This document shows, piece after piece, positions 1 to 64,000 of a stretch of DNA of 64,000 bases (its first letter is position 1; the number at the start of each line of letters is the position of its first letter). Origin of the DNA: Acidobacteriota bacterium (GTDB lineage Bacteria; Acidobacteriota; Vicinamibacteria; Marinacidobacterales; Marinacidobacteraceae); assembly GCA_009840635.1 (NCBI GenBank), contig VXNL01000020.1:13883-77882 (forward strand), given 5' to 3'. Both the position numbers and the translations under genes were made by a program. The notes under the pieces were generated by a model, which saw only the letters and a list, made by a program, of their open reading frames with translations, was not told the origin of the DNA and made no database searches.

Positions 1-354
1 TAACAGATTGGCCTGGGCCCGGCGCAGTTGCCGGGCGCTCGCGCCCGAAATCAGAAACCGAAACCGGCCCGGCCTGCCGTCCACCGCGACCTGCACCGCG
101 TCGAGCAGCGCGGCGATCCGGTGCACCTCGTCGAGCAGGACGGTCCGGGTGGTTTCCGGCGCCGTCTCGAGCTCCCGTTCCAGCCGGTCGGGATGTCCGA
201 CGTATTCGCGGAAGACCCGCGGGCTCGCGAGGTTGAGCGTCAGGTCGGGCTCGAGCGAGGAGAGCAGGGTGGACTTGCCCACCTGCCTCGGCCCGAGAAC
301 GAGCACGTTGCGGGCGCTGCCCCGGAGAATCCGGGCGAGGCTCCTCTCGTACAC
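1..354 (-). CDS. AAA+ ATPase of the AAA_14/DUF4143 kind, partial (3' end lies beyond the left window edge)
   Basis: My own minus-strand translation from GTG 354..352 gives (M)YERSLARILRGSARNVLVLGPRQVGKSTLLSSLEPDL..., with Walker A GPRQVGKST and Walker B-like VLLDEVH. It is absent from the ORF track because it has no stop inside the window. Confidence 0.6.
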   Translation of the reverse strand, partial: MYERSLARILRGSARNVLVLGPRQVGKSTLLSSLEPDLTLNLASPRVFREYVGHPDRLERELETAPETTRTVLLDEVHRIAALLDAVQVAVDGRPGRFRFLISGASARQLRRAQANLL

Positions 355-451
355 GTGGGTATTCGGGCCGCATTTTTACCCACGACCGCCGGAAACAGTC
401 AGCACTCGACGCCCGCAGGCCAGGAAACCCGTCTTCGGTCGGGACGCCGGC

Positions 452-1540
452 CTACCGGAGCCGCCGGGCGCCGTACCAGAGGAGCGGGATGATGAAGATG
501 ATCCAGAAACCGTAGGTCAGGATCCGGTACCCGATGCCGATCAGGTCCTCGAGTCCCGCCTGGGCGAGCAGAATCGCGGCCAGCAGCACGACGGTGGAGG
601 TCGCCGGCCGCAGCCACGACTTCAGTTCGCGGCCTCCCTCCTCCATCGCGCGCGCCACCCGCTCGTTGACCGCGTGGATCAGGCTGGTGGCGGTTTCGAT
701 CAGGGTGCCGAACAGGACCACCTGGAACCCGAACAGGAGCAGCGGGGAACCGATCTCCGCCAGCAGGGTGAGGGAGGGGACGGTCTCCTCGATCATCCCG
801 GACCCGAGGCCGGCGATCGCGATGAAGAAGAGGACGGCGGGAATGATGGCGATGGGCCCCGCGAGCATCCCCGCCACCATGGCGTCACGGCGCGTCCTCA
901 GGTGGTGCGCGCAGAACAGGACGGCCGGCAGCGTGCCCACGTTGTAGGCCATGTACTCGACGCCGCCGAGAACCCAGTCGCTCGTGGCTTCGCCGTCGGC
1001 GAGAGCGGTCCCGATCTCCGGTCCGAAGGTCCGGAAAGCGGCGACGAGCACGACGACGTACACCGCGTAGAGCGCCATGGACCAGAAGGACAGGAAGTTC
1101 TCGACGGTGCTGGTGCCCTTCAGGACGAGGTAGCCCACGGCGATCATGATGGCGAGCACCCCGATGGCGTAGGGGAGCCCGAGCGAGCGCGAGACGATCT
1201 CGCCGCCCGCCGCCGCCACCACCGAAACGACCACAAGCATCGCGGCGAGGTAGGTGACCTCGTAGAGCCAGTTCCAGCGGCCCAGGAGTTCGCGGGTCAG
1301 GGTCCGGTAGTCGTAGGAACCGACCCGCCGGGCGATCTCGAAGGTGAGGGCGCAGACGACGGACCACAGCGGCGTCGTGATGAGGAGCATCCCGAGGAGC
1401 CCCCCGAGGACGCCCTTGGTCAGGAAGAAGTCCACGAGTTCCCGCCCGGTCCCGTACCCGCCCGCGATGACCATGGACTGGAAGCAGAATCCGGGCAGCA
1501 GGTACCGCTGGAACCAGTCGGAGCGCAGCGGATTCTTCAA
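452..1540 (-). CDS. polytopic membrane protein, YkvI-like (putative transporter)
   Basis: 362 aa with about 10 hydrophobic helices. The N-terminal FQSMVIAGGYGTGRELVDFF resembles the YkvI-family N-terminal motif (recalled, not searched). TTG start at 1540. Confidence 0.6.
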   Translation of the reverse strand: MKNPLRSDWFQRYLLPGFCFQSMVIAGGYGTGRELVDFFLTKGVLGGLLGMLLITTPLWSVVCALTFEIARRVGSYDYRTLTRELLGRWNWLYEVTYLAAMLVVVSVVAAAGGEIVSRSLGLPYAIGVLAIMIAVGYLVLKGTSTVENFLSFWSMALYAVYVVVLVAAFRTFGPEIGTALADGEATSDWVLGGVEYMAYNVGTLPAVLFCAHHLRTRRDAMVAGMLAGPIAIIPAVLFFIAIAGLGSGMIEETVPSLTLLAEIGSPLLLFGFQVVLFGTLIETATSLIHAVNERVARAMEEGGRELKSWLRPATSTVVLLAAILLAQAGLEDLIGIGYRILTYGFWIIFIIPLLWYGARRLR

Positions 1541-1610
1541 GGGGCCCTACCCGGTAAGGGGCAGCCAAGGATACCCGGGGCTATGCCGGGGTTGAGGCCC
1601 GAAACTTCGT

Positions 1611-2105
1611 TCAGTCCCGGGGGAGTTCGCGAGGCCGGACGAACGCCTCCACGGCGGCCGCGGCGGGGGAAAGGCCCGCCCAGTCGGGGGCCGCGATGCG
1701 CGCCACCAGGAGGGCGGCGGTGGGGAAATGCTCCAGGCGGCCCAGGAATCGGGCCGCGAGGTCTTCCATGCCGGGGTTGTGGGCCACCACCAGCAGGGGA
1801 GACGCGCTCCCGCCCTCCCCGGCCACGATCTCCACGATCTCATCCGGACTCGATCCGTAGAGGTCCGGGACCAGCCGCAGGGTGTCCGGAGCGGCGCCGG
1901 CCGCTTCGAGGGCGAGTTCCGCCGTGGTCCTTGCCCGAACCGCCGTGGAAACGAGTGCCGCCGCCGGGACGAACCCCTGTTTCAGCAAGTAACGGCCCAT
2001 CCGGGGCGCATCCCGGAGGCCGCGCGGGGCCAGCGGCCGGTCGTGGTCCGGGAGGCCGGGATGGTTCCAGGCGGACTTGGCGTGACGGAGGAGGAGCAAC
2101 CGCAA
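1611..2105 (-). CDS. sixA: SixA-type phosphohistidine phosphatase (histidine phosphatase superfamily)
   Basis: Last 164 codons of track ORF 1611..3410: LRLLLLRHAKSAW...DHDRPLAPRG (RHA catalytic motif) and VVAHNPG. Start set to TTG 2105 (CTG 2111 is possible), right after the TGA 2108-2110 of the upstream gene. Confidence 0.7.
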   Translation of the reverse strand: MRLLLLRHAKSAWNHPGLPDHDRPLAPRGLRDAPRMGRYLLKQGFVPAAALVSTAVRARTTAELALEAAGAAPDTLRLVPDLYGSSPDEIVEIVAGEGGSASPLLVVAHNPGMEDLAARFLGRLEHFPTAALLVARIAAPDWAGLSPAAAAVEAFVRPRELPRD

Positions 2106-2107
2106 CG

Positions 2108-3094
2108 TCAGGGTGCTCCGTAGGCCTCCGCCACCGAGTTCGCGCCGGCGAGAATCCGGGAATAGACGGCCGGGTCGACGTTTCCTCCGGTGACGACGAC
2201 GAAGACCTCCCGGTCCTCGAACCGTTCGGGACTCGTGAGCAGCGCCCCGATCCCGAGCGCCCCGGTGGGCTCCGCCTTCAGGTTGGCCCGGGCGAACAGC
2301 GCTCGTACTCCTCCAGCGATCTGTGCCTCGGGCACTTCCACGATGTCCCGGATCCCCTCGCTCAGGATCGTCCAGTTGTTCTCGCCGAGTTGAGGCAGCC
2401 GGGCCCCGTCGGCGAGCGAGAGCGCTTCGCCGGTGTGGCTCACGAGTTCGCCGCGGCGGAGGGACTCGGCGGCGTCGTTCGCGAGCAGCGGCTCGGCGCC
2501 CACCACGGGAACTTCGGGAAGTCCCGCGGAGCGCAGGCCGGTGAGGATGCCGGAACTGATTCCCCCGCCGCCGATGGGAACCACGACCACCGCTTTCTGC
2601 CGCCTGGCCGGCGAGAAGCGGCCCAGGCGGGCCGCGACCTCTACCCCGAGCGTCGCGTTGCCGGCGATGACCGCCGGATCGGCGTAGGCGCTGGCGACCT
2701 CCGCCTCGGGGAAGGTGCGGAGGACCCGCTCCACCCCTTCCTCCCGCGACTCCTTCTCGACGTCCGTGAACTCCACGGCGGCCCCATGGCTCTGCACCGC
2801 ATCGATCTTCACCCGGGCGGAAATGGACGGCATCACGATGGTGGCCTGCTTCCGCAGCAGGCGGCAGGCGAGCGCCAGCGCCTGACCGAAGTTGCCGGAC
2901 GAAGCAGCGATCAGGTGCCGGGCCGATGACGTGCGAGCCCGGTGGAAAGCGGCGCGGAACTTGAAGCTCCCGGTGCGCTGGAAGGTTTCGGTCACCAGCG
3001 TGATGCGGAGGCCGAGCGCCGCCCGCAGTCTCTCCGGTTCGATCCACGTCGTGGGCCGCACCGCGAAGGGGCGGTCGGGGACGGTCAGGTTCAT
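2108..3094 (-). CDS. fold-type II PLP-dependent threonine/serine dehydratase family enzyme
   Basis: 328 aa. It has the PLP-lysine motif TGSFKFRAA, a glycine loop VVVVPIGGGGISSG, and SSGNFGQALA. ATGA overlap with the upstream cca stop (3091-3094). Confidence 0.8.
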   Translation of the reverse strand: MNLTVPDRPFAVRPTTWIEPERLRAALGLRITLVTETFQRTGSFKFRAAFHRARTSSARHLIAASSGNFGQALALACRLLRKQATIVMPSISARVKIDAVQSHGAAVEFTDVEKESREEGVERVLRTFPEAEVASAYADPAVIAGNATLGVEVAARLGRFSPARRQKAVVVVPIGGGGISSGILTGLRSAGLPEVPVVGAEPLLANDAAESLRRGELVSHTGEALSLADGARLPQLGENNWTILSEGIRDIVEVPEAQIAGGVRALFARANLKAEPTGALGIGALLTSPERFEDREVFVVVTGGNVDPAVYSRILAGANSVAEAYGAP

Positions 3095-4554
3095 GGTTCC
3101 CCTCCTCCGGGATCTTCGGGAATGACCCGGTCCAGGATTCTCTCCGGGTCGGTTTCGCCGCTCTCGTCCTGCACTTCACGGCTGCGGTCGAGAATCCGTC
3201 CGACCGCCTTTCCCGGCGCGATGTTGCGCGCCAGCACGTGCCGCCCGCTGACCGCGTCCTCCGGCGGCCCGCGGAACACTCCGGCGGCTTCCGCCCGCTC
3301 GCGGAACACCTCGCCCTCGGGGAACCGTCCGGCCAGCGCGTTCTCCGTGGTGCGCCCGAGCTGGTCGGCGGTGGCGACCCGCAGGAGGGCCTCGAGGGTG
3401 GTCCCGGCACCCGCCATCTCGCGGGCCAGTCGCCGGTAGGCGGCGCGCTTCGCGCCCTGCCTCGGATAAAACGCCGGCGCCAGGTGGCGGCGGGTCAGGG
3501 CCTCGACCTCGTCCACCAGCGCGCGCGGCGCCCGCAGTCCTTCGAGGAAGCGGCGGGCGAGCGGCGCTCCGGCGGCATCGTGGGCGTAGGCGGTGATGCG
3601 TCCGCGCCGCTCCCGGGTGGTGGCCGGCTTGCCGAAGTCGTGGCAGAGGGCGGCGAACAGCAGGGCCCGGCTCGCCTCGCGATCGCCGGGGGCCAGTTCC
3701 GCCGCGCGGTCCACCGCCAACAGGGTGTGTTCGAAGACATCGCCCTCCGGATGCCACTCGGGATCCTGGGGAACCCCGCGGAGGGCGTCCACCTCCGGCA
3801 GGAACCGCAGGAGCCGGGTGGTGGCGAGAAAACGGAGGCCTCGCGACGGTTCCCCGCCGTGGAGCAGTTTCTCGAGTTCGTCCAGGATCCGCTCCGGACT
3901 CAGCTCGGCGAGGTCCAGTTGGCTACACAGACGGTTCAGTTCTTCGTCGGCGGTGAACCCGAAGCGGGAAGCGAAGGCGGCCACCCGCAGTCCGCGGAGC
4001 GGATCCTCGGGGAACTTCGCCGGGTCCGTGGCCCGCATCACGCCTCGGGCGAGGTCGCGCGCCCCACCGTAGGGGTCGAACAACTCGCCGGTCAGGGGGT
4101 CGAGTCCCATGGCGTTGAGCGTGAGGTCCCGGCGCCGGGCCGCTTCTTCGAACCTCATGTCCGGGTCCACCACGACCTCGAAACCCAGGTGTCCCGGCCC
4201 GGTCTTCGATTCCCGGCGCGGCAGGGCGACCTCGAGGGCGAGACTCCCGACCCGGAGCACCGGAAAGGCGCGGCCGATCCGGCGGACCTTGCCGAGCGGG
4301 CGCAGCGACCGTTCGAGCTTGCGGAGCGGCAGGCCGAACACCTCGAGGTCGGGCTCGCCCGTGGAGTGGCCGAGCATGCCGTCCCTGACGAAGCCTCCGA
4401 CGACCAGGACGCGCCCGCCGGCCTGCCGGACGGTGACCGCGACCTGGCGGGCATCCCCTGCGGGACCGACGGCTTCCTCCGGGATCGGGCCTACCGGCGA
4501 GAGCCGGAACCGGGCCGCTGCCGACCCCTCGGCGCCGTCGTCTCGCCGCGTCAA
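3091..4554 (-). CDS. cca: CCA-adding tRNA nucleotidyltransferase / poly(A) polymerase family with C-terminal HD domain
   Basis: 487 aa with VVGGFVRDGML, DLEVFG and RRRDLTLNAMG (class II nucleotidyltransferase head), plus the HD motif ALCHDFGKP. Confidence 0.8.
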   Translation of the reverse strand: MTRRDDGAEGSAAARFRLSPVGPIPEEAVGPAGDARQVAVTVRQAGGRVLVVGGFVRDGMLGHSTGEPDLEVFGLPLRKLERSLRPLGKVRRIGRAFPVLRVGSLALEVALPRRESKTGPGHLGFEVVVDPDMRFEEAARRRDLTLNAMGLDPLTGELFDPYGGARDLARGVMRATDPAKFPEDPLRGLRVAAFASRFGFTADEELNRLCSQLDLAELSPERILDELEKLLHGGEPSRGLRFLATTRLLRFLPEVDALRGVPQDPEWHPEGDVFEHTLLAVDRAAELAPGDREASRALLFAALCHDFGKPATTRERRGRITAYAHDAAGAPLARRFLEGLRAPRALVDEVEALTRRHLAPAFYPRQGAKRAAYRRLAREMAGAGTTLEALLRVATADQLGRTTENALAGRFPEGEVFRERAEAAGVFRGPPEDAVSGRHVLARNIAPGKAVGRILDRSREVQDESGETDPERILDRVIPEDPGGGEP

Positions 4555-4571
4555 GGACTGGGCCGGTTGAG

Positions 4572-5054
4572 TTAGCCGGGAGATCCGCCGGCTTCCGCCC
4601 AGGCGACCGGATCGCCGATCCGAATCCTCCCGCCGCTCACCACTTCGCCGAACGCCCCTCCGCGCCAGTCGGGCGCCAGCGCGTCGCGCATCCGGAGCGC
4701 GGCGCCGTCCATCCGTTCGCAGGGCTTCGTTTCCCCGTGGATCAAGATCCGGGTCTCGCCCACCGCGAGCGTCCGCCCGATGGTCTGCCGGAAGTCGACC
4801 CCGGCCACGAGCAGGTTCGCCCGCCGCAGGGCCGGATCCGCGTCGGGTTGACCGGCTTCGTCCGCCGCGCGCTCCCAGGCTTCCCTCGAAAGGACGGTGA
4901 CCTGGCGCTTCCCCCGGGCCGGAGCGGAGTCTCGAAGCCCTTCGCCGGCGACCAGTTCCCCTTCGGACCGGGACATCATCGGTTCACCGCGGGCTCCCTT
5001 GGCCCAGATGGCAAGGAGGCTGCCGCCCTGGTGGTTGGTGGTCGGTTCTGCCAT
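4572..5054 (-). CDS. MOSC domain-containing protein
   Basis: Contains RQVTVLSREAW, RRANLLVAGVD and HGETKPCERMD (the conserved MOSC Cys). ATG 5054 is preferred over the track TTG 5090, with an AGGA about 8 nt upstream. Confidence 0.7.
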   Translation of the reverse strand: MAEPTTNHQGGSLLAIWAKGARGEPMMSRSEGELVAGEGLRDSAPARGKRQVTVLSREAWERAADEAGQPDADPALRRANLLVAGVDFRQTIGRTLAVGETRILIHGETKPCERMDGAALRMRDALAPDWRGGAFGEVVSGGRIRIGDPVAWAEAGGSPG

Positions 5055-5144
5055 GGATGGTCCTGGGAGCGCGGCGAGGCGCCGCGCCAACCCGGCGGAA
5101 TCCTACCGCCGTTCCGCGCGTCATGATTCCCGGCGGAATTCGGT

Positions 5145-6227
5145 ATGCGCATCGCCGTGCTCGCGTCGGGAGGGGTGGACAGCTCCGTCGCCCTCGCCAC
5201 GCTGGCGCAGGCGGGTCACGACGTGCACGCCTTCTACCTGAAGGTCTGGCTCGAGGACGAGCTCGAGCATCTTGGGGAGTGCCCCTGGGAGGAGGACCTC
5301 CGTTACGCCCGTGCCGTCGCCGGACAGTTCGGGGTCCCGCTCACCGTGATCCCGTTGCAGCGCGCCTACCGGGAGGGCGTCGTCGCCTACCTCCTCGAGG
5401 AACTTGAGCGCGGAGGGACGCCGAGTCCCGATCTCTTCTGCAACTCGCGCATCAAGTTCGGGGCCTTCGCCGACTGGGTGGACGCCGAGGTCCCCGGCGG
5501 ACGCTTCGAAAGGGTGGCGACCGGCCACTACGCGCGGAGGGTCGAGACGGCGGACGGCGTCGAGCTGCACCGAGCCCCCGACCCGGTGAAGGACCAGACC
5601 TATTTCCTCTCCCGGATCAGCGGTCGCCAGCTCGAGCGGTCGTCGTTTCCGGTGGGGGACCTGCGGAAGACCGAGGTCCGGCGGCTCGCCGCCCGGCTCG
5701 GGCTCGCGCCGCAGGACCGCCGGGACAGTCAGGGCATCTGCTTTCTCGGGCGCGTGCGGTACCGCGACTTCGTCACCGCCCACCTCGGCGACCGGCCCGG
5801 ACCGGTCGTGGACGAGGCGACGGGAGACGAAATCGGCACCCACCGCGGGCACTGGCTGTTCACGATCGGCCAGCGGCGGGGCCTCGGCCTCGCGGGCGGC
5901 CCGTGGTTCGTCGCCGGGAAGGACCCGCGGGCGAACCGGGTCCTCGTGCGCCGGGGCGCCGGCCGGCCGGCGAACCGTTGCCTGGTCGAGGACCTTCACT
6001 GGATCGAAGGCGGTGCGTCGTCCGGCTCGGAGCGCCTCCACGTCCGGGTGCGGCACGGACCGGAACTGGTCCCGGCGCTGGTGTCGTGGGACGAGAACGG
6101 GGGAGGGGAGATCGTGCTCGACGGGCCGGACGAGGGCCTCGCTCCGGGTCAGTTCGCGGTCCTCTACCGGGGTACCCGCTGCCTCGGATCGGGGCGCATT
6201 GCGGGCGCCCCGCCCATTCCCGCCTAA
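5145..6227 (+). CDS. mnmA: tRNA 2-thiouridine(34) synthase
   Basis: 360 aa. PP-loop MRIAVLASGGVDSSVA, plus CNSRIKFG, KDQTYFL and GICFLG, all typical MnmA motifs. Confidence 0.9.
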   Translation: MRIAVLASGGVDSSVALATLAQAGHDVHAFYLKVWLEDELEHLGECPWEEDLRYARAVAGQFGVPLTVIPLQRAYREGVVAYLLEELERGGTPSPDLFCNSRIKFGAFADWVDAEVPGGRFERVATGHYARRVETADGVELHRAPDPVKDQTYFLSRISGRQLERSSFPVGDLRKTEVRRLAARLGLAPQDRRDSQGICFLGRVRYRDFVTAHLGDRPGPVVDEATGDEIGTHRGHWLFTIGQRRGLGLAGGPWFVAGKDPRANRVLVRRGAGRPANRCLVEDLHWIEGGASSGSERLHVRVRHGPELVPALVSWDENGGGEIVLDGPDEGLAPGQFAVLYRGTRCLGSGRIAGAPPIPA

Positions 6228-6850
6228 CCGGTGGAGTTTGGGGCCCGGCGGGGTCCCCGGCACGCGAAAACGACCGCCGGAGGCACGTTTTTCCAGACGA
6301 CCGATCCGTGCTCGATGGTCTCGAAGCTCTCGTGGAGCAGCCTGGCGAAAGGGGAACGGCGCCAGAACGGCAGAGCCTGGACGTAGATGTAGAAGAGGAA
6401 CTGCCCGTCGGGCGACAGAGTTTCCAGAATCGCGGCGAGCATGCCGGTCCGCTTTCGCTCGGGAACGACCGACCAAGGCAGGGTCGCGACGACGGCCCCC
6501 ACCTCCCCGACTTCCTCACGGGCGCAAATGGAGCAGAGGTTGGCCAGGTCATCCACCACCACTTTGAGGTCCGGAAGGCGGCGCTCGAGGGCATGAGCGC
6601 ACTGCCGGTTCAGCTCGACAGCGAAGAACGGCGTGCCCGGAGGCTTCGCGGCGAGCAGGTGTTCGGTGATGGCGCCGTCCCCCGGTCCCGCTTCGATGAC
6701 CGCGGCGTCGTCGGGCCAGCGCACTGCCTCGGCGATCGCGATGCCGAGCGCCGGGGAACTGCGCCGGATCGCCCCTACCTCGCGCGGCTTCGTCACGAAC
6801 TGCCGAAAGATGGTCGAGTCGGCGGGCGCGATTCCCTCCTCCTTCGGCAT
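6224..6850 (-). CDS. class I SAM-dependent methyltransferase
   Basis: 208 aa. SAM motif I VIEAGPGDGAITEHL followed by FFAVELN. Converges on and overlaps the mnmA stop by 4 nt. Confidence 0.6.
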   Translation of the reverse strand: MPKEEGIAPADSTIFRQFVTKPREVGAIRRSSPALGIAIAEAVRWPDDAAVIEAGPGDGAITEHLLAAKPPGTPFFAVELNRQCAHALERRLPDLKVVVDDLANLCSICAREEVGEVGAVVATLPWSVVPERKRTGMLAAILETLSPDGQFLFYIYVQALPFWRRSPFARLLHESFETIEHGSVVWKNVPPAVVFACRGPRRAPNSTG

Positions 6851-6867
6851 GGGACTGCGGGGATCGC

Positions 6868-7401
6868 TCAGGGAGCCTCGGGCCTTCTGGCGGTGATGCG
6901 GCGGGTGGTGAATCCGAGCCAGTGGAGCCGTCCCAGGTGCCGGGCGTGTTCCACCTTCATGCAGCGGTCCATGACCACTTCAATCCCGAGTTCGCGGGCT
7001 CGTTCGGCCGCCTCCGGGTGGATGACTCCGTATTGCAGCCAGATTGCCTTCGCGCGGCCGGCGCACTCCTCGACGATGCCGGGAACCGCGGCCGGGGCGC
7101 GGAACACGTTCACGATGTCCACCGGCTCCTCGATCGCCGCGACGCTCGGATAGCACTGTTCTCCCAGGATTTCCTTCTCCCGCGGGTTTACGGGGACCAC
7201 CCGGTATCCGTTCCGCTGCAGGTAGAAGCCGACGAAGTAGCTGGCGCGCAGTTCCTTCGGCGAGAGGCCCACGACGGCCACCGTTCGGGCGGAAGTCAGC
7301 AGCCGGCGGATGGTCCCGGCATCCTGGTACTGGCCGAGATCCGGCCCCGAACCGTCCGCGGGCAGCGGCGGCGGGAGTTCACAAGCGATTACAGAGGACA
7401 T
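6868..7401 (-). CDS. CoA-binding domain protein (YccU-like)
   Basis: Last 177 codons of track ORF 6868..8139: ARTVAVVGLSPKELRASYFV...GYRVVPVNP...VDIVNVFR. ATG at 7401 overlaps the metY stop (7389-7391). Confidence 0.75.
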   Translation of the reverse strand: MSSVIACELPPPLPADGSGPDLGQYQDAGTIRRLLTSARTVAVVGLSPKELRASYFVGFYLQRNGYRVVPVNPREKEILGEQCYPSVAAIEEPVDIVNVFRAPAAVPGIVEECAGRAKAIWLQYGVIHPEAAERARELGIEVVMDRCMKVEHARHLGRLHWLGFTTRRITARRPEAP

Positions 7402-8750
7402 TCGATGGTTTCCCCGATTGGGGCCTCGTCGTCTTCGGAGGCGGGTGTGGCGGCCGCTTCCAGGCCGCGGGTCAGGTCCCAGATCAGGTCCCGCGGGTCT
7501 TCGATGCCGACCGAAAGGCGGATCGTGCCCGGCGAGATCCCGGCGCCCCGGAGTTCTTCGTCGTCCAGTTGCCGGTGGGTGGTGCTCGCCGGGTGGATCA
7601 CCAGGCTCTTCGCGTCGCCGACGTTCGCGAGATGGGAAAAGAGGTTGAGCTCGCGAATGAACCGGGCTCCCGCCTCGCGCCCTCCCTTCAGGTTGAACGA
7701 GAACACGGCACCCGCTCCCCGGGGGAGGTACTTCGCGACCAGCGCGGCGTAGCGGCTCCCGTGGAGCCCCGGGTGCGCCACCGTCTCGACCTCGGGCCTT
7801 CCCGTCAGGAAGGTCGCAACCTCGAGAGCGTTCGCCGTGTGCCGCTCCATCCGGAGCGGCAGCGTCTCGGCGCCGAGCCCGAACAGGAAGGCGTTGAACG
7901 GGGACATGCAGGCCCCGAGGTCCCGCAGCGTTTCGGCGCGCAGCTTCATCAGGAATCCGTACTCGCCGAAGGTCGCCTGGAACGCGAGGCCGTGGTAGGC
8001 CGGCGACGGATCCGCGATCCCCGGAAACTTGCCGTTGTCCCAGGGGAACCGCCCCGACTCGACCACCACCCCGCCGATGCTGTTCCCGTGGCCGCCGATG
8101 AACTTCGTCGTCGAATGGACCACGATGTCGGCGCCCCACTCGAGCGGCCGGCAGAGGTATGGAGTCGCGAACGTGCTGTCCACCATGAGCGGCACCCCGT
8201 GGCGGTGCGCGATCTCCGCGACGGCGTCGATGTCGAGGACGTTCCCACCGGGGTTACCGATCGTTTCGCCGAAGAACAGCCGGGTTTCGGGACGGACGGC
8301 TTCCTTCCAGTTGTCCGGCTCGTCCGGGTCCACGAACGTGACCCCGAACCCCAGCTTCCGTTCGAGATGCTTGAGCTGGGTGAGGGTGCCGCCGTAGAGG
8401 GCGCGGGACGCGCCCACCTGGTCGCCGGGCGGGAGGGCGGTGAAGAAGGCGCCCGCCTGGGCGGCGAGTCCGGAGGCGAAGGCGACCGCGCCCACCCCGC
8501 CTTCGAGGTTCGCGATGCGCTCCTCGAACGCGGCCACGGTGGGGTTCATGATCCGCGAGTACGTGTTCCCGTATTCCTGGAGGTTGAAATAGGCCGCCGC
8601 CGCCTCCGGGTCCTCGAACACATAGCTGGTGGTCTGGAAGATGGGCGTGGCGCGCGCCCCGCTGTGCGGCTCGGGCCGGGCGCCGGCATGCACCGCCCGG
8701 GTGGCGAAGCCGAACTCGCGGGTCTCGGCTCCGACTTCTCTTTCGCTCAT
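7389..8750 (-). CDS. metY: O-acetylhomoserine aminocarboxypropyltransferase/sulfhydrylase (PLP, Cys/Met metabolism family)
   Basis: 453 aa with FATRAVHAG, YSRIMNPT and the PLP-lysine context VVHSTTKFIGGHG. ATGA overlap with the metX stop. Confidence 0.9.
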   Translation of the reverse strand: MSEREVGAETREFGFATRAVHAGARPEPHSGARATPIFQTTSYVFEDPEAAAAYFNLQEYGNTYSRIMNPTVAAFEERIANLEGGVGAVAFASGLAAQAGAFFTALPPGDQVGASRALYGGTLTQLKHLERKLGFGVTFVDPDEPDNWKEAVRPETRLFFGETIGNPGGNVLDIDAVAEIAHRHGVPLMVDSTFATPYLCRPLEWGADIVVHSTTKFIGGHGNSIGGVVVESGRFPWDNGKFPGIADPSPAYHGLAFQATFGEYGFLMKLRAETLRDLGACMSPFNAFLFGLGAETLPLRMERHTANALEVATFLTGRPEVETVAHPGLHGSRYAALVAKYLPRGAGAVFSFNLKGGREAGARFIRELNLFSHLANVGDAKSLVIHPASTTHRQLDDEELRGAGISPGTIRLSVGIEDPRDLIWDLTRGLEAAATPASEDDEAPIGETIECPL

Positions 8751-9928
8751 GGCACGTCTACCTCCTCGTGATCCAGGAACCCGCGAACCAGGGGAGTCAT
8801 CCGTCCCGCCTCCAGGAGGAACGAGTCATGCCCGTACGTCGTGTCGATCTCGTGATGGACCACGCTCTTCCGGCGGGCCTCGAGCGCGGCCGCGAGCCTT
8901 CGGGAATCGCCGGAAGGGTATAGCCAATCCGAGGAGAAGGAGAGGAGCAGGGTGCGGCAGCGGAACCGTTCCACCGCCTCCTCGAGGTCGCCGCCGCCGT
9001 GCCTCTCCGCAAGGTCGAAACGCGTGAGGGCGTAGGAGAGGAACAGATAGGCGTTCGCGTCGAAGCGCCGGTTGAATTTCGCGGCCTGGTGGACGAGGTA
9101 GGACTCGACCTGGAAGTCCGCGGCCTGGAGATCGCCGGCGAAATCCCGCCGGTCCTGGAGGCGGCGTCCGAACTTCGTCTCCATGCCGGGCGCGGACAGG
9201 TAGGTCAGGTGCCCCACCATGCGCGCGGTGGCGAGGCCGTGGACCGGCCGGGTTCCTTCCTCCGCATAGCGGCCCCCGCACCAGGCCGGGTCTCCCGTGA
9301 TGGCGCTCCTCGCGATCCAGTTCCAGCCGATGCCCTGGGCGGAGAGGCTGGGGGTGCTGGCGACGGCGACGACGGCGTCCACCTCATCCGGAAACGCCGC
9401 CGCCCACTCGAACGCCTGCATGCCGCCGAGGGAGCCGCCCGAGATTCCCCGAAGCCGGCGGACTCCGAGTTCGTGGAGCGCGGCGCGGGAAGCCCGGACG
9501 ATGTCTCCCACCGTGATTGCCGGGAAATGCGCCCCGTAGGGACGCCCGGTGTCCGGATTCGGGCTGGACGGGCCGGTCGTGCCGCCGCACCCGCCGAGGA
9601 GGCTCATGCAGACCACGTGGAACCGGTCGGTGTCGAACGCCTTGCCGGGTCCGATCATCGGATCCCACCAGCCGAGTCCCTCGTTTCCGGCGGCGCTCTC
9701 GGCCCCGAACCCGTCTACTGCCGACTCCGCCCCTCCCCCGCGCCCGGCCGCGTGCGCGTCGGCGGAGAGCGCCGGAGCGATCAGGACGGTGTTCCCGCCG
9801 TCCGGGTCGCGTTCGCCCCAGGTCTCGCAGGCGACCTCCAGCTCGGGGAGAACGACGCCGCTCTCGAGCGTGAAGGGACCCGGCGGGGTCAGCCGCAGCC
9901 GGCGATGGGGAGAGGCGTTCGCCGGCAT
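8747..9928 (-). CDS. metX: homoserine O-acetyltransferase
   Basis: 393 aa from ATG 9928. Alpha/beta-hydrolase nucleophile elbow GISGGSLGGMQAFEWA, and the C-terminal HHEIDTTYGHDSFL typical of MetX. The track ORF runs on to 10222 through R/G/P-rich non-coding-like sequence. Confidence 0.9.
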   Translation of the reverse strand: MPANASPHRRLRLTPPGPFTLESGVVLPELEVACETWGERDPDGGNTVLIAPALSADAHAAGRGGGAESAVDGFGAESAAGNEGLGWWDPMIGPGKAFDTDRFHVVCMSLLGGCGGTTGPSSPNPDTGRPYGAHFPAITVGDIVRASRAALHELGVRRLRGISGGSLGGMQAFEWAAAFPDEVDAVVAVASTPSLSAQGIGWNWIARSAITGDPAWCGGRYAEEGTRPVHGLATARMVGHLTYLSAPGMETKFGRRLQDRRDFAGDLQAADFQVESYLVHQAAKFNRRFDANAYLFLSYALTRFDLAERHGGGDLEEAVERFRCRTLLLSFSSDWLYPSGDSRRLAAALEARRKSVVHHEIDTTYGHDSFLLEAGRMTPLVRGFLDHEEVDVP

Positions 9929-9966
9929 CTCCCACGGCTCCGGCCGCGGGCGCCCCCCTTGCCGGC

Positions 9967-10719
9967 TCACGTCCGCAGCCACAGGGCGACCGCGAAGGCG
10001 AGGGTCGCGGCCGCCACGATGAAGCGCAGGATCCGGTCGCCGGCCCGCAGGGTCAGCCGGGCGCCGACGAGGGCCCCGGCAAAGGTCCCGATGCCGAGCG
10101 CCAGGCCCACCCCCCAGTCCACGACCCCGTTCGCGGCGAATACCGACAGCGACACGATGGAGAACAGGAAGATGCAGGCCACCTTGATCGCGTTTCCGGC
10201 CACCAGCCCGTACCCCGCCCAACTGGTGGCGCCGAGCGCCAGGAACCCGACCCCCGCCTGCAGGAAACCGCCGTAGAACCCCACGACGACGAATCCCGCG
10301 AGGAGTCCGATTCCGGTCCGGGGCGGCCCCTCTCGCGTTGGTGCGTCGACGTGGAGGAGCGGGAACAGCGTGAACAGCACCATGACGATGGACAGGAAGC
10401 GGAGGAAGAGCGTCTCCCCCACGTGCACCGCCAGGGTGCTGCCGAGGCCAGCCCCGAGGATCGCCGCGAGGCCGAGCCGGACCAGCACGCCCACCGGCAG
10501 TACGTCGGCGCGGCGGAAGGCGGCCGTAGCGCCGGCGCTCTGGATCAGGATCGCGAGCCGGTTCGTGCCGTTGGCGACGGTATGGGGCAGTCCCAACAGG
10601 ATCAGCAAAGGCAGGGTGAGGAACGATCCGCCGCCGGCGACCGTGTTGAGCGCACCCGCGACGAAGCCTGCCGGAATGAGCAGCAGGGCGGCGATGACCG
10701 GATCAGCGATCGTCGCCAC
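9967..10719 (-). CDS. TauE/SafE (TSUP) family sulfite/anion exporter-like membrane protein
   Basis: About 250 aa and 7-8 TM, with [21 protein letters not shown] and [13 protein letters not shown] repeats. GTG 10719 was chosen and the start is uncertain. Confidence 0.75.
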
Positions 10720-11158
10720 CTTCCGGACTGCGGAAGTCGAGAGCCGCGGAGTTGATGCACCAGCGCTCTCCGGTCTCCCGGGGCGGGCCGTCCGGGAAGA
10801 CGTGGCCGAGGTGCGCGTCGCAGCGCGCGCAGCTCGCTTCGGTGCGCACCATGCCGAGACTGCGGTCCACCGAGGTGGCGGTCGCATCGCGGTCCGCGGG
10901 CCGCGTGAAGCTCGGCCAGCCGCTCCCGGAGTCGTACTTGTCCTTCGAGGAGAAGAGGAGCGCTCCGCAGCAGACGCAACGGTATTCCCCGTCCCTGCGA
11001 TTCGTGTAGTGAGCGCCGGTGAACGGCGGTTCGGTGGCGCCGCGGCGGGTGACGGCGAACTGTTCCGCCGTCAGTTGGCCGCGCCATTCCGCGTTGGTTT
11101 TGCGGATCTTTCCGGGCTTGGTCATGGCGTCGTCAGGCGGCGTTCGTGAGGCCGTCAC
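10703..11158 (-). CDS. msrB: peptide-methionine (R)-S-oxide reductase
   Basis: Two CxxC zinc motifs ([21 protein letters not shown]), GSGWPSF, and the catalytic RWCINS. GTG 11158 overlaps the upstream small-ORF stop (GTGA). An internal ATG at 11125 is an alternative start. Confidence 0.9.
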
Positions 11159-11334
11159 CCTGCGAAGTAGGCGCGGCCGAGAATGAGCACCCAGTAGAGG
11201 ATGAGCGAGAGCACCAGGGCCCGTCCGAATTCCCGGAGCTTGTCCAGGAACCGCGCCTTCCGGGCGGCCGGAATCAGTGCGTAGATCACCGTGGCGAGCA
11301 CCGCCACGATAGCGACGTTGCGAATCCGGATCAT
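11155..11334 (-). CDS. small two-TM membrane protein (hypothetical)
   Basis: 59 aa: [59 protein letters not shown]. Two clean hydrophobic helices and a GTGA coupling to msrB. No obvious SD. Confidence 0.4.
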
Positions 11335-11524
11335 CGCCCGGGAGGTTGTCGAAACAAGAACTGTGAACCCCCGCCGCCTTCCATCATAGTCCTCGGCGGG
11401 CACCCGGAAAACCCGCCCGGCAGCGGTGGGTCCGAGGTTCGTTGCGCCACCCGAAGGGTATGATCCATCGGGCCGCAGCGGCTTGATTCCAGCGGTGGCG
11501 ACCGCTGATTCCGGGAGTACGACG

Positions 11525-12394
11525 ATGCCAGACGACGAAGTGCGGGCGGACGAAATCGAGGAAGAGGACGCCTGGGGCGAAGACCCCGACGAGGCGGGGC
11601 CGCCGGCAGCGGAAACGGCCGGTTCCGCTGCTGACGGGAAGAAGCGCAACACGATTCTCGCGGTCGCCGTTGCTCTCGTGATCGCTGCCGGAGCCGGTTG
11701 GTACTTCGTTTACGGTCCGGGCAAGCCTCCCCCCCCGCCGCCGCCCGTCGTGGAGGCCGAACCCGAACCGGTCGTCGAAGAAGAACCCGAACCGGAGCTT
11801 CCCGCCCTTGACGCGAGCGACCCCTTCCTCCGGTCGCTGTTCGCGGCGATTACCGACAATCCCGACGCCCTGGCGTGGCTTCTGGGCGACGACCTGGCCC
11901 GGCGCATCGCCGTGGCCACGGACAACGTCGCCGACGGGATTTCCCCCCGGCGGGCGCTGGCCGCGCTGTCACCGACGGAATCCTTCCGCGCCGAAGGGGA
12001 CGGAGAGGAACTCCACGTCCATCCGGCCGCGTTCGCCCGCTACGACGCGGTCGCGGCCGCGCTGGAGGGAGCCGACAGCCCGGGGATGGCCCGGGTGATC
12101 CGGGAGGTGCTGCCGGTCCTCGACGCCGCCTACGCCGAGCTGGGCCGTCCCGACCGGACGTTCGCGGGGGCGCTGCTCGAGGCGCTCGACCGGATCGCGG
12201 CGGTCCCGATGCCCGAACCGCCCGTTCTGCTCGATGAGCAGATCATGCGCTACGAGTACCGCGACCCCTCGCTTGAGGACCTCGACGACGCGAGCAAGCA
12301 CCTGCTCCGGTTCGGGCCGGAGAACCAGGCCAAGGTCCAGGAAGCGGCCCGCGGACTCGCCGAACGGCTGCGCGCCGGGGGCGCACCGTTCTAG
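11525..12394 (+). CDS. DUF3014-like single-pass membrane protein
   Basis: 289 aa from ATG 11525 (GGGAG about 8 nt upstream). Acidic N-terminus, one TM (ILAVAVALVIAAGAGWYFVY), a proline/acidic linker, then a conserved-looking C-terminal domain. The family name is recalled, not searched. Confidence 0.55.
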   Translation: MPDDEVRADEIEEEDAWGEDPDEAGPPAAETAGSAADGKKRNTILAVAVALVIAAGAGWYFVYGPGKPPPPPPPVVEAEPEPVVEEEPEPELPALDASDPFLRSLFAAITDNPDALAWLLGDDLARRIAVATDNVADGISPRRALAALSPTESFRAEGDGEELHVHPAAFARYDAVAAALEGADSPGMARVIREVLPVLDAAYAELGRPDRTFAGALLEALDRIAAVPMPEPPVLLDEQIMRYEYRDPSLEDLDDASKHLLRFGPENQAKVQEAARGLAERLRAGGAPF

Positions 12395-12442
12395 CGGCCG
12401 CACGCCGTCCCACCGCCAGCTCCCGCGCCCCGGTTCCATCGC

Positions 12443-12712
12443 ATGCCGTCCGTCCATTTCACACCGAACCTTCGGCGGCACCTGCGCGTAGATAGCACCG
12501 AGGTCGAGGGCCACACGGTGTCGGACGCGCTTTCCCGGGTGTTTCGCGACAACCCCGACCTGCGCTCCTACGTCCTCGACGATCAGGGACGCCTCCGCAC
12601 CCACGTGGTGATCTACGTGGACGGCCGTGCGGTCCGGGATCGGACAGAGCTTGGCGATGCGGTCGGAGAGGGCGCGGAAATCCACGTGATGCAGGCGCTG
12701 TCCGGAGGCTGA
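12443..12712 (+). CDS. MoaD/ThiS-family beta-grasp sulfur-carrier-like protein (C-terminal GG)
   Basis: 89 aa ending ...EIHVMQALSGG immediately before the stop. Length and C-terminal di-glycine are typical of the family. Confidence 0.7.
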   Translation: MPSVHFTPNLRRHLRVDSTEVEGHTVSDALSRVFRDNPDLRSYVLDDQGRLRTHVVIYVDGRAVRDRTELGDAVGEGAEIHVMQALSGG

Positions 12713-12723
12713 TCGCCCAACCG

Positions 12724-13800
12724 ATGCTCCTCCACCTGGGAACCCGCAAGGGGTACCTCGCGCTGCGCCGCTTCGGGACGGGCGACTGGCGATGCGAACG
12801 CACCGCCTTCATCGGGGACCCGGTCTCCCAGCTGCTGCCGGACCCGCGTGACGGGCGGCTCTACGCGGCGCTCAACCTCGGGCATTTCGGCGTCAAGCTC
12901 CGGGTCTCGGAAGACCGTGGCGCCTCGTTCACCGAGCTGCCGGCGCCGGCCTACGCGAAGGAGGAGTCCTCGGCGGAGAAGGCGCCGTCCGTGGATCTCC
13001 TCTGGTGTCTCGAACCCGCCGGTCCCGATCCCGGGTCGCTCTGGTGCGGAACCATTCCCGGCGGACTCTTCCGTTCGGATGACGGAGGCCGCTCCTGGGC
13101 CCTGAACGAGGCGCTGTGGAACCAGCCGAGCCGCGAGCGGTGGTTCGGCGGCGGCTATCCGCATCCCGGAATCCACTCGGTGCTGGTTGCGCCGGACGGC
13201 AATCGGGTCGTCGCCGGGGTTTCCTGCGGCGGCGTCTGGATCAGCGAGGACGCCGGCGAATCCTGGCGGGTACGGACGGAGGGCATGTTCGCGGAGTACA
13301 TGCCGCCCGAGATGCGGGAGGACCCCGCCATCCAGGATCCGCACCGGCTCGCGTGGTGCGACGGGGACCGCCGCCGGATCTGGTGTCAGCACCACAACGG
13401 CTTCTTCCGTTCCGACGACGGCGGCGAGACCTGGACCAGTCTCGAAGTGCCACCCTCGTCCTTCGGGTTTGCGGTTGCCGCCCATCCAGGCGATCCGCAG
13501 ATTGCCTGGAGCGTTCCCCTGGTCAAGGACGAATGCCGGGTCCCGGTCGATCGCCGGATGGTGGTGGCGCGCACCCGGGACGGTGGAGCGAGCTGGGAGT
13601 CGGTGGGCCGCGGCCTGCCGGAGGGCGATTCCTTCGCGGTGGTGTATCGCCACGGCCTCGACATCCATCCCGACGAAGCCGTCCTCGCCATGGCCACCAC
13701 CACCGGAGCGCTCTGGATCTCCGAGGATCTCGGGGATTCGTGGGACCTCGTAACGTCGGAACTGGCCCCCGTCTATTGCGTCCGGTTCGACCGTCCCTAG
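12724..13800 (+). CDS. BNR/Asp-box repeat beta-propeller protein (sialidase-like fold, no signal peptide seen)
   Basis: 358 aa with repeated S-x-D-x-G-x-T/S-W boxes: SEDRGASF, SDDGGRSW, SEDAGESW, SDDGGETW, TRDGGASW, SEDLGDSW. Confidence 0.7.
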   Translation: MLLHLGTRKGYLALRRFGTGDWRCERTAFIGDPVSQLLPDPRDGRLYAALNLGHFGVKLRVSEDRGASFTELPAPAYAKEESSAEKAPSVDLLWCLEPAGPDPGSLWCGTIPGGLFRSDDGGRSWALNEALWNQPSRERWFGGGYPHPGIHSVLVAPDGNRVVAGVSCGGVWISEDAGESWRVRTEGMFAEYMPPEMREDPAIQDPHRLAWCDGDRRRIWCQHHNGFFRSDDGGETWTSLEVPPSSFGFAVAAHPGDPQIAWSVPLVKDECRVPVDRRMVVARTRDGGASWESVGRGLPEGDSFAVVYRHGLDIHPDEAVLAMATTTGALWISEDLGDSWDLVTSELAPVYCVRFDRP

Positions 13801-13904
13801 CCGGCCCCGCCGCGCCCGGCGCGGGAGTGGCGGGAGGTGTTCCCGAGCGAATACACTCCGCAAATTCTGTCCACCGGCGGGTCCGGTGGCCGGGGTGAGC
13901 CCCT

Positions 13905-15446
13905 TTGAACGATTCTCCGCATCTTCCCTTCCACGACCTCGTCCGGCGGCTGGACCTCCGGCTGCGGGTGCTGGGTCTGGTGCGGGATTTCGCTTTCGTT
14001 GCCGGCGCCGTCGCGCTCTCCCTCCTGCTCCCTCGGCTCGTCGGCGACGGCATCCCGTGGCTCCCGGTGGTGGTGGCGGCAGTCGGCGCCGGCATCCTCT
14101 GTTATCGCGGCCTGTCGGGTCTGCGGACCGGGGCCGGTCTCGGGAGAGCCGCCGCCGCCGGAGACCGCGCGGGCGACCTGCACGACGAACTCTCATCCGC
14201 GCAGTGTTTTTCCGACACCGCGTCGCCGACCAGGTGGGAGCTTCACCAGATCGAGCGCGCGCGTGAGCGGGCCGACACGCTGGACGCCGCCGAACTCCTC
14301 CCCTTCCAGGTTCCGCGGGCGAGCATCGCGGCGACCGCCGTGCTGGCCGCCCTCGCGGTCATCCTCCCCTTTACCCACGGGCCGCTGGTTTCGGAAGCCC
14401 TCCGGGCCCGGATCGCCGCCGGACTCGACAATCTGGGAGGGGATCCCGCGGGAGAGGATCCGGCGGCGGGACCGGACGCGTTCGAGGACGCCGCGGACGC
14501 CCGGGTGGAGGCCCGGTCGCCCGAGGAGATCCTGGCCGAGCTGCGCGCCGGCGAGCTGCGGCTTCCCGAGGAATCGGCCGACGACCTGGATGCGCTCCAG
14601 GCGGCGCTGACGGCGGCCATGGAGGAACGGGCCCTGCAGGAGACGAGCGAGGAGGTTTCCGCCGCGCTCGCGGGACTCGCGGAGGCCATGGACGCGGACT
14701 CGCTCACCGCCGCCGAATGGCTCGAGAGCCTGTCCGAGGCCATGCGCTCCGCGAACACGCCGGAAGAGCTCCAGGCGCTTCTCGAATCGCTCGAGCAGGG
14801 AGCGGACGGCGACGCGCTGAGCGCGGCCGCCGCGGAAATGATGGAGCTGATGGAGGGAGGGTTGAGCGCCGACGAGGCCCTGCAGCAACTCGCCGAGAAC
14901 CTCCAGGCGATGGATGGCGAGGCGATGAACGGCCAGGGCATGAGCGAAGCGCAGCAGATGCCGTTCCCGGGCGACGGCGAAGGCGGACAGCCCCAGGCCG
15001 GGGAGGGTGGCGAGCCCGCGGCGGGAATGCCGCAGGGAGCCGCCGGACTCTCGGGGCAGGTGCAGATGATGGCCGCCGAGGGCCAGATGGGGGCGCCGAT
15101 CCCGATGGACGCGGGGCCCGCGGGCAACATGACCGGCCCCGGCGGGGGCGGCGAGTCCGAGGTGTTCGGCGCCGCCACCAGCCTCGAGGTCCAGCTCGAG
15201 ATGGAGGCCATTCCGGCTCCGCTCGACGAGGAGCCCGTTCCCGAGCAGATGATCGAGCGGCAGAGCCGCCGCGAGGACGCGACCGTCGCCTACGACTCGG
15301 TGAGTTCCCTTTCCGAATACGCCGACGAGAATGTTTCCCGGACCCGCCCGATCCCCACGGGGCTCCGGCCCCTGGTCCGCGCCTACTTCCTCATGATCCG
15401 CGAGACGGCCAAGGCGGATGCCCCCGAAGGAGCAGAAGAAGAATGA
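13905..15446 (+). CDS. membrane protein with long acidic low-complexity C-terminal region (first gene of the MoxR operon)
   Basis: 513 aa. Two N-terminal TM segments, a third around aa 150, then an E/A/L/M/G-rich region. The stop overlaps the moxR start (ATGA 15443-15446). TTG start, uncertain. Confidence 0.6.
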   Translation: MNDSPHLPFHDLVRRLDLRLRVLGLVRDFAFVAGAVALSLLLPRLVGDGIPWLPVVVAAVGAGILCYRGLSGLRTGAGLGRAAAAGDRAGDLHDELSSAQCFSDTASPTRWELHQIERARERADTLDAAELLPFQVPRASIAATAVLAALAVILPFTHGPLVSEALRARIAAGLDNLGGDPAGEDPAAGPDAFEDAADARVEARSPEEILAELRAGELRLPEESADDLDALQAALTAAMEERALQETSEEVSAALAGLAEAMDADSLTAAEWLESLSEAMRSANTPEELQALLESLEQGADGDALSAAAAEMMELMEGGLSADEALQQLAENLQAMDGEAMNGQGMSEAQQMPFPGDGEGGQPQAGEGGEPAAGMPQGAAGLSGQVQMMAAEGQMGAPIPMDAGPAGNMTGPGGGGESEVFGAATSLEVQLEMEAIPAPLDEEPVPEQMIERQSRREDATVAYDSVSSLSEYADENVSRTRPIPTGLRPLVRAYFLMIRETAKADAPEGAEEE

Positions 15447-16465
15447 CCCCGGAAACCGCACTGGCGGACCCGGCTTTCGACATCGAGAGCCGGGTCGAGG
15501 CGTTTCGCGATCGCCACGATCGCATCCAGGCCGAGGTCGGACGCGTCATCGTCGGCAACCAGGAAGTCATCAGCGGGATCATCACCTGCCTGCTCACTCG
15601 CGGACACGTGCTGCTCGAGGGCATCCCGGGCCTCGGCAAGACCAAGATCGTCCAGACCCTTTCCGAGGCCATGCACCTCAAGTTCAACCGGGTGCAGTTC
15701 ACGCCGGACCTGATGCCCGGCGACATCCTCGGGACCAACGTGGTCCGGGAGACGGACACCGGCGCCAAGATCCTGGACTTCCAGCCGGGGCCCATCTTCT
15801 GCAACCTGATGCTCGCGGACGAGGTCAACCGGGCGACCCCGAAGTCGCAGTCGGCCCTCCTCGAGGCCATGCAGGAGAAGAGCGTTTCGGTCGGCAACAA
15901 GACCCACAAGCTTGAGGAGCCCTTCTTCGTGATGGCCACCCAGAACCCCATCGAGCTCGAAGGCACCTACCCGCTGCCCGAGGCGCAGATGGACCGCTTC
16001 CTGATGAAGCTGCGGATCGGATACCCGAGCGAGGACGAGCTGCGGGAGATCGTGGAGCGGACGACCACGGTAGACGAGTTGAGAGCCCGGCCGATGGTGA
16101 CCCGGGACGAGGTTCTCGAGATGCGGGACACCGTGCTGTCCGTTCCCATCGCCCGTCCCATCGAGGACTACGCCATCCGGCTGACCATGGGGACCCACCC
16201 GGGGTCGAAGTACGCACACGCGCTGACGAACCGCTACGTCAAGTTCGGCGCCAGTCCGCGGGGGACCCAGGCGCTCGTCCTCTCCGGGAAGTTCCTGGCG
16301 CTCCTTCGAGGCCGGGTGCACGTCGCCGCGGAGGACGTCCGGGACAGCGTCTTCCCGACGCTTCGCCACCGGCTGCTGCTCAACTTCGAGGGAGAGGCCG
16401 ACAAGGTGGACACCGACGACATCCTTCGCGAGATCATCGCCACGATCGATCCGCCCGGCGCCTGA
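15443..16465 (+). CDS. MoxR-family AAA+ ATPase
   Basis: 340 aa with Walker A LEGIPGLGKTK, Walker B LLADEVNRATPKSQSALLEAMQE, and the MoxR C-terminal lid. Confidence 0.9.
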   Translation: MTPETALADPAFDIESRVEAFRDRHDRIQAEVGRVIVGNQEVISGIITCLLTRGHVLLEGIPGLGKTKIVQTLSEAMHLKFNRVQFTPDLMPGDILGTNVVRETDTGAKILDFQPGPIFCNLMLADEVNRATPKSQSALLEAMQEKSVSVGNKTHKLEEPFFVMATQNPIELEGTYPLPEAQMDRFLMKLRIGYPSEDELREIVERTTTVDELRARPMVTRDEVLEMRDTVLSVPIARPIEDYAIRLTMGTHPGSKYAHALTNRYVKFGASPRGTQALVLSGKFLALLRGRVHVAAEDVRDSVFPTLRHRLLLNFEGEADKVDTDDILREIIATIDPPGA

Positions 16466-16526
16466 CAGTCCGGCGCTTCGCCGTTCTCGGTACTCACGCC
16501 ACGCTCACCACGGGTTGTCAGCCGGC

Positions 16527-17414
16527 ATGAGCAATTCGAACACGCTCTTCGACAACGACTTCATGGAGCGGCTCGAGTACCTGAAGCTCATGGCCACCCG
16601 GATGCTCCCGAGCCGGCACCGCGGCGAACACCGCGCCCGCAAGCGCGGATCCGGCATCGAGCTCGCCGACTACCGGCCCTACGTGGACGGGGACGACACG
16701 CGCGACGTGGACTGGAAGGCGTTCCTCCGGCTCGACAAGCTGGTGCTTCGGATCTTCGACGAGGAGGCGGACCTGCCTGTCTACCTGTTCGTGGACCGCA
16801 GCGCTTCCATGGCGTTCGGGGACCCTCCCAAGTTCGACTTCGCCCGCAAAATGGCCGGGGCGCTCTCCTACATCGGCCTGATGAATCACGATCTCATTTC
16901 GATCGTCTGGTACGGCCGGAAGATCGACGGGTGGATGGCGCCGAAACGGGGACGGAACCAGATCTTCCGGGCCTTCCGGTTCCTCGACGCGGGAGACACC
17001 GGCGGCGCCACCTCGCTCGCGGCGTGTTTCCGGACCTTCTTCGGCTCGCGCCGCAAGCGCGGACTGGCGGTGGTGCTCTCGGACCTCATGGACGAGGAAG
17101 ACCTGCTGGGGGCGTTCGACGCCTGCCGCTACCAGAAGCACGACATGTTCGTCGTCCAGGTGCTCACGCCGGAGGAGCTCGACCCGGCGCTTCCCGACGA
17201 GGCGTTGCTCACCGACAGCGAAGACGGCTCCGAACGCCGGGTTCGGGTCACCCCGAGACTGCTCGACCGCTACCAGAAAGCACTCGCCGAGCATCAGGAA
17301 AAGGTCGAGGAGTACTGCTCCCGCTACGGGTTCGGATTCTGCGTCGCGAACAGCGGCGAGCCCTTCGAGGACGCCGTCATGGCGATCTTCAAGACGGACC
17401 GGTTCATCCGGTAG
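16527..17414 (+). CDS. DUF58 domain protein (vWA-like, MoxR partner)
   Basis: Contains GEHRARKRGSGIELADYRPYVDGDDTRDVDWKA and VYLFVDRSASM, the classic DUF58 signature. ATG 16527 (the track uses TTG 16515). Confidence 0.85.
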   Translation: MSNSNTLFDNDFMERLEYLKLMATRMLPSRHRGEHRARKRGSGIELADYRPYVDGDDTRDVDWKAFLRLDKLVLRIFDEEADLPVYLFVDRSASMAFGDPPKFDFARKMAGALSYIGLMNHDLISIVWYGRKIDGWMAPKRGRNQIFRAFRFLDAGDTGGATSLAACFRTFFGSRRKRGLAVVLSDLMDEEDLLGAFDACRYQKHDMFVVQVLTPEELDPALPDEALLTDSEDGSERRVRVTPRLLDRYQKALAEHQEKVEEYCSRYGFGFCVANSGEPFEDAVMAIFKTDRFIR

Positions 17415-17426
17415 CCGGGGACCGCG

Positions 17427-19283
17427 ATGGGCTTCGGCGCCGCCCCGCTGCTGATCGCGCTCGGCGTCCTGCTGACCGCGGGCATCATCGTGGTGCTCTA
17501 TTGGGTCCGGCCGGAGCCTCAGCCGGTGGTGGTTCCCTCGAACCTCATCTGGCGCCGGGTCCTCGACGAACGCCGGCGCCGCGAGGACTTCTGGCGCTGG
17601 CTCGTTTCGCTGGTGATTGCGCTCCTGGCCGGACTCGCCGTGATCCTGGCCATGGCGCAGCCGCTACCCGAGGGCGCCGCCCGGGGCGGCCGGATCGTCG
17701 TGGTGATGGACACGGCGCCGAGCATGGCGGCCGCGCTCCCCGGAGGGGGGACGCGCTGGGAACAGGCGGCGGAGCAGGTGCGGCGCATCCTGACCGGCAG
17801 CAGCGAGACCAGTGAATTCCTGCTGCTCGACACCGCCGGAGATCGCGGCGGGCGTTCCTTCATCGGCCGGCGGGAGGCGTTCGAGGCCCTCGACGAGCTC
17901 GGTCCGGTGCACGGCCGGGAGCACCGCTTTCCCGATGTGGCGGATCTGCTCGGGTCGGGATCCGCTGCCGCCCCGGCGGCCGACGTGATCTTCGTCGGGG
18001 ACGGGGTGTACGTGCCGGAAGCGCCCGAGGGCGTGGAGCGCATCTCGGTCTTCGAGTCGGTGCCGAACGCCGGGATCACGGCGTTCGACGTCCGTCCGCT
18101 GCCGTCCGATCCGGGCCGTTTCGAGGCGTTCATCGAGGTCGTGCGGCACCCGGCCGGCGAGGATGACGCGGGGGTCGTGGTCCTCCAGATTGACGGTGCG
18201 GGTGGCGCCTCCGCACGCCGGACGCTCCGGCCCGACCCCGGAACGCCGCTTGGCGAAACGGTGCCGCTGACCGGATTCGTCGCCGGACCGGTGCGCGCCG
18301 TGATTGCGATCTCCGGCGAGGACGGCCTGCCGGCCGACGACGTGGCGCACGCTTACATCCCGGCCCGGAACCGGCTCCGGGTGCTCCTCGCCGGGGGGCC
18401 GAACCCCTTCTGGGAGGCGGCCCTGCGCCTCGATCCCCGGGTCAGTCTGTCCATGGCGCCCCCGGGTCCGGACGCGCTTGCCGATCTCGATTCCGGCTCG
18501 CTGGACCTCGTGGTCGTCGAGGGTGCGCCCCCGGAGGTGATGCCGCCGGTGCCGGTGCTCTTCGCCGGGTCCGGCAGCGCCGGGTGGCTCCCCCCGCGTC
18601 GCGCGAGCGAGGCGGCGAGTCCGGGGGACGAAGAGGGAACGACGGTCATGCTCCCCGTGGTGCGGGGGCAGGCGGAACACCCGCTCCTCCGGGACCTCAA
18701 CTTCGAGGACGCGCTGGCCAGGGACGTGGCGGCGTTCGACGCGGCCTCGCTCGGGGACCGGGGCCCGTGGACGCTGCTGCTCGGCGACTCGCGTCTCGGG
18801 CTGCTCGCGGCGCGTGAGAGCCCCCTGCGCAGTCTGGCGTTCGCTTTCCCGATCGCCCGGTCCAATCTGCCGCTCCAGGCGGATTTCCCGCTGCTGCTCT
18901 CCCGGGCCCTGAGCTGGCTGACGGACGTGGACGTCCGCCGCGTCGGGCTGGGGCAGGCCCGGGTGGCGATGGCCGCCGGCGCCATTTTCGATGCCGAAGG
19001 CCGGGAGGTGCCGTCCCGGCGCCTGGGCTCCGAGATTTCCTTCGACGCCAGCGAGCCTTCCCTCTATTACGCCGCCGGCGGCGGGCGTGAGGTCGTGGTG
19101 GCGGCGAGCCTGCTCGACCGGCGCGCCTCAAGCCTGAACCAGTCCGCGTGGGCCGGTGAACCTCCGGCCTCCCTGGCGCCGGCGGGAACCGTCGCGAGCG
19201 CCATCTGGCCGATCCTCGCGCTGTTCGCGCTCCTGTTGATCGTTGCCGAGTGGGTCGCCTTCCACCGCCACGCGACGGTCTGA
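17427..19283 (+). CDS. BatA-like protein (aerotolerance-regulator N-terminal domain + vWA-like domain, C-terminal TM anchor)
   Basis: 618 aa. N-terminal double TM with WRRVLDERRRREDFWRW, RIVVVMDTAPSM (DxSxS-like), and a C-terminal TM WPILALFALLLIVAEWVAF. Confidence 0.75.
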   Translation: MGFGAAPLLIALGVLLTAGIIVVLYWVRPEPQPVVVPSNLIWRRVLDERRRREDFWRWLVSLVIALLAGLAVILAMAQPLPEGAARGGRIVVVMDTAPSMAAALPGGGTRWEQAAEQVRRILTGSSETSEFLLLDTAGDRGGRSFIGRREAFEALDELGPVHGREHRFPDVADLLGSGSAAAPAADVIFVGDGVYVPEAPEGVERISVFESVPNAGITAFDVRPLPSDPGRFEAFIEVVRHPAGEDDAGVVVLQIDGAGGASARRTLRPDPGTPLGETVPLTGFVAGPVRAVIAISGEDGLPADDVAHAYIPARNRLRVLLAGGPNPFWEAALRLDPRVSLSMAPPGPDALADLDSGSLDLVVVEGAPPEVMPPVPVLFAGSGSAGWLPPRRASEAASPGDEEGTTVMLPVVRGQAEHPLLRDLNFEDALARDVAAFDAASLGDRGPWTLLLGDSRLGLLAARESPLRSLAFAFPIARSNLPLQADFPLLLSRALSWLTDVDVRRVGLGQARVAMAAGAIFDAEGREVPSRRLGSEISFDASEPSLYYAAGGGREVVVAASLLDRRASSLNQSAWAGEPPASLAPAGTVASAIWPILALFALLLIVAEWVAFHRHATV

Positions 19284-19287
19284 GCGC

Positions 19288-20664
19288 ATGACGGTCCGGA
19301 CCCGGATCGCTCCCTCGCCGACCGGCGATCCGCACGTCGGGACGGCGTACCAGGCGCTGCTCAACTACGCCTACGCCAGGAAGCGCGGGGGCGCCTTCGT
19401 GCTCCGGGTGGAGGACACCGACCAGGCGCGTTCCACCCGGGCCTCCGAGGTCGCAATCCTCCGTTCGTTGCGCTGGCTCGGGCTCGCCTGGGACGAGGGC
19501 CCCGACGTCGGCGGCCCCTTCGCTCCCTATCGCCAGAGCGAGCGGGTCGAGGCGTGCCGGGAGGTGGCCGAACGGCTCCTGGGCGGCGGCAAGGCATATC
19601 GGGATTACGGGGAGGACGCCGGCGGGGCCTATGCCATCCGGCTCCGCACCCCGGAGACGGGCCGGATCGGGCTTCCCGACCGGCTCCGCCACGGTCTTTC
19701 CAAGGACTGGGAGTCGGTGGACGATCCGGTGCTGCTCAAGTCGGACGGGTTCCCGACCTACCACCTCGCGAACGTCGTGGACGACCACCTGATGGAGATC
19801 ACGGACGTGATCCGGGGGGAGGAGTGGATCGCATCGCTCCCCAAGCACCTCCTGCTCTACGACACGCTCGGGTGGGAGCCGCCTTCCTTCTGGCACGTTC
19901 CGCTGCTCCGGAACAACGACCCGAACCGAACCAAGCTGAGCAAGCGGAAGAGTCCGACCTCGATCGACTTCTACCGGCAGGCGGGTTTCCTGCCCGAAGC
20001 GCTCCTCAACTTCCTGGGGATGCTGGCCTGGACCCGGGCGGAGGGAGAGGAGAAGTTCACCCTGGAGGCGTTCGTCGAGCACTTCGAGCTCGGAACCCTC
20101 TCGTTGGCCGGCGCCGTCTTCGACACCGAGAAGCTGGCGTGGCTGAACGGCCGTTACCTGCGGGAGGACTACGAGCCGGCGGACCTCGCCGGTTTGCTAC
20201 GTCAATGGCGTTTCGACGACCACACCCTGGAAACGGCCGCCGGGCTGGCGCAGCCCCGGATGCGCACCCTGGGCGACTTCGGACCGCTGGCGTCCCTCTT
20301 CTTCACCGATGAGACGCCCTGCGATCCGGACACGCTTGCGGGAGGCCTCGAGCACTCCGAGGTCGCGGAATGGCTCCTGCTCGCGGAATGGGCGCTGGAG
20401 GACCTTCCCGAGTTCACGGCGGACGCCGTCCACCAGGCGCTGCGGGCGCTCTCCGAATCGCTCGGGGTGAAGCTCAGGAAGTTCACCCGCCCGCTCTATG
20501 CCGCCGTCAGCGGTTCGCCGTCGTCCACCCCGCTCTTCGGGTCGATGGTCCTGCTCGGCAGTGCCATGACCCGCATGCGCCTGCGTCGTGCCCGGACGAC
20601 CCTCGGCGGCGTGCCCCGCCGCCGCGAGAAGGAACTCGAAGCCACCCATCGCGGGCGGCCCTGA
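19288..20664 (+). CDS. gltX: glutamate--tRNA ligase
   Basis: 458 aa from ATG 19288. Contains RIAPSPTGDPHVGTA (HIGH), VEDTD, and KLSKRKS (KMSKS). Confidence 0.9.
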   Translation: MTVRTRIAPSPTGDPHVGTAYQALLNYAYARKRGGAFVLRVEDTDQARSTRASEVAILRSLRWLGLAWDEGPDVGGPFAPYRQSERVEACREVAERLLGGGKAYRDYGEDAGGAYAIRLRTPETGRIGLPDRLRHGLSKDWESVDDPVLLKSDGFPTYHLANVVDDHLMEITDVIRGEEWIASLPKHLLLYDTLGWEPPSFWHVPLLRNNDPNRTKLSKRKSPTSIDFYRQAGFLPEALLNFLGMLAWTRAEGEEKFTLEAFVEHFELGTLSLAGAVFDTEKLAWLNGRYLREDYEPADLAGLLRQWRFDDHTLETAAGLAQPRMRTLGDFGPLASLFFTDETPCDPDTLAGGLEHSEVAEWLLLAEWALEDLPEFTADAVHQALRALSESLGVKLRKFTRPLYAAVSGSPSSTPLFGSMVLLGSAMTRMRLRRARTTLGGVPRRREKELEATHRGRP

Positions 20665-20665
20665 A

Positions 20666-20718
20666 GCTCGGAGCGCCGGCCTCTGGCCGGTATCGCCCCA
20701 GTTCTCCCGGTGGGGGCG
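20666..20718 (+). repeat. R2 intergenic repeat, copy a
   Basis: GCTCGGAGCGCCGGCCTCTGGCCGGTATCGCCCCAGTTCTCCCGGTGGGGG, starting 2 nt after the gltX stop. It contains the hairpin CCGGCC-TCT-GGCCGG. Confidence 0.8.
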
Positions 20719-20762
20719 CGGAGCGAGGCGAAACGCACATCGCCGTTCGAAACGAGCACGCC

Positions 20763-20823
20763 GGCTTGGAACGCCGGCTTCAGCCGGCACGCGCGGTGCT
20801 CCGCACAGTGCTCCGCACCGCGC
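20763..20823 (+). repeat. R1 two-hairpin intergenic repeat, copy 1
   Basis: GGCTTGGAAC GCCGGC-TTCA-GCCGGC AC, then GCGCGGTGC-(15 nt)-GCACCGCGC. Confidence 0.85.
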
Positions 20824-21050
20824 ACGTCGTAACCCCACACCGCCCTACGGTAACCCCCGGCCTGCAACGCCCAGCTCCGGAGGTGACGCAACGTCCCGGA
20901 CCGCCGGTCCTCCGAGCTTGCCCCGGTTCCTCGGACCACCAGGAGTGACCGAAGTGCCGGTCGAGGCCGACCCCCGGAGTTGTTGTCTGGCGTGCGCGGG
21001 CGACAGGTAGCCGCCGGCGTCCGGTCACCCGGCGAGAAGTTCCCCTTCGC

Positions 21051-21485
21051 CTACTGGAAACGTTCGGGCCCGGATCCTTCCAGACGCGCGGCGAGGATCG
21101 CCGGGGATACGGCAACGTCGGGTGCGCCACTCAGGATCGCCCGGTCCAAGGTGGCGAGTGGGACGCGTAGGCCTCTCGCGAGTACGACGAACTCGGCGTC
21201 GTACGCAGTGAGACCGCACTCGAGGGCCGCCGCTATGGTCTGCCGACCGGAGACGGCCGCTACCCGGTCACCGAGGATCGCCGAAGCGTCGTCGGTCATG
21301 GCCTTGGCCTGCTCCTCCGTGATTTCGCCACGCCTCACCAATCCCACGAGGACGTTCCGCAGTTCACTCATCAGGATCGGCGGTGCACTCCACGCGGAGT
21401 CCCTCCGGTACAACCGTACGGCCGCAACGGTTTCGTCGCCGGCGGCGACGAGCTGGACCATTACGTTCGTGTCAACGACGATCAC
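21051..21485 (-). CDS. vapC: PIN-domain ribonuclease toxin (VapC-like)
   Basis: 144 aa: (M)IVVDTNVMVQL... with acidic PIN residues (D5, E41-region, D/E around 95-100). GTGA overlap with the upstream antitoxin stop. Confidence 0.8.
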   Translation of the reverse strand: MIVVDTNVMVQLVAAGDETVAAVRLYRRDSAWSAPPILMSELRNVLVGLVRRGEITEEQAKAMTDDASAILGDRVAAVSGRQTIAAALECGLTAYDAEFVVLARGLRVPLATLDRAILSGAPDVAVSPAILAARLEGSGPERFQ

Positions 21486-21724
21486 AGCCTGCCGGCGCTC
21501 TTGAGCTCACGCAGCGTCTCGTCGCTGAGGTCGAGTTCCCCGATGTCCTCGCGGCGGCGCCGGATGCGTTCGAGCAGGCCTTCCACGTCCGTGATCCGGT
21601 GGTGGACGGACTCCTCGAGTCGCGCGAGGATCTCGCGGTTCAGACTGCGGTGGTTCCGCGCGGCGGAGCGCCGGAGTTCTTGGTGCAGTTGATCGGGGAC
21701 TCCCCTGAGGGCGATTTGGGCCAT
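21482..21724 (-). CDS. ribbon-helix-helix (Arc/MetJ-type) antitoxin, VapB/FitA-like
   Basis: 80 aa: MAQIALRGVPDQLHQELRRSAARNHRSLNREILARLEE, a typical RHH N-terminus. GGAG lies about 7 nt upstream of the ATG. Confidence 0.7.
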   Translation of the reverse strand: MAQIALRGVPDQLHQELRRSAARNHRSLNREILARLEESVHHRITDVEGLLERIRRRREDIGELDLSDETLRELKSAGRL

Positions 21725-21741
21725 GTTGCGTACTCCGATTG

Positions 21742-21760
21742 TGCTATTGGAATGATAGCA
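21742..21760. promoter_or_regulatory. operator-like palindrome in the vapBC promoter region
   Basis: TGCTAT-tggaatg-ATAGCA sits in the only AT-richer stretch upstream of the antitoxin ATG (21724). Confidence 0.35.
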
Positions 21761-21831
21761 AACCGATCTCACTCTGGATTCGTAAACCCGGCGGCGCCGG
21801 AGCTCTGGGTTGCGAACGGAGGCCGCCCGGT

Positions 21832-23049
21832 TCAGCGAATGTCCCAGCGGTGAAGCCGGGACACGTCCTTCACGTAGATCCCGTCGCCCGCCACCGTCGG
21901 CTGGGTCCAGGTCTCGCTGTCCGCGACCTCGTAGCGCCGGATTTCCTCGAGCCCGGCGCGGCTCGCCTCGAAGATCACGAGCTCGGCGTCCTCCTGCAGC
22001 GAGAAGACGATGTTTTCCGCCAGCACCAGCGCGGCGTTTTCGGCCTGTCGGGGCGTGCTTTCCCAGAGCGCTTCCCCGGAGTCCAGGTCCAGCGCGAAGT
22101 ACTGGCCCCGGTTCCGGTGGGAGAGGCCGAACATCACCCCCTCCCGGACCACCGGGTTCGCCATGTGGAGGGAGTATTCGCGCGTCCGCCAAACGTCTTC
22201 GGTGGTCCAGCCGTCCCCGCCCCTGACAACGCGGAAGGCCGTGACCCCGTTTCCCCTGCCGTTCTCGATCACCAGGTCCCGGTAGCGGACGGGCGTCTGT
22301 GAGGTCGTGTCGGACTGGGTGGTGAAGGGCCGGCTCCAGAGCAGGGAGCCGTCGGCGACGGAGACCCCCACGAAGTGTTCCTGCGTGAAGGTCACCACCT
22401 GCTCGACTCCGTCGAACTCGAACAGCATCGCCGAGCCGTAGGCCGGGCCGTCGCCGTCCCAGGACCAGCGGACGTCGCCGGTCTCCGCATCGAACGCCGT
22501 CAGCGCCCCGTCGTCATGCCCCCCGACGTGGACGATGACGAGTCCGCCGTGAACGAGCGGCGAGGTGCTCGTGTGGTAGAGCGGTTCGACCCCGGTGCCC
22601 GGGACGTGCCAGAGCTGCTCGCCGCCGGCCGCGTCGAAGGCGGTTACCGATCCGGTCATGCCGTGGACGAACAACCGCCCGCCGGCGTAGGCCGGGGTCG
22701 ACTTCGGTCCGGGACCGTGCCGCTGGGTCGCGGGGCTCATGTCAAACGGAGCGGGATACGCCGAACGCCAGCGGACCTCGCCCGTCTCCGGATCCATGGA
22801 GTAGAGGACCTCGTCGTCCCCCCACCGGGCGAACTGCCAGAGATTCCCGTCCACCAGGAGTGGGGTGGCGTAGCCCGTGCCGACGTCCACGGTCCATACC
22901 GGCGTCAGTGCTTCCGGCCACGCGGCGGGCGCCTCGAACCCGGACACCACGCCGTCGCGTGCAGGGCCCCGCCACTGGGGCCAGTCCTGCGCGCCGGCGC
23001 CGGCAGCAGGCAAGAGCGCGAACGCCAGCAGACAGTTCCTCATGCGCAT
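21832..23049 (-). CDS. secreted PQQ-like (BamB/YVTN-type) beta-propeller repeat protein
   Basis: 405 aa from ATG 23049. Signal peptide MRMRNCLLAFALLPAAGAGAQ, then DWPQWRGP and repeated xxAxDxxTGxxxW blades (AFDAAGGEQLW, AFDAETGDVRW, ALDLDSGEALW). Confidence 0.8.
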   Translation of the reverse strand: MRMRNCLLAFALLPAAGAGAQDWPQWRGPARDGVVSGFEAPAAWPEALTPVWTVDVGTGYATPLLVDGNLWQFARWGDDEVLYSMDPETGEVRWRSAYPAPFDMSPATQRHGPGPKSTPAYAGGRLFVHGMTGSVTAFDAAGGEQLWHVPGTGVEPLYHTSTSPLVHGGLVIVHVGGHDDGALTAFDAETGDVRWSWDGDGPAYGSAMLFEFDGVEQVVTFTQEHFVGVSVADGSLLWSRPFTTQSDTTSQTPVRYRDLVIENGRGNGVTAFRVVRGGDGWTTEDVWRTREYSLHMANPVVREGVMFGLSHRNRGQYFALDLDSGEALWESTPRQAENAALVLAENIVFSLQEDAELVIFEASRAGLEEIRRYEVADSETWTQPTVAGDGIYVKDVSRLHRWDIR

Positions 23050-23112
23050 CCTTTTGACTCCAGCGCTCTCCCGCGCCGGGCGGTATTGTCGCACCGGCCG
23101 CCCGGCCGGTGA

Positions 23113-24717
23113 ATGAGAGAGTCCATGTCCCTCCAGAATCTTCGAAACGCGCTTTCGCTCCTGGCCGTCCTGGCCGTCGCCTGCGGTCAGGAACCGTACG
23201 ACGTCCTCATTCATGGCGGCCTCGTATACGACGGCGGCGGCGGTGACCCCGTCACCGCCGACGTCGCGGTCACGGGCGACCGCATCAGCTTCATCGGGGA
23301 CGCCGACGCCGAAGGGTTGACCGCTACCGAGACGGTGGACGCCGCCGGCCTCATCGTGGCCCCCGGATTCATCGACATGCACGCCCATTCGCAGATCGGC
23401 GAGGACTGGGCGAAAGAGGCGCTGCCGTTCCTCTATCAGGGGATCACGACCGTGGTTCTCGGGGTGGACGGCGGCGGCTCGCCGGACGTGAACGAAACCC
23501 TGGCGGGCTGGGAAGCGAGCGGCATCGGAGTGAACGCGCTCACCTACGTGGGTCACGGGGCGGTGCGGCGGCTCGTGCTCGGCGAGGAAAACCGGGCGCC
23601 CACCGACGAGGAACTGGACCGCATGCGGGCGCTCGTCCGGAAGGGCCTCGAGGAGGGCGCCTTCGGGCTCTCGAGCGGGCTCTTCTATGTCCCGGGCTAC
23701 TACGCGACCACGGAGGAGGTCATCGAGCTGGCGCGGGTGGCCGCCGAGTACCGGCCGGCCATCTATGACACCCACGACCGCGACCTGGGAGCCGCGTATC
23801 CGAGCTTCGGTTACCTCGCCTCCATCGAGGAGGCCATCCGCATCGGCGAGGAGGGCGGGACCAAGGTCATCTTCAGCCACTTCAACGCGCAGGGGGCCGC
23901 CAACTACGGCCGGGCGCCGGAAGGGGCCGCGCTGATCGACGCGGCGCGGGACCGGGGGGTCACGGTCGCCGGGGCCCAGCACGTCTACACCGCCACCCAG
24001 TCGAGCCTGCGGGCCTACACCGTTCCGCGCTGGGCCTCGGCGGGCGGCCGCGAGGCCATGCTCGAGCGGTTCGAGGATCCGGACACCGCGCGCGTCCTCG
24101 ACGAGGCCACCGCCGAGATGCTGGCCATCCGGGGCGGCGCCGACAAGATTCGGTTCTCCGATCCGCGTCCCCATCTGAACGGGCGGACACTGGCGGATGT
24201 CGCCGAGGAGTGGGGCGTTCCCGCCCCGGAGGCGGCCCGCCGCATCCTCGCCGAAGGGAACGCTTCGGTGATGAACGTCGGTCTCTACGACCCGGTGAAC
24301 ACCGCCTTCCTCGCCGAGCAGGACTGGATGATGACCTGCACCGACGGGCGCGACATCGCCCCCGGTACGGCCGTCGGCCACCCCCGGGTCTACGGCGCCT
24401 TCACCAAGAAGCTGCGCGACTACGTGCTCGACGAGGAGCGGATCTCGATGGCCTTCGCCATCCGGAGCATGACCGGCCTCGCCGCCGAGTTTCTCGAGCT
24501 GCCCGACCGCGGGTTCCTGCGGGAGGGCCTGAAGGCGGACCTCACGATCCTCGATCCGGAGCGGATCCGGGACCGGGCCACCTACGACGAGCCGCACAAG
24601 TACTCCGAGGGCACCGTCCACGTCCTCGTCAACGGGGAGTTCGCGATCAGGGACGGCGCCCACACCGGGGCCCTGGCCGGCCGGGGGCTACGGCCGAGTC
24701 CCCACCTCTCTGAGTGA
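23113..24717 (+). CDS. N-acyl-D-amino-acid deacylase (D-aminoacylase) family amidohydrolase, lipoprotein/secreted
   Basis: 534 aa. LAVLAVACGQ lipobox, then YDVLIHGGLVYDG...VAPGFIDMHAHS (metal-binding HxH). Confidence 0.85.
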   Translation: MRESMSLQNLRNALSLLAVLAVACGQEPYDVLIHGGLVYDGGGGDPVTADVAVTGDRISFIGDADAEGLTATETVDAAGLIVAPGFIDMHAHSQIGEDWAKEALPFLYQGITTVVLGVDGGGSPDVNETLAGWEASGIGVNALTYVGHGAVRRLVLGEENRAPTDEELDRMRALVRKGLEEGAFGLSSGLFYVPGYYATTEEVIELARVAAEYRPAIYDTHDRDLGAAYPSFGYLASIEEAIRIGEEGGTKVIFSHFNAQGAANYGRAPEGAALIDAARDRGVTVAGAQHVYTATQSSLRAYTVPRWASAGGREAMLERFEDPDTARVLDEATAEMLAIRGGADKIRFSDPRPHLNGRTLADVAEEWGVPAPEAARRILAEGNASVMNVGLYDPVNTAFLAEQDWMMTCTDGRDIAPGTAVGHPRVYGAFTKKLRDYVLDEERISMAFAIRSMTGLAAEFLELPDRGFLREGLKADLTILDPERIRDRATYDEPHKYSEGTVHVLVNGEFAIRDGAHTGALAGRGLRPSPHLSE

Positions 24718-24721
24718 CGCC

Positions 24722-25033
24722 ATGGGCAATCTGAACGATCTCAAGCAGCGCCTGATGGAGGATCCCGAATTCCGGGAGTTGTACGCGCGGGCCGATGACG
24801 AGTTCAAGCTGATCGAGGCGTTGGTGCGAGCCCGCACGGCCGCCAGCCTGACGCAGTCCGAACTCGCCCGGCGTCTGGGGACGACTCAGTCCGCGATCGC
24901 GCGGCTGGAGGGTGGCCGGGTGTCGCCGTCCTTCGCCACCTTGCGCCGCTACGCCGAAGCGACCGGGACACGGCTGGTGGTGGGCTTGGCGTCCGCCGAC
25001 GACCCACGGAGCGCGACCGCGCCGGCCCCGTAG
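24722..25033 (+). CDS. XRE-family helix-turn-helix protein (HigA/antitoxin-like)
   Basis: 103 aa with LTQSELARRLGTTQSAIARLEGG, a classic HTH_3 motif. Starts 4 nt after the D-aminoacylase stop. Confidence 0.8.
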   Translation: MGNLNDLKQRLMEDPEFRELYARADDEFKLIEALVRARTAASLTQSELARRLGTTQSAIARLEGGRVSPSFATLRRYAEATGTRLVVGLASADDPRSATAPAP

Positions 25034-25122
25034 TGCTCGACCGTATCCAATCGGCGCGGGGTGCGCAGGATTGGTGCTCCCGGGTCTGACAGAATCCCGC
25101 CTCCCGTCAGGAGGATTCCTTC

Positions 25123-25608
25123 ATGCGTAATCTGCGGTTCCCGGCCGTTTTGGCTGTGCTCTCGCTCGGACTCGGGCTCGCGGCCGACGCCCACGCCCAG
25201 GGCGGCGCCAACGCCACCGAGCGCTACGGGGTCTGGCGGCTCCGGTCGGACAACCCGCCGCCCTACAAGAACATCATGACCTACGCGCCCCATGGAGACG
25301 GGGGCATGAGCATCGAGGTGGCCACCACGAACTCCGAGGGGGACACCTCGGTGTGGAGCTACGTCACGATGTTCGACGGCGTCTTCCGCCCGGTCGAGGG
25401 GCTCGAGAGTTCCGAGACGGCGGTCGAGATCGTGACCGAGCGAAGCACCCGCATCCTGAACGCCCGGAACGGCGCGGTGTACCAGGTGATCATCAACACC
25501 CTCTCCGAGGACGGCAACCGGATCGACAACGACTACGTCCGGGTGGATGCGGACGGGAAGATCACCCGGGTGACGCGGGCCACCTACGACCGGGTCCAGG
25601 AGGAGTAG
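25123..25608 (+). CDS. secreted hypothetical protein
   Basis: 161 aa. Signal peptide MRNLRFPAVLAVLSLGLGLAADAHA. AGGAGGA lies 7 nt upstream of the ATG. No family recognised. Confidence 0.6.
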   Translation: MRNLRFPAVLAVLSLGLGLAADAHAQGGANATERYGVWRLRSDNPPPYKNIMTYAPHGDGGMSIEVATTNSEGDTSVWSYVTMFDGVFRPVEGLESSETAVEIVTERSTRILNARNGAVYQVIINTLSEDGNRIDNDYVRVDADGKITRVTRATYDRVQEE

Positions 25609-25610
25609 GC

Positions 25611-26006
25611 GTGGCCGGCGGCAACCTGACGTGGCGGTATCACCGCCCCGGGTGAATGAGCTGCAAGAGGACGCAGGAGTTTCTTGCGGCAAACGGCATT
25701 GCGGACGGGGAAATCCAGAACGCCAACAGGGCCCCGATCCAGGGCGACGAGGCCCTCACGCTGCTGGACGGTGTGGACGAGCTCCTGGTCGCCAAGGGCC
25801 GCAAGGTGGAGCGGTTCGACCTCACCGGCGACCGCCCGGACGACGCCACCCTGAGCGGGGCGATGGTCGGGAGCTATACGAACCTGACCGACCTGCTCCT
25901 CGGCCGCTCGGGCAAGCTCCGTGCGCCTACGATGCGCGTCGGCGACCGGCTGGTGGTGGGCTACAACCAGGAATTGCTGGAGCAGGTCTTCGGGCAGGGC
26001 GCGTAA
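25611..26006 (+). CDS. ArsC/YffB/Spx-family thioredoxin-fold protein, predicted selenoprotein (in-frame TGA 25653-25655 read as Sec; U-x-x-C)
   Basis: AGGAGG at 25598-25603, 7 nt, then GTG 25611. Conceptual product MAGGNLTWRYHRPG-U-MSCKRTQEFLAANGI...KLRAPTMRVGDRLVVGYNQELLEQVF. The ORF track only reports the part after the TGA (25656..26006). Confidence 0.6.
25661..25689 (+). promoter_or_regulatory. SECIS-like hairpin 5 nt downstream of the in-frame UGA
   Basis: CTGCAAGA (25661-68) pairs with TCTTGCGG (25682-89), 8 bp including one G-U. There is an inner AC/GT step and a 6-nt apical loop GCAGGA (25673-78). Confidence 0.45.
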
Positions 26007-26083
26007 CCGCCGCCCCAGCCTCGCCGTCCGGGGCGGGGAGATGCGGTCGGATCCGCCGTTCGCTCGCCTGAGCCCCGCGGGGA

Positions 26084-26470
26084 TCAGGCGAGCGGCTGCC
26101 AGAGACCGATGATGTTGCCCTCCGGGTCCTTCACCTGGGCATAGATCCCCATCCCCGGAATCTCCGCCGGACCCATGATGCATTCCCCGCCGGCCGCCTC
26201 GACGTCACGGGCGCGCTCCTCGCACGAGGGCACCTCGATCACGACGACCGGAGACCCGCTGCCTCCGCCCTCGCCCCGGGGGTACATCCCGCCGTTGATG
26301 CCGCCGACGGTGGTCGGATTCCCCGCTTCGTCGATCGGGGTCGTGATCACGAAGGTGTAGGGCATGTCCCCGGGCACGTCGGAGACCTGCCAGCCGAAGA
26401 CCTTCTGGTAGAAGTCGGTGGCGCGGGATTTGTCGGCAAAGGGAATCTCGAAGTGGCAGACGCGGTCCAT
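26084..26470 (-). CDS. VOC-family (glyoxalase/bleomycin-resistance fold) protein
   Basis: 128 aa with HFEIPFADKSRATDFYQKVFGW and GMGIYAQVKDPEGNIIGLWQ. A strong AAGGAGGAG SD lies upstream. Confidence 0.85.
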   Translation of the reverse strand: MDRVCHFEIPFADKSRATDFYQKVFGWQVSDVPGDMPYTFVITTPIDEAGNPTTVGGINGGMYPRGEGGGSGSPVVVIEVPSCEERARDVEAAGGECIMGPAEIPGMGIYAQVKDPEGNIIGLWQPLA

Positions 26471-26573
26471 GAAGCTCCTCCTTGGGAGTAGGGAAAGGGT
26501 GTTGGATCAGCCGAACGACCCGGCGATGGATCTTGTTCCGTGCTTCGGTCCGCGGTGCGCGGGGAAGGCACGT

Positions 26574-26619
26574 ACGGCTTGGAACGCCGGCTTCAGCCGG
26601 CACCGCGGCCCGCAGGCGG
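26574..26619 (+). repeat. R1 repeat, copy 2 (left arm of an inverted doublet)
   Basis: ACGGCTTGGAAC GCCGGC-TTCA-GCCGGC AC, followed by a degenerate second hairpin. Confidence 0.85.
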
Positions 26620-26689
26620 TTCGTCGCTACCCCCCGGGTGCATTGGCGCGGACAGCCGAGCCATCCCGGCGAATGAGGTCCGTCTCGCC

Positions 26690-26737
26690 GCCCGCCTGCG
26701 GCGGGCTGTGCCGGCTGAAGCCGGCGTTCCAAGCCGT
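26690..26737 (-). repeat. R1 repeat, copy 3 (right arm of an inverted doublet)
   Basis: Plus strand reads GCCCGCC-TGC-GGCGGGC TGT GCCGGC-TGAA-GCCGGC GTTCCAAGCCGT, which is the reverse complement of the R1 consensus. Confidence 0.85.
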
Positions 26738-26820
26738 GCGCGTCACCGGACACCGGCGCTCGCCGGGGTTGTGAACCCGGGACGAAGACACCAAACTAGA
26801 CCGATTCTGGAGGAACCCCC

Positions 26821-28881
26821 ATGAAAAACGTCTTGATCGCCCTTGCTGCACTGCTGCTCGCCGGTGGCGCCGCCGCCCAGGAGACCGCCGGCGACGGGCG
26901 GCTCACCGCCTCGCACATCCTGGATTGGGAACGGGTGAGCGGCCCGGCCATCGCCCCCGACGGCTCGGTGGTCATCTACACCCGCAGCCACGTGGACCAG
27001 ACGAAGGACCGGTGGGCCTCGGAACTGTGGATCGTGAACGCCGACGGCAGCCGCAACCGCTTCCTGACCAGGGGATCGGGTCCGGTGTGGTCGCCGGACG
27101 GCACCCGCATCGCCTACCTCGCGGACGCCGGGGACGACGGGAGCCAGATCTTCGTCCGCTGGATGGACGCCGAGGGCGCCACCTCGCAGATCACCCGGGA
27201 CGGTCGGACCCCGCGGGACATCCACTGGTCGCCGGACTCGAAGCACATCGCCTTCACCCGGATGGTCGCCGCTCCCGAGACCTGGGACCTGCCGTCGATG
27301 CCTCGCGCTCCCGACGGCGCCGAATGGACGAAGACGCCCCGGATCGTCCGGAAGATGCACTTCCGGCAGGACCGGGTGGGCTTCCTCGAGGAGGGTTACC
27401 GCCATCTCTTCGTGGCTCCCGCTGACGGCGGGGCGGCGCGCCAGCTCACCAAGGGCGGCTGGCACGTCGGCTCGCGCGGCGCCGTCGGCCTCGACTACGG
27501 CGCGGGGCTCGACTGGACTCCGGACGGCAAGGGTCTCGTCTTCGACGCCTCCCGGGCTGAGGACGCCGACCTCCGCTACCGCGAGTCGCACATCCACTTC
27601 GTGGACCTCGCAAGCGGAGCGATCCGCCAGATCACCGACAAGCGGGGTCCCTGGTCCGGACCGGTGGTCTCGCCCGACGGGCAGCACGTCGCCTTCAGCG
27701 GCTACGACTGGACGGAACAGACCTACAAGGTGAGCGACCTCCAGGTGATCGGGTTCGACGGCTCCGCCATGCGCTCGCTCTCGGCGAGCCTCGACCGGGA
27801 CGCCAACAATCCGATCTGGGGCCCCGACAGCGACCGGATCTACTTCACCGCCGACGACCGCGGGTCCCGCAACCTGCACGTGGCTTCCCTGGACGGGGGG
27901 ACCAGCCCGGTGACCGAGGGCACCCACATGCTCACCGTGAACACGATCTCGGCGACGGGCATCGCGGCCGCGGTCCGGACCTCCTTCCACGAGCCCGCGG
28001 ACGTGGTCGTCTTTCCGGTCTCCGACCCGTCCCGGAGCACTCGGGTGACCGCGGTGAACGACGATGTGCTGGCCGGGGTCGAGCTCGGCGAGGTGGAGGA
28101 GCTCTGGTACGACTCGACGGGCGGGACCCGGGCGCAGGGCTGGGTCATCAAGCCGCCCGGTTTCGATCCCGCCCGGAAGTACCCGATGGTGCTCCACATC
28201 CACGGCGGGCCCCACGCCATGTACAACGTGGCCTTCAACAACGCCTTCCAGAACTTCGCCGCCAACGACTACCTCCTGCTCTACACGAACCCACGGGGCA
28301 GCACCGGCTACGGGACCGACTTCGGCAACGCCATCGACAACGGCTACCCGAGCGTGGACTACGACGACCTCATGGCGGGCGTGGACGCGACCATCGAGCG
28401 CGGCTACGTGGACGAGAGCCGGATGTACGTGACCGGGTGCAGCGGGGGCGGGGTGCTGTCCTCCTGGGTGATCGGCCAGACCAACCGCTTCGCGGCCGCC
28501 TCGGTGCGCTGCCCGGTGGTGAACTGGATGAGCTTCGCCGGCACCGCCGACATCGTGCGCTGGGGTTACAGCCGCTACCACGGTTTCCCCTGGGACAACG
28601 CCGAGAAGTACCTCGAGCACTCGTCCCTCATGTACGTGGACCGGGTCACCACTCCGACCCTGCTGATGACCGGCGAGCTCGACCTGCGGACGCCGATGAG
28701 CCAGACCGAGGAGTACTACCAGGCCCTCAAGGCCGTGGGCGTCCCCACCGAGCTGGTGCGCTTCTACGACGAGTACCACGGGACGAGTTCGCAGCCCTCG
28801 AACTTCATCCGCACCCAGCTCTACATGCTGGACTGGTTCTCGCGCTACACGCGCGACCCGGCCGGGGAGACCGACCGATGA
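26821..28881 (+). CDS. S9-family serine peptidase (prolyl oligopeptidase / acylaminoacyl-peptidase type) with N-terminal TolB-like propeller
   Basis: 686 aa. Signal peptide, WSPDG repeats, nucleophile elbow VTGCSGGG, and C-terminal GELDLRTP...YHG. Confidence 0.9.
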   Translation: MKNVLIALAALLLAGGAAAQETAGDGRLTASHILDWERVSGPAIAPDGSVVIYTRSHVDQTKDRWASELWIVNADGSRNRFLTRGSGPVWSPDGTRIAYLADAGDDGSQIFVRWMDAEGATSQITRDGRTPRDIHWSPDSKHIAFTRMVAAPETWDLPSMPRAPDGAEWTKTPRIVRKMHFRQDRVGFLEEGYRHLFVAPADGGAARQLTKGGWHVGSRGAVGLDYGAGLDWTPDGKGLVFDASRAEDADLRYRESHIHFVDLASGAIRQITDKRGPWSGPVVSPDGQHVAFSGYDWTEQTYKVSDLQVIGFDGSAMRSLSASLDRDANNPIWGPDSDRIYFTADDRGSRNLHVASLDGGTSPVTEGTHMLTVNTISATGIAAAVRTSFHEPADVVVFPVSDPSRSTRVTAVNDDVLAGVELGEVEELWYDSTGGTRAQGWVIKPPGFDPARKYPMVLHIHGGPHAMYNVAFNNAFQNFAANDYLLLYTNPRGSTGYGTDFGNAIDNGYPSVDYDDLMAGVDATIERGYVDESRMYVTGCSGGGVLSSWVIGQTNRFAAASVRCPVVNWMSFAGTADIVRWGYSRYHGFPWDNAEKYLEHSSLMYVDRVTTPTLLMTGELDLRTPMSQTEEYYQALKAVGVPTELVRFYDEYHGTSSQPSNFIRTQLYMLDWFSRYTRDPAGETDR

Positions 28882-29330
28882 CCCGCCGCGTCGGTCTTGC
28901 GCTCTCGGTGGCTGCGGCTCTCGGCCTTGCCGCCGGGTTCGCGGCAGGGCGCTCGACCGCGGCGGTCCAGGCCGCCGATCTGGGGCGCTTCGTCAGCACC
29001 AGCGGCACCGAGCTCGAACTCCTGCTCTCGGAGTCCAATCTCGGCGGCGGCGAGATCCAGATCGGGGAGATCACCTGGCCGCCGGGCGCCAACTCCGGGA
29101 ACCACCTGCACGGCGCCACCGAGGTCTTCTACGTGCTGGAGGGAGAACTCGAGCACGTGGTGGATGGGGTCTCCGAGATGCTCGGTCCCGGCGATCTCGG
29201 CTTCGTCCGTCCGCCGTCCGAGGTGAACCACATCACCTCGCCGGACGGCGGCCCGGTGCGGGCCCTCGTGATCTGGGCGCCGGGCGGCGAAGGGACCCGG
29301 ATCGCCGGGAACTGGCGGCGCATCGAGTAG
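28878..29330 (+). CDS. cupin-domain protein with signal/anchor sequence
   Basis: 150 aa from ATG 28878 (ATGA overlap with the peptidase stop). Contains GNHLHGATEVFYVLEGELEH and a LGPGDLGFVRPP cupin motif. Confidence 0.75.
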   Translation: MTRRVGLALSVAAALGLAAGFAAGRSTAAVQAADLGRFVSTSGTELELLLSESNLGGGEIQIGEITWPPGANSGNHLHGATEVFYVLEGELEHVVDGVSEMLGPGDLGFVRPPSEVNHITSPDGGPVRALVIWAPGGEGTRIAGNWRRIE

Positions 29331-29438
29331 CGCCGAGCCTTCCGGCGAACCGGAGCGCTTCCGAATTCGTAAGAGGTAGGAAACCTCGGGGTTCGGTGCG
29401 TCCGCCTCCCGGCGCCACCCCGGGGGAAGGGAGCCGCC

Positions 29439-31307
29439 ATGAGCCGGAGTATCCGAGTCCGCTTTCCCAGGAGATCACGCCGCAAGGCCCCGCGCGGGGG
29501 TGAACCGGATCCGGCCGCGCCGGAGCCGGAAACGGCGGCGGGCCTCGGATCGTTCGATCCGTTTCGACGCGGCGCCGCCGATGTGCCCGACCCCGCCCTC
29601 ACCGCCGCGGAACGCGCCGGCGCCGAGGAGGAGGCGCGCCAGGGTATTCCCGCATCGGCGGCCACCGCTCCCTCTCCCGGAGAACGCCGGGCCGAGAGCC
29701 GGTTCCTGGAAGGGATCGCCAGGATTCGCGGTCTGGCGGACGGGGCCCTCGGCCGGCTGCGGGCGGCGCAGCACGAGGCGCGGACGCGCGCCGTCCGCAT
29801 CGAGTCCGGCGCCGCCCGGGAACGGGAGCGCGGGCCGGCCCTCGCGGACGTGCAGGCCGCCTGCCAGCGGCTGGACTCCCGGTACGCTCGGTCCCAGGCC
29901 GCCGCGAAGGAACTCGCGGGATTCCGCCGCGCCCGCGGGCTCCCCGACTACGTCACTCCCCGTCCGCCCTCCCGCGGCTGGATGTGGCTCCTTCTTGCGG
30001 TAGCCGTAGCCGAAACGACCGCCAACGGACTGCTGCTCCACTCGGCATCCACCGAGGGAGTGGTTTCCAACTGGCTGTTCGCCGCGCTGGTCACCGGCAT
30101 GAACGTCGGGCTGCTGGGCTGGGTGATGGGCGACCTGATCTTCCGCCGGATGCTCGGTGGGGGAGCGCTGCGCCGGGCGGTCCTCGCCGCAGCGCTGCTG
30201 CCCTGCCTGTTCCTCGCGGGGCTGCTCCACTTCGGCTTCGCCCACTACCGGGATGCGGTGCAGGCGCTTGACGCTTCGCGCGCCGCCGCCGTCGTGGACC
30301 TCGACGACATTGACGCCGGGACCGAGCCGGGGGCAGGCGGCGCCGAGTCCCATCCGCCGCCACCGGTCAGCGTCGAGCAGGCCGTCATCGGAGAACTCCG
30401 GGCCCAGTTCCTCTGGTGGCGGCCGGGCGCGACCCTCGTGGACCATCCCGCCGAGGCGCCGCCCGACGACCACTCGCTGGATTCGGTGCGGCAACTCGCG
30501 GCCGGCAGCGTCGGGTACCGGGCGGAAGACGGTGGTCTGGTGCTCGTCGAGGATCCGCTCGCGGGGAGGTTCGAAGGATGGCGCTCGCTGCTGCTGCTCG
30601 GCATCGGCTTCACCGCGCTGCTGCTGGCCGTCTGGAAGTGGTTCGGGGGCCGCGAGCCGATCCCCCACTTCGCCCGGCTCCACGGCGCGCGCGATGCGAC
30701 GGCCCGGGAACTCGAAACGGAATACGCGGATTCGCTGCGGAGGCTGGAGGAGGACGAACGCCGTCACCGGCAGCGGCTCGGCGACGCGGAAGCGGAGTTG
30801 CTCGCTCTCGGGGGCCGGTTGACCGGCCTCGATGCGGCGAGGCGTCAATTGCTCGCCCGGGAGGCGGAACTCCTCCGGGCGACGGCGGCCGCCGGAGCGA
30901 GCGCCGTCGAGGACTACCGCGAGGCGAACCGCCAGCGGCGGTTGTCCCACGACCCACCCCCGTCCTTCTGGACCACGCCCTGGGCGCCCGCGCTTCAGGA
31001 CCGGGACAAGGCCGATGATGCGGCGTGGGGGCGGGAACACGAGCAGGGTCTCTACGAGGTCATGGAGGCGGCGGAGCGGGTCCGGATCGCGAACGCCGCC
31101 CACGCCGCACCGGTCGCCGAAGCCTTCGCGGAAGCACGGGAACGGCTTGCGCAGGCGGCGCGGATCCCGGGAGCCCGGCGGCGCCCACCCGGTCCGCCGG
31201 GTGGCGGCTCCGGGCCACCCTCCGGGGGCAAGCCGGGGAGCCAGGAGGTTCGATTGGTGCCGCGCGCGGGACAGGACCCCAGCGCCCGGCTGGAGATCGC
31301 ATCTTGA
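29439..31307 (+). CDS. hypothetical 4-TM membrane protein with long coiled-coil regions
   Basis: 622 aa. Basic/Pro-rich N-terminus, a helical A/R/E-rich stretch (aa 85-165), TM at about 181-200, 209-234, 245-268 and 381-402, a coiled-coil-like tail (aa 410-575), and a G/P-rich C-terminus. GC3 is clearly high in this frame, whereas the antisense 691-aa ORF is R/G/P junk. Confidence 0.65.
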   Translation: MSRSIRVRFPRRSRRKAPRGGEPDPAAPEPETAAGLGSFDPFRRGAADVPDPALTAAERAGAEEEARQGIPASAATAPSPGERRAESRFLEGIARIRGLADGALGRLRAAQHEARTRAVRIESGAARERERGPALADVQAACQRLDSRYARSQAAAKELAGFRRARGLPDYVTPRPPSRGWMWLLLAVAVAETTANGLLLHSASTEGVVSNWLFAALVTGMNVGLLGWVMGDLIFRRMLGGGALRRAVLAAALLPCLFLAGLLHFGFAHYRDAVQALDASRAAAVVDLDDIDAGTEPGAGGAESHPPPPVSVEQAVIGELRAQFLWWRPGATLVDHPAEAPPDDHSLDSVRQLAAGSVGYRAEDGGLVLVEDPLAGRFEGWRSLLLLGIGFTALLLAVWKWFGGREPIPHFARLHGARDATARELETEYADSLRRLEEDERRHRQRLGDAEAELLALGGRLTGLDAARRQLLAREAELLRATAAAGASAVEDYREANRQRRLSHDPPPSFWTTPWAPALQDRDKADDAAWGREHEQGLYEVMEAAERVRIANAAHAAPVAEAFAEARERLAQAARIPGARRRPPGPPGGGSGPPSGGKPGSQEVRLVPRAGQDPSARLEIAS

Positions 31308-32164
31308 AGTGGGATCGCCGCCAGTTCTCCCGGTGGGGGCCTTCAGACCGGCACTGCCGCCGCGGGCGGCGCGACCGTCCGCGTCAGGGAATCGCGTGGT
31401 GCGGCCTTGCCCTGCGTGTCGCCTTCCCGGCCGCGGCCCTTGCGATCGTCTCCGGCTGCGCTGCTGAGCGCGATCGATGCGCCGACTGGCCGGCCGGCCT
31501 GCCGCCTTGGACCCTCGCCGTGGTGGTGGACGCCACCGACGGTCTCTCACGTCCCCAACGCGAGGACATGTGGAGCCGGATCCGTCCGCTGGCCGACGCA
31601 GCGCCGGCCGGATCGGTCTTCCACCTCTACGAAGTGCGGTCGGATGCCGCCGGTGGAGTTCGGGAGGTCGCGGTCGTGCGCCGTCCTCCCCACCCCTGCG
31701 AGGTGAACCACTGGTCGGACAACCCCGATCAGCGCGCCGCGCAGTGGGCGCCGCTCTATCTCCAGCCGCTCCGCGACGCGCTGGGCTCGATGTCCCGGGC
31801 CGGCCCCAGCGACTCCTCGGCCATCCTCCAGGCGGTGCAGAGCGCAGCCCGGCGGTTCGTGGATTCAGCGGAGGCCCGGGGCCATCTCATCCTGATCTCG
31901 GACCTGATGCAGAACGTGGGGGTGGACTTCTACCGGGGAATCCCGGGATTCGAGGACTTCCGGGCGACCTCGCTCTACCGTGAGGTCCGGAGCCGCGGCC
32001 TGCAGGGGGCGGCGCTCACCGTCCTGCAGCTTCCTCCCAGCCGCGACGGACTGGTGGATGAGCTGGCGCTCCGGGACTTCTGGTCCGCGTTCTTCACCGA
32101 CCAGGGCATGGTCGGCGTGGATGCCGCCTTCCTTCCGGTGGAAGGAGCACGCCGGGAGCGCTAA
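31304..32164 (+). CDS. hypothetical lipoprotein with vWA-like core
   Basis: Lipobox AAALAIVSGC. Beta-strand/loop patterns LAVVVDATDGLS, SSAILQAVQSAARRF and HLILISDLMQN are reminiscent of a vWA/MIDAS fold. The start is uncertain: TTG 31304 overlaps the upstream TGA (TTGA) but would translate through a repeat, while CTG 31412 gives a canonical short signal peptide. Confidence 0.5.
   Translation: MKWDRRQFSRWGPSDRHCRRGRRDRPRQGIAWCGLALRVAFPAAALAIVSGCAAERDRCADWPAGLPPWTLAVVVDATDGLSRPQREDMWSRIRPLADAAPAGSVFHLYEVRSDAAGGVREVAVVRRPPHPCEVNHWSDNPDQRAAQWAPLYLQPLRDALGSMSRAGPSDSSAILQAVQSAARRFVDSAEARGHLILISDLMQNVGVDFYRGIPGFEDFRATSLYREVRSRGLQGAALTVLQLPPSRDGLVDELALRDFWSAFFTDQGMVGVDAAFLPVEGARRER
31311..31373 (+). 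repeat. hybrid R2/R1 repeat, copy d
   Basis: GGGATCGCCGCCAGTTCTCCCGGTGGGGG (R2 3' half) + CCTTCAGACCGGCAC (R1-like) + the hairpin TGCCGCC-GCG-GGCGGCG. Confidence 0.7.
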
Positions 32165-34335
32165 CGCGAAAAGCCGAACCGGTAGGCCGCTGAAACCCGC
32201 AAGCTGCGCCCCGGCTGGGGCACCACCGCCGGGAAGACCGCGTAGTACTCGTCCGTGAGGTTGTTCAGGGCGAGGGTCCAGTCCACGCCGGCGAGCGGGC
32301 CGCCGTCCGGCGTGAAGCGGAGGAAGAGGTCCAGGACCCGGTAGCCCGGCGCCTCCCCGTCCGCATCGGCCGAGCGGCTCGCCGCCAGACCCCGCGACCG
32401 GCCCCCGGCCAGCGTCGCCCGGCCGCCGACTTCGAGGTCGAGGGACGGAATGCGGGTGCTGGCCATCAGGTGCAGGGCGTTGGCCGGCGCCCTGCCGAGG
32501 GCTTCGCCGGTGTCGAGGTTCTCCGTGTCCAGCACCGAACCGCTCGCGCGCATCCGGAACCGGGGCCGCTCGAAGAGCCCGGCCGCTTCGCACCCCCGCA
32601 GGCGGGCGTCGAGCGACGCGTTGTAGGTGGTTCCCCGGATGATGGTTCTCCCCGTGACCGGATCCACTTCCAGGTCGAGGCTCGGATCCGACACCACCAC
32701 CACCTGGTCCACGTAGTCGGCCACGGTCTGGTCGAAGCAGGTGGTCTCGAACGAGAGCGAGCCTCGCCCGCCCCGGATTCCGGCTTCCCAGGAGGTGCCC
32801 CGTTCGGCCGCCAGCGTCGGGTCCGACCGGAACCAGTTCAGCACGTCGATCCCCGTCCCGACCGGGAACTGGAAGTGGAGCCCGTCGGCATACAGCTCGG
32901 TCAGGCTCGGCACCCGGAAACCCCGGGAAGCGCCGACCCAGACGAACGCGGCCTCGCCGATCCGGTAACCGGCGCTCGCCCGCGGCGAGAGGTCGCCCTC
33001 GTCGCGCCCGTCGAAGCGGTCCGCCCGGATCCGCCACTGGTCGCGCCGCAGGCCGGCCGCGAGCTGCAGCCGGTCACGGACCTCGGCCTCGCCGTAGACG
33101 AAGGCGCCGAAGTACGAGGCCTCCGCGTCCGGGAACTGGAGCCGCGGCGCTCCGTCACGGGTTCCCGACTGCGTATCGCGGTAGGCCTCGGCGCCCAGGT
33201 TGAGGGTGAACCGGACGTCGTTCCCCCAGCGGAAGCGGGAGCTGTTGTGCGCCTCCATCCCCAGCGTCTCGAACGCCGTCTCATCCCGGCGGGGCCGGAT
33301 CCGCATGTCTTCTCCGACCTCCACCGCGTTGCGGTAGCCGAGGATGGAGAGGTCGAGCCACTCGGACTCCTGCGAGCGGGCGGTGAAGCGCGCCCGCAGC
33401 GCCTCGAAGCGGGTATCCCGGTCCACCAGCGTTCCGGTCAGATCGTTCGCGTTCGTGGGTTCCGCCGCCCGGTTTTCGAACCCCTGCCAGGAGACCTCCC
33501 AGCGGGTCCCGAGGTTGGGACTCCACCCCAGCTTCACGAGTCCGTTCCGGAGTTCGTCCTCGGTGTTCGGGATGGCGTCGCCGTTACCGTCCCGGATCGG
33601 CGCGCGCGTGCCGCCGAGCCCGAAGTTGACCAGCGCGTCGACCGCATCGCTCGCCGCAAACCCCGAGAAGGACTGGATGAGGTCCCCCCCATTCGACTGG
33701 TAACCGACCCGGTAGCGGCCTCCGAACTCCTCGCCGGCCTCCAGCAGGTCCCGCGCGCCCCGGGTGGTCAGCGACACGACCCCGCCCAGCGCCCCGCTGC
33801 CGAAGACGGCCGAGTTGGCCCCGCGCAGCACCTCGACCCGCTGGAGGAGGTCCGGGTCGGTGAAGAACCGGCCGCCGTGGGCGGCATTGAAGTTCTGCCT
33901 TCCCCCGTCCTGGCGAACCACCACCTGCTGGTCCGCGAAGCCGCGGATGTTCGGGGCTTCGGTGATGCGGCGGGCGTTCCCCTGGATCGAGATCCCCGGG
34001 ACCCCCTCGAAGAGGTCGGCGAAGGTGCGGGCCGCCTCGGCGGCCAGCTCCTCCTCCGTGCGCACCGCGATGGCCGCGGGCGCCGTCAGGAGCGGAGACT
34101 CCGCGCGGGAGGCGGTGACCACCACGGTCTCCGAAAGGACGGGGAGTTCCGCGTGCTCTTCTTCCTCGGAGGACTCTTCCTCGCCGGCCCGCTGATCCTG
34201 ATCGAGTTCCGCCTGGCGGGAGGCGGCATGGGCGGCGCCGGCGGAGGCCCACCCGAGAACGAAGGCGGCCGCAAGGACGCTCACCGCCCGCCGCCTTCCG
34301 GCGATCCGGATCCGGTCGGGAAACCCCAGGAGCAT
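32161..34335 (-). CDS. TonB-dependent outer-membrane receptor
   Basis: 724 aa. Signal peptide, acidic linker, TonB-box-like ETVVVTASR, plug motifs (IRGF, VVRQDGGRQNF, RVEVLRGANSAVFGSGALGG), and a long beta-barrel. Confidence 0.85.
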   Translation of the reverse strand: MLLGFPDRIRIAGRRRAVSVLAAAFVLGWASAGAAHAASRQAELDQDQRAGEEESSEEEEHAELPVLSETVVVTASRAESPLLTAPAAIAVRTEEELAAEAARTFADLFEGVPGISIQGNARRITEAPNIRGFADQQVVVRQDGGRQNFNAAHGGRFFTDPDLLQRVEVLRGANSAVFGSGALGGVVSLTTRGARDLLEAGEEFGGRYRVGYQSNGGDLIQSFSGFAASDAVDALVNFGLGGTRAPIRDGNGDAIPNTEDELRNGLVKLGWSPNLGTRWEVSWQGFENRAAEPTNANDLTGTLVDRDTRFEALRARFTARSQESEWLDLSILGYRNAVEVGEDMRIRPRRDETAFETLGMEAHNSSRFRWGNDVRFTLNLGAEAYRDTQSGTRDGAPRLQFPDAEASYFGAFVYGEAEVRDRLQLAAGLRRDQWRIRADRFDGRDEGDLSPRASAGYRIGEAAFVWVGASRGFRVPSLTELYADGLHFQFPVGTGIDVLNWFRSDPTLAAERGTSWEAGIRGGRGSLSFETTCFDQTVADYVDQVVVVSDPSLDLEVDPVTGRTIIRGTTYNASLDARLRGCEAAGLFERPRFRMRASGSVLDTENLDTGEALGRAPANALHLMASTRIPSLDLEVGGRATLAGGRSRGLAASRSADADGEAPGYRVLDLFLRFTPDGGPLAGVDWTLALNNLTDEYYAVFPAVVPQPGRSLRVSAAYRFGFSR

Positions 34336-34402
34336 TGAACCCGGAAGGCTAGCCGGAATGGGGCGGCGGGCCGCTCGGCGGGCGTCAGCCGACCCCGATC
34401 CG

Positions 34403-36082
34403 TCAGTAGCCCATCGCGGCGCCGTCTTTCCGCGGATCGGAACCGCCCAGCAGCACCCCGTTCTCCCAGTCGATCATGATGGCCTGGTAGCCCCCGTAGG
34501 CGCCGAACCGGGTCACCACGTTGTGTCCCATGCGGGAGAGCGCGGCCAGATCGTCCGGATCCACCCCGGACTCGATCCCGACTCCGGAGGCGCTGTGACG
34601 GAAACGCGGCATTTCTCCCGCCTTCTGCACGTGCATTCCGAAGTCGATCATGTTGAGGAGGACCTGGGTGTGGCCCTGGGGCTGCATGTCGCCCCCCATG
34701 ACTCCGTAGCTGAGCCACGGCCTGCCGTCCCGGAAGGCCATCCCGGGCATGTTGGTGTGGAGGGCGCGCTTGCCGGGCTCGAGTTCGTTCGGGTGTCCCT
34801 CCTCGAGCGAGAACCCGGTACCGCGGTTCTGGAGGGCGATGCCGGTGCCCGGCACCACGAGTCCGGAGCCGAAGCTGCCGAAGATGCTGTAGATGAGCGA
34901 GATGGCGTTTCGGTCCTTGTCCACCACCGTGAGGTAGATGGTGTCGCCGTCGTCGGTCATCCCCGGGGCGACCTCCCGCGCGGCCCGCTCCGGCTCGATG
35001 GCGGCGCGCCGGGTGGCCGCGTACTTCTTCGAAATGAGCGTCTCGACCGGAACCCGCATGTGCTCGGGGTCCCCCAGGTAGGCGTCCCGGTCGGCGAACG
35101 CCAGCTTCTTGGCCTCGATGAGGCGGTGGAGGTACGCCGCCGAGTTGTGGCCGGGTTCCGTGAGGTCGCCGTACCCCTCGAGGATGTTCAGCATCTCGAG
35201 GGCCACGAACCCCTGCGAGTTCGGCGGAACCTGGAACACCTCGACGCCCCGGTAGGTGGTGCTGATGGGGTCCACCCAGGTGGAGTCGTGCGCGGCGAGA
35301 TCGTCCCGGGTCACGAAGCCGCCCTCCGCCTCCATGAAGTCGTGGATGGCCTCGGCGATCTCGCCGCGGTAGAAGACGTCCGTCCCACGCTCGGCGATCT
35401 TGCGCAGGGTCTTCGCGAAGTCCGGCGAGCGGAACACCTCTCCGTGTTCGGGCGCGCGCTTCCCGTCCACGAGGTAGGTGGCGGCGGTTGCCGGGTGGCT
35501 CGCGAGTTTGCCCTCGGCCTGCCTCCATTGGACCGAGATGACCTCGGAAACCGGGAACCCCTCCTCGGCGTGCCGGATGGCCGGCTGGAGCAACTCGCCG
35601 AGCGGCCGCGTTCCGAAACGGCTCACGAGTTCCTCCCAGCCGTCGAGCGCTCCGGGCACGGTCACCGCGAGCGGGCCGCTTCCCGGCATCCGCGTGAGGC
35701 CGTCGGCGCGGAGCTTCGCGGCGTCCGACCGCGCCCCGGCGCGGCCGGTGGCGTTCAGGCCGTGCAGCGTCCCCGTTTCCGCCTCGTAGTAGAGCGCGAA
35801 AAGGTCACCGCCGATGCCGCACATCATCGGCTCGACCACGTTCAGCACCGCCGCCGCGGTGATCGCCGCGTCCACCGCGTTTCCGCCCTCCATGAGGACC
35901 CGGAGTCCCGCCGCCGAGGCCAGCGGCTGGCTGGTGGCGATCATGCCGTTCCTGGCAAGGACCGGCGAGCGGCCCAGCTTTGTGTCCTTGGCCGGCCGGT
36001 CGCCGGGCGCGGCGGCGGCGTCCAGGTTGGGCGCGGTTACGAGAAGGGACATGGAAAGGAGTAGCACAACACAAGAGCGCAT
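34403..36082 (-). CDS. ggt: gamma-glutamyltransferase
   Basis: 559 aa. Signal peptide, then GGNAVDAAITAAAVLNVVEPMMCGIGGD, the autoprocessing-site context DGDTIYLTVVDKDRNA, and GGSDPRKDG. Confidence 0.9.
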   Translation of the reverse strand: MRSCVVLLLSMSLLVTAPNLDAAAAPGDRPAKDTKLGRSPVLARNGMIATSQPLASAAGLRVLMEGGNAVDAAITAAAVLNVVEPMMCGIGGDLFALYYEAETGTLHGLNATGRAGARSDAAKLRADGLTRMPGSGPLAVTVPGALDGWEELVSRFGTRPLGELLQPAIRHAEEGFPVSEVISVQWRQAEGKLASHPATAATYLVDGKRAPEHGEVFRSPDFAKTLRKIAERGTDVFYRGEIAEAIHDFMEAEGGFVTRDDLAAHDSTWVDPISTTYRGVEVFQVPPNSQGFVALEMLNILEGYGDLTEPGHNSAAYLHRLIEAKKLAFADRDAYLGDPEHMRVPVETLISKKYAATRRAAIEPERAAREVAPGMTDDGDTIYLTVVDKDRNAISLIYSIFGSFGSGLVVPGTGIALQNRGTGFSLEEGHPNELEPGKRALHTNMPGMAFRDGRPWLSYGVMGGDMQPQGHTQVLLNMIDFGMHVQKAGEMPRFRHSASGVGIESGVDPDDLAALSRMGHNVVTRFGAYGGYQAIMIDWENGVLLGGSDPRKDGAAMGY

Positions 36083-36172
36083 GAGGAGGGCCTCCGGGCG
36101 GGCAATCCTACGTTGGAGCGGGGCGTTGTCGACCGTGGGAGTGGGTGGCGCGCTCGCCCGCGGGCGGCGTCG

Positions 36173-37968
<1,796 letters not shown>

Positions 37969-37972
<4 letters not shown>

Positions 37973-38718
37973 CGCACCTCCGGCCCTCCCCGCCGGTCGT
38001 CCCGGACGAAACGGTCGCGGGCGGGCATCCGGATTCGGGGCAGCGACTCGGCGTCGAGGGAGTCGCCCGACTCGAGGAGCCCGTTCAACTGCAGGATGAA
38101 AGCGGTCAGGGCGTAGACGTCGTCGGGAGGCAGGCTGCCGGGCGCCGCCTGGGGCATCGCCCGCCGGATGTAGTCGAAGAGCGTGGTCGCGTAGGGCCAG
38201 TAGCTGCCCACCGTGATCGGATAGCGCCGATCCTCGGAGAAGGGAAAGCGGTCGCCGGGGACGCGGCCGGCCAGGGCCTCGAACTGGGAACCCTCGCCGC
38301 GGGCGCCGTGACACTGGACGCACTGCAGCCGGTAGAGGGTCTCGCCCCGTTCCACCGAACCGCTGCCCGGAGGCAGTCCTTCGCCGTCGGGTCCGATGTC
38401 GATGTCCCAGGCGGCGATCCGTTCCGGGCTGGCGGTCTCGCCGAAGCCGAAATCGGGGAGTCCGGCGATGTCTCGAAGGCCACCCTCGCGCGCCTGGCGG
38501 AGCGCCTCGAGTTCCGCGTCGTTCAGCAGGCCGGGCATCCCGGGGTGGAGTTCGGGCCGGGGCAGCGAGGACGACGCTTCGGACGGAACCGGCGTGGCGG
38601 CATCATCCTCCGCGGCGACCACCGAGGAGCCGGTCGAAGGTTCCGGGCCGCAGGCCGAGAGCAGCAGGAGCGCGGCGGCTGCTGCGGCGTAGCTAGCCGG
38701 CAAAAAAGACCCGCCCAT
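37969..38718 (-). CDS. c-type cytochrome lipoprotein (SorB-like electron acceptor of the sulfite dehydrogenase)
   Basis: 249 aa from ATG 38718. Lipobox LLLLSAC and a single haem motif CVQCHG. The stop overlaps the glnS start (ATGA 37969-37972). Confidence 0.65.
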
Positions 38719-39952
38719 CGGACTCCACGCGCCAGGACCGGATCTGGTTGTAGTGGTAGCGCGTATAGGACCCACGGGCCTCGAGGAGTGCGTCCCGGGT
38801 CGGTTGGACGTATCCCGTCTCGTCCGTCGCCCGGCTCATCACGGTGGCGCTCCGGCCGTTCCAGTTCCAGAGCTTGCGGAAACGCACGTGGCATTTCGGG
38901 AGCACGGGGTCCTGGAGTTCGGCGTCTTCCCAGGTGTCGCCGCCGTCGGTCGAGATCTCCACCCGGGTGATCAGGCCCCGGCCGGTCCAGGCGATGCCGC
39001 GGATCTCCCACCAGCCTGGCCCGCCGAGCCGCTCGGGGAAGGTCGGGAAGGTGATCAGCGACTTCGCGTCCATCCCGAAGCTGAACATCCGCGCCTTTCC
39101 CCCGGGGAGGGGATCGGTGTACTTGGAAGTCTCCTCCCGGGTCATGAAGGGCCGGTCGGACAGGTCGAGCCGGCGCAGCCACTTCACACTCGCGTTCCCC
39201 TCCCATCCCGGAAGGAAGAGCCGGACGGGATAGCCCTGTTCGGGCCGCAGGGGTTCGCCGTTCTGGGCGTAGGCGACGATGGCGTCGTCCCAGGCCTTTT
39301 CCATGGGAACCGAGCGCGTCATCACCGCGGCGTCCATCCCTTCGGCGAGGAACCAGGTGGCCTCCGGGCGGGCGCCCACCTCCCGGAACAGGAGCTTGAG
39401 CGGCACGCCGGTCCACTCGCTGGTGCTCGTCAGGCCGTCCATCTCCTGGGGGCTCATGTTCGGAAAACGCCCCCGGTTCTGGAAGGCCGTTCCTCCGTTC
39501 CCTGAACACTCGAGGAAACGCAGCTTCGATTCAGCGGGGAAACGCTTGAGGTCGGCCAGCGTGAACGTCTGCGGGCGCTCGACCATCCCGTGGATGAGCA
39601 GTTCGTAACGCTCGGGGTCGATGTTGGGAATTCCCGCGTGGTGCCGTTCGAAGTGGAGGTCGGCCGGGGTGACGATTCCCTGGAGATACTGGAGCGGGGT
39701 GCGCGATGACGAGGAAGGCTCCAGCACCCGGACCAGCCGCCGCGGGGTCTCGAACGCCGAGCGCTCCCCCAGCGGACGCGGCACGAGGCCCTGCATCTTC
39801 GTGGGGTCCTCGGGCGCCCGGGGCCGGGGTTTCGGGGCATCCGCCTGCTGGGCGCCCGCCACCGCTCCGGCGCCTACCGCGGCGGTTCCGACGACCCCCG
39901 CGAGCAGCTCGCGGCGCGAGGGAAGCCCGCCGTTCTCCCGGTTCTTCGCCAT
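38693..39952 (-). CDS. sorA: sulfite dehydrogenase / sulfite-oxidase-family molybdopterin subunit (SorA-like), Tat-exported
   Basis: 419 aa. Tat motif SRRELLAGVVG, then FERHHAGIP, FLECSGNGG (Mo-ligand Cys context), and a C-terminal dimerisation-domain-like sequence. Confidence 0.8.
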   Translation of the reverse strand: MAKNRENGGLPSRRELLAGVVGTAAVGAGAVAGAQQADAPKPRPRAPEDPTKMQGLVPRPLGERSAFETPRRLVRVLEPSSSSRTPLQYLQGIVTPADLHFERHHAGIPNIDPERYELLIHGMVERPQTFTLADLKRFPAESKLRFLECSGNGGTAFQNRGRFPNMSPQEMDGLTSTSEWTGVPLKLLFREVGARPEATWFLAEGMDAAVMTRSVPMEKAWDDAIVAYAQNGEPLRPEQGYPVRLFLPGWEGNASVKWLRRLDLSDRPFMTREETSKYTDPLPGGKARMFSFGMDAKSLITFPTFPERLGGPGWWEIRGIAWTGRGLITRVEISTDGGDTWEDAELQDPVLPKCHVRFRKLWNWNGRSATVMSRATDETGYVQPTRDALLEARGSYTRYHYNQIRSWRVESDGRVFFAG

Positions 39953-40006
39953 GGCCCGGATTATGGCGGATTCGGGTGGTGTGCGACGGACTGCCGGGCG
40001 CCTCCA

Positions 40007-40015
40007 TTGCTAGAA
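40007..40015 (+). promoter_or_regulatory. possible extended -10 promoter element
   Basis: TGCTAGAAT (TGn + TAGAAT) lies 82 nt upstream of GTG 40097. No convincing -35. Confidence 0.25.
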
Positions 40016-40096
40016 TCGTTCGCCCTCCGCCCCGGGTTTGCGTCTCCGCCCGAGCCGTGCCGATCCGGTCGGGGCGGCGTCAGGAGGAGTCCCACC

Positions 40097-41050
40097 GTGC
40101 AGAGTGTTCATCGGACCGCCCGGAAAGGCGGCCTGTTCGTGCTGGCAACCGCGTTGCTGCTGTCGGCAGCGGCGCCGGCGCTTGCCCAACGCGGCGCGAT
40201 CCGTGGAAAGATCGTCGATCCGGACGGCAATCCGGTACCGGAGGTCCAGGTTTCCATCGTGCTGCTCGATGGCGGTGGCCGTCCCATTCGGGTCAAGACC
40301 AACGACAACGGAGAGTTCCTCCGGGCCGGTATCCCGGTGCAGATGTACCGGGTGTCCTTCGAACTCGAGGGCTGGGAGCCGTTGCAGGCGATGGTGACCG
40401 TCTCGAACGGGGGCCAGAGCATCATCAACGAAACCCTGCATCCGCTTCCGGAGGGAGTGCTGAGCCAGGCGCAGGCCGACCGTGCGAACCAGCACCAGCA
40501 GGCGGCCCAGGACGCCTTTCAGGACGGTGACTTTGGCCGCGCAGTGACCGAGTGGCAGGGCTTTTTGGAACTCCTCCCCAATGAGGCCCCCGCCCACTTC
40601 AACCTGGCCGCGGCCCACGAGCGGGCGCAAGACTTCCCCGCCGCCATCGAGGCGTACGAAGCGGCATACGCGCTCGACGACTCCATGCTCGAGGCGATCA
40701 TGGCGGTCGGGGACCTGCACGGCAGGCAGAGGGAATGGGAGCAGGCGCTCTCGGCCTTTGACCGGGCGATGGAGCTTGTCGAGGGGAACGCGGTGAACCT
40801 CTTCAACTACGCCGTGTACGCGAGCAACGCGGGCAAGGTCGAACTGGCTGACGAGTTCTACGCCAAGGCGGCGGAGGCCGACCCCGAGTTCGCCCCCGCG
40901 CACCTCCAGATCGGGATGGCCAGAGCGCGGGAGGAAGATCGCGAGGGAGCGATCGCCGCCTTCGAGCGGTTCCTGGAATTGGACCCGGACGGCGCACAGG
41001 CGGTCATGGTCCAGGAGATCCTCGACCAGCTCCGCAATCCTGGCTCTTAG
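40097..41050 (+). CDS. secreted carboxypeptidase-regulatory-like domain + TPR repeat protein
   Basis: GTG 40097 with AGGAGG 8 nt upstream. Signal peptide, then GKIVDPDGNPVPEVQVSIV (CarbopepD_reg-like), followed by several TPR-like A/Y/F-rich helical repeats. Confidence 0.65.
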   Translation: MQSVHRTARKGGLFVLATALLLSAAAPALAQRGAIRGKIVDPDGNPVPEVQVSIVLLDGGGRPIRVKTNDNGEFLRAGIPVQMYRVSFELEGWEPLQAMVTVSNGGQSIINETLHPLPEGVLSQAQADRANQHQQAAQDAFQDGDFGRAVTEWQGFLELLPNEAPAHFNLAAAHERAQDFPAAIEAYEAAYALDDSMLEAIMAVGDLHGRQREWEQALSAFDRAMELVEGNAVNLFNYAVYASNAGKVELADEFYAKAAEADPEFAPAHLQIGMARAREEDREGAIAAFERFLELDPDGAQAVMVQEILDQLRNPGS

Positions 41051-41053
41051 CCG

Positions 41054-41947
41054 ATGCCATTGCGCGCCGGACGCCGGCTCGTCGTCTGTCTTGCCGCGCT
41101 CTGGGCAGCTACCGCGTCCGCGCAGGACGACGGCCTGCGCGTGTTCATTTCCGCGGACATGGAGGGCCTCAGCGGCATCGCCCATTCGGAGATGACGTCG
41201 GCTTCCGGAGCGGAGTACGGCCGCGGCCGCGATCTCATGATGAGCGACGTGAACGCCGCCATCCAGGGAGCGCTCGACGCCGGGGCCACCGATATCCTGG
41301 TGAACGACAGCCACGGCAGCATGCGCAACGTCCGGGTCGAGCAGCTTCTTCCGCCGGCGCGGCTGATCAGCCACAACTCGAAGCCGTTCGGCATGATGCA
41401 GGGGATCTCCCGGGACTTCGACGCCGTCTTCTTCATCGGCTACCACACCCGGGCCGGCAATCCCGACGGGCTCATGGCGCACACGGGGTCCGGCGCCAGG
41501 ATCCGCGAGATCCGGGTGGACGGCCGGCCGGCCGGCGAGGGAGACATGAACGCCCTGCTGGCGGCGCACTACGGGGTGCCGGTGGCGCTGGCGACCGGCG
41601 ACGAGGCGTTCGCGAAGGAACTCGGCGAGCTCCTCCCGGACGCCGAGTTCGTTTCCGTGAAGCGGGCCATCCGGCGGACCACCGCGGAGCTTCTGCACCC
41701 GGAAGTCACGGCGGGGCTGATCCGGGAAGCCGCCGCCCGGGCGCTCGAGTCCATCCCGGAGCCACTGCCGGCGCCGGGTCCTCCCGTCGCCATCGAGATC
41801 CAGTACACGCGGCCCGACCTCGCGGAGATCGCCTCCCTGCTGCCGCAAATCGAACGAAGCGCCCCGGATACGGTGCGCTTCGAAGCCCGGGACATGGCGG
41901 AGGGTTACGCCATCATCCGTGTCCTCTACCGTAATCTGTCCGAATGA
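41054..41947 (+). CDS. M55-family D-aminopeptidase (DppA-like)
   Basis: 297 aa. Signal peptide, then VFISADMEGLSGI, VNDSHGSMRN and FIGYHTRAG. Confidence 0.85.
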   Translation: MPLRAGRRLVVCLAALWAATASAQDDGLRVFISADMEGLSGIAHSEMTSASGAEYGRGRDLMMSDVNAAIQGALDAGATDILVNDSHGSMRNVRVEQLLPPARLISHNSKPFGMMQGISRDFDAVFFIGYHTRAGNPDGLMAHTGSGARIREIRVDGRPAGEGDMNALLAAHYGVPVALATGDEAFAKELGELLPDAEFVSVKRAIRRTTAELLHPEVTAGLIREAAARALESIPEPLPAPGPPVAIEIQYTRPDLAEIASLLPQIERSAPDTVRFEARDMAEGYAIIRVLYRNLSE

Positions 41948-43629
41948 GGAGACGCCCTGCAATGTTCCGAACGAACCGATGTACAACGCTGCTGACCGTT
42001 CTCGCCCTGCTGCTGGCCGCCGGTGCGACCGCTCTGGAAGAGGAGGAGACGAATACCACCGACCTGGCGGTGCCCCTCCACGCCAAGCTCGGTACGGTCA
42101 GCTACCCGGTGAGCGGCGCTTCGGAACTGGGTCAGCAGTACTTCGATCAGGGACTCCGCCTCGTGTACGCCTTCTGGATGGCCGAAGCCCGGCGTTCCTT
42201 CGACGAGGCGGCGCGTCTGGACGACAACGCGATGTCGCACTGGGGACGGGCCCTCGCCTACGGGCCATATCTCAACCAGGGATCCCCGCCCGAGGACCAG
42301 CTCGAGACCGCCTGGGAAGCCATCAGCCGGGCCCGGGAGTTGGCCGGGGCGGCCACGGAAAAGGAAAAGGCGATGATCGAGGCGCTGGCCGCCCGCTACT
42401 CGGAAGATCCGGCGGCGGAGCGCGAACCGCTCGACAAGGCGTACCACGAGAAGGCCCGGTCCTTGGCCGAAACCTACCCGGATGACATCGAACTTCAGGT
42501 GCTCGCAGCAGCGTCCTACATGAACACCACCCGCTGGAACTACTGGGACGATGACGGGAAGCCGCTGAACGACGGCACCCTCTGGCTGGTGGAGCAGATC
42601 GAGCGCGCCCTCGACATGGACCCGAACCACCCCGGCGCCATCCACTACTACATCCACGGGGTCGAGGCTTCCGACAACCTCGCGCGCGCGGTCCCCCACG
42701 CACGGAACCTGCCCCGGACCATGCCCGGCGCCGCCCACCTCGTCCACATGGGGGCGCACATCCTGATCCAGACCGGAAACTACGACGAGGCGGCGGACTT
42801 CAACCTGGACGCTGCCGCGGTGGACGAGCTCTACATCGGAATGCCCGATCAGGAGGGCCGCTACCCGGTCGGTTCGTATCAGCACAACGTCCACTTCGCC
42901 TGGTCCGCGGCGCAGTTCGAGGGCCGGAGCGCCGTGGCGCTGCAGCAGGCCTACAAGCTGCGCGACAAGGTGCGGGTCCAGGTCGGCCCCAACCGGATCG
43001 AGGAGTCCTCGCGTCCGCAGCTGTTCCTCTCCATCCCGCTGTTCGCACAGGCGCGCTTCGGCCGCTGGAACGACATCATGAGCGAGCCGCAGCCGCGGGC
43101 CGAATACCTCTTCGAGACGGCGATCTGGCACTACGTGCGGGGGCTCGCCCATTCGGCCACCGGCAACGTGGCGCAGGCCCGCGAACATCACGAGCAGGTG
43201 GCCGCCATCGCGGCTGACGAGAACCTCCCCGGGATGGGGCGGGTCTCGGCCAAGGACATGCTGCGCCTCGCCGCGACCGCGCTCGAGGCCGACATCGTTT
43301 CACGCCACGACGCGCCCGGGAAGGCGATCCCGCTGCTCGAGGATGCGATCAACATCCAGGACAACCTCGCCTACACCGAGCCACCGCCCTGGTACATGCC
43401 GATGCGGCAGACACTCGGCGCAGTCCTGCTCGAAGCGGGTCAACCCGACCATGCCGAAGTGGCTTTTCGCGAGGACCTGAAGGACTGGCCGGAGAACGGC
43501 TGGTCGCTCTTCGGGCTGCTCGAGTCGCTCCGCGCCCAGGGCAAGACCGACGAGGCCAACCGGGTCCAGCGGCGTTTCCTGCGCGCCTGGAGCCGCGCCG
43601 ACATCGTCCTGACCGCCGCGAGGTTCTAG
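41944..43629 (+). CDS. secreted TPR-like helical repeat protein (hypothetical)
   Basis: 561 aa. ATGA overlap with the M55 stop. Signal peptide. YFDQGLRLVYAFWMAEARRSFDEAARLD and later helical repeats. Confidence 0.6.
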   Translation: MRRRPAMFRTNRCTTLLTVLALLLAAGATALEEEETNTTDLAVPLHAKLGTVSYPVSGASELGQQYFDQGLRLVYAFWMAEARRSFDEAARLDDNAMSHWGRALAYGPYLNQGSPPEDQLETAWEAISRARELAGAATEKEKAMIEALAARYSEDPAAEREPLDKAYHEKARSLAETYPDDIELQVLAAASYMNTTRWNYWDDDGKPLNDGTLWLVEQIERALDMDPNHPGAIHYYIHGVEASDNLARAVPHARNLPRTMPGAAHLVHMGAHILIQTGNYDEAADFNLDAAAVDELYIGMPDQEGRYPVGSYQHNVHFAWSAAQFEGRSAVALQQAYKLRDKVRVQVGPNRIEESSRPQLFLSIPLFAQARFGRWNDIMSEPQPRAEYLFETAIWHYVRGLAHSATGNVAQAREHHEQVAAIAADENLPGMGRVSAKDMLRLAATALEADIVSRHDAPGKAIPLLEDAINIQDNLAYTEPPPWYMPMRQTLGAVLLEAGQPDHAEVAFREDLKDWPENGWSLFGLLESLRAQGKTDEANRVQRRFLRAWSRADIVLTAARF

Positions 43630-43669
43630 CTGGCAACGCCGGCTTCAGCCGGCGCCACCACCCGGCGTT
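43630..43669. terminator. hairpin between convergent genes (contains a partial R1 core)
   Basis: CTGGCAAC GCCGGC-TTCA-GCCGGC GCC. The outer stem AACGCCGG (43635-42) pairs with CCGGCGTT (43662-69). No U-tract. Confidence 0.35.
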
Positions 43670-43694
43670 CCTTGCCGTCCCCGCGCTCCGGCGC

Positions 43695-46124
43695 TCAGGA
43701 CCCTGCCTCGGCGCCACCCGACGACGACGTCGGCAGGGTGATCACGAACTCGGCGCCGTTCCCGACTTCCGAGTTCACCGCCAGGGTGCCGCCGTGGCCC
43801 CGGACGATGTCGTGGCACAGGGAAAGGCCGAGACCGGTGCCCTTGTCCGTGTCCTTCGTGGTGAAGAACGGCTCGAAGATCTTCTTCAGGTGTTCCTCGG
43901 GGATGCCCGGTCCGTTGTCCTTGATCCGCACCTCGATTTCGCCGTTCTCCTTGCGGCTCGTGACCTCGAGTTCCGGCTGGTAGTTGGGGTCCGAGTCCTC
44001 GGCGAGCTGCTTTTCGAAGGTGGCCTGGCAGGCGTTCGTGACGATGTTCAGGAACACCCGGCTGAGGTCCTGCGGCACGGCCTCGACGGCGCCCACGTCG
44101 TCCGAAAAGTCCTTCTGGATCGTCATCTGGAAACGGCTGTCCACGGCGCGCATGGAGTGGAAGGCGAGGGCGATGTACTCCTCCAGCATGGCGTTGATCT
44201 CGGTGGGGCGCCGTTCGCCACCTTCCTTCCGCGCGTGTTCCAGCATGCCGTAGACGATGGAACTGGCCCGCTTGCCGTGGTGAACGATCCGTTCGAGGTT
44301 GCCTGACAGGTCGCCGCTGATGTCCTCGATTTCCGCGAGGGACTCCTCGGGGACGTTTTCCTTGACGGTCTCCAGCTCTTCCTTGAGGTCCTCGAGCAGT
44401 TCGTTCGAAATGTCGGCGAAGTTGTTCACGAAGTTCAGCGGGTTCTTGATCTCGTGGGCGATTCCGGCGGTCAACTGGCCGAGCGATGCCAGCTTTTCCT
44501 GCATGACCATCTGGTCCTGCGCCTTCTCGAGGTCCTCGAGGGTCTTGGCCAGTTCCTCGTTCTGCGCTTCGACCCGGGTCGCGAGTTCCTCGACCAGGTT
44601 GAGGCGCTGCACCTCGAGGGCGTGCTTCCGGAAGACTTCGAGGGCCTGCGCCATCTCGCCCACCTCGTCCTGACCCCGGACCTCGATGCGCGTCTCCAGG
44701 TCGCCGCCGGCCATCCGGCGCATCGCGCGTGACAGCGCCGTGAGCCGGGCGATCAGGAACCGCCCGACGAAGAGCCAGAGGATCAGCGCGGCGCTGCTGA
44801 TCCCGAGGACGTTCAGGGCCACCAGCAGCGATCGTCCGAGGTTCAGGGCCGCTTCCGACTGCTCGGTGGCGGCCAGCGCCTCCTGCTCGAGGCCGACCGT
44901 GAGAGTGCCCACCGCCACCTCGAGTGAGTCGGTGATGGATTCGTTGCGGGCGAGGTAGCCGAGCTGGTTCCGGAGTTCGGCGAGGTACTCCCGGCGGACC
45001 GGGAACGCGCCGTCCTGCGCGAGACCCAGCTCGTAGATCGCGTCCAGGGTCTCCCGCAACTGCCGGGGAGCGCGGTCGCCGATCGTGTCGAGCGCCCGGA
45101 AGGTGCCGGCGGTGGCCGCCCGGAACCTCTCCTCCAGCGTTTCGACCAGTTCCAGATCGTCCTGCACGACGACGTCGGCGATCAGGCTGCCCGCCAGGTT
45201 CCCGCGCGCGTCCACGGCGCTGAGCGCCTGCTGGTACATGACCTCCACCTCCGCGCCGCGCACCTCAAGCGGCGCCGGGTCGTCGCCGAGTTCCCGGAGG
45301 CCGGTCGCCATGTAGAAGACCTGGTCATCCAGCAGGGGAACGATGAGCTCGTTGAGCTCGCGGCTCCGGACGACGGTCGCTTCCTGGAGCTGTCCCAGCC
45401 GCTCCTGCAGGACGACGCCGCTCTCCACCGAGACCTGGATGTCCCGCAGGTTGCCGGCGAGCGCCTCGGAGAACTCCCGGAGTCCCGCCGTCCGTTCGCC
45501 GGCGCCCAGTTCGGAGGACAGCTCGATGATGCGGGCGGCCGACTCCAGCAGGTCGAGTTGAGGGACGGAATCGTCCGGAGCGACCTCGGTCTCAGGGTCG
45601 GTCGCGAGCTGCCGATTGCGGGCCTCGGCTACCAGGCGGGGCGCGGCGGCGGCGAGGCTGGTGGCGAGTTGTCCGATCTGGACGGCGTTGGTCAGCGCCG
45701 GGACGTGCTCCGTGTTGATCTCGCGCTGGATCCGGCCGACCTGGAAGAACGCGACGAGCGCGATGATGCTGGCGATCAGGGTGAAGACGATGGCCGCACC
45801 GAGGCCGGCGGCGATCTGGACGCGCAGGCTCTGGCGGAGCGCGAACTTCCGCCGGAACCAGCCACCCTTCTCCGCGGCGGCGGGCTCGGCCGCGGCTTCC
45901 GGCTCGTCCGGCGGTCCCCCATCGGTTCCCTCCGGTTCCGCGCCGCTCTCCTCGGCCGACAGCGGCGTTTTCCCCGACAACGCTTCGCGGAGCGCGCCGA
46001 CGATCGAGAGTCCGCCCGACCCTTCCGGTTGTTCCTCCGACTCCGGCGGCGACTCCGCGGTGGCGGGACTCGCCTCGGGGTCCGGAGTGCCGTCCTGCCG
46101 GTATTCCGGTTCCTTGTCGGCCAT
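43695..46124 (-). CDS. membrane sensor histidine kinase (extracytoplasmic helical domain, HAMP, HisKA, HATPase_c)
   Basis: 809 aa. Acidic N-terminus, 2 TM, HAMP (LIARLTALSRAMRRMAGGDLETRIEV), H-box GIAHEIKNPLN, N/G boxes NACQA, IKDNGPGI and GTGLGLS. Confidence 0.85.
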   Translation of the reverse strand: MADKEPEYRQDGTPDPEASPATAESPPESEEQPEGSGGLSIVGALREALSGKTPLSAEESGAEPEGTDGGPPDEPEAAAEPAAAEKGGWFRRKFALRQSLRVQIAAGLGAAIVFTLIASIIALVAFFQVGRIQREINTEHVPALTNAVQIGQLATSLAAAAPRLVAEARNRQLATDPETEVAPDDSVPQLDLLESAARIIELSSELGAGERTAGLREFSEALAGNLRDIQVSVESGVVLQERLGQLQEATVVRSRELNELIVPLLDDQVFYMATGLRELGDDPAPLEVRGAEVEVMYQQALSAVDARGNLAGSLIADVVVQDDLELVETLEERFRAATAGTFRALDTIGDRAPRQLRETLDAIYELGLAQDGAFPVRREYLAELRNQLGYLARNESITDSLEVAVGTLTVGLEQEALAATEQSEAALNLGRSLLVALNVLGISSAALILWLFVGRFLIARLTALSRAMRRMAGGDLETRIEVRGQDEVGEMAQALEVFRKHALEVQRLNLVEELATRVEAQNEELAKTLEDLEKAQDQMVMQEKLASLGQLTAGIAHEIKNPLNFVNNFADISNELLEDLKEELETVKENVPEESLAEIEDISGDLSGNLERIVHHGKRASSIVYGMLEHARKEGGERRPTEINAMLEEYIALAFHSMRAVDSRFQMTIQKDFSDDVGAVEAVPQDLSRVFLNIVTNACQATFEKQLAEDSDPNYQPELEVTSRKENGEIEVRIKDNGPGIPEEHLKKIFEPFFTTKDTDKGTGLGLSLCHDIVRGHGGTLAVNSEVGNGAEFVITLPTSSSGGAEAGS

Positions 46125-46128
46125 CCCG

Positions 46129-47352
46129 TTACCTCAGCGAGGTGAGGGGCCTCAAACTGCCGTTCGCTTCGATTCGGGTCAGGAACACGCGGTCCGAGCC
46201 CTGGGTGTCACCGCGCCCGTACGTCAGCGAGAAGCCGCCGAAGTCCAGGTTCCGGATGGTGGTGAGCGTCTCGAGGAAACCGGCCCGGGTGAGTTCCGGA
46301 CCCGCTCGTTCGAGAACCTCCCCCGCCAGACGGCCCGCGATGTATCCCTCGAGGGAGACGAAGCTGGGCGGGGCTCCCCGCTCCTGCCGCCGGAGCGCGT
46401 CGCGGTAGTTCCGCACCACCCGGAGTGAGTTGTCTTCGGGGAAGGGAACGACCTGGGTGATCAGCACCCCTTCTCCGGCCGCTCCGAGATCGGCGGCGAG
46501 CGCTTCGCTCCCCACGAAGGAGATGTTCATCAGGATGGGGTTGAAATCGATGCGCCGGGCCCAGCGCACGAACTCCGCCACCGGGCGGTAGGCGCCGATG
46601 ATGATCACCGCTTCGGGGTCTGCCCGGCGCAGTTCGAGCACGGCGACCTTGACGGCCGTCGTGTTCCGTTGGTACGCCGCCAGTCCGCTCAGTTCCCGCC
46701 GCCGGGAGCTGAGCGCCATCCGAACGCCTGTCAACCCCGCGTTCCCGTAGGAGTCGTCCTGATAGAGGACGGCGATCCGGGAAACACCGAGATCCTCGAT
46801 GAGCCGTTCGACCATCTCGTCGGTTTCCTGGAAATAGGAAGCGCGGATGTTGACCGCGGTCGGCGCCTCGTCCGGCTCACGGAGGAACTCCGCACCCGTG
46901 AACGGGCCGATGTACGGTGCGCCGGCCTGTGCCACCACCGGTTCGGCCGCCCGCGAGGTCGGCGTTCCGACGGGGCCGATCAGAGCGAAGACGTTCTCCT
47001 CCTGCAGCAGTCGGCGGGTGTTCGCAAGCGCCGCCTCGGGCTCATAGCCATCGTCGAGCGAAACCAGTTCCAGCGTGCGGCCGTGTACCCCTCCCCGGCG
47101 GTTGATCTCGGCGAACGCGGCCTGGATGCCGAGCCGCATGCCCTGCCCGAGGGCGGCGGCCGGGCCGCTCAGCGCTGCCGACTGTCCGAAGAGGACGCGG
47201 TCCGGACTGACTCCGGGGGTCGGTTCCCCGTCCTGGGCGAACGCGGGAGCCCGGCTTCCCGGGATCAGGGCGGCGGCCAGGCAGAGAAGGGAGATCCAGC
47301 CGGCCCGCGACCGGCGGTCCGCCACCGGCGACGGTCCCTCCCCCCCAGGCAT
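46129..47352 (-). CDS. periplasmic solute-binding protein, LivJ/Peripla_BP_6 type
   Basis: 407 aa from ATG 47352. Signal peptide, then VLFGQSAALSGPAAALGQGMRLGIQAAFAEINRRGGVHGRTLELVSLDDGYEP. Ends 5 nt before the kinase start. Confidence 0.8.
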   Translation of the reverse strand: MPGGEGPSPVADRRSRAGWISLLCLAAALIPGSRAPAFAQDGEPTPGVSPDRVLFGQSAALSGPAAALGQGMRLGIQAAFAEINRRGGVHGRTLELVSLDDGYEPEAALANTRRLLQEENVFALIGPVGTPTSRAAEPVVAQAGAPYIGPFTGAEFLREPDEAPTAVNIRASYFQETDEMVERLIEDLGVSRIAVLYQDDSYGNAGLTGVRMALSSRRRELSGLAAYQRNTTAVKVAVLELRRADPEAVIIIGAYRPVAEFVRWARRIDFNPILMNISFVGSEALAADLGAAGEGVLITQVVPFPEDNSLRVVRNYRDALRRQERGAPPSFVSLEGYIAGRLAGEVLERAGPELTRAGFLETLTTIRNLDFGGFSLTYGRGDTQGSDRVFLTRIEANGSLRPLTSLR

Positions 47353-47356
47353 AGGC

Positions 47357-47624
47357 CTAGTGCGGTGTCCCGCAAATCGCACGGCATTCCCGAGCCAAGA
47401 GGGATAGGAGCCGGGTGAACCCGTCCCCTGTCCCTCTCGCTCCGGGGTCTGCGCGGGGCTCACGCCCCGCTGGCGACGCAAGCGGCGATGCATCCCGGCT
47501 GAACGCTGCGCTCGGCGTTCCGAATCAGTCGGAATACACCCGGTATTCCTCCCGATTCGCGCCTTGTCAGCCGGGCGCCTCGCCGCTCTCGGTGACTCGC
47601 ACGATTTGCGGGACACCACACTAG
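47357..47624. repeat. 269-bp intergenic element bounded by 27-nt imperfect inverted repeats
   Basis: The left arm 47357-47383, CTAGTGCGGTGTCCCGCAAATCGCACG, matches the reverse complement of the right arm 47598-47624 at 24/27 positions. The interior contains at least three further hairpins. Confidence 0.8.
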
Positions 47625-48781
47625 CTTCCGCGATAGGCGAGCGTCAGGCAGGTGATGTCGTCGGACTGATGTTCACCGCCCGAAAAAACGCGGACTGCCT
47701 CGATGACGGCCCGGTTGATCTCCTCGGGGGACCGGTCGGCGACGGTCTCGAGAGTCTCTTCGAGGCGATGGTTCTCGAACAACTCCTTGTCGGGAGCCTC
47801 GGCCTCGGGCACGCCGTCGGTGTAGAGGAAGACCCGGTCACCTGGCTGGAGCTGCACCTTGTCCTCGGTGTAGGGGAAGTCGGGCATGACCCCGAGCGCG
47901 ATCCCCTGCGTCAGGGGAAGTTCCTGCGGTTTCTGGCCGGCGCGAACCAGGTACGGGGCGCAGTGGCCCGCGTTCGCGTACGTGAACGTGCCTTGCTCCG
48001 TGTCGAGTACCCCGAACAGCAGGGTCACGAACATGGCCCGCTCGTTCTCCTCCCCGAGCAGATTGTTGACCTGGGTCAGCGCTTCGCCCGGAGAGAGCGC
48101 GCTTACCGCGTTCCCCTTGACGAGGGTTCGGCTGACCATCATGAAGAGGGCTGCCGGTACGCCCTTGCCCGAAACGTCCGCCATGACCACCCCGAGCCTT
48201 TGTCCGGGGAGGTGGAACACGTCGTAGAAATCCCCGCCCACATCCTGTGCCGGAGTCATGATCGCGTGGGTGTCGGCGTTCGCCGTGGATGGGAATCGCT
48301 GCGGCAGGATGGACATCTGCATGTCGCGGGCGACGCGCAGTTCCTGATGGAGCGCCAGCAGTTGCGCCCGATGCTTGAGCGCCTCGCGCATCATGGCGAG
48401 GTGGGTCATCGTCTTCTCGATGGTGAGTTCGAGATCCTTGAAATCGATCGGCTTGGTGACGAAGTCGAAGGCGCCGCGGTTCATCGCGGTCCGGATGTTC
48501 GCCATGTCGCCGTACGCGGAGACCACCACCGCGCGGCACTTCGGACGAATGGTCCGCAGCTCGTTCAGCAGGGTCAGACCGTCCATCCGGGGCATGTTGA
48601 TGTCGGTCATGATGAGCTCGATTTCGGGGTGGCCTTCGAGGGCCTCGAGCGCCTGAACGCCGTCGTGCGCGAACACGAAACGCATCTCGTCCTTGCGGAT
48701 GCGGCGGCGGAACCGCTGGCGGATCAGCGTCTCGAGATCTGGTTCGTCGTCGACCACCAGGATCGTGCAGGGTTCAATCAT
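47621..48781 (-). CDS. response regulator with PP2C/SpoIIE phosphatase output (RsbU-like)
   Basis: 386 aa. Receiver ILVVDDEP...MTDINMPRMDG...KP, and PP2C motifs DVGGDFYDVF, ADVSGKGVPAALFM, LYTDGVPEA. Confidence 0.85.
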   Translation of the reverse strand: MIEPCTILVVDDEPDLETLIRQRFRRRIRKDEMRFVFAHDGVQALEALEGHPEIELIMTDINMPRMDGLTLLNELRTIRPKCRAVVVSAYGDMANIRTAMNRGAFDFVTKPIDFKDLELTIEKTMTHLAMMREALKHRAQLLALHQELRVARDMQMSILPQRFPSTANADTHAIMTPAQDVGGDFYDVFHLPGQRLGVVMADVSGKGVPAALFMMVSRTLVKGNAVSALSPGEALTQVNNLLGEENERAMFVTLLFGVLDTEQGTFTYANAGHCAPYLVRAGQKPQELPLTQGIALGVMPDFPYTEDKVQLQPGDRVFLYTDGVPEAEAPDKELFENHRLEETLETVADRSPEEINRAVIEAVRVFSGGEHQSDDITCLTLAYRGS

Positions 48782-48899
48782 GGACTTGAAATTATCTCAC
48801 GTGGGGGCCATCCCTCCGGCCGGCCGCGCTCCGGCGACGGTTGAAGGCCCGATCAGGTTCCGTTACGTTCGGGTCTTCCGTTGTGTAAAGGGGACCTCA

Positions 48900-50228
48900 A
48901 TGAAGAACAAGACAGTATCCCGTCGTCGTTTTCTCGGAGCCTCGGCGGCCGCCGTCGGGGCCGCCGCTCTTCCCGGCGGGATGCTCGCCGCCGCCGCGGC
49001 AGGCCAGCGGCCGGTTCCTCCCCTGCCGCTCGGAGACCTCGCGCCCCCGGCGAGCCCCGGTGAGGACTTCTGGTGGAAAGTGCGCTCGCAGTTCAACGTC
49101 GTGGACGGGATGGCGTTCATGAACAACGGCACCCTGGGTCCCACCCCGCGGGTGGTGGCCGACGAGGAAGCACGGATCTACGCCGAGATCGCCGCCGATC
49201 CGACGAACGGCTACCGCCGGGCGGAACTCCACGAGAAGCGTGGCACGCTCGCTTCGTTCATTGGCGCCGAGCCCGACGAGGTCACCTACACCCGGAGCAC
49301 CACCGAGGGCATGAACATCTTCGGACGGGGTCTCGACTGGCGCGAAGGGGACGAGGTGCTCATGTGCACCCACGAGCACAACGGCGGCATCGAGCCCTAC
49401 ATCCACGCCCGCGAACGCTACGGCGTCGTGATCAAGTGGGTCGATATCCCTTCCCCTCCGGAGAGCACGGACCAGATCCTCTCCATCTACGCGAACGCGA
49501 TCGGGCCCCGGACGCGGGCCATCATGGTGAGCCACATCACCTACGTGACCGGCCTCCTGATGCCGGTGAAGGAACTCACCGACCTCTGCAACCGGAGGAA
49601 CCTCCTGCTCTCGGTGGACGGCGCCCATCCGCTCGGGATGATCGCCCTCGACATGAAGGACCTGGGCTGCCACCACTACGCGGGAGCCGGCCAGAAGTGG
49701 CTCATGGCGGGCACCGGCACCGGCGTTTCCTTCATTCGGCGGGACACGATGGGCGATATCTGGCCCCTCATCGGCGCCGGCACTTACCGGGAGGACGGTG
49801 AACGCCGTTTCCGCGAGGACTCCCGGAAGTACGAGAACACCGGGCAGCGCCACGTGCCGAGTCAGTACGCGCTCGTGAAGTCGATCGAGTTCCAGAACGT
49901 CCTCGGAAAGGATCTCATCGAAGCGAGGGTGCGCACGCTCTCGCGGCGTCTGAAGAACGGCCTCCGGGCGATTCCGGGGGTCAGGCTCTGGACTTCCATG
50001 AGCGACGAACTCGCCGCCGGTCTCACGCTGTTCTCGGTCCACGACCTGCCGATGGAGAACGTGCAGCAGGCGATCCTGGACCGCGACCGGGTGTTCATCC
50101 GCACGATGAGCACCGGCAACCTCAACGCGGTGCGGGCCTCCACCCACCTCTACAACATGCCGCACGAGGTGGACCGTCTGATCGCGAGCGTCCGCCACAT
50201 CGCCGCCAACCCAACGCAGTACATGTAG
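48900..50228 (+). CDS. Tat-exported class V aminotransferase-fold PLP enzyme (cysteine desulfurase / isopenicillin-N-epimerase-like)
   Basis: 442 aa from ATG 48900. Tat motif SRRRFLGASAAAVGAAAL, then FMNNGTLGP, SHITYVTG, and YAGAGQKWLMAGTG (PLP-Lys context). Confidence 0.8.
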   Translation: MKNKTVSRRRFLGASAAAVGAAALPGGMLAAAAAGQRPVPPLPLGDLAPPASPGEDFWWKVRSQFNVVDGMAFMNNGTLGPTPRVVADEEARIYAEIAADPTNGYRRAELHEKRGTLASFIGAEPDEVTYTRSTTEGMNIFGRGLDWREGDEVLMCTHEHNGGIEPYIHARERYGVVIKWVDIPSPPESTDQILSIYANAIGPRTRAIMVSHITYVTGLLMPVKELTDLCNRRNLLLSVDGAHPLGMIALDMKDLGCHHYAGAGQKWLMAGTGTGVSFIRRDTMGDIWPLIGAGTYREDGERRFREDSRKYENTGQRHVPSQYALVKSIEFQNVLGKDLIEARVRTLSRRLKNGLRAIPGVRLWTSMSDELAAGLTLFSVHDLPMENVQQAILDRDRVFIRTMSTGNLNAVRASTHLYNMPHEVDRLIASVRHIAANPTQYM

Positions 50229-50233
50229 CCGCA

Positions 50234-50265
50234 CCTCGGAGCGCCGGCCTCCGGCCGGCATCGCC
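50234..50265 (+). repeat. R2 repeat, copy c (5' half only)
   Basis: CCTCGGAGCGCCGGCCTCCGGCCGGCATCGCC, starting 6 nt after the aminotransferase stop. Confidence 0.7.
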
Positions 50266-50308
50266 CGCGCAGCGGGCGAAACCGCCTCTCCCCAACAGAC
50301 AAGAGCGC

Positions 50309-50358
50309 GTACGGCTTGGAACGCCGGCTTCAGCCGGCACAGCCCGCCGCAGGCGGGC
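50309..50358 (+). repeat. R1 two-hairpin repeat, copy 5 (cleanest copy)
   Basis: GTACGGCTTGGAAC GCCGGC-TTCA-GCCGGC ACA GCCCGCC-GCA-GGCGGGC. It is flanked by about 43-nt direct repeats at 50272-50314 and 50353-50396. Confidence 0.85.
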
Positions 50359-50397
50359 GAAACCGCATGTCCCAACAGGGAAGAGGCGGCATACGGG

Positions 50398-51138
50398 CTA
50401 TTCCGTAAGCGCCTCCCGAAACCCCGGCGCGCTCAGGTCCGGATCTTCCACGGGCAGTTCCGGGACCTCGCCGCGCCAGCCCGCGACCGCCCGCTCGATG
50501 CTGACCCGGCGCGCCTCACTCAGGGCGCCCTGCGGCGAAGGAGTCCGTCCCTCGAACCAGGCAAGCGCGGCCACCGCCGCGCCCACCGGCGCCTGGTCGC
50601 CGTAGATGCGGCGCATCGCTCCCACCGCCTCGGCCAGCGTCGTCCCGCTCTCGAGGAGCGCGGCCACATCGGCTACGTCGTTTTCCTCGTGGCGCTGGTA
50701 GGCCATCGCCAGCTTGAACCCGGCGAGGTCGAGGCGGGACGCCACCCGGGGCCCGGTGGCGGCGGCGCACGGCAGGTCCAGCCGGGGAACCCCGATCCGC
50801 CCGAAGAACGACAGACGGACGACGGCGTCGGCGAATCCGACGTCGAGGGTCAGCGTGTCCCCCGTGTCCTGCAACACCTCGAGGGGATGGTCCGCGAACT
50901 CCGCCGCCAGCGAGCGTTTCGCCACCTCCGGCAGCGCTTCCGAGGAAAAGAAATCGAAGTCCTCGGAGTCCCGGTGGCCGGTCTGCAGCGCCACCGCGGT
51001 TCCGCCGTAAAGCACGAAACCGGAGCGCAGAAAGGAAAGGCGCGGAAAGAGCGCTCGCTGGGCCGGCGACAGGCGGCTCAGCCGAAGAGTTGGAGGCACG
51101 TCCGGTAGTCCACCGGTCCCGGACGGCGAGGAGGCCAC
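50398..51138 (-). CDS. AbiEii/AbiGii-family nucleotidyltransferase (type IV TA toxin-like, DUF1814)
   Basis: 246 aa with FVLYGGTAVALQTGHRDSEDFDFF, the NTase G-G-T...S-x-D-x-D signature of the family. GTG 51138, with alternative starts at GTG 51099 or CTG 51081. Confidence 0.7.
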   Translation of the reverse strand: MASSPSGTGGLPDVPPTLRLSRLSPAQRALFPRLSFLRSGFVLYGGTAVALQTGHRDSEDFDFFSSEALPEVAKRSLAAEFADHPLEVLQDTGDTLTLDVGFADAVVRLSFFGRIGVPRLDLPCAAATGPRVASRLDLAGFKLAMAYQRHEENDVADVAALLESGTTLAEAVGAMRRIYGDQAPVGAAVAALAWFEGRTPSPQGALSEARRVSIERAVAGWRGEVPELPVEDPDLSAPGFREALTE

Positions 51139-51566
51139 TGCGTGGGCGCCGGTTCCGGGTAGTCATCCGGCAGCGCTTTCGCCGCCTTCATCTCACTGAT
51201 GACCGTGGGCGCGGGCCGGCGGGGCGGTTCCCCGTAGAGCCGCAGATGCCAGTACTTCCACAGCAGCGGGCTGATGGCGCCCGGGTGCGCATGGTGCAGC
51301 GCGATCCGGAATGCCCGCTCGCCGAACACCGCCAGAGCCTCGAACGAGGCCGGTCCCGGCCCGCGTCCCATGAGGTGGCCCAGCATCGAGACCCCGTCCC
51401 GGGCAAGCGTCCGCCGGTCGGCGGTCCGGCACCGATGGGTGCTTTGGACTTCGAGTCGCTCGAGCGCCTCCCGGTGTTCCGGCGGGCAGGGGGCCTCGAG
51501 GTCGAGAATCTGCCGGTCGGCGGGAGGTGGACAGCTTTCCGCCGGACGCGCGTAACGGTCGGTCAC
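51078..51566 (-). CDS. hypothetical protein (candidate partner of the AbiEii-like gene)
   Basis: 162 aa, GTG start 7 nt after the amidase stop. It fills the gap exactly and has high GC3 in this frame. No HTH or other family recognised. Confidence 0.4.
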   Translation of the reverse strand: MTDRYARPAESCPPPADRQILDLEAPCPPEHREALERLEVQSTHRCRTADRRTLARDGVSMLGHLMGRGPGPASFEALAVFGERAFRIALHHAHPGAISPLLWKYWHLRLYGEPPRRPAPTVISEMKAAKALPDDYPEPAPTQWPPRRPGPVDYRTCLQLFG

Positions 51567-51572
51567 GCTCCC

Positions 51573-53339
51573 TCAGCCTCCCACCGGGGGTTTCCTCAGA
51601 TGGAAATCGGTGACCTGCTGGTACGCGTGCGCCAGGGTCAGGATCTCGGTGTCTCCGTACAGTTTCCCGGTCATCCGCAGGCTCGTCGGCGATCCCTCGT
51701 GGTAGCCGTTCGGCATGCACACCTCGGGGTGTCCCGTCAGGTTCGTCAGGCCAAGGTTCGAGCCGATGAAGAGGTCCAGGTCGCCGAACGCGTCGTCGAA
51801 CTCGCGCATGATCCGGGTCCGCACCCGCATGGCCTGGATGTACTCCACCGCGGGGACGAAGCGCTGGGTGCGGAAGGTGTCCGGCCAGCGGCTCTCCTCC
51901 GGGGGCTCCTTCATGGCGAGGTCGGCGCCGCTCCGGGAAAGGGCGTCGTGAGCGGCGGCGGACTCGGTGGACAGGACGAACGAGAGGTCGTCCCATTCGA
52001 GTTCCGGGAGGTCGAACGGGGTGATGGTGATTCCCGCCCCGCGCAGCGCCTCGATGGCCGCCCGCGTGTTCTCCTGTGCCGTGCGGCGGGCCGCCACCTG
52101 ATCCGGATTCTCCGGGTCGTCCTCGATCTCGTCCTCGACCGCCGCCCGGTCGTAGCCCACCCGGAGCGCGGTCGGGTCGGCGGAGGCGTCCCACGCGAAG
52201 GGCGGGTCGTGCACGGCCCGGTCCAGGTCGTCGGCGCCCCGGATTGCCTCGAACACCAGCGCGCAGTCCTCGGCGCTCCGGCACATGGGCCCGATCTTGT
52301 CCATGGTCCAGGAGAGCGCCATGGCGCCCGCCCGGCTGACCCGGCCAAAGGTGGGACGGTGCCCGGTGATGCCGTTCCGGGTTGACGGCGAGATGATCGA
52401 GCCGCGGGTCTCGGTGCCGATGGAGAACCCCACGAGGCCGGCGGCGGTCGCCGATCCCGGCCCGGCGGAGGAGCCGCTGGACCCCTGTTCGGTATTCCAG
52501 GGATTCCGGGTCCGGCCCCCGAACCAGCGGTCCCCCGACGCCAGCGCGCCCATCGTCAGCTTGGCGACGAGCACCGCGCCCGCGTCCGTGAGCTTCGTGT
52601 AGACGGTGGAGTCCTCGTCGATCACCTGGTCGCGGTAGGGCGAAGCCCCCCAGGTGGTCCTCGTCCCCTTGACCGCGAGCAGGTCCTTCGCGCCCCAGGG
52701 GATCCCGTGGAGCGGGCCGCGGTAGTTCCCGGCGGCGATCTCCGCATCGGCCCGGGCGGCCTGCTCGCGGGCGAGGTCCTCGGTCAGGTTCACCACGCAC
52801 AGCAGGACCGGATCGAATTCTCTCAGGCGCGCCAGGTAGAGCTCGGTGAGTTCCGTGGAGGTGATCTGGCGGGTCTCGACGAGCCGGGCGAGGTGGGTCA
52901 CCGGAAGGAAGGCGAGGTCGGCGTCCGACTCGGGACGCGAGACCTCGGGCCGGGAAGGCTGCATCCCGCCGGCCGTTTCCGGCATCGGCTTGCCCGGGGG
53001 CAGCGGATGGAAGACGAAGGACGGCGGCTGGTGGTTGTGGATCTCGGGATCCCGGATGCCCTGGTACGCCTCCAGCGGGTTGCGCTCGCCGTTCAGCCGC
53101 TCGGCCACCAGTGAGAGTTCGTCGTCGGAGAAATCCAGTCCGGCGAGCTGCTGGGCGGTGCGCAACATGCCGATCGAGATGGCGTCCGCGTCTCCGGCGC
53201 AGGCGGTGAGCGCGCCCGGGAGCAGGGTGGAACCGAGCCCCAGTCCGGACAGTCCGGCGATGAAACGGCGCCGGTTCCAGGCGAGCCGTTCCGGCCCGGG
53301 CGGCGGTGCGGGAGAGGAGGAGGAACGAGTGTCAGCCAT
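51573..53339 (-). CDS. Tat-exported amidase-signature (AS) family amidase
   Basis: 588 aa from ATG 53339. Tat motif NRRRFIAGLSGLGLG, then GIPWGAKDL and the AS block GGRTRNPWNTEQGSSGSSAGPGSATAAG...GTETRGSI. Confidence 0.85.
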   Translation of the reverse strand: MADTRSSSSPAPPPGPERLAWNRRRFIAGLSGLGLGSTLLPGALTACAGDADAISIGMLRTAQQLAGLDFSDDELSLVAERLNGERNPLEAYQGIRDPEIHNHQPPSFVFHPLPPGKPMPETAGGMQPSRPEVSRPESDADLAFLPVTHLARLVETRQITSTELTELYLARLREFDPVLLCVVNLTEDLAREQAARADAEIAAGNYRGPLHGIPWGAKDLLAVKGTRTTWGASPYRDQVIDEDSTVYTKLTDAGAVLVAKLTMGALASGDRWFGGRTRNPWNTEQGSSGSSAGPGSATAAGLVGFSIGTETRGSIISPSTRNGITGHRPTFGRVSRAGAMALSWTMDKIGPMCRSAEDCALVFEAIRGADDLDRAVHDPPFAWDASADPTALRVGYDRAAVEDEIEDDPENPDQVAARRTAQENTRAAIEALRGAGITITPFDLPELEWDDLSFVLSTESAAAHDALSRSGADLAMKEPPEESRWPDTFRTQRFVPAVEYIQAMRVRTRIMREFDDAFGDLDLFIGSNLGLTNLTGHPEVCMPNGYHEGSPTSLRMTGKLYGDTEILTLAHAYQQVTDFHLRKPPVGG

Positions 53340-53405
53340 CGGCCCATTGTGCTGGCTTAGTCTCTCCATCGCTACTGGCCCATCGGTGAAAGGAACCCGC
53401 CCCCC

Positions 53406-54404
53406 ATGAGCATTCCCGAAACTCTCCGCGTTCATCTGGCCACCGACCCGAGCGAGTCCGGCTACTACCGGCTGGACCGGGAGCGCTTCGAGAACGCGGG
53501 AAAGGAGTTTCCCGACGCCTTCCGGCGGCTCCGTCCCACCTATTCGAATGACGAGGCCGGTTTCGTCCGGGGAGTCCGCGACGCCGACGTGCTCATCGGC
53601 TGGAAGTTCCCGCGGCCGGGTCTCGCGGAGCGCGCCCCGAAGCTCCGCTGGGTGCAGCTCATCGGCGCCGGCGTGGACCACCTGTACCCGCTCGATTGGC
53701 TGCCCGCCGGAGTCAAGCTGATCACCGCGAGCGGTGTCCACACGAAGAAGTCCTTCGAGTACGTCCTGATGGGACTCATCGCCCTCCACACCCGGCTGCC
53801 CCGGCTCGCCGAGCACCAGCGGGCGCGGACCTGGAAGAAGATCCAGACGGGGACGCTGCCCGGGAAGACCGCGCTCGTGATCGGCCTGGGGGCCGTGGGT
53901 ACGGGCGCTGCCGAGGCCGCGCGCACCCTCGGCATGCGCGTTCTCGGAGTCCGCCGCACCACCCGGCCTCATCGGTTCGTGGACGAACTGTTCCGGCCGG
54001 AAGAGCTGCCGGCAGCCCTGCCGCGGGCCGACTACGTGGTGCTCGCCGCGCCGCTGACGTCCGACACGAGGGAGATCCTCGGCGAACGGGAACTTGCGCT
54101 GCTTCCCGAGGGAGCGGGGATCGTGAATCTGGGCCGGGGCCGGCTGATCGGCCAGGCGGCGCTCGAAGCCGGCCTCCGGAGCGGGCGGCTCGGGGGCGCC
54201 TTCCTGGATGTGGTGTGGCCCGAACCGCACCCTCCGGAGAGCACGCTCTGGGATGCCCCCAACCTCTTCATCACCCCGCACGTCGGGGCGGATGACATCG
54301 AGAACTACATCCCGGTGGTGTTCTCGATCGCCCTCGACAACATGGCCCGCTTCTTCGCGGGCCGGCGGCTCCGGAACGTTGTGAACCGGCGGCGCGGCTA
54401 CTGA
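53406..54404 (+). CDS. D-isomer-specific 2-hydroxyacid dehydrogenase family, NAD-binding
   Basis: 332 aa. Rossmann motif GKTALVIGLGAVGTGAAEAARTLGMRVLGVRR, then NLGRGRLI and TPHVGA. Confidence 0.85.
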   Translation: MSIPETLRVHLATDPSESGYYRLDRERFENAGKEFPDAFRRLRPTYSNDEAGFVRGVRDADVLIGWKFPRPGLAERAPKLRWVQLIGAGVDHLYPLDWLPAGVKLITASGVHTKKSFEYVLMGLIALHTRLPRLAEHQRARTWKKIQTGTLPGKTALVIGLGAVGTGAAEAARTLGMRVLGVRRTTRPHRFVDELFRPEELPAALPRADYVVLAAPLTSDTREILGERELALLPEGAGIVNLGRGRLIGQAALEAGLRSGRLGGAFLDVVWPEPHPPESTLWDAPNLFITPHVGADDIENYIPVVFSIALDNMARFFAGRRLRNVVNRRRGY

Positions 54405-55243
54405 TCTGCCTGCGCCTCGTCCACCACCCCGTTCCGCAGCACCCCGACGCTTCCGATCTCCACTTCGACGGTGTCCCCCGGCTTCATGAAGAGCTGGGGA
54501 TCGCGGGCGACGCCGACTCCCGACGGCGTGCCGGTGGCGATCACGTCCCCCGGATGCAGGGGGTGGATCCGGGACAGGTAGGCGATCAGTTCGCGCACCG
54601 GATAGGTCATCTGCGAGGTGTGGCTCGCCTGGACGACCTCGCCGTTCAGGCGGGTCCCGATGGGAAGGTCCTGCGGATCGGGCACTTCGTCCGGGGTGAC
54701 GAGGAAGGGGCCGAATCCGCCGGTCCGCCAGAAGTTCTTCCCCGGGCCGAACTGGCTGCTGTGCCCCTGGTAGTCCCGCACCGAGGCGTCGTTGAAGCAG
54801 GCGTAGCCCGCCACGTGGTCGAGAGCGGACGCTTCGGCGACGTGACGCGCGGTCCGGCCGATCACCACTGCCAGCTCGGCTTCGTAGTCGAGCAGGCGGG
54901 AGACCGACGGTCGCACCAGCGCCTCCCCGTGACCGATCAGACTGGCCGGGAACCGGGTGAAGAGCGTGGGGTAGTCCGCCTTCGCCCGTCCGGTCTCGAG
55001 CCGGTGGTCCTCGTAGTTGAGCCCCACGCACCAGAGCGAGCCGGGGCGGGGGATGAGGGGCAGGAACCGGACATCGGAGATCCGGGGTGCTGTCTCCCAG
55101 TCGGTGTCGACCGGGGGCAGGGGACTCCCGAGCCGCTCGGCGAGGGATCCGGTCCCGTCGAGCGGGACGTATCGGGCGCCGTCCGGCGAGACGGCGGCCA
55201 CGGTTTCCCCCCTTCCGGGGACGAGCAGGGTGGCGTATCGCAT
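54398..55243 (-). CDS. fumarylacetoacetate hydrolase (FAH) family protein
   Basis: 281 aa with CVGLNYEDH, DYEAELAVVIG and PGDVIATGTPSGVG. Confidence 0.85.
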   Translation of the reverse strand: MRYATLLVPGRGETVAAVSPDGARYVPLDGTGSLAERLGSPLPPVDTDWETAPRISDVRFLPLIPRPGSLWCVGLNYEDHRLETGRAKADYPTLFTRFPASLIGHGEALVRPSVSRLLDYEAELAVVIGRTARHVAEASALDHVAGYACFNDASVRDYQGHSSQFGPGKNFWRTGGFGPFLVTPDEVPDPQDLPIGTRLNGEVVQASHTSQMTYPVRELIAYLSRIHPLHPGDVIATGTPSGVGVARDPQLFMKPGDTVEVEIGSVGVLRNGVVDEAQADQ

Positions 55244-55302
55244 AGCGCGGGGATGCTACCGATGTCGGAGTCGCGGTTGGCTGGTGGGCGAGATCGCGCG
55301 CC

Positions 55303-55351
55303 GGCCTGGAACGCCGGTCTCCAGACCGGCACCGCGGTGCTCCGCACCGCG
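55303..55351 (+). repeat. R1 repeat, copy 6 (variant with compensated hairpin 1)
   Basis: GGCCTGGAAC GCCGGTCT-CC-AGACCGGC AC CGCGGTGC-TCC-GCACCGCG. Confidence 0.8.
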
Positions 55352-55419
55352 CACGTCGAGACCTTACCCGGAAAGGGCGGCCCCCGCCTCAGCGTGGATC
55401 TCAAGAGCCGAGGTGGCGC

Positions 55420-55472
55420 GTACGGCTTGGAACGCCGGCTTCAGCCGGCACGCGCGGCGCTCGGCGCCGCGC
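55420..55472 (+). repeat. R1 repeat, copy 7
   Basis: GTACGGCTTGGAAC GCCGGC-TTCA-GCCGGC AC GCGCGGCGC-TCG-GCGCCGCGC. Confidence 0.85.
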
Positions 55473-55544
55473 AGATCCCAACGGCATGCGCGACTACCGG
55501 TGCGCAAAAGTTGGTGTCTTCCGACGAAGCAAGGGCAGGTGTGT

Positions 55545-55795
55545 CTTCACCGCAGTAGGCGGTTCTCCGAGAGGAACATGTCGCAGCAGCGGGGCCGGCT
55601 GGCCGGGAACATGTAGCACTAGCGGGTCCTCGGGAAGGAACATGTAGCACTGGCGGAGCCGGCTGGCTGGGTACATGTCGCAGTAGCCGGTTCCGCGGGA
55701 GAAACATGCAGCATTAGCGGAGCCGGCTGGCGGGGAACATGTAGCAGTAGCCGGTCCTCCGGGAGGAACATGCAGCATTAGCGGCGTCGGCGAAC
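55545..55795. repeat. tandem repeat array, about 8 units alternating 33 nt (type A) and 31 nt (type B), 64-bp period
   Basis: ACATG recurs at 55576, 55609, 55640, 55673, 55704, 55737 and 55768, with spacing 33/31/33/31/33/31. Type A is ACATGyrGCAnnrGCGGrGCCGGCTGGCnGGGn. Type B is ACATGTmGCAsTAGCsGGTyCyCsGGrAGrA. Confidence 0.9.
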
Positions 55796-55825
55796 GCGCC
55801 GTATGGGTCAGTGAGGTTGCGACGT

Positions 55826-55876
55826 GCGCGGCGCGGGGCGCCGCGCGTGCCGGCTGAAGCCGGCGTTCCAAGCCGT
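55826..55876 (-). repeat. R1 repeat, copy 8 (inverted relative to copy 7)
   Basis: Plus strand reads GCGCGGCGC-GGG-GCGCCGCGC GT GCCGGC-TGAA-GCCGGC GTTCCAAGCCGT. It ends 20 nt before the stop of the GGCT-like gene. Confidence 0.85.
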
Positions 55877-55896
55877 TGTCCGGGGTAGGCCGGGTC

Positions 55897-56331
55897 CTAC
55901 CGGTCTCGGTTCTGCACCCGGGCGAGCGCGCCGGCGAAGGCCGCCGGTTCCCCGTTCCATTCGCCGCGGGCGGCGGGGACGAAATCGGGCGGCGGCGGCC
56001 CGGGGTGGACATAGACCGCGACCGGGTCGGCCTCGCCCTCCGGGACGACTGCCACCCGCCGGTACCCGAACTGCCCTTCGAAGGCGTCGAGCCGCGACAC
56101 CGTTTCCGCGTCGACCCGGTAGGTCTCGACGACCACCGGGTTCACCTCCCGCGCGGGGACCAGCATCGGGTACTCCTCGTTGCCGAAGAGTCGAAAGGGG
56201 ATTCGGATGGCTCCAGCGCGGACGAACTCACTGCCGCCAAGAAACGCAGCGTGGTTTGCGTGGCCGCGCTTCAGGGTGCCGTAGACGCCGATCAGGGTGC
56301 GTTCCGTTGCTGCTTTCTCCGGGCCCGTCAC
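55897..56331 (-). CDS. gamma-glutamylcyclotransferase-fold protein (GGACT/AIG2-like)
   Basis: 144 aa from GTG 56331 (GTGA overlap with the upstream stop). Contains IGVYGTLKRGHANHAAF, and FEG...Y typical of the fold. Confidence 0.7.
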   Translation of the reverse strand: MTGPEKAATERTLIGVYGTLKRGHANHAAFLGGSEFVRAGAIRIPFRLFGNEEYPMLVPAREVNPVVVETYRVDAETVSRLDAFEGQFGYRRVAVVPEGEADPVAVYVHPGPPPPDFVPAARGEWNGEPAAFAGALARVQNRDR

Positions 56332-58058
56332 TCGTCGGCTCGATACAGGACTTCGCCGCCGACGATCGTGATCGCCACCTTCGCATCCAGGATCTCCTCG
56401 TCCGGCACCGTGAGGATGTCCTTGGTGAGCACGACGATGTCTGCGTACTTCCCGGGAGTAAGACTTCCCTTCACGTCCTCCTCGAAGGCCGCCCAGGCGT
56501 TCGCCATCGTGTACGAATGGAGCGCTTCGTCGCGCGTGAGGGCTTCTTCCGGGTAGAAGCGGGTCCCGTCCGCCAGTTCGCGGGTCACCGTCGCGAAGTA
56601 GCTGGGGATGGGATCGAGGTCCTCCACCGGGGCGTCGGTCCCGTTGGCCACGACTGCCCCCGTATCGAGGAGAGACCGCCACACGTAGGCGCCGGTCCGC
56701 GCCCGTTCGTCGCCGAGCTTCTCCGGCACCCAGGGGCCGTCCGAAGTGGCGTGTACGCCCTGCATCGAGGCGATCACCCCCAGCTCACCGAACCGCGGGA
56801 TGTCGTCCGGGTGGATGTGCTGGGAGTGTTCGATCCGGAACCGGAGATCCGCTCCGTTCACCCCGGCGTCCGCGAACGCCCGCTCGTAAACGTCGAGGAT
56901 CTCCCGGTTGCCCCGGTCGCCGATGGCGTGGGTGTTCACCTGGAAGCCGTGCCCGATCGCGATCCGGGCGGTCTCTTCGATGTCGGCGACCTCGTCGATG
57001 ACCAGTCCGACGCTCGACGGCATGTCGTCGTAGGGCTCGAGGAGCCAGGCGCCGTGCGCGCCGAGCGCCCCGTCCACCACCCGCTTGATGGACCGGACCG
57101 TGAGGAACCCGCCGGCGTGGCCCGTCATCAGGTAGTCCGGGAGCCGCGCGTCCAACTCTTCGTTCGACTCGCCGCGCACCATCACGTAGAGGCGGACCGG
57201 AAGCTGCCCCGTCTCCGCCATCTCACGGAAGAAGTCGATCAGCGCAAAGGAAGACCCTGCGTCCTGAAAAGACGTGACACCCTTCTGGAGGGATTCCTCG
57301 GCCGCCAGGCGGAGTTGGAGCTCCAGTTCGGCCCGGATCTCCTCTTCGCTCCGCTCCGCCATCGCCCGGTCGCGGGCCCGGGCGACGAGGCGCTGGGCCG
57401 TCTCCCGCAGCGCGCCGGTGGCGTTGCCGTCGGCGTCGCGCACGATGGTGCCTCCCGGCGGGTCCGGAGTGTTCCGGTCGATGCCGGCCAGTTCCATGGC
57501 CAGGGCATTCGCGAAGGCGGCGTGGCCGCTCGCGTGCCGGAGCAGAACGGGGTTCTCGGGCGAGATCTCCGACAGGCCGAGGTGGTGCGGCAGGTCCTCG
57601 ACCGCGCCTCCCGGGATCTCGTCCCACTTCTCCTGGTGCCAGCCGCGCCCCTCGATCCAGACTCCGGGAGAGGCCTCGGCGACCGCCTCGGCCACCATGT
57701 CCACGATGCGGTTCCAGTTCGCCGCTTCCCCGAGCTTCAGGATCATCTGGGCGTCTCCCACGCCCATGAAGTGGCCGTGGCCCTCGATGAATCCGGGGAT
57801 CGCCAGGCGCCCGTCGAGCTGGATGACCTCGGTGTCCGGGCCGGCGGTCGACTCGATCTCGGCGCTGGTGCCCAGGGCGGCGATCCTTCCGTTCCGGACC
57901 GCCACGGCCTCCGCCTCCGGTCGGTCGGGATCCACGGTCACCACCCGGCCGCCGAGCAGCACCAGATCGGCGGGCCCGCCGATGTCGGGGACCTGCGGAC
58001 CGCAGCCGGAGAAAAGGAGAAGCGAGGCGGGAAGAACGAGATAGGACAGGAAACGCAT
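56328..58058 (-). CDS. Amidohydro_3 (YtcJ-like) metal-dependent amidohydrolase, lipoprotein
   Basis: 576 aa from ATG 58058. Lipobox LLLFSGC, then LVLLGGRVVTVDP and IPGFIEGHGHF (HxH). Confidence 0.8.
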   Translation of the reverse strand: MRFLSYLVLPASLLLFSGCGPQVPDIGGPADLVLLGGRVVTVDPDRPEAEAVAVRNGRIAALGTSAEIESTAGPDTEVIQLDGRLAIPGFIEGHGHFMGVGDAQMILKLGEAANWNRIVDMVAEAVAEASPGVWIEGRGWHQEKWDEIPGGAVEDLPHHLGLSEISPENPVLLRHASGHAAFANALAMELAGIDRNTPDPPGGTIVRDADGNATGALRETAQRLVARARDRAMAERSEEEIRAELELQLRLAAEESLQKGVTSFQDAGSSFALIDFFREMAETGQLPVRLYVMVRGESNEELDARLPDYLMTGHAGGFLTVRSIKRVVDGALGAHGAWLLEPYDDMPSSVGLVIDEVADIEETARIAIGHGFQVNTHAIGDRGNREILDVYERAFADAGVNGADLRFRIEHSQHIHPDDIPRFGELGVIASMQGVHATSDGPWVPEKLGDERARTGAYVWRSLLDTGAVVANGTDAPVEDLDPIPSYFATVTRELADGTRFYPEEALTRDEALHSYTMANAWAAFEEDVKGSLTPGKYADIVVLTKDILTVPDEEILDAKVAITIVGGEVLYRADE

Positions 58059-58121
58059 GCGAGGCCTCCGCGGAACCGGAAAGGGTAGCGAGGTCGCCAC
58101 ACTTCGTTAGAGTGCCGCGCT

Positions 58122-59951
58122 ATGCGCAGGCTCCGCTCCGTACCCCTCTGTTTCCTGTTCCTGGCGATCCCGGGGATTGCCGCCGCCCAGTGGTACCCCG
58201 AACCCGACCTGGTGCTCACCGGCGCCGAGGTGCGGACAGTGGACCCCGAGGACTCGCTCGCCGAGGCCCTCGCCATCAAGGACGGCCGGATCGTGGCCGC
58301 CGGGACCGCCGCCGAAGTCGGCGCGCTGGCCGGGCCCAACACGCGGACCGTGGACCTCTCCGGGAAGACGGTGATCCCCGGCATCCAGGACTCGCACATC
58401 CACTTCCTGCCGCTCGGACGCGACATCACCAGCGGGGTCGAACTGAGCTACGCCGAGTCGGCCGAAGACATCGTTGCGGAGGTGCGCGCCCGCATCGCAG
58501 AGAGCCGCGTCCCCGCCGGCGAGTGGGTGGTGGGCCGCCGCTGGGACCAGTTCAAGTACCCGCAGATGGTCACCCGCTGGCAGCTCGACGAGGCAGCCCC
58601 CGACCATCCGGTGGCGCTCTACCGCGTGTACCGGGGCGTGGCGGTCAACACCGAGGTGTTCCGCCGGATGGGAATCGAGGACGGCGACTCCTCCACCTGG
58701 CCGTCGTGGTGGCTCGAGAATCCCGAAAACTTCACCTTCGAGGACCAGATACTGCGCGAGTCGCGGGAGCTGATGGTGGACGGCGAATCCGTTACCCGGG
58801 AGGTCCCCACCGGGGTCTTCCTGGGATCGCGGGCCTCGCGCCTCGTGACCGAGCGGCCGCCGCCCGACGATTTCGAGGACGACGTGGAGAGCGTCCGGCT
58901 CGGGGTGGGGGAACTGCTGTCCCTGGGAATCACCTCCATCGTGGACCCCTCGTCCCGGATGGGCCACAACATGCGGGTCTACCAGGAGGCCTTCAACCGC
59001 GGATATCTGCGGCTGCGCATCGCCGCGGTGTACGAAGGGACCTTCAACACCCATGCCCCCGACGCGATCTCCACCCACCTCGACGGGATCAAGGTCAACA
59101 ACCTGGGCGACCGCTTTCTGCGCTGGCGCGGGGTCAAGGTCTACGGCGACGGGGGGGTGGGGACCCGGAGCGCCTGGATGTCCGAACCCTTCCACATGTG
59201 GGACGAGCTCGAAGGGGAGCGCAATCTGGGCAACCCGGTGGTCGAGAGCTACCCGGAGCGGGAGGCGCAGTACCGCGCCATCCGCAGCCACGGCTGGGAC
59301 CTCCACACGCACAGTTGCGGGGACCAGTCGATGCGGCAGACCGTGGATCTCTACATGAAGCTGCTCGACGAGATGAAGGAAGAAAGCGGAGAACTCCCGG
59401 ACCTCCGCTGGAGCGTGATCCACGCCTACTTCCCGATCGAACCCAAGACGCGGGTCCTCGACGACATGGCCCGCTACGGCATCGTGGCCGCCACCAACCC
59501 GGTCTTCAACTGGCAGCAGGGTTTCTCGTTCGCCGCGAACTCGGGGCCGGAACGGATGGCCCGCCTCCAGCCCTTCCGCAGCTACATGCGGGGCGGGGTC
59601 ATCATGGCCTCCGGCTCCGACTACGGGGTGACCACCCATAACCCCTGGATGGGGTTTTACGCGCTGCTGACCCGGAAGGACCAGAAAACCGGCGTGGCGC
59701 ACGGCGAGGACGAGACGGTCACGATCGCGGAGGCCCTTCGTTCCTACACCTGGAACGGCGCCTTCCTGACCCACGACGAGCAGGACCGCGGAAGCCTGGA
59801 ACCGGGCCGGCTGGCGGATCTCGTGGTGCTCGACCTTCCGGCGCTCGACGCTCTCGAGGAGGACCCCGAACTCCTCTTTTCCATGCGCGACCGCATCGTC
59901 GCCACCATGGTGGAAGGGGAGATCGTGCACGGCGAACTCCCCTCGCAGTAG
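58122..59951 (+). CDS. Amidohydro_3 (YtcJ-like) metal-dependent amidohydrolase, secreted (divergent paralogue)
   Basis: 609 aa. Signal peptide, then LVLTGAEVRTVDP and IPGIQDSHIHF (HxH). Confidence 0.85.
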   Translation: MRRLRSVPLCFLFLAIPGIAAAQWYPEPDLVLTGAEVRTVDPEDSLAEALAIKDGRIVAAGTAAEVGALAGPNTRTVDLSGKTVIPGIQDSHIHFLPLGRDITSGVELSYAESAEDIVAEVRARIAESRVPAGEWVVGRRWDQFKYPQMVTRWQLDEAAPDHPVALYRVYRGVAVNTEVFRRMGIEDGDSSTWPSWWLENPENFTFEDQILRESRELMVDGESVTREVPTGVFLGSRASRLVTERPPPDDFEDDVESVRLGVGELLSLGITSIVDPSSRMGHNMRVYQEAFNRGYLRLRIAAVYEGTFNTHAPDAISTHLDGIKVNNLGDRFLRWRGVKVYGDGGVGTRSAWMSEPFHMWDELEGERNLGNPVVESYPEREAQYRAIRSHGWDLHTHSCGDQSMRQTVDLYMKLLDEMKEESGELPDLRWSVIHAYFPIEPKTRVLDDMARYGIVAATNPVFNWQQGFSFAANSGPERMARLQPFRSYMRGGVIMASGSDYGVTTHNPWMGFYALLTRKDQKTGVAHGEDETVTIAEALRSYTWNGAFLTHDEQDRGSLEPGRLADLVVLDLPALDALEEDPELLFSMRDRIVATMVEGEIVHGELPSQ

Positions 59952-59979
59952 ATCGTCCATTCCGGCCCGTCCCGTGGGG

Positions 59980-60009
59980 TTGACATGGCCGTCCGGGCGG
60001 CGGTACAAA
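59980..60009 (+). promoter_or_regulatory. possible sigma-70-type promoter
   Basis: TTGACA (59980-85), 18 nt, then TACAAA (60004-09). It sits about 250 nt upstream of ATG 60261. Confidence 0.3.
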
Positions 60010-60260
60010 CCGGAATCAGAGAACGGCAATGACCCAGTCTCGGAAAGGGGGTCGGAAATGACCGCACCGCCGGACGACTTTGCGCTCCGGGCCCCAGCCG
60101 GGGTTCCGGGAGGGTCTGAAGAGGACTTCCCGAGCCGTACCGGGGCCCGGAACTCACGGGACGAGTTCCCGGGGTCCTGACCACTGACGACGGCAGAAGC
60201 GGGGCCGACCGTCAGGGGCAGGAGCGCAGACAGCGCCCGCCCCTACCGCTCCGCACTGCG

Positions 60261-61397
60261 ATGAGGCCCAGCGCCTCCCGAGGGACCCCGGGGCTCTTTT
60301 CTGTACGCAGCGGTCGTTTCCTGGTGCTCGCCGTTCTGGTTGGCGCTCTCGGCAGCCTCTCCTGCGACGCGCGCCTCTACCTCTACATCCACGGAGGGCG
60401 CGAGGCGCTCTTTCCGGGACGCGCCTACGGCGACGCGCTCGTCACGCAGGGATTCCTGGCGTCCGTCCCGCCGGGCCGCGGACTGCCACCCGGCGAGCCG
60501 CCGCGCCGCTTCGTCCTGCGGCATCCGCTGCGCCCGCCCGACTGGAACGGCACCCTGGTCATCGGGGCTCATCGCGGCCTCGGAGGGATCCGGCGCGGGC
60601 TCGAGGGCGAAGACCTCGGTAGCGGCGAGACCGAGCTGGACGACCTGATCGGCTGGTGGGCCCTCGACCAGGGTTTTGCGTGGGCGAGTTTCGACCGGGC
60701 CGGGGTCGGGGCGGGCCCCGACGGTTACCGGCTCACCGAGGCGTTCGCCCGCCTGATGTTCGACCAGATCCGGCCGCGCCTCGCGATGGATCCCGACCGG
60801 ACGATCCTCCTCGGCTACGGGGAAGGGGGCGGGCTGGCGCGCTACGGCGCCGCGGCGGCGGACGAGACCTTCGACGGGGTGGTGCTGGTGGCCGCGACGC
60901 TCGGTGATCCGGAGGGAGCGTCCCGCCGGCGCAGCGCCCGCCTCGCTCTCGCGGCGGATCGGGAGACGTCCGACGCCGGCCTCGCCGCCTACGCTGCGGC
61001 CGCCGGCATCGGTCTCGAGGGAAGCCGGTTCTGGCCCTTCTACGACGCCGTGGCGGCGGCGCCGAGCCCGGTGCTGCCGGCGCCGCCCGTTGGCCTCGAG
61101 CACCCGGTCATCGAGGTCGTCGGGACCCTGGACGATTTCGTGCTTCCGGAGGTGCTCGCCTACCGCGACCGCATCCAGGCCGCCGGGATGACGGGGGTTC
61201 ACGAACTGCGCCTCGTACCGGGCGCCTGGGGCGTCGGCCCCGGCGACGACGCGGTGGAGGAGCTGCAGGCCTGGGCGGCGGAGCTCGGCCTGTCCGAAGC
61301 GGACCGCGCGGCGCTCGCCTCCGGACGGAGCCTGGCGCCCGAGGTCCAGCGAGCTCTGACAGATCTCAACGCGCTCCTGCAGGATTCCGTCCGCTAG
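60261..61397 (+). CDS. alpha/beta-hydrolase-fold-like lipoprotein, probably non-catalytic
   Basis: 378 aa. Lipobox-like LGSLSC. Strand-elbow pattern TILLGYGEGGGLARYGAAAA...GVVLVAATLG, with Gly where the nucleophile Ser is expected. Confidence 0.5.
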   Translation: MRPSASRGTPGLFSVRSGRFLVLAVLVGALGSLSCDARLYLYIHGGREALFPGRAYGDALVTQGFLASVPPGRGLPPGEPPRRFVLRHPLRPPDWNGTLVIGAHRGLGGIRRGLEGEDLGSGETELDDLIGWWALDQGFAWASFDRAGVGAGPDGYRLTEAFARLMFDQIRPRLAMDPDRTILLGYGEGGGLARYGAAAADETFDGVVLVAATLGDPEGASRRRSARLALAADRETSDAGLAAYAAAAGIGLEGSRFWPFYDAVAAAPSPVLPAPPVGLEHPVIEVVGTLDDFVLPEVLAYRDRIQAAGMTGVHELRLVPGAWGVGPGDDAVEELQAWAAELGLSEADRAALASGRSLAPEVQRALTDLNALLQDSVR

Positions 61398-61406
61398 CGT
61401 CGTCGG

Positions 61407-62648
61407 ATGGCCGCCAGGAAGCGTCCGGCGCGGGCCTTCGGCGTCCTGCTCGCCGGAGCGATGTTCGGTTCGACGGCCTATCTGCTGGTGCTGTCGATCA
61501 CGCCGCTCCTTTCCCGGCGATACCTCCCGGACTCCGCCTGGATCGGCCTTCCGAACGCTGCCCTGATCCTGGGGGTGGCCGCCGGAACGCCCATCCTCAC
61601 CTGGCTCTTCGCGCGGCGCGGCCGGCCTTTCTCCCTGGGTCTCGGCCTCAGCTTCGCCGGCCTGGCCGCGGTGGGCCTCGCACTGTCGGCATGGTGGGAG
61701 GCGGGCTTCGCCGTCCATTTCGGTGCGAGCCTGCTGCTCGGCTGCGGCTACGCCGCCTACCACCTCACCCGCTACACGGCGGCGCTCCTGGTCCCGGCAA
61801 GCAAGAGCGGGCGGGCGATCGGGCTGGTGGTCTGGGTGGCGGTGGCCGGCGCCTTCATCGCGCCGGTCGTCTTCGGATGGATCGAGCGCCTTGTCGGGCC
61901 CGGCGAAGCGGAGGCGTTCTCGCTCGCCTATGTGTGTGCGGCGGTTTTCTACGGCCTCGGCGGAATCCTGTTCCTCAGGAGCCGGTCACTCCGGGCGCGG
62001 CCTTCGCTCGGGGCTCGCCCCCTCGAGGCGAGGACCGAGCCCGCCGATTCCGCCACATCGCTCGGGCGGACGTTCGGGCTTGCCATCGTCTCGCTGGTCG
62101 CGGCGCAGGCCTCGATGATGATCGTCATGACCATGGCCCCGCTCCAGATGATGGGAAGCGGCGGTTCCCTGGCCGCCCTCGGAGCCATGATGGGCGCCCA
62201 CAACCTGGGCATGTTCGCCCTCTCTCCGGTGGTCGGCATGCTCTGCGACCGCTTCGGGGAGCGTCCCATCATCGGGCTCGGCGGCGCGACGCTGGCGGCG
62301 GGAGGCCTGCTCGCCGCGTTCGGTCCCGGAGGGGGTCTGGCTCTGGGGATCGCGCTCTACCTCGTGGGTCTCGGCTGGTCCCTGGCTTTCGTGGCGGCGA
62401 GCGCGCTGATTTCCGAAGGCCCGGACTCACCCGCCAAGGTTCGCCGGCAGGGGCTCGCCGATTCGCTGAACTGGCTGGGAGCGGGCGTGGCCTGCGTGGT
62501 CTCCGGGGTCCTGATGACGCAGCTCGGGTTTCAGGCGGTGGCCTTCGCCGGTGTGGGGATGGGCGCCGTCTCGGTGGTGGCCGCCCTGGGCGCCGGCCAT
62601 CCGAGCCCCGAAAGACACTCCCGCGCCGCCGATCAGGGCGGCGAGTAG
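61407..62648 (+). CDS. MFS transporter
   Basis: 413 aa with about 12 TM and an MFS loop motif-like GMLCDRFGERP. Confidence 0.8.
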   Translation: MAARKRPARAFGVLLAGAMFGSTAYLLVLSITPLLSRRYLPDSAWIGLPNAALILGVAAGTPILTWLFARRGRPFSLGLGLSFAGLAAVGLALSAWWEAGFAVHFGASLLLGCGYAAYHLTRYTAALLVPASKSGRAIGLVVWVAVAGAFIAPVVFGWIERLVGPGEAEAFSLAYVCAAVFYGLGGILFLRSRSLRARPSLGARPLEARTEPADSATSLGRTFGLAIVSLVAAQASMMIVMTMAPLQMMGSGGSLAALGAMMGAHNLGMFALSPVVGMLCDRFGERPIIGLGGATLAAGGLLAAFGPGGGLALGIALYLVGLGWSLAFVAASALISEGPDSPAKVRRQGLADSLNWLGAGVACVVSGVLMTQLGFQAVAFAGVGMGAVSVVAALGAGHPSPERHSRAADQGGE

Positions 62649-63313
62649 CCCAGGACGCTGTAGTCGCCGTCCGTGATCAGGCGGATGGAGACGTACACCC
62701 CGAGCAGTCCGCCGGCCATCCAGGGGGAGTTGGGCGCCACGATCCAGGTGTACAGCTCCCGCCGGCTGATCCCCGCGTGCCGTCCGGCCACGAAGAAGCT
62801 GACGAGATAGACCGACGCTCCGTACATCACCTGCCAGAACAGGATGACGCCGACGATGCCGGTCAGCACGGCCGGAAGGACGTGCAACGTATGGGCGGCG
62901 TACACGATCAGCGTGGGGACCGGGGTGAGGAACCCGTTGACGATGTCCACGTTGAATCCGAACGTGCGGCGGTCCGCGTAGGAACTGTCGTACTGCGCGT
63001 AGGTCGCCCAGACGTCAGCCCAGAGCGCCGGCGACAGCAGCCGGACCAGCGGGACCTTCATCCGGAGGAACTCGGCGGCCGGGGTTCCGCCCGTCCGTTC
63101 GCTCCACTCGCGCCAGTACGCGGTGCGCGTTTCGACCAGGTCCCGCCGGAGGAAGAGACAGATCTCCCAGTAGGCGATCAGCAGGTTGAGCGAGAGGAAC
63201 AGGCTGAGGAGGGCGTGCAGCGCGTTCAGGTCCCCGTGAACCTGGTAGCGCGCCCCGATGCCGAGGAGCGCCAGGGTCGCGACGACCAGCGCCGCGAACA
63301 GTCCCGCCGGCAA
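62633..63313 (-). CDS. EXPERA-domain membrane protein (emopamil-binding-protein/EBP-like)
   Basis: 226 aa with about 5 TM. WATYAQYDSSYADRRTFGFNVDIVNGFLTP parallels the human EBP [31 protein letters not shown] (recalled), and the IAYWE and MYGASVYL blocks also line up. TTG start abuts the DinB stop. Confidence 0.55.
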   Translation of the reverse strand: MPAGLFAALVVATLALLGIGARYQVHGDLNALHALLSLFLSLNLLIAYWEICLFLRRDLVETRTAYWREWSERTGGTPAAEFLRMKVPLVRLLSPALWADVWATYAQYDSSYADRRTFGFNVDIVNGFLTPVPTLIVYAAHTLHVLPAVLTGIVGVILFWQVMYGASVYLVSFFVAGRHAGISRRELYTWIVAPNSPWMAGGLLGVYVSIRLITDGDYSVLGYSPP

Positions 63314-63838
63314 CTAGAGGTACCGCTCCTCCAGCACGCGCCGGTGGTGGATCGCGTGTCCCACCGTGAGATAGCAGATCGCCCGGACCGTGGCCCCGGC
63401 GCCGCTCGCCTCTCCCCGCCGGTCGAGCGCGGCCTCGTCGAACGATCGCATCAGGCTCGTGGTTGCGTGGCGGATCGTGTCCAGCTCGTCGAGAAGGGAT
63501 TCCAGAGAGCGGCTCGCATGGCCGGAAGTGGCTACGTAGGGATCCTGTTCCATGCCCGGCAGCGGCGTGTCGTCACCCCGGGCGAAGCGGAGCGCCCGGA
63601 CCGACATGATGCGCTCGACATCGGCGATGTGTCCCACGACCTCCCGGATGGACCATTTCCCGGGCGCGTATCCCCGGGCCGAGGCCGCTTCGGAAACGCT
63701 GGCCAGGAGGGAACGGAGAGTCTCCATCTCCCGGAGCGCCGCCTGCGGGAGATCGTCACCGTCCGGTACCTGGCGGATGTAGCCATGGTAGTAGTCGGCG
63801 CACTCGTCGGGTTGGGGTCTGGTCCACATCCGCGGCAT
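63314..63838 (-). CDS. DinB-superfamily (DinB_2) metal-binding four-helix-bundle protein
   Basis: 174 aa with YHGYI...WSIREVVGHIADVERI...LTVGHAIHHRRVL (His triad). Confidence 0.8.
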   Translation of the reverse strand: MPRMWTRPQPDECADYYHGYIRQVPDGDDLPQAALREMETLRSLLASVSEAASARGYAPGKWSIREVVGHIADVERIMSVRALRFARGDDTPLPGMEQDPYVATSGHASRSLESLLDELDTIRHATTSLMRSFDEAALDRRGEASGAGATVRAICYLTVGHAIHHRRVLEERYL

Positions 63839-63890
63839 CGTAAGCGAGTTGCGCCGGTACTATCCGGCGCTACCCCCGGAGGCTCTGTCC

Positions 63891-64000
63891 ATGCGCTCTT
63901 CTTGTTTTCGTCTCGCTCTCGCCTGCGCCCTGCCGGTGCTCCTGGCCCTTTCCTGCACCGGGCCGGTGAACGTGGACATGGAAGTCCCGAAGCCCGAAAA
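63891..64000 (+). CDS. lipoprotein, partial (continues beyond the right window edge)
   Basis: GGAGG 9 nt upstream of ATG 63891. MRSSCFRLALACALPVLLALSCTGPVNVDMEVPKPE..., with lipobox LALSC. Confidence 0.35.
   Translation, partial: MRSSCFRLALACALPVLLALSCTGPVNVDMEVPKPE

What the first reader, a model, noticed from the sequence alone, without database searches (positions are those of the whole stretch)
25598..26006. Recoded UGA: an ArsC/YffB-like thioredoxin-fold gene that only makes sense as a U-x-x-C selenoprotein
The ORF track starts this gene at ATG 25656 (MSCKRTQEFLAANGI...), directly after an in-frame TGA (25653-25655). That start has no Shine-Dalgarno. It would also delete beta-strand 1 and the first redox cysteine of the ArsC/Spx/YffB fold. 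Reading the same frame upstream gives AGGAGG (25598-25603), 7 nt, GTG 25611, then A G G N L T W R Y H R P G - TGA - M S C K R T Q E F L A A N G I. Against the E. coli YffB N-terminus as I recall it ([24 protein letters not shown]), the TGA falls exactly on the first Cys of the CxxC. The flanks also align: LTWRYH with TLYGIK, and KRTQEFLAANGI with [12 protein letters not shown]. The C-terminal RAPTMRVGDRLVVGY matches the family RP-loop region. GTG 25611 lies 2 nt after the stop of the upstream gene, which is operon-like. Five nt after the TGA a hairpin can form: CTGCAAGA (25661-68) with TCTTGCGG (25682-89), an inner AC/GT step, and the apical loop GCAGGA (25673-78). This places G residues about 21-25 nt after the U of UGA, the geometry expected of a bacterial SECIS. 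Sec replacing the N-terminal Cys of CxxC in thioredoxin-fold proteins is the commonest kind of bacterial selenoprotein.
Basis: partly seen in the sequence, partly recalled or inferred. Interest (0 to 1): 0.75.

Follow-up and report, generated by a model that had tools for sequence, protein, structure and literature searches.

The report
Known-family ArsC-like selenoprotein gene
This is a real selenocysteine-encoding gene (in-frame UGA plus a downstream RNA hairpin) for a small ArsC/Spx-fold redox protein, but the family is already catalogued as a selenoprotein, so it is a correct call, not a new one.

Summary
The sequence features are exactly as described. The true gene is 25611-26006 (GTG start, 131 codons) with UGA 25653-25655 read as selenocysteine in a U15-x-x-C18 motif.

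- **Family.** With U written as C, the product scores 110.8 bits (cutoff 85) on NCBIfam NF041106, "ArsC family (seleno)protein". Reviews list this family as a UxxC selenoprotein, first seen in ocean metagenomes in 2008.
- **Conservation.** All 80 best orthologous loci (Acidobacteriota, Gemmatimonadota, Latescibacterota) carry TGA at this codon. The seven codons before it (WRYHRPG) vary almost only at synonymous sites. More distant homologues have Cys there.
- **SECIS.** The conserved, covarying element is a 7-bp hairpin, 25672-25678 with 25682-25688, loop GUU. It fits the published bacterial SECIS model and is held in place by rare codons (TTT, CTT).
- **Fold.** The nearest solved relative is Spx. 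U aligns with Spx Cys10 and C18 with Cys13.
- **Not shown.** No selA/B/C/D genes lie in the window, and the rest of the genome was not available. The biochemical substrate is unknown.

Verdict: interpretation supported, already known, low novelty.

The parts
25598..25603 (+). Shine-Dalgarno AGGAGG, 7 nt before the GTG start, lying inside the last codons of the upstream gene
   Evidence: Sequence
25611..26006 (+). Full coding sequence of the ArsC-family selenoprotein: 131 codons including Sec15, GTG start, TAA stop
   Evidence: Translation. NF041106 110.8 bits, model positions 2-106 of 107. The start position aligns with ATG in orthologues.
25611..25652 (+). Fourteen N-terminal codons (MAGGNLTWRYHRPG), forming beta-strand 1 and the loop before the redox motif. 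Public gene calls omit them.
   Evidence: WRYHRPG is identical in 76 of 81 sequences. Variation at codon positions 1/2/3 is 6/3/152. In the model of Cys homologue P0015 the equivalent residues 3-9 form strand 1.
25653..25655 (+). UGA read as selenocysteine (U15)
   Evidence: TGA in 80 of 80 related loci plus the window. Cys in P0015, P0022, P0025 and P0085. Aligns with Spx Cys10.
25662..25664 (+). TGC, the resolving Cys18 of the U-x-x-C motif
   Evidence: Invariant C18 in alignment A1. Aligns with Spx Cys13.
25672..25688 (+). Conserved SECIS-type hairpin: 5' arm 25672-25678 (CGCAGGA), loop G25679-U-U25681, 3' arm 25682-25688 (UCUUGCG)
   Evidence: Seven pairs are formed in 75-79 of 79 distinct sequences, with compensatory changes at two pairs; 26 double-change cells against 4.9 +/- 1.7 in shuffles, 0 of 500. 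RNAalifold predicts this hairpin unaided. Energy is -8.7 kcal/mol, with 23 nt between UGA and the loop.
25660..25690 (+). It uses the same 3' arm, so it cannot coexist with the conserved one.
   Evidence: Minimum-free-energy fold at -16.5 kcal/mol. No covariation, and four of its pairs are unpaired in most family members.
25902..25928 (+). G-R-S-G-K-L-R-A-P, the most conserved motif of the family. It aligns with the R-P loop of Spx.
   Evidence: Invariant G98, G101, L103, R104, A105 and P106. The alignment to Spx places it on LLRRP.
25123..25608 (+). Upstream 161-aa gene with a signal-peptide-like N-terminus and no family match. It ends 2 nt before the selenoprotein start, so it is probably co-transcribed.
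   Evidence: ORF. No Pfam or NCBIfam hit. The same neighbour ends 39-45 nt before the TGA in 12 other loci of the Acidobacteriota clade.

Best explanation
Positions 25611-26006 encode a 131-residue cytoplasmic protein of the ArsC/Spx/YffB thioredoxin-like fold. It belongs to the catalogued family NF041106, "ArsC family (seleno)protein".

**Translation (inferred mechanism).**
- Translation starts at GTG 25611, served by AGGAGG 7 nt upstream, probably on one mRNA with the upstream gene.
- When the ribosome reaches UGA 25653, the first nucleotides after the codon lie in the mRNA channel. The 7-bp hairpin 25672-25688, with apical G-U-U, is then the stable local fold.
- That hairpin is bound by SelB carrying GTP and Sec-tRNA(Sec), and selenocysteine is inserted instead of terminating.

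**Protein (inferred function).** Sec15 sits at the N-cap of helix 1, three residues before Cys18. The pair acts as a selenol/thiol redox centre: Sec attacks the substrate, a selenenylsulfide forms with Cys18, and a cellular thiol reductant recycles it.

**Shown here:**
- family membership;
- conservation of the TGA;
- translation of both flanks in one frame;
- a covarying hairpin that meets the published bacterial SECIS criteria;
- Cys in homologues at the UGA position;
- the predicted fold, modelled on Cys homologue P0015.

**Inferred:** SelB binding, actual selenium incorporation, the catalytic cycle and the substrate.
For: **Family.**
- NF041106 scores 110.8 bits against a cutoff of 85. The truncated 116-aa call scores only 89.0 bits and starts at model position 12.
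[quoted passage not shown] It traces back to the GOS survey, PMC2398784.

**Conservation of the codon and its flanks.**
- TGA is at the same codon in 80 of 80 loci from at least three phyla.
- The seven upstream codons show 7858 synonymous against 474 nonsynonymous pairwise codon differences.
- Cys homologues align across the site.

**Hairpin.**
- Pair 42-56 is GC in 60, AU in 11 and UA in 4 sequences. Pair 44-54 is AU in 69 and GC in 9. No shuffle of 500 reaches the observed covariation, and versions slid by 1-3 columns are clearly worse.
- RNAalifold finds the same helix on its own.
- The compensating changes pair synonymous sites with amino-acid changes. The third base of the Thr/Ala codon (columns 40-42) tracks Ala/Val/Glu. 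Leu CTT changes to CTC only together with Gln changing to Arg.
- The stem needs TTT and CTT, which are 8.8% of Phe codons and 4.7% of Leu codons in this window. Given the peptide, codon usage alone would give the full stem with probability about 6e-4 (0.421 x 0.334 x 0.047 x 0.088, my arithmetic).
- It meets the published model (PMC13188914): loop 3-9 nt, G then U at the start of the loop, stem 4-16 bp, 16-37 nt from UGA, energy at most -7.5 kcal/mol. Here the values are GUU, 7 bp, 23 nt and -8.7 kcal/mol.
- Two of four Cys-form homologues have lost the hairpin and one has a mismatch.

**Other.**
- TGA is an ordinary stop for 16 of 35 window genes, so there is no genome-wide reassignment.
- The model of Cys homologue P0015 has pLDDT 94, with the Sec-equivalent Cys13 at the N-cap of helix 14-25.
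- The nearest structures are Spx.
Against: - No selA, selB, selD or tRNA-Sec gene was found in the 64-kb window or in about 1.5 Mb of related loci. The rest of the source genome could not be searched.
- No Rfam model matches the hairpin.
- In this window the competing hairpin is about 8 kcal/mol more stable than the conserved one. The conserved fold therefore dominates only if the region just after UGA is occupied or unwound.
- One Cys-form homologue (L087, TGT) keeps the complete hairpin, so the link between hairpin and TGA is not absolute.
- The function is inferred from fold and motif only. No ars genes or other redox partners lie nearby.
Confidence: 0.9

Rival explanations
1. The TGA is a genuine stop. 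A 14-codon upstream reading frame ends there, and the real protein is the 116-residue product re-initiated at the adjacent ATG 25656 (UGA-AUG coupling), as public gene callers annotate it.
For: - ATG follows the TGA directly in the window.
- The 116-aa product is what public collections call.
- It still passes the NF041106 cutoff, at 89.0 bits.
Against: - Only 7 of 81 sequences have ATG after the TGA. The others have Thr, Gln, Asn, Lys, Val or Glu codons, yet keep S-C-K in frame.
- There is no Shine-Dalgarno for ATG 25656.
- The truncated product lacks strand 1 and the first redox residue.
- WRYHRPG is under strong purifying selection and matches model positions 2-11 of the family.
- Cys homologues are continuous across the site.
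Confidence: 0.03
2. The UGA is read through, but not as selenocysteine. It is read by near-cognate tRNA (Trp or Cys) or by a lineage-specific reassignment, and the hairpin merely stimulates read-through.
For: - Sec machinery was not found in the sequence available.
- Three public clusters (P0012, P0019, P0023) show W at this position. These most likely came from gene calling under a TGA=Trp code.
Against: - TGA terminates 16 of 35 genes in the window.
- The site corresponds to the redox Cys of homologues and of Spx. Only Sec or Cys is functional there.
- The hairpin meets the SelB-type SECIS criteria, including the apical G-U.
- The family is curated as a selenoprotein.
- Sec-using Acidobacteriota are documented (PMC12013277).
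Confidence: 0.04
3. The gene is a pseudogene, or the TGA is an assembly or sequencing error for TGC/TGT.
For: TGA is a single base change away from TGC or TGT.
Against: - The identical downstream product is found on nine independently assembled contigs.
- TGA is present in all 80 orthologous loci from different species and studies.
- Both flanks are under purifying selection.
Confidence: 0.01

Closest known systems
NCBIfam NF041106, "ArsC family (seleno)protein". Listed as "Arsenate reductase-like protein, UxxC" in Zhang et al. 2026 (PMC13188914) and probably the "Arsenate reductase 2" of the GOS survey (PMC2398784).
   Same: - It scores above the curated cutoff over the whole model.
- It has the same U-x-x-C motif after W-R-Y-H-R-P-G.
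- It has the same GRSGKLRAP motif.
- The length matches, apart from one insertion.
   Different: This clade (window, P0008, P0036, L001-L008) carries an 11-residue insertion (residues 80-90) that most members lack. It also has Met instead of Thr directly after Sec, which makes gene callers start there.
Spx (Bacillus subtilis and relatives; PDB 1Z3E, 3GFK, 6GHB), a CxxC redox-switch regulator that binds RNA polymerase
   Same: - It is the closest solved structure by sequence profile (E = 3e-6) and by fold (Foldseek probability 1.0, TM about 0.55).
- Sec15 and Cys18 align with Spx Cys10 and Cys13.
- The R-P loop is conserved.
   Different: - It fails the Spx/MgsR family cutoff: TIGR01617 scores 28.4 bits against a cutoff of 75.
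- The modest TM score and an rmsd of about 7 A indicate a divergent middle subdomain, which the model builds with an extra beta-hairpin.
- There is no evidence of RNA polymerase binding.
- It carries Sec instead of Cys.
YffB (PA3664, PDB 1RW1) and glutaredoxin-coupled arsenate reductase ArsC (R773 type, TIGR00014)
   Same: Same Pfam superfamily, PF03960. Fold match to 1RW1 has TM 0.56.
   Different: - Sequence relationship is weak. The profile against 1RW1 gives E = 0.43.
- TIGR00014 is not hit by the window protein. It scores 21.6 bits against a cutoff of 106 for homologue P0015.
- No ars genes lie nearby.
E. coli fdhF-type bacterial SECIS and the bSECISearch consensus model
   Same: - It is a hairpin within the coding region shortly after UGA.
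- The loop begins G-U.
- Spacing, stem length and energy fall within the published ranges.
   Different: - The stem is short, 7 bp, with no bulged U, and the loop is only 3-5 nt.
- It has no similarity to any Rfam SECIS model.
- In this clade it competes with a more stable alternative helix.

Membership tests
NF041106 ArsC family (seleno)protein | HMM score at or above the curated cutoff (85 bits) over the full model | tested here: met
   110.8 bits, residues 7-122 on model positions 2-106 of 107
NF041106 ArsC family (seleno)protein | U/C-x-x-C redox motif directly after strand 1, with Sec and Cys alternating among members | tested here: met
   U15-M-S-C18 in the window. C-x-S/T-C in P0015, P0022, P0025 and P0085. 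TGA in 80 of 80 loci.
Bacterial selenoprotein gene (SelB/SECIS-dependent UGA recoding) | In-frame UGA with both flanks translated in one frame | tested here: met
   Upstream codons vary 6/3/152 at positions 1/2/3. The downstream frame is the family's conserved domain.
Bacterial selenoprotein gene (SelB/SECIS-dependent UGA recoding) | [quoted passage not shown] | tested here: met
   Loop GUU, 7 bp, 23 nt, -8.7 kcal/mol. Criteria from PMC13188914. Covariation support.
Bacterial selenoprotein gene (SelB/SECIS-dependent UGA recoding) | selA, selB, selC (tRNA-Sec) and selD present in the same genome | not testable with these tools
   None found in the 64-kb window or in 91 related loci.
Bacterial selenoprotein gene (SelB/SECIS-dependent UGA recoding) | Selenium incorporation shown experimentally | not testable with these tools
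   Needs 75Se labelling or mass spectrometry.
Spx/MgsR RNA-polymerase-binding regulators (TIGR01617) | HMM score at or above the cutoff (75.05 bits) | tested here: not met
   28.4 bits
Glutaredoxin-coupled arsenate reductase ArsC (TIGR00014) | HMM score at or above the cutoff (106.05 bits), with ars operon context | tested here: not met
   No hit at E <= 1 for the window protein. 21.6 bits for P0015. Neighbours are an amidohydrolase, an HTH protein, an unknown secreted protein, a glyoxalase and an S9 peptidase.
   Profile against 1RW1 gives E = 0.43, covering only the C-terminal half. Foldseek gives E = 6.9e-3, TM 0.56. Spx ranks higher in both.

The most novel reading that the evidence does not exclude
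In the Acidobacteriota clade that includes this window, two mutually exclusive hairpins share one 3' arm (25682-25688). The stable outer helix (25660-25690, -16.5 kcal/mol) would sequester the arm until an elongating ribosome unwinds its 5' half. Only then would the conserved 7-bp SECIS (25672-25688) form, just as UGA enters the A site. On this reading the SECIS is gated by ribosome position, or regulated (for example by selenium supply), rather than a static hairpin.

A second open point: a family that is Sec, not Cys, in 80 of 80 top genomic hits across three phyla, and that often sits next to an S9 peptidase, may have a specific selenium-requiring substrate that is still unknown.
Probability: 0.1. 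Interest if true: 0.4.

Novelty: already known. Interest (0 to 1): 0.22.

Why it matters
**Annotation.** Every public gene call found for this gene and many of its relatives is truncated. They start at Met16 or further downstream, or show Trp at the Sec position. The redox centre is therefore missing from protein databases. The corrected model is GTG 25611, Sec at 25653, 131 residues.

**What the comparison adds.**
- It gives a family-wide SECIS definition with real covariation, which could seed an RNA model. Rfam has none that matches.
- It shows an RNA structure shaping protein sequence: Thr/Ala, Gln/Arg and Ala/Val/Glu in helix 1 change together to keep the base pairs.

**What it does not change.** Selenoprotein biology is unaffected. 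ArsC-like UxxC selenoproteins have been catalogued since 2006-2008, and this family has its own NCBIfam model.

Tried and rejected
1. **Rfam.** A search around the site at a permissive E-value, and of the whole window at gathering thresholds, gave no SECIS or other credible RNA family. The best hit was a spurious 25-bit match to Atu_At1.
2. **tRNA-Sec.** ARAGORN found none in the window or in any fetched locus.
3. **SelA/SelB/SelD probes.** The only hits were about 25% identical to the SelB GTPase domain. They fall in a gene cluster of median length 599 aa, so I read them as a LepA-type GTPase, not SelB. This is a weak negative.
4. **Pfam scan of about 30 window genes.** No sel genes turned up.
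5. **Other recoded UGAs.** A screen by GC3 pattern and a tblastx screen with star-on-star alignment were both swamped by off-frame matches in this 70% GC DNA. One run timed out. Dropped.
6. **Structure prediction of the window protein itself (U written as C).** I modelled the Cys homologue P0015 instead.
Rejected as the conserved element.
8. **Arsenate reductase or Spx-type regulator as the function.** Both family cutoffs failed, and there is no supporting gene context.
9. **Conserved neighbours as a clue to function.** The recurrent neighbours are a downstream S9 peptidase (27 loci) and an upstream 161-aa secreted protein (14 loci). Neither gives a redox lead.

Full report
**Observation.**
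AGGAGG is at 25598-25603. The upstream gene stops at TAG 25606-25608. GTG is at 25611, in-frame TGA at 25653-25655, ATG at 25656 and TAA at 26004-26006.
- Reading through gives MAGGNLTWRYHRPG-U-MSCKRTQEFLAANGI..., a 131-codon frame.
- The mechanical ORF list and public gene calls report only the 116-residue product from ATG 25656.

**Family.**
- With U written as C, the product matches NCBIfam NF041106, "ArsC family (seleno)protein". It scores 110.8 bits (cutoff 85) over model positions 2-106 of 107.
- The truncated product scores 89.0 bits and begins at model position 12.
- Pfam ArsC (PF03960) reaches its threshold, and profile position 1, only with the extension: 24.1 against 16.1 bits.
[quoted passage not shown] It cites the 2008 ocean-metagenome survey PMC2398784, which lists "Arsenate reductase 2, UxxC".
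- ArsC-like selenoproteins were already tabulated in 2006 (PMC1794560).
- The kind of object is therefore known and curated.

**Comparative evidence for recoding.**
- A protein search returned many relatives. Most begin at MSCK or later, which means they are truncated at the TGA.
- Four relatives (P0015, P0022, P0025, P0085) are continuous, with W-R/S/Y-Y-H-R-P-G-C-x-S/T-C.
- Three (P0012, P0019, P0023) show W at the site. These most likely came from gene calling under a TGA=Trp code.
- A scan of one genome per species returned 80 loci from Acidobacteriota (Vicinamibacteria, "Ca. Marinacidobacterium"), Gemmatimonadota (Longimicrobiales), Latescibacterota and one Gammaproteobacteria bin. All 80 carry TGA at the same codon.
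- The closest loci, L018 (96%) and L001 (95%), are Acidobacteria metagenome bins, so the window is very probably from that lineage.
- In the seven codons before the TGA, variation falls 6/3/152 on codon positions 1/2/3. Pairwise codon differences are 7858 synonymous and 474 nonsynonymous, and WRYHRPG is identical in 76 of 81 sequences. That stretch is therefore translated in the same frame as the domain that follows.
- Only 7 of 81 sequences have ATG after the TGA, so stop-and-restart cannot explain the family.
- The GTG start aligns with ATG in L004, L008, L021, L022 and L024.
- TGA ends 16 of 35 window genes, so the codon is not reassigned genome-wide.

**The SECIS.**
- Across the 81-sequence ungapped alignment A2 it has no covariation, and four of its pairs are unpaired in most sequences.
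- A different helix that uses the same 3' arm is conserved: 25672-25678 with 25682-25688, loop G-U-U.
- Its seven pairs form in 75-79 of 79 distinct sequences.
- Pair 42-56 is GC in 60, AU in 11 and UA in 4 sequences. Pair 44-54 is AU in 69 and GC in 9.
- There are 26 double-change cells against 4.9 +/- 1.7 in shuffles (0 of 500), and sliding the partners by 1-3 columns destroys the signal.
- The compensations are informative. The synonymous third base of the Thr/Ala codon (columns 40-42) follows the middle base of the Ala/Val/Glu codon opposite. Leu is CTT in 72 sequences and CTC in 9, and CTC occurs only where Gln has become Arg.
- The stem requires TTT and CTT, which are 8.8% of Phe codons and 4.7% of Leu codons in this window.
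- Given the peptide TQEFLA, codon usage alone would give the full stem with probability about 6e-4. This is my arithmetic: 0.421 x 0.334 x 0.047 x 0.088.
- The hairpin meets the published bacterial SECIS constraints (PMC13188914). The loop is GUU, or A-GUU-U with a closing A-U. The stem is 7 bp, there are 23 nt between UGA and the loop, and the energy is -8.7 kcal/mol.
- It becomes the minimum-energy fold once 9 or more nucleotides after the UGA are made unavailable, as they would be inside a ribosome decoding the UGA. The ribosome interpretation is my inference.
- Among four Cys-form homologues, two have lost the helix, one has a mismatch and one (TGT) keeps it.

**Protein.**
- AlphaFold2 on the Cys homologue P0015 gives a confident model (pLDDT 94). 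Strand 1 is residues 3-9, and the Sec-equivalent Cys13 is at the N-cap of helix 14-25.
- A family profile finds Spx as the best solved relative (E = 3e-6). The S-C of the motif aligns with Spx residues 12-13, which puts Sec15 on Spx Cys10 and Cys18 on Cys13.
- Foldseek agrees: Spx has TM about 0.55, YffB 1RW1 has TM 0.56 at a weaker E-value, followed by ArsC-related proteins and glutaredoxins.
- The protein fails the Spx/MgsR cutoff. Against the arsenate reductase model TIGR00014, the window protein gives no hit and homologue P0015 scores far below the cutoff. It also has no ars neighbours.
- The most likely activity is a selenol/thiol oxidoreductase of unknown substrate. That step is inference from fold and motif.

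**What could not be shown.**
- No selA, selB, selD or tRNA-Sec gene lies in the window or in the fetched loci, and the rest of the genome is out of reach.
- Sec-using Acidobacteriota are on record (PMC12013277), but that is support at phylum level only.

**Verdict.**
- The SECIS is reassigned to 25672-25688, and the nearest relative is corrected to Spx/NF041106.
- The finding is a correct recognition of a member of an already catalogued selenoprotein family, so interest is low.
- The residual novelty lies in the covarying family SECIS and in the competing helix in this clade.

Noticed in passing
L069:10028-10039: One orthologue (a Gemmatimonadota bin) has U-T-S-S. The resolving Cys codon is AGT (Ser), while the TGA and the hairpin are kept. 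This is a UxxS variant inside a UxxC family.
   Followed up: partly
L087:68-415 (P0015): This Cys-form homologue uses TGT at the Sec position. It still has the complete 7-bp hairpin, including a compensated pair (Gln to Leu CTG opposite Leu CTA). That looks like a recent Sec-to-Cys conversion. L088 and L089 (TGC) have lost the hairpin and use the common codons TTC/CTC/GCC.
   Followed up: partly
window 25848-25880: The window, P0008, P0036 and the close Acidobacteriota loci carry an 11-residue insertion (TLSGAMVGSYT, residues 80-90) that the rest of the family lacks.
   Followed up: no
window 25672-25688 (alignment A2, columns 40-57): Amino acids in helix 1 change together to keep the RNA pairs. 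KRTQEFLA, KRAQEFLV and KRTREFLE are the main combinations. The SECIS therefore constrains protein sequence in the helix that begins at the active site.
   Followed up: yes
P0012, P0019, P0023 and most hits: Public protein sets hold this family almost only as truncated products (starting at MSCK, or 83-92 aa from a later Met/Val) or with Trp at the Sec position. P0030 is named "ArsC family (seleno)protein" by NCBI, yet it is also stored from MSCK onward.
   Followed up: partly
window 26821-28881 (+), and loci such as L025:10373-13441: A PD40/Tricorn-N plus S9 peptidase gene lies just downstream of the selenoprotein gene in 27 of 81 loci, across the Acidobacteriota and Longimicrobiales clades. 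Any functional link is unknown.
   Followed up: partly
window 24722-25033 (+) versus L081:4115-4746: The HTH (HigA-like) gene follows the amidohydrolase directly in the window. In the otherwise syntenic contig L081, a Gp49/HigB-type toxin gene sits in front of it. The toxin half of the pair is therefore variable between strains.
   Followed up: no
window 10703-11158 (-): An MsrB-like ORF (GWPSF..., RWCINS) with Cys at the catalytic position. In some organisms that position is Sec. Here it is the Cys form.
   Followed up: no
window 50398-51138 (-): An AbiEii-family nucleotidyltransferase toxin gene (type IV toxin-antitoxin/abortive infection), Pfam E = 3.6e-10.
   Followed up: no
window 19243-20664 (+) and 36173-38323 (-): Two class-I Glu/Gln-type aminoacyl-tRNA synthetase genes lie in one 64-kb window. 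The first matches the catalytic-domain profile in two separate stretches.
   Followed up: no
window 25633-25647 and 25649-25663: RNAalifold also draws two small helices, GGCG/CGCC before the UGA and one enclosing the UGA. They are almost invariant, so covariation says nothing for or against them.
   Followed up: no
window 5145-6227 (+) and 48693-50228 (+): MnmA (tRNA 2-thiouridylase) and a class-V aminotransferase (cysteine desulfurase/selenocysteine lyase type) are present. Neither is specific to selenium metabolism.
   Followed up: no
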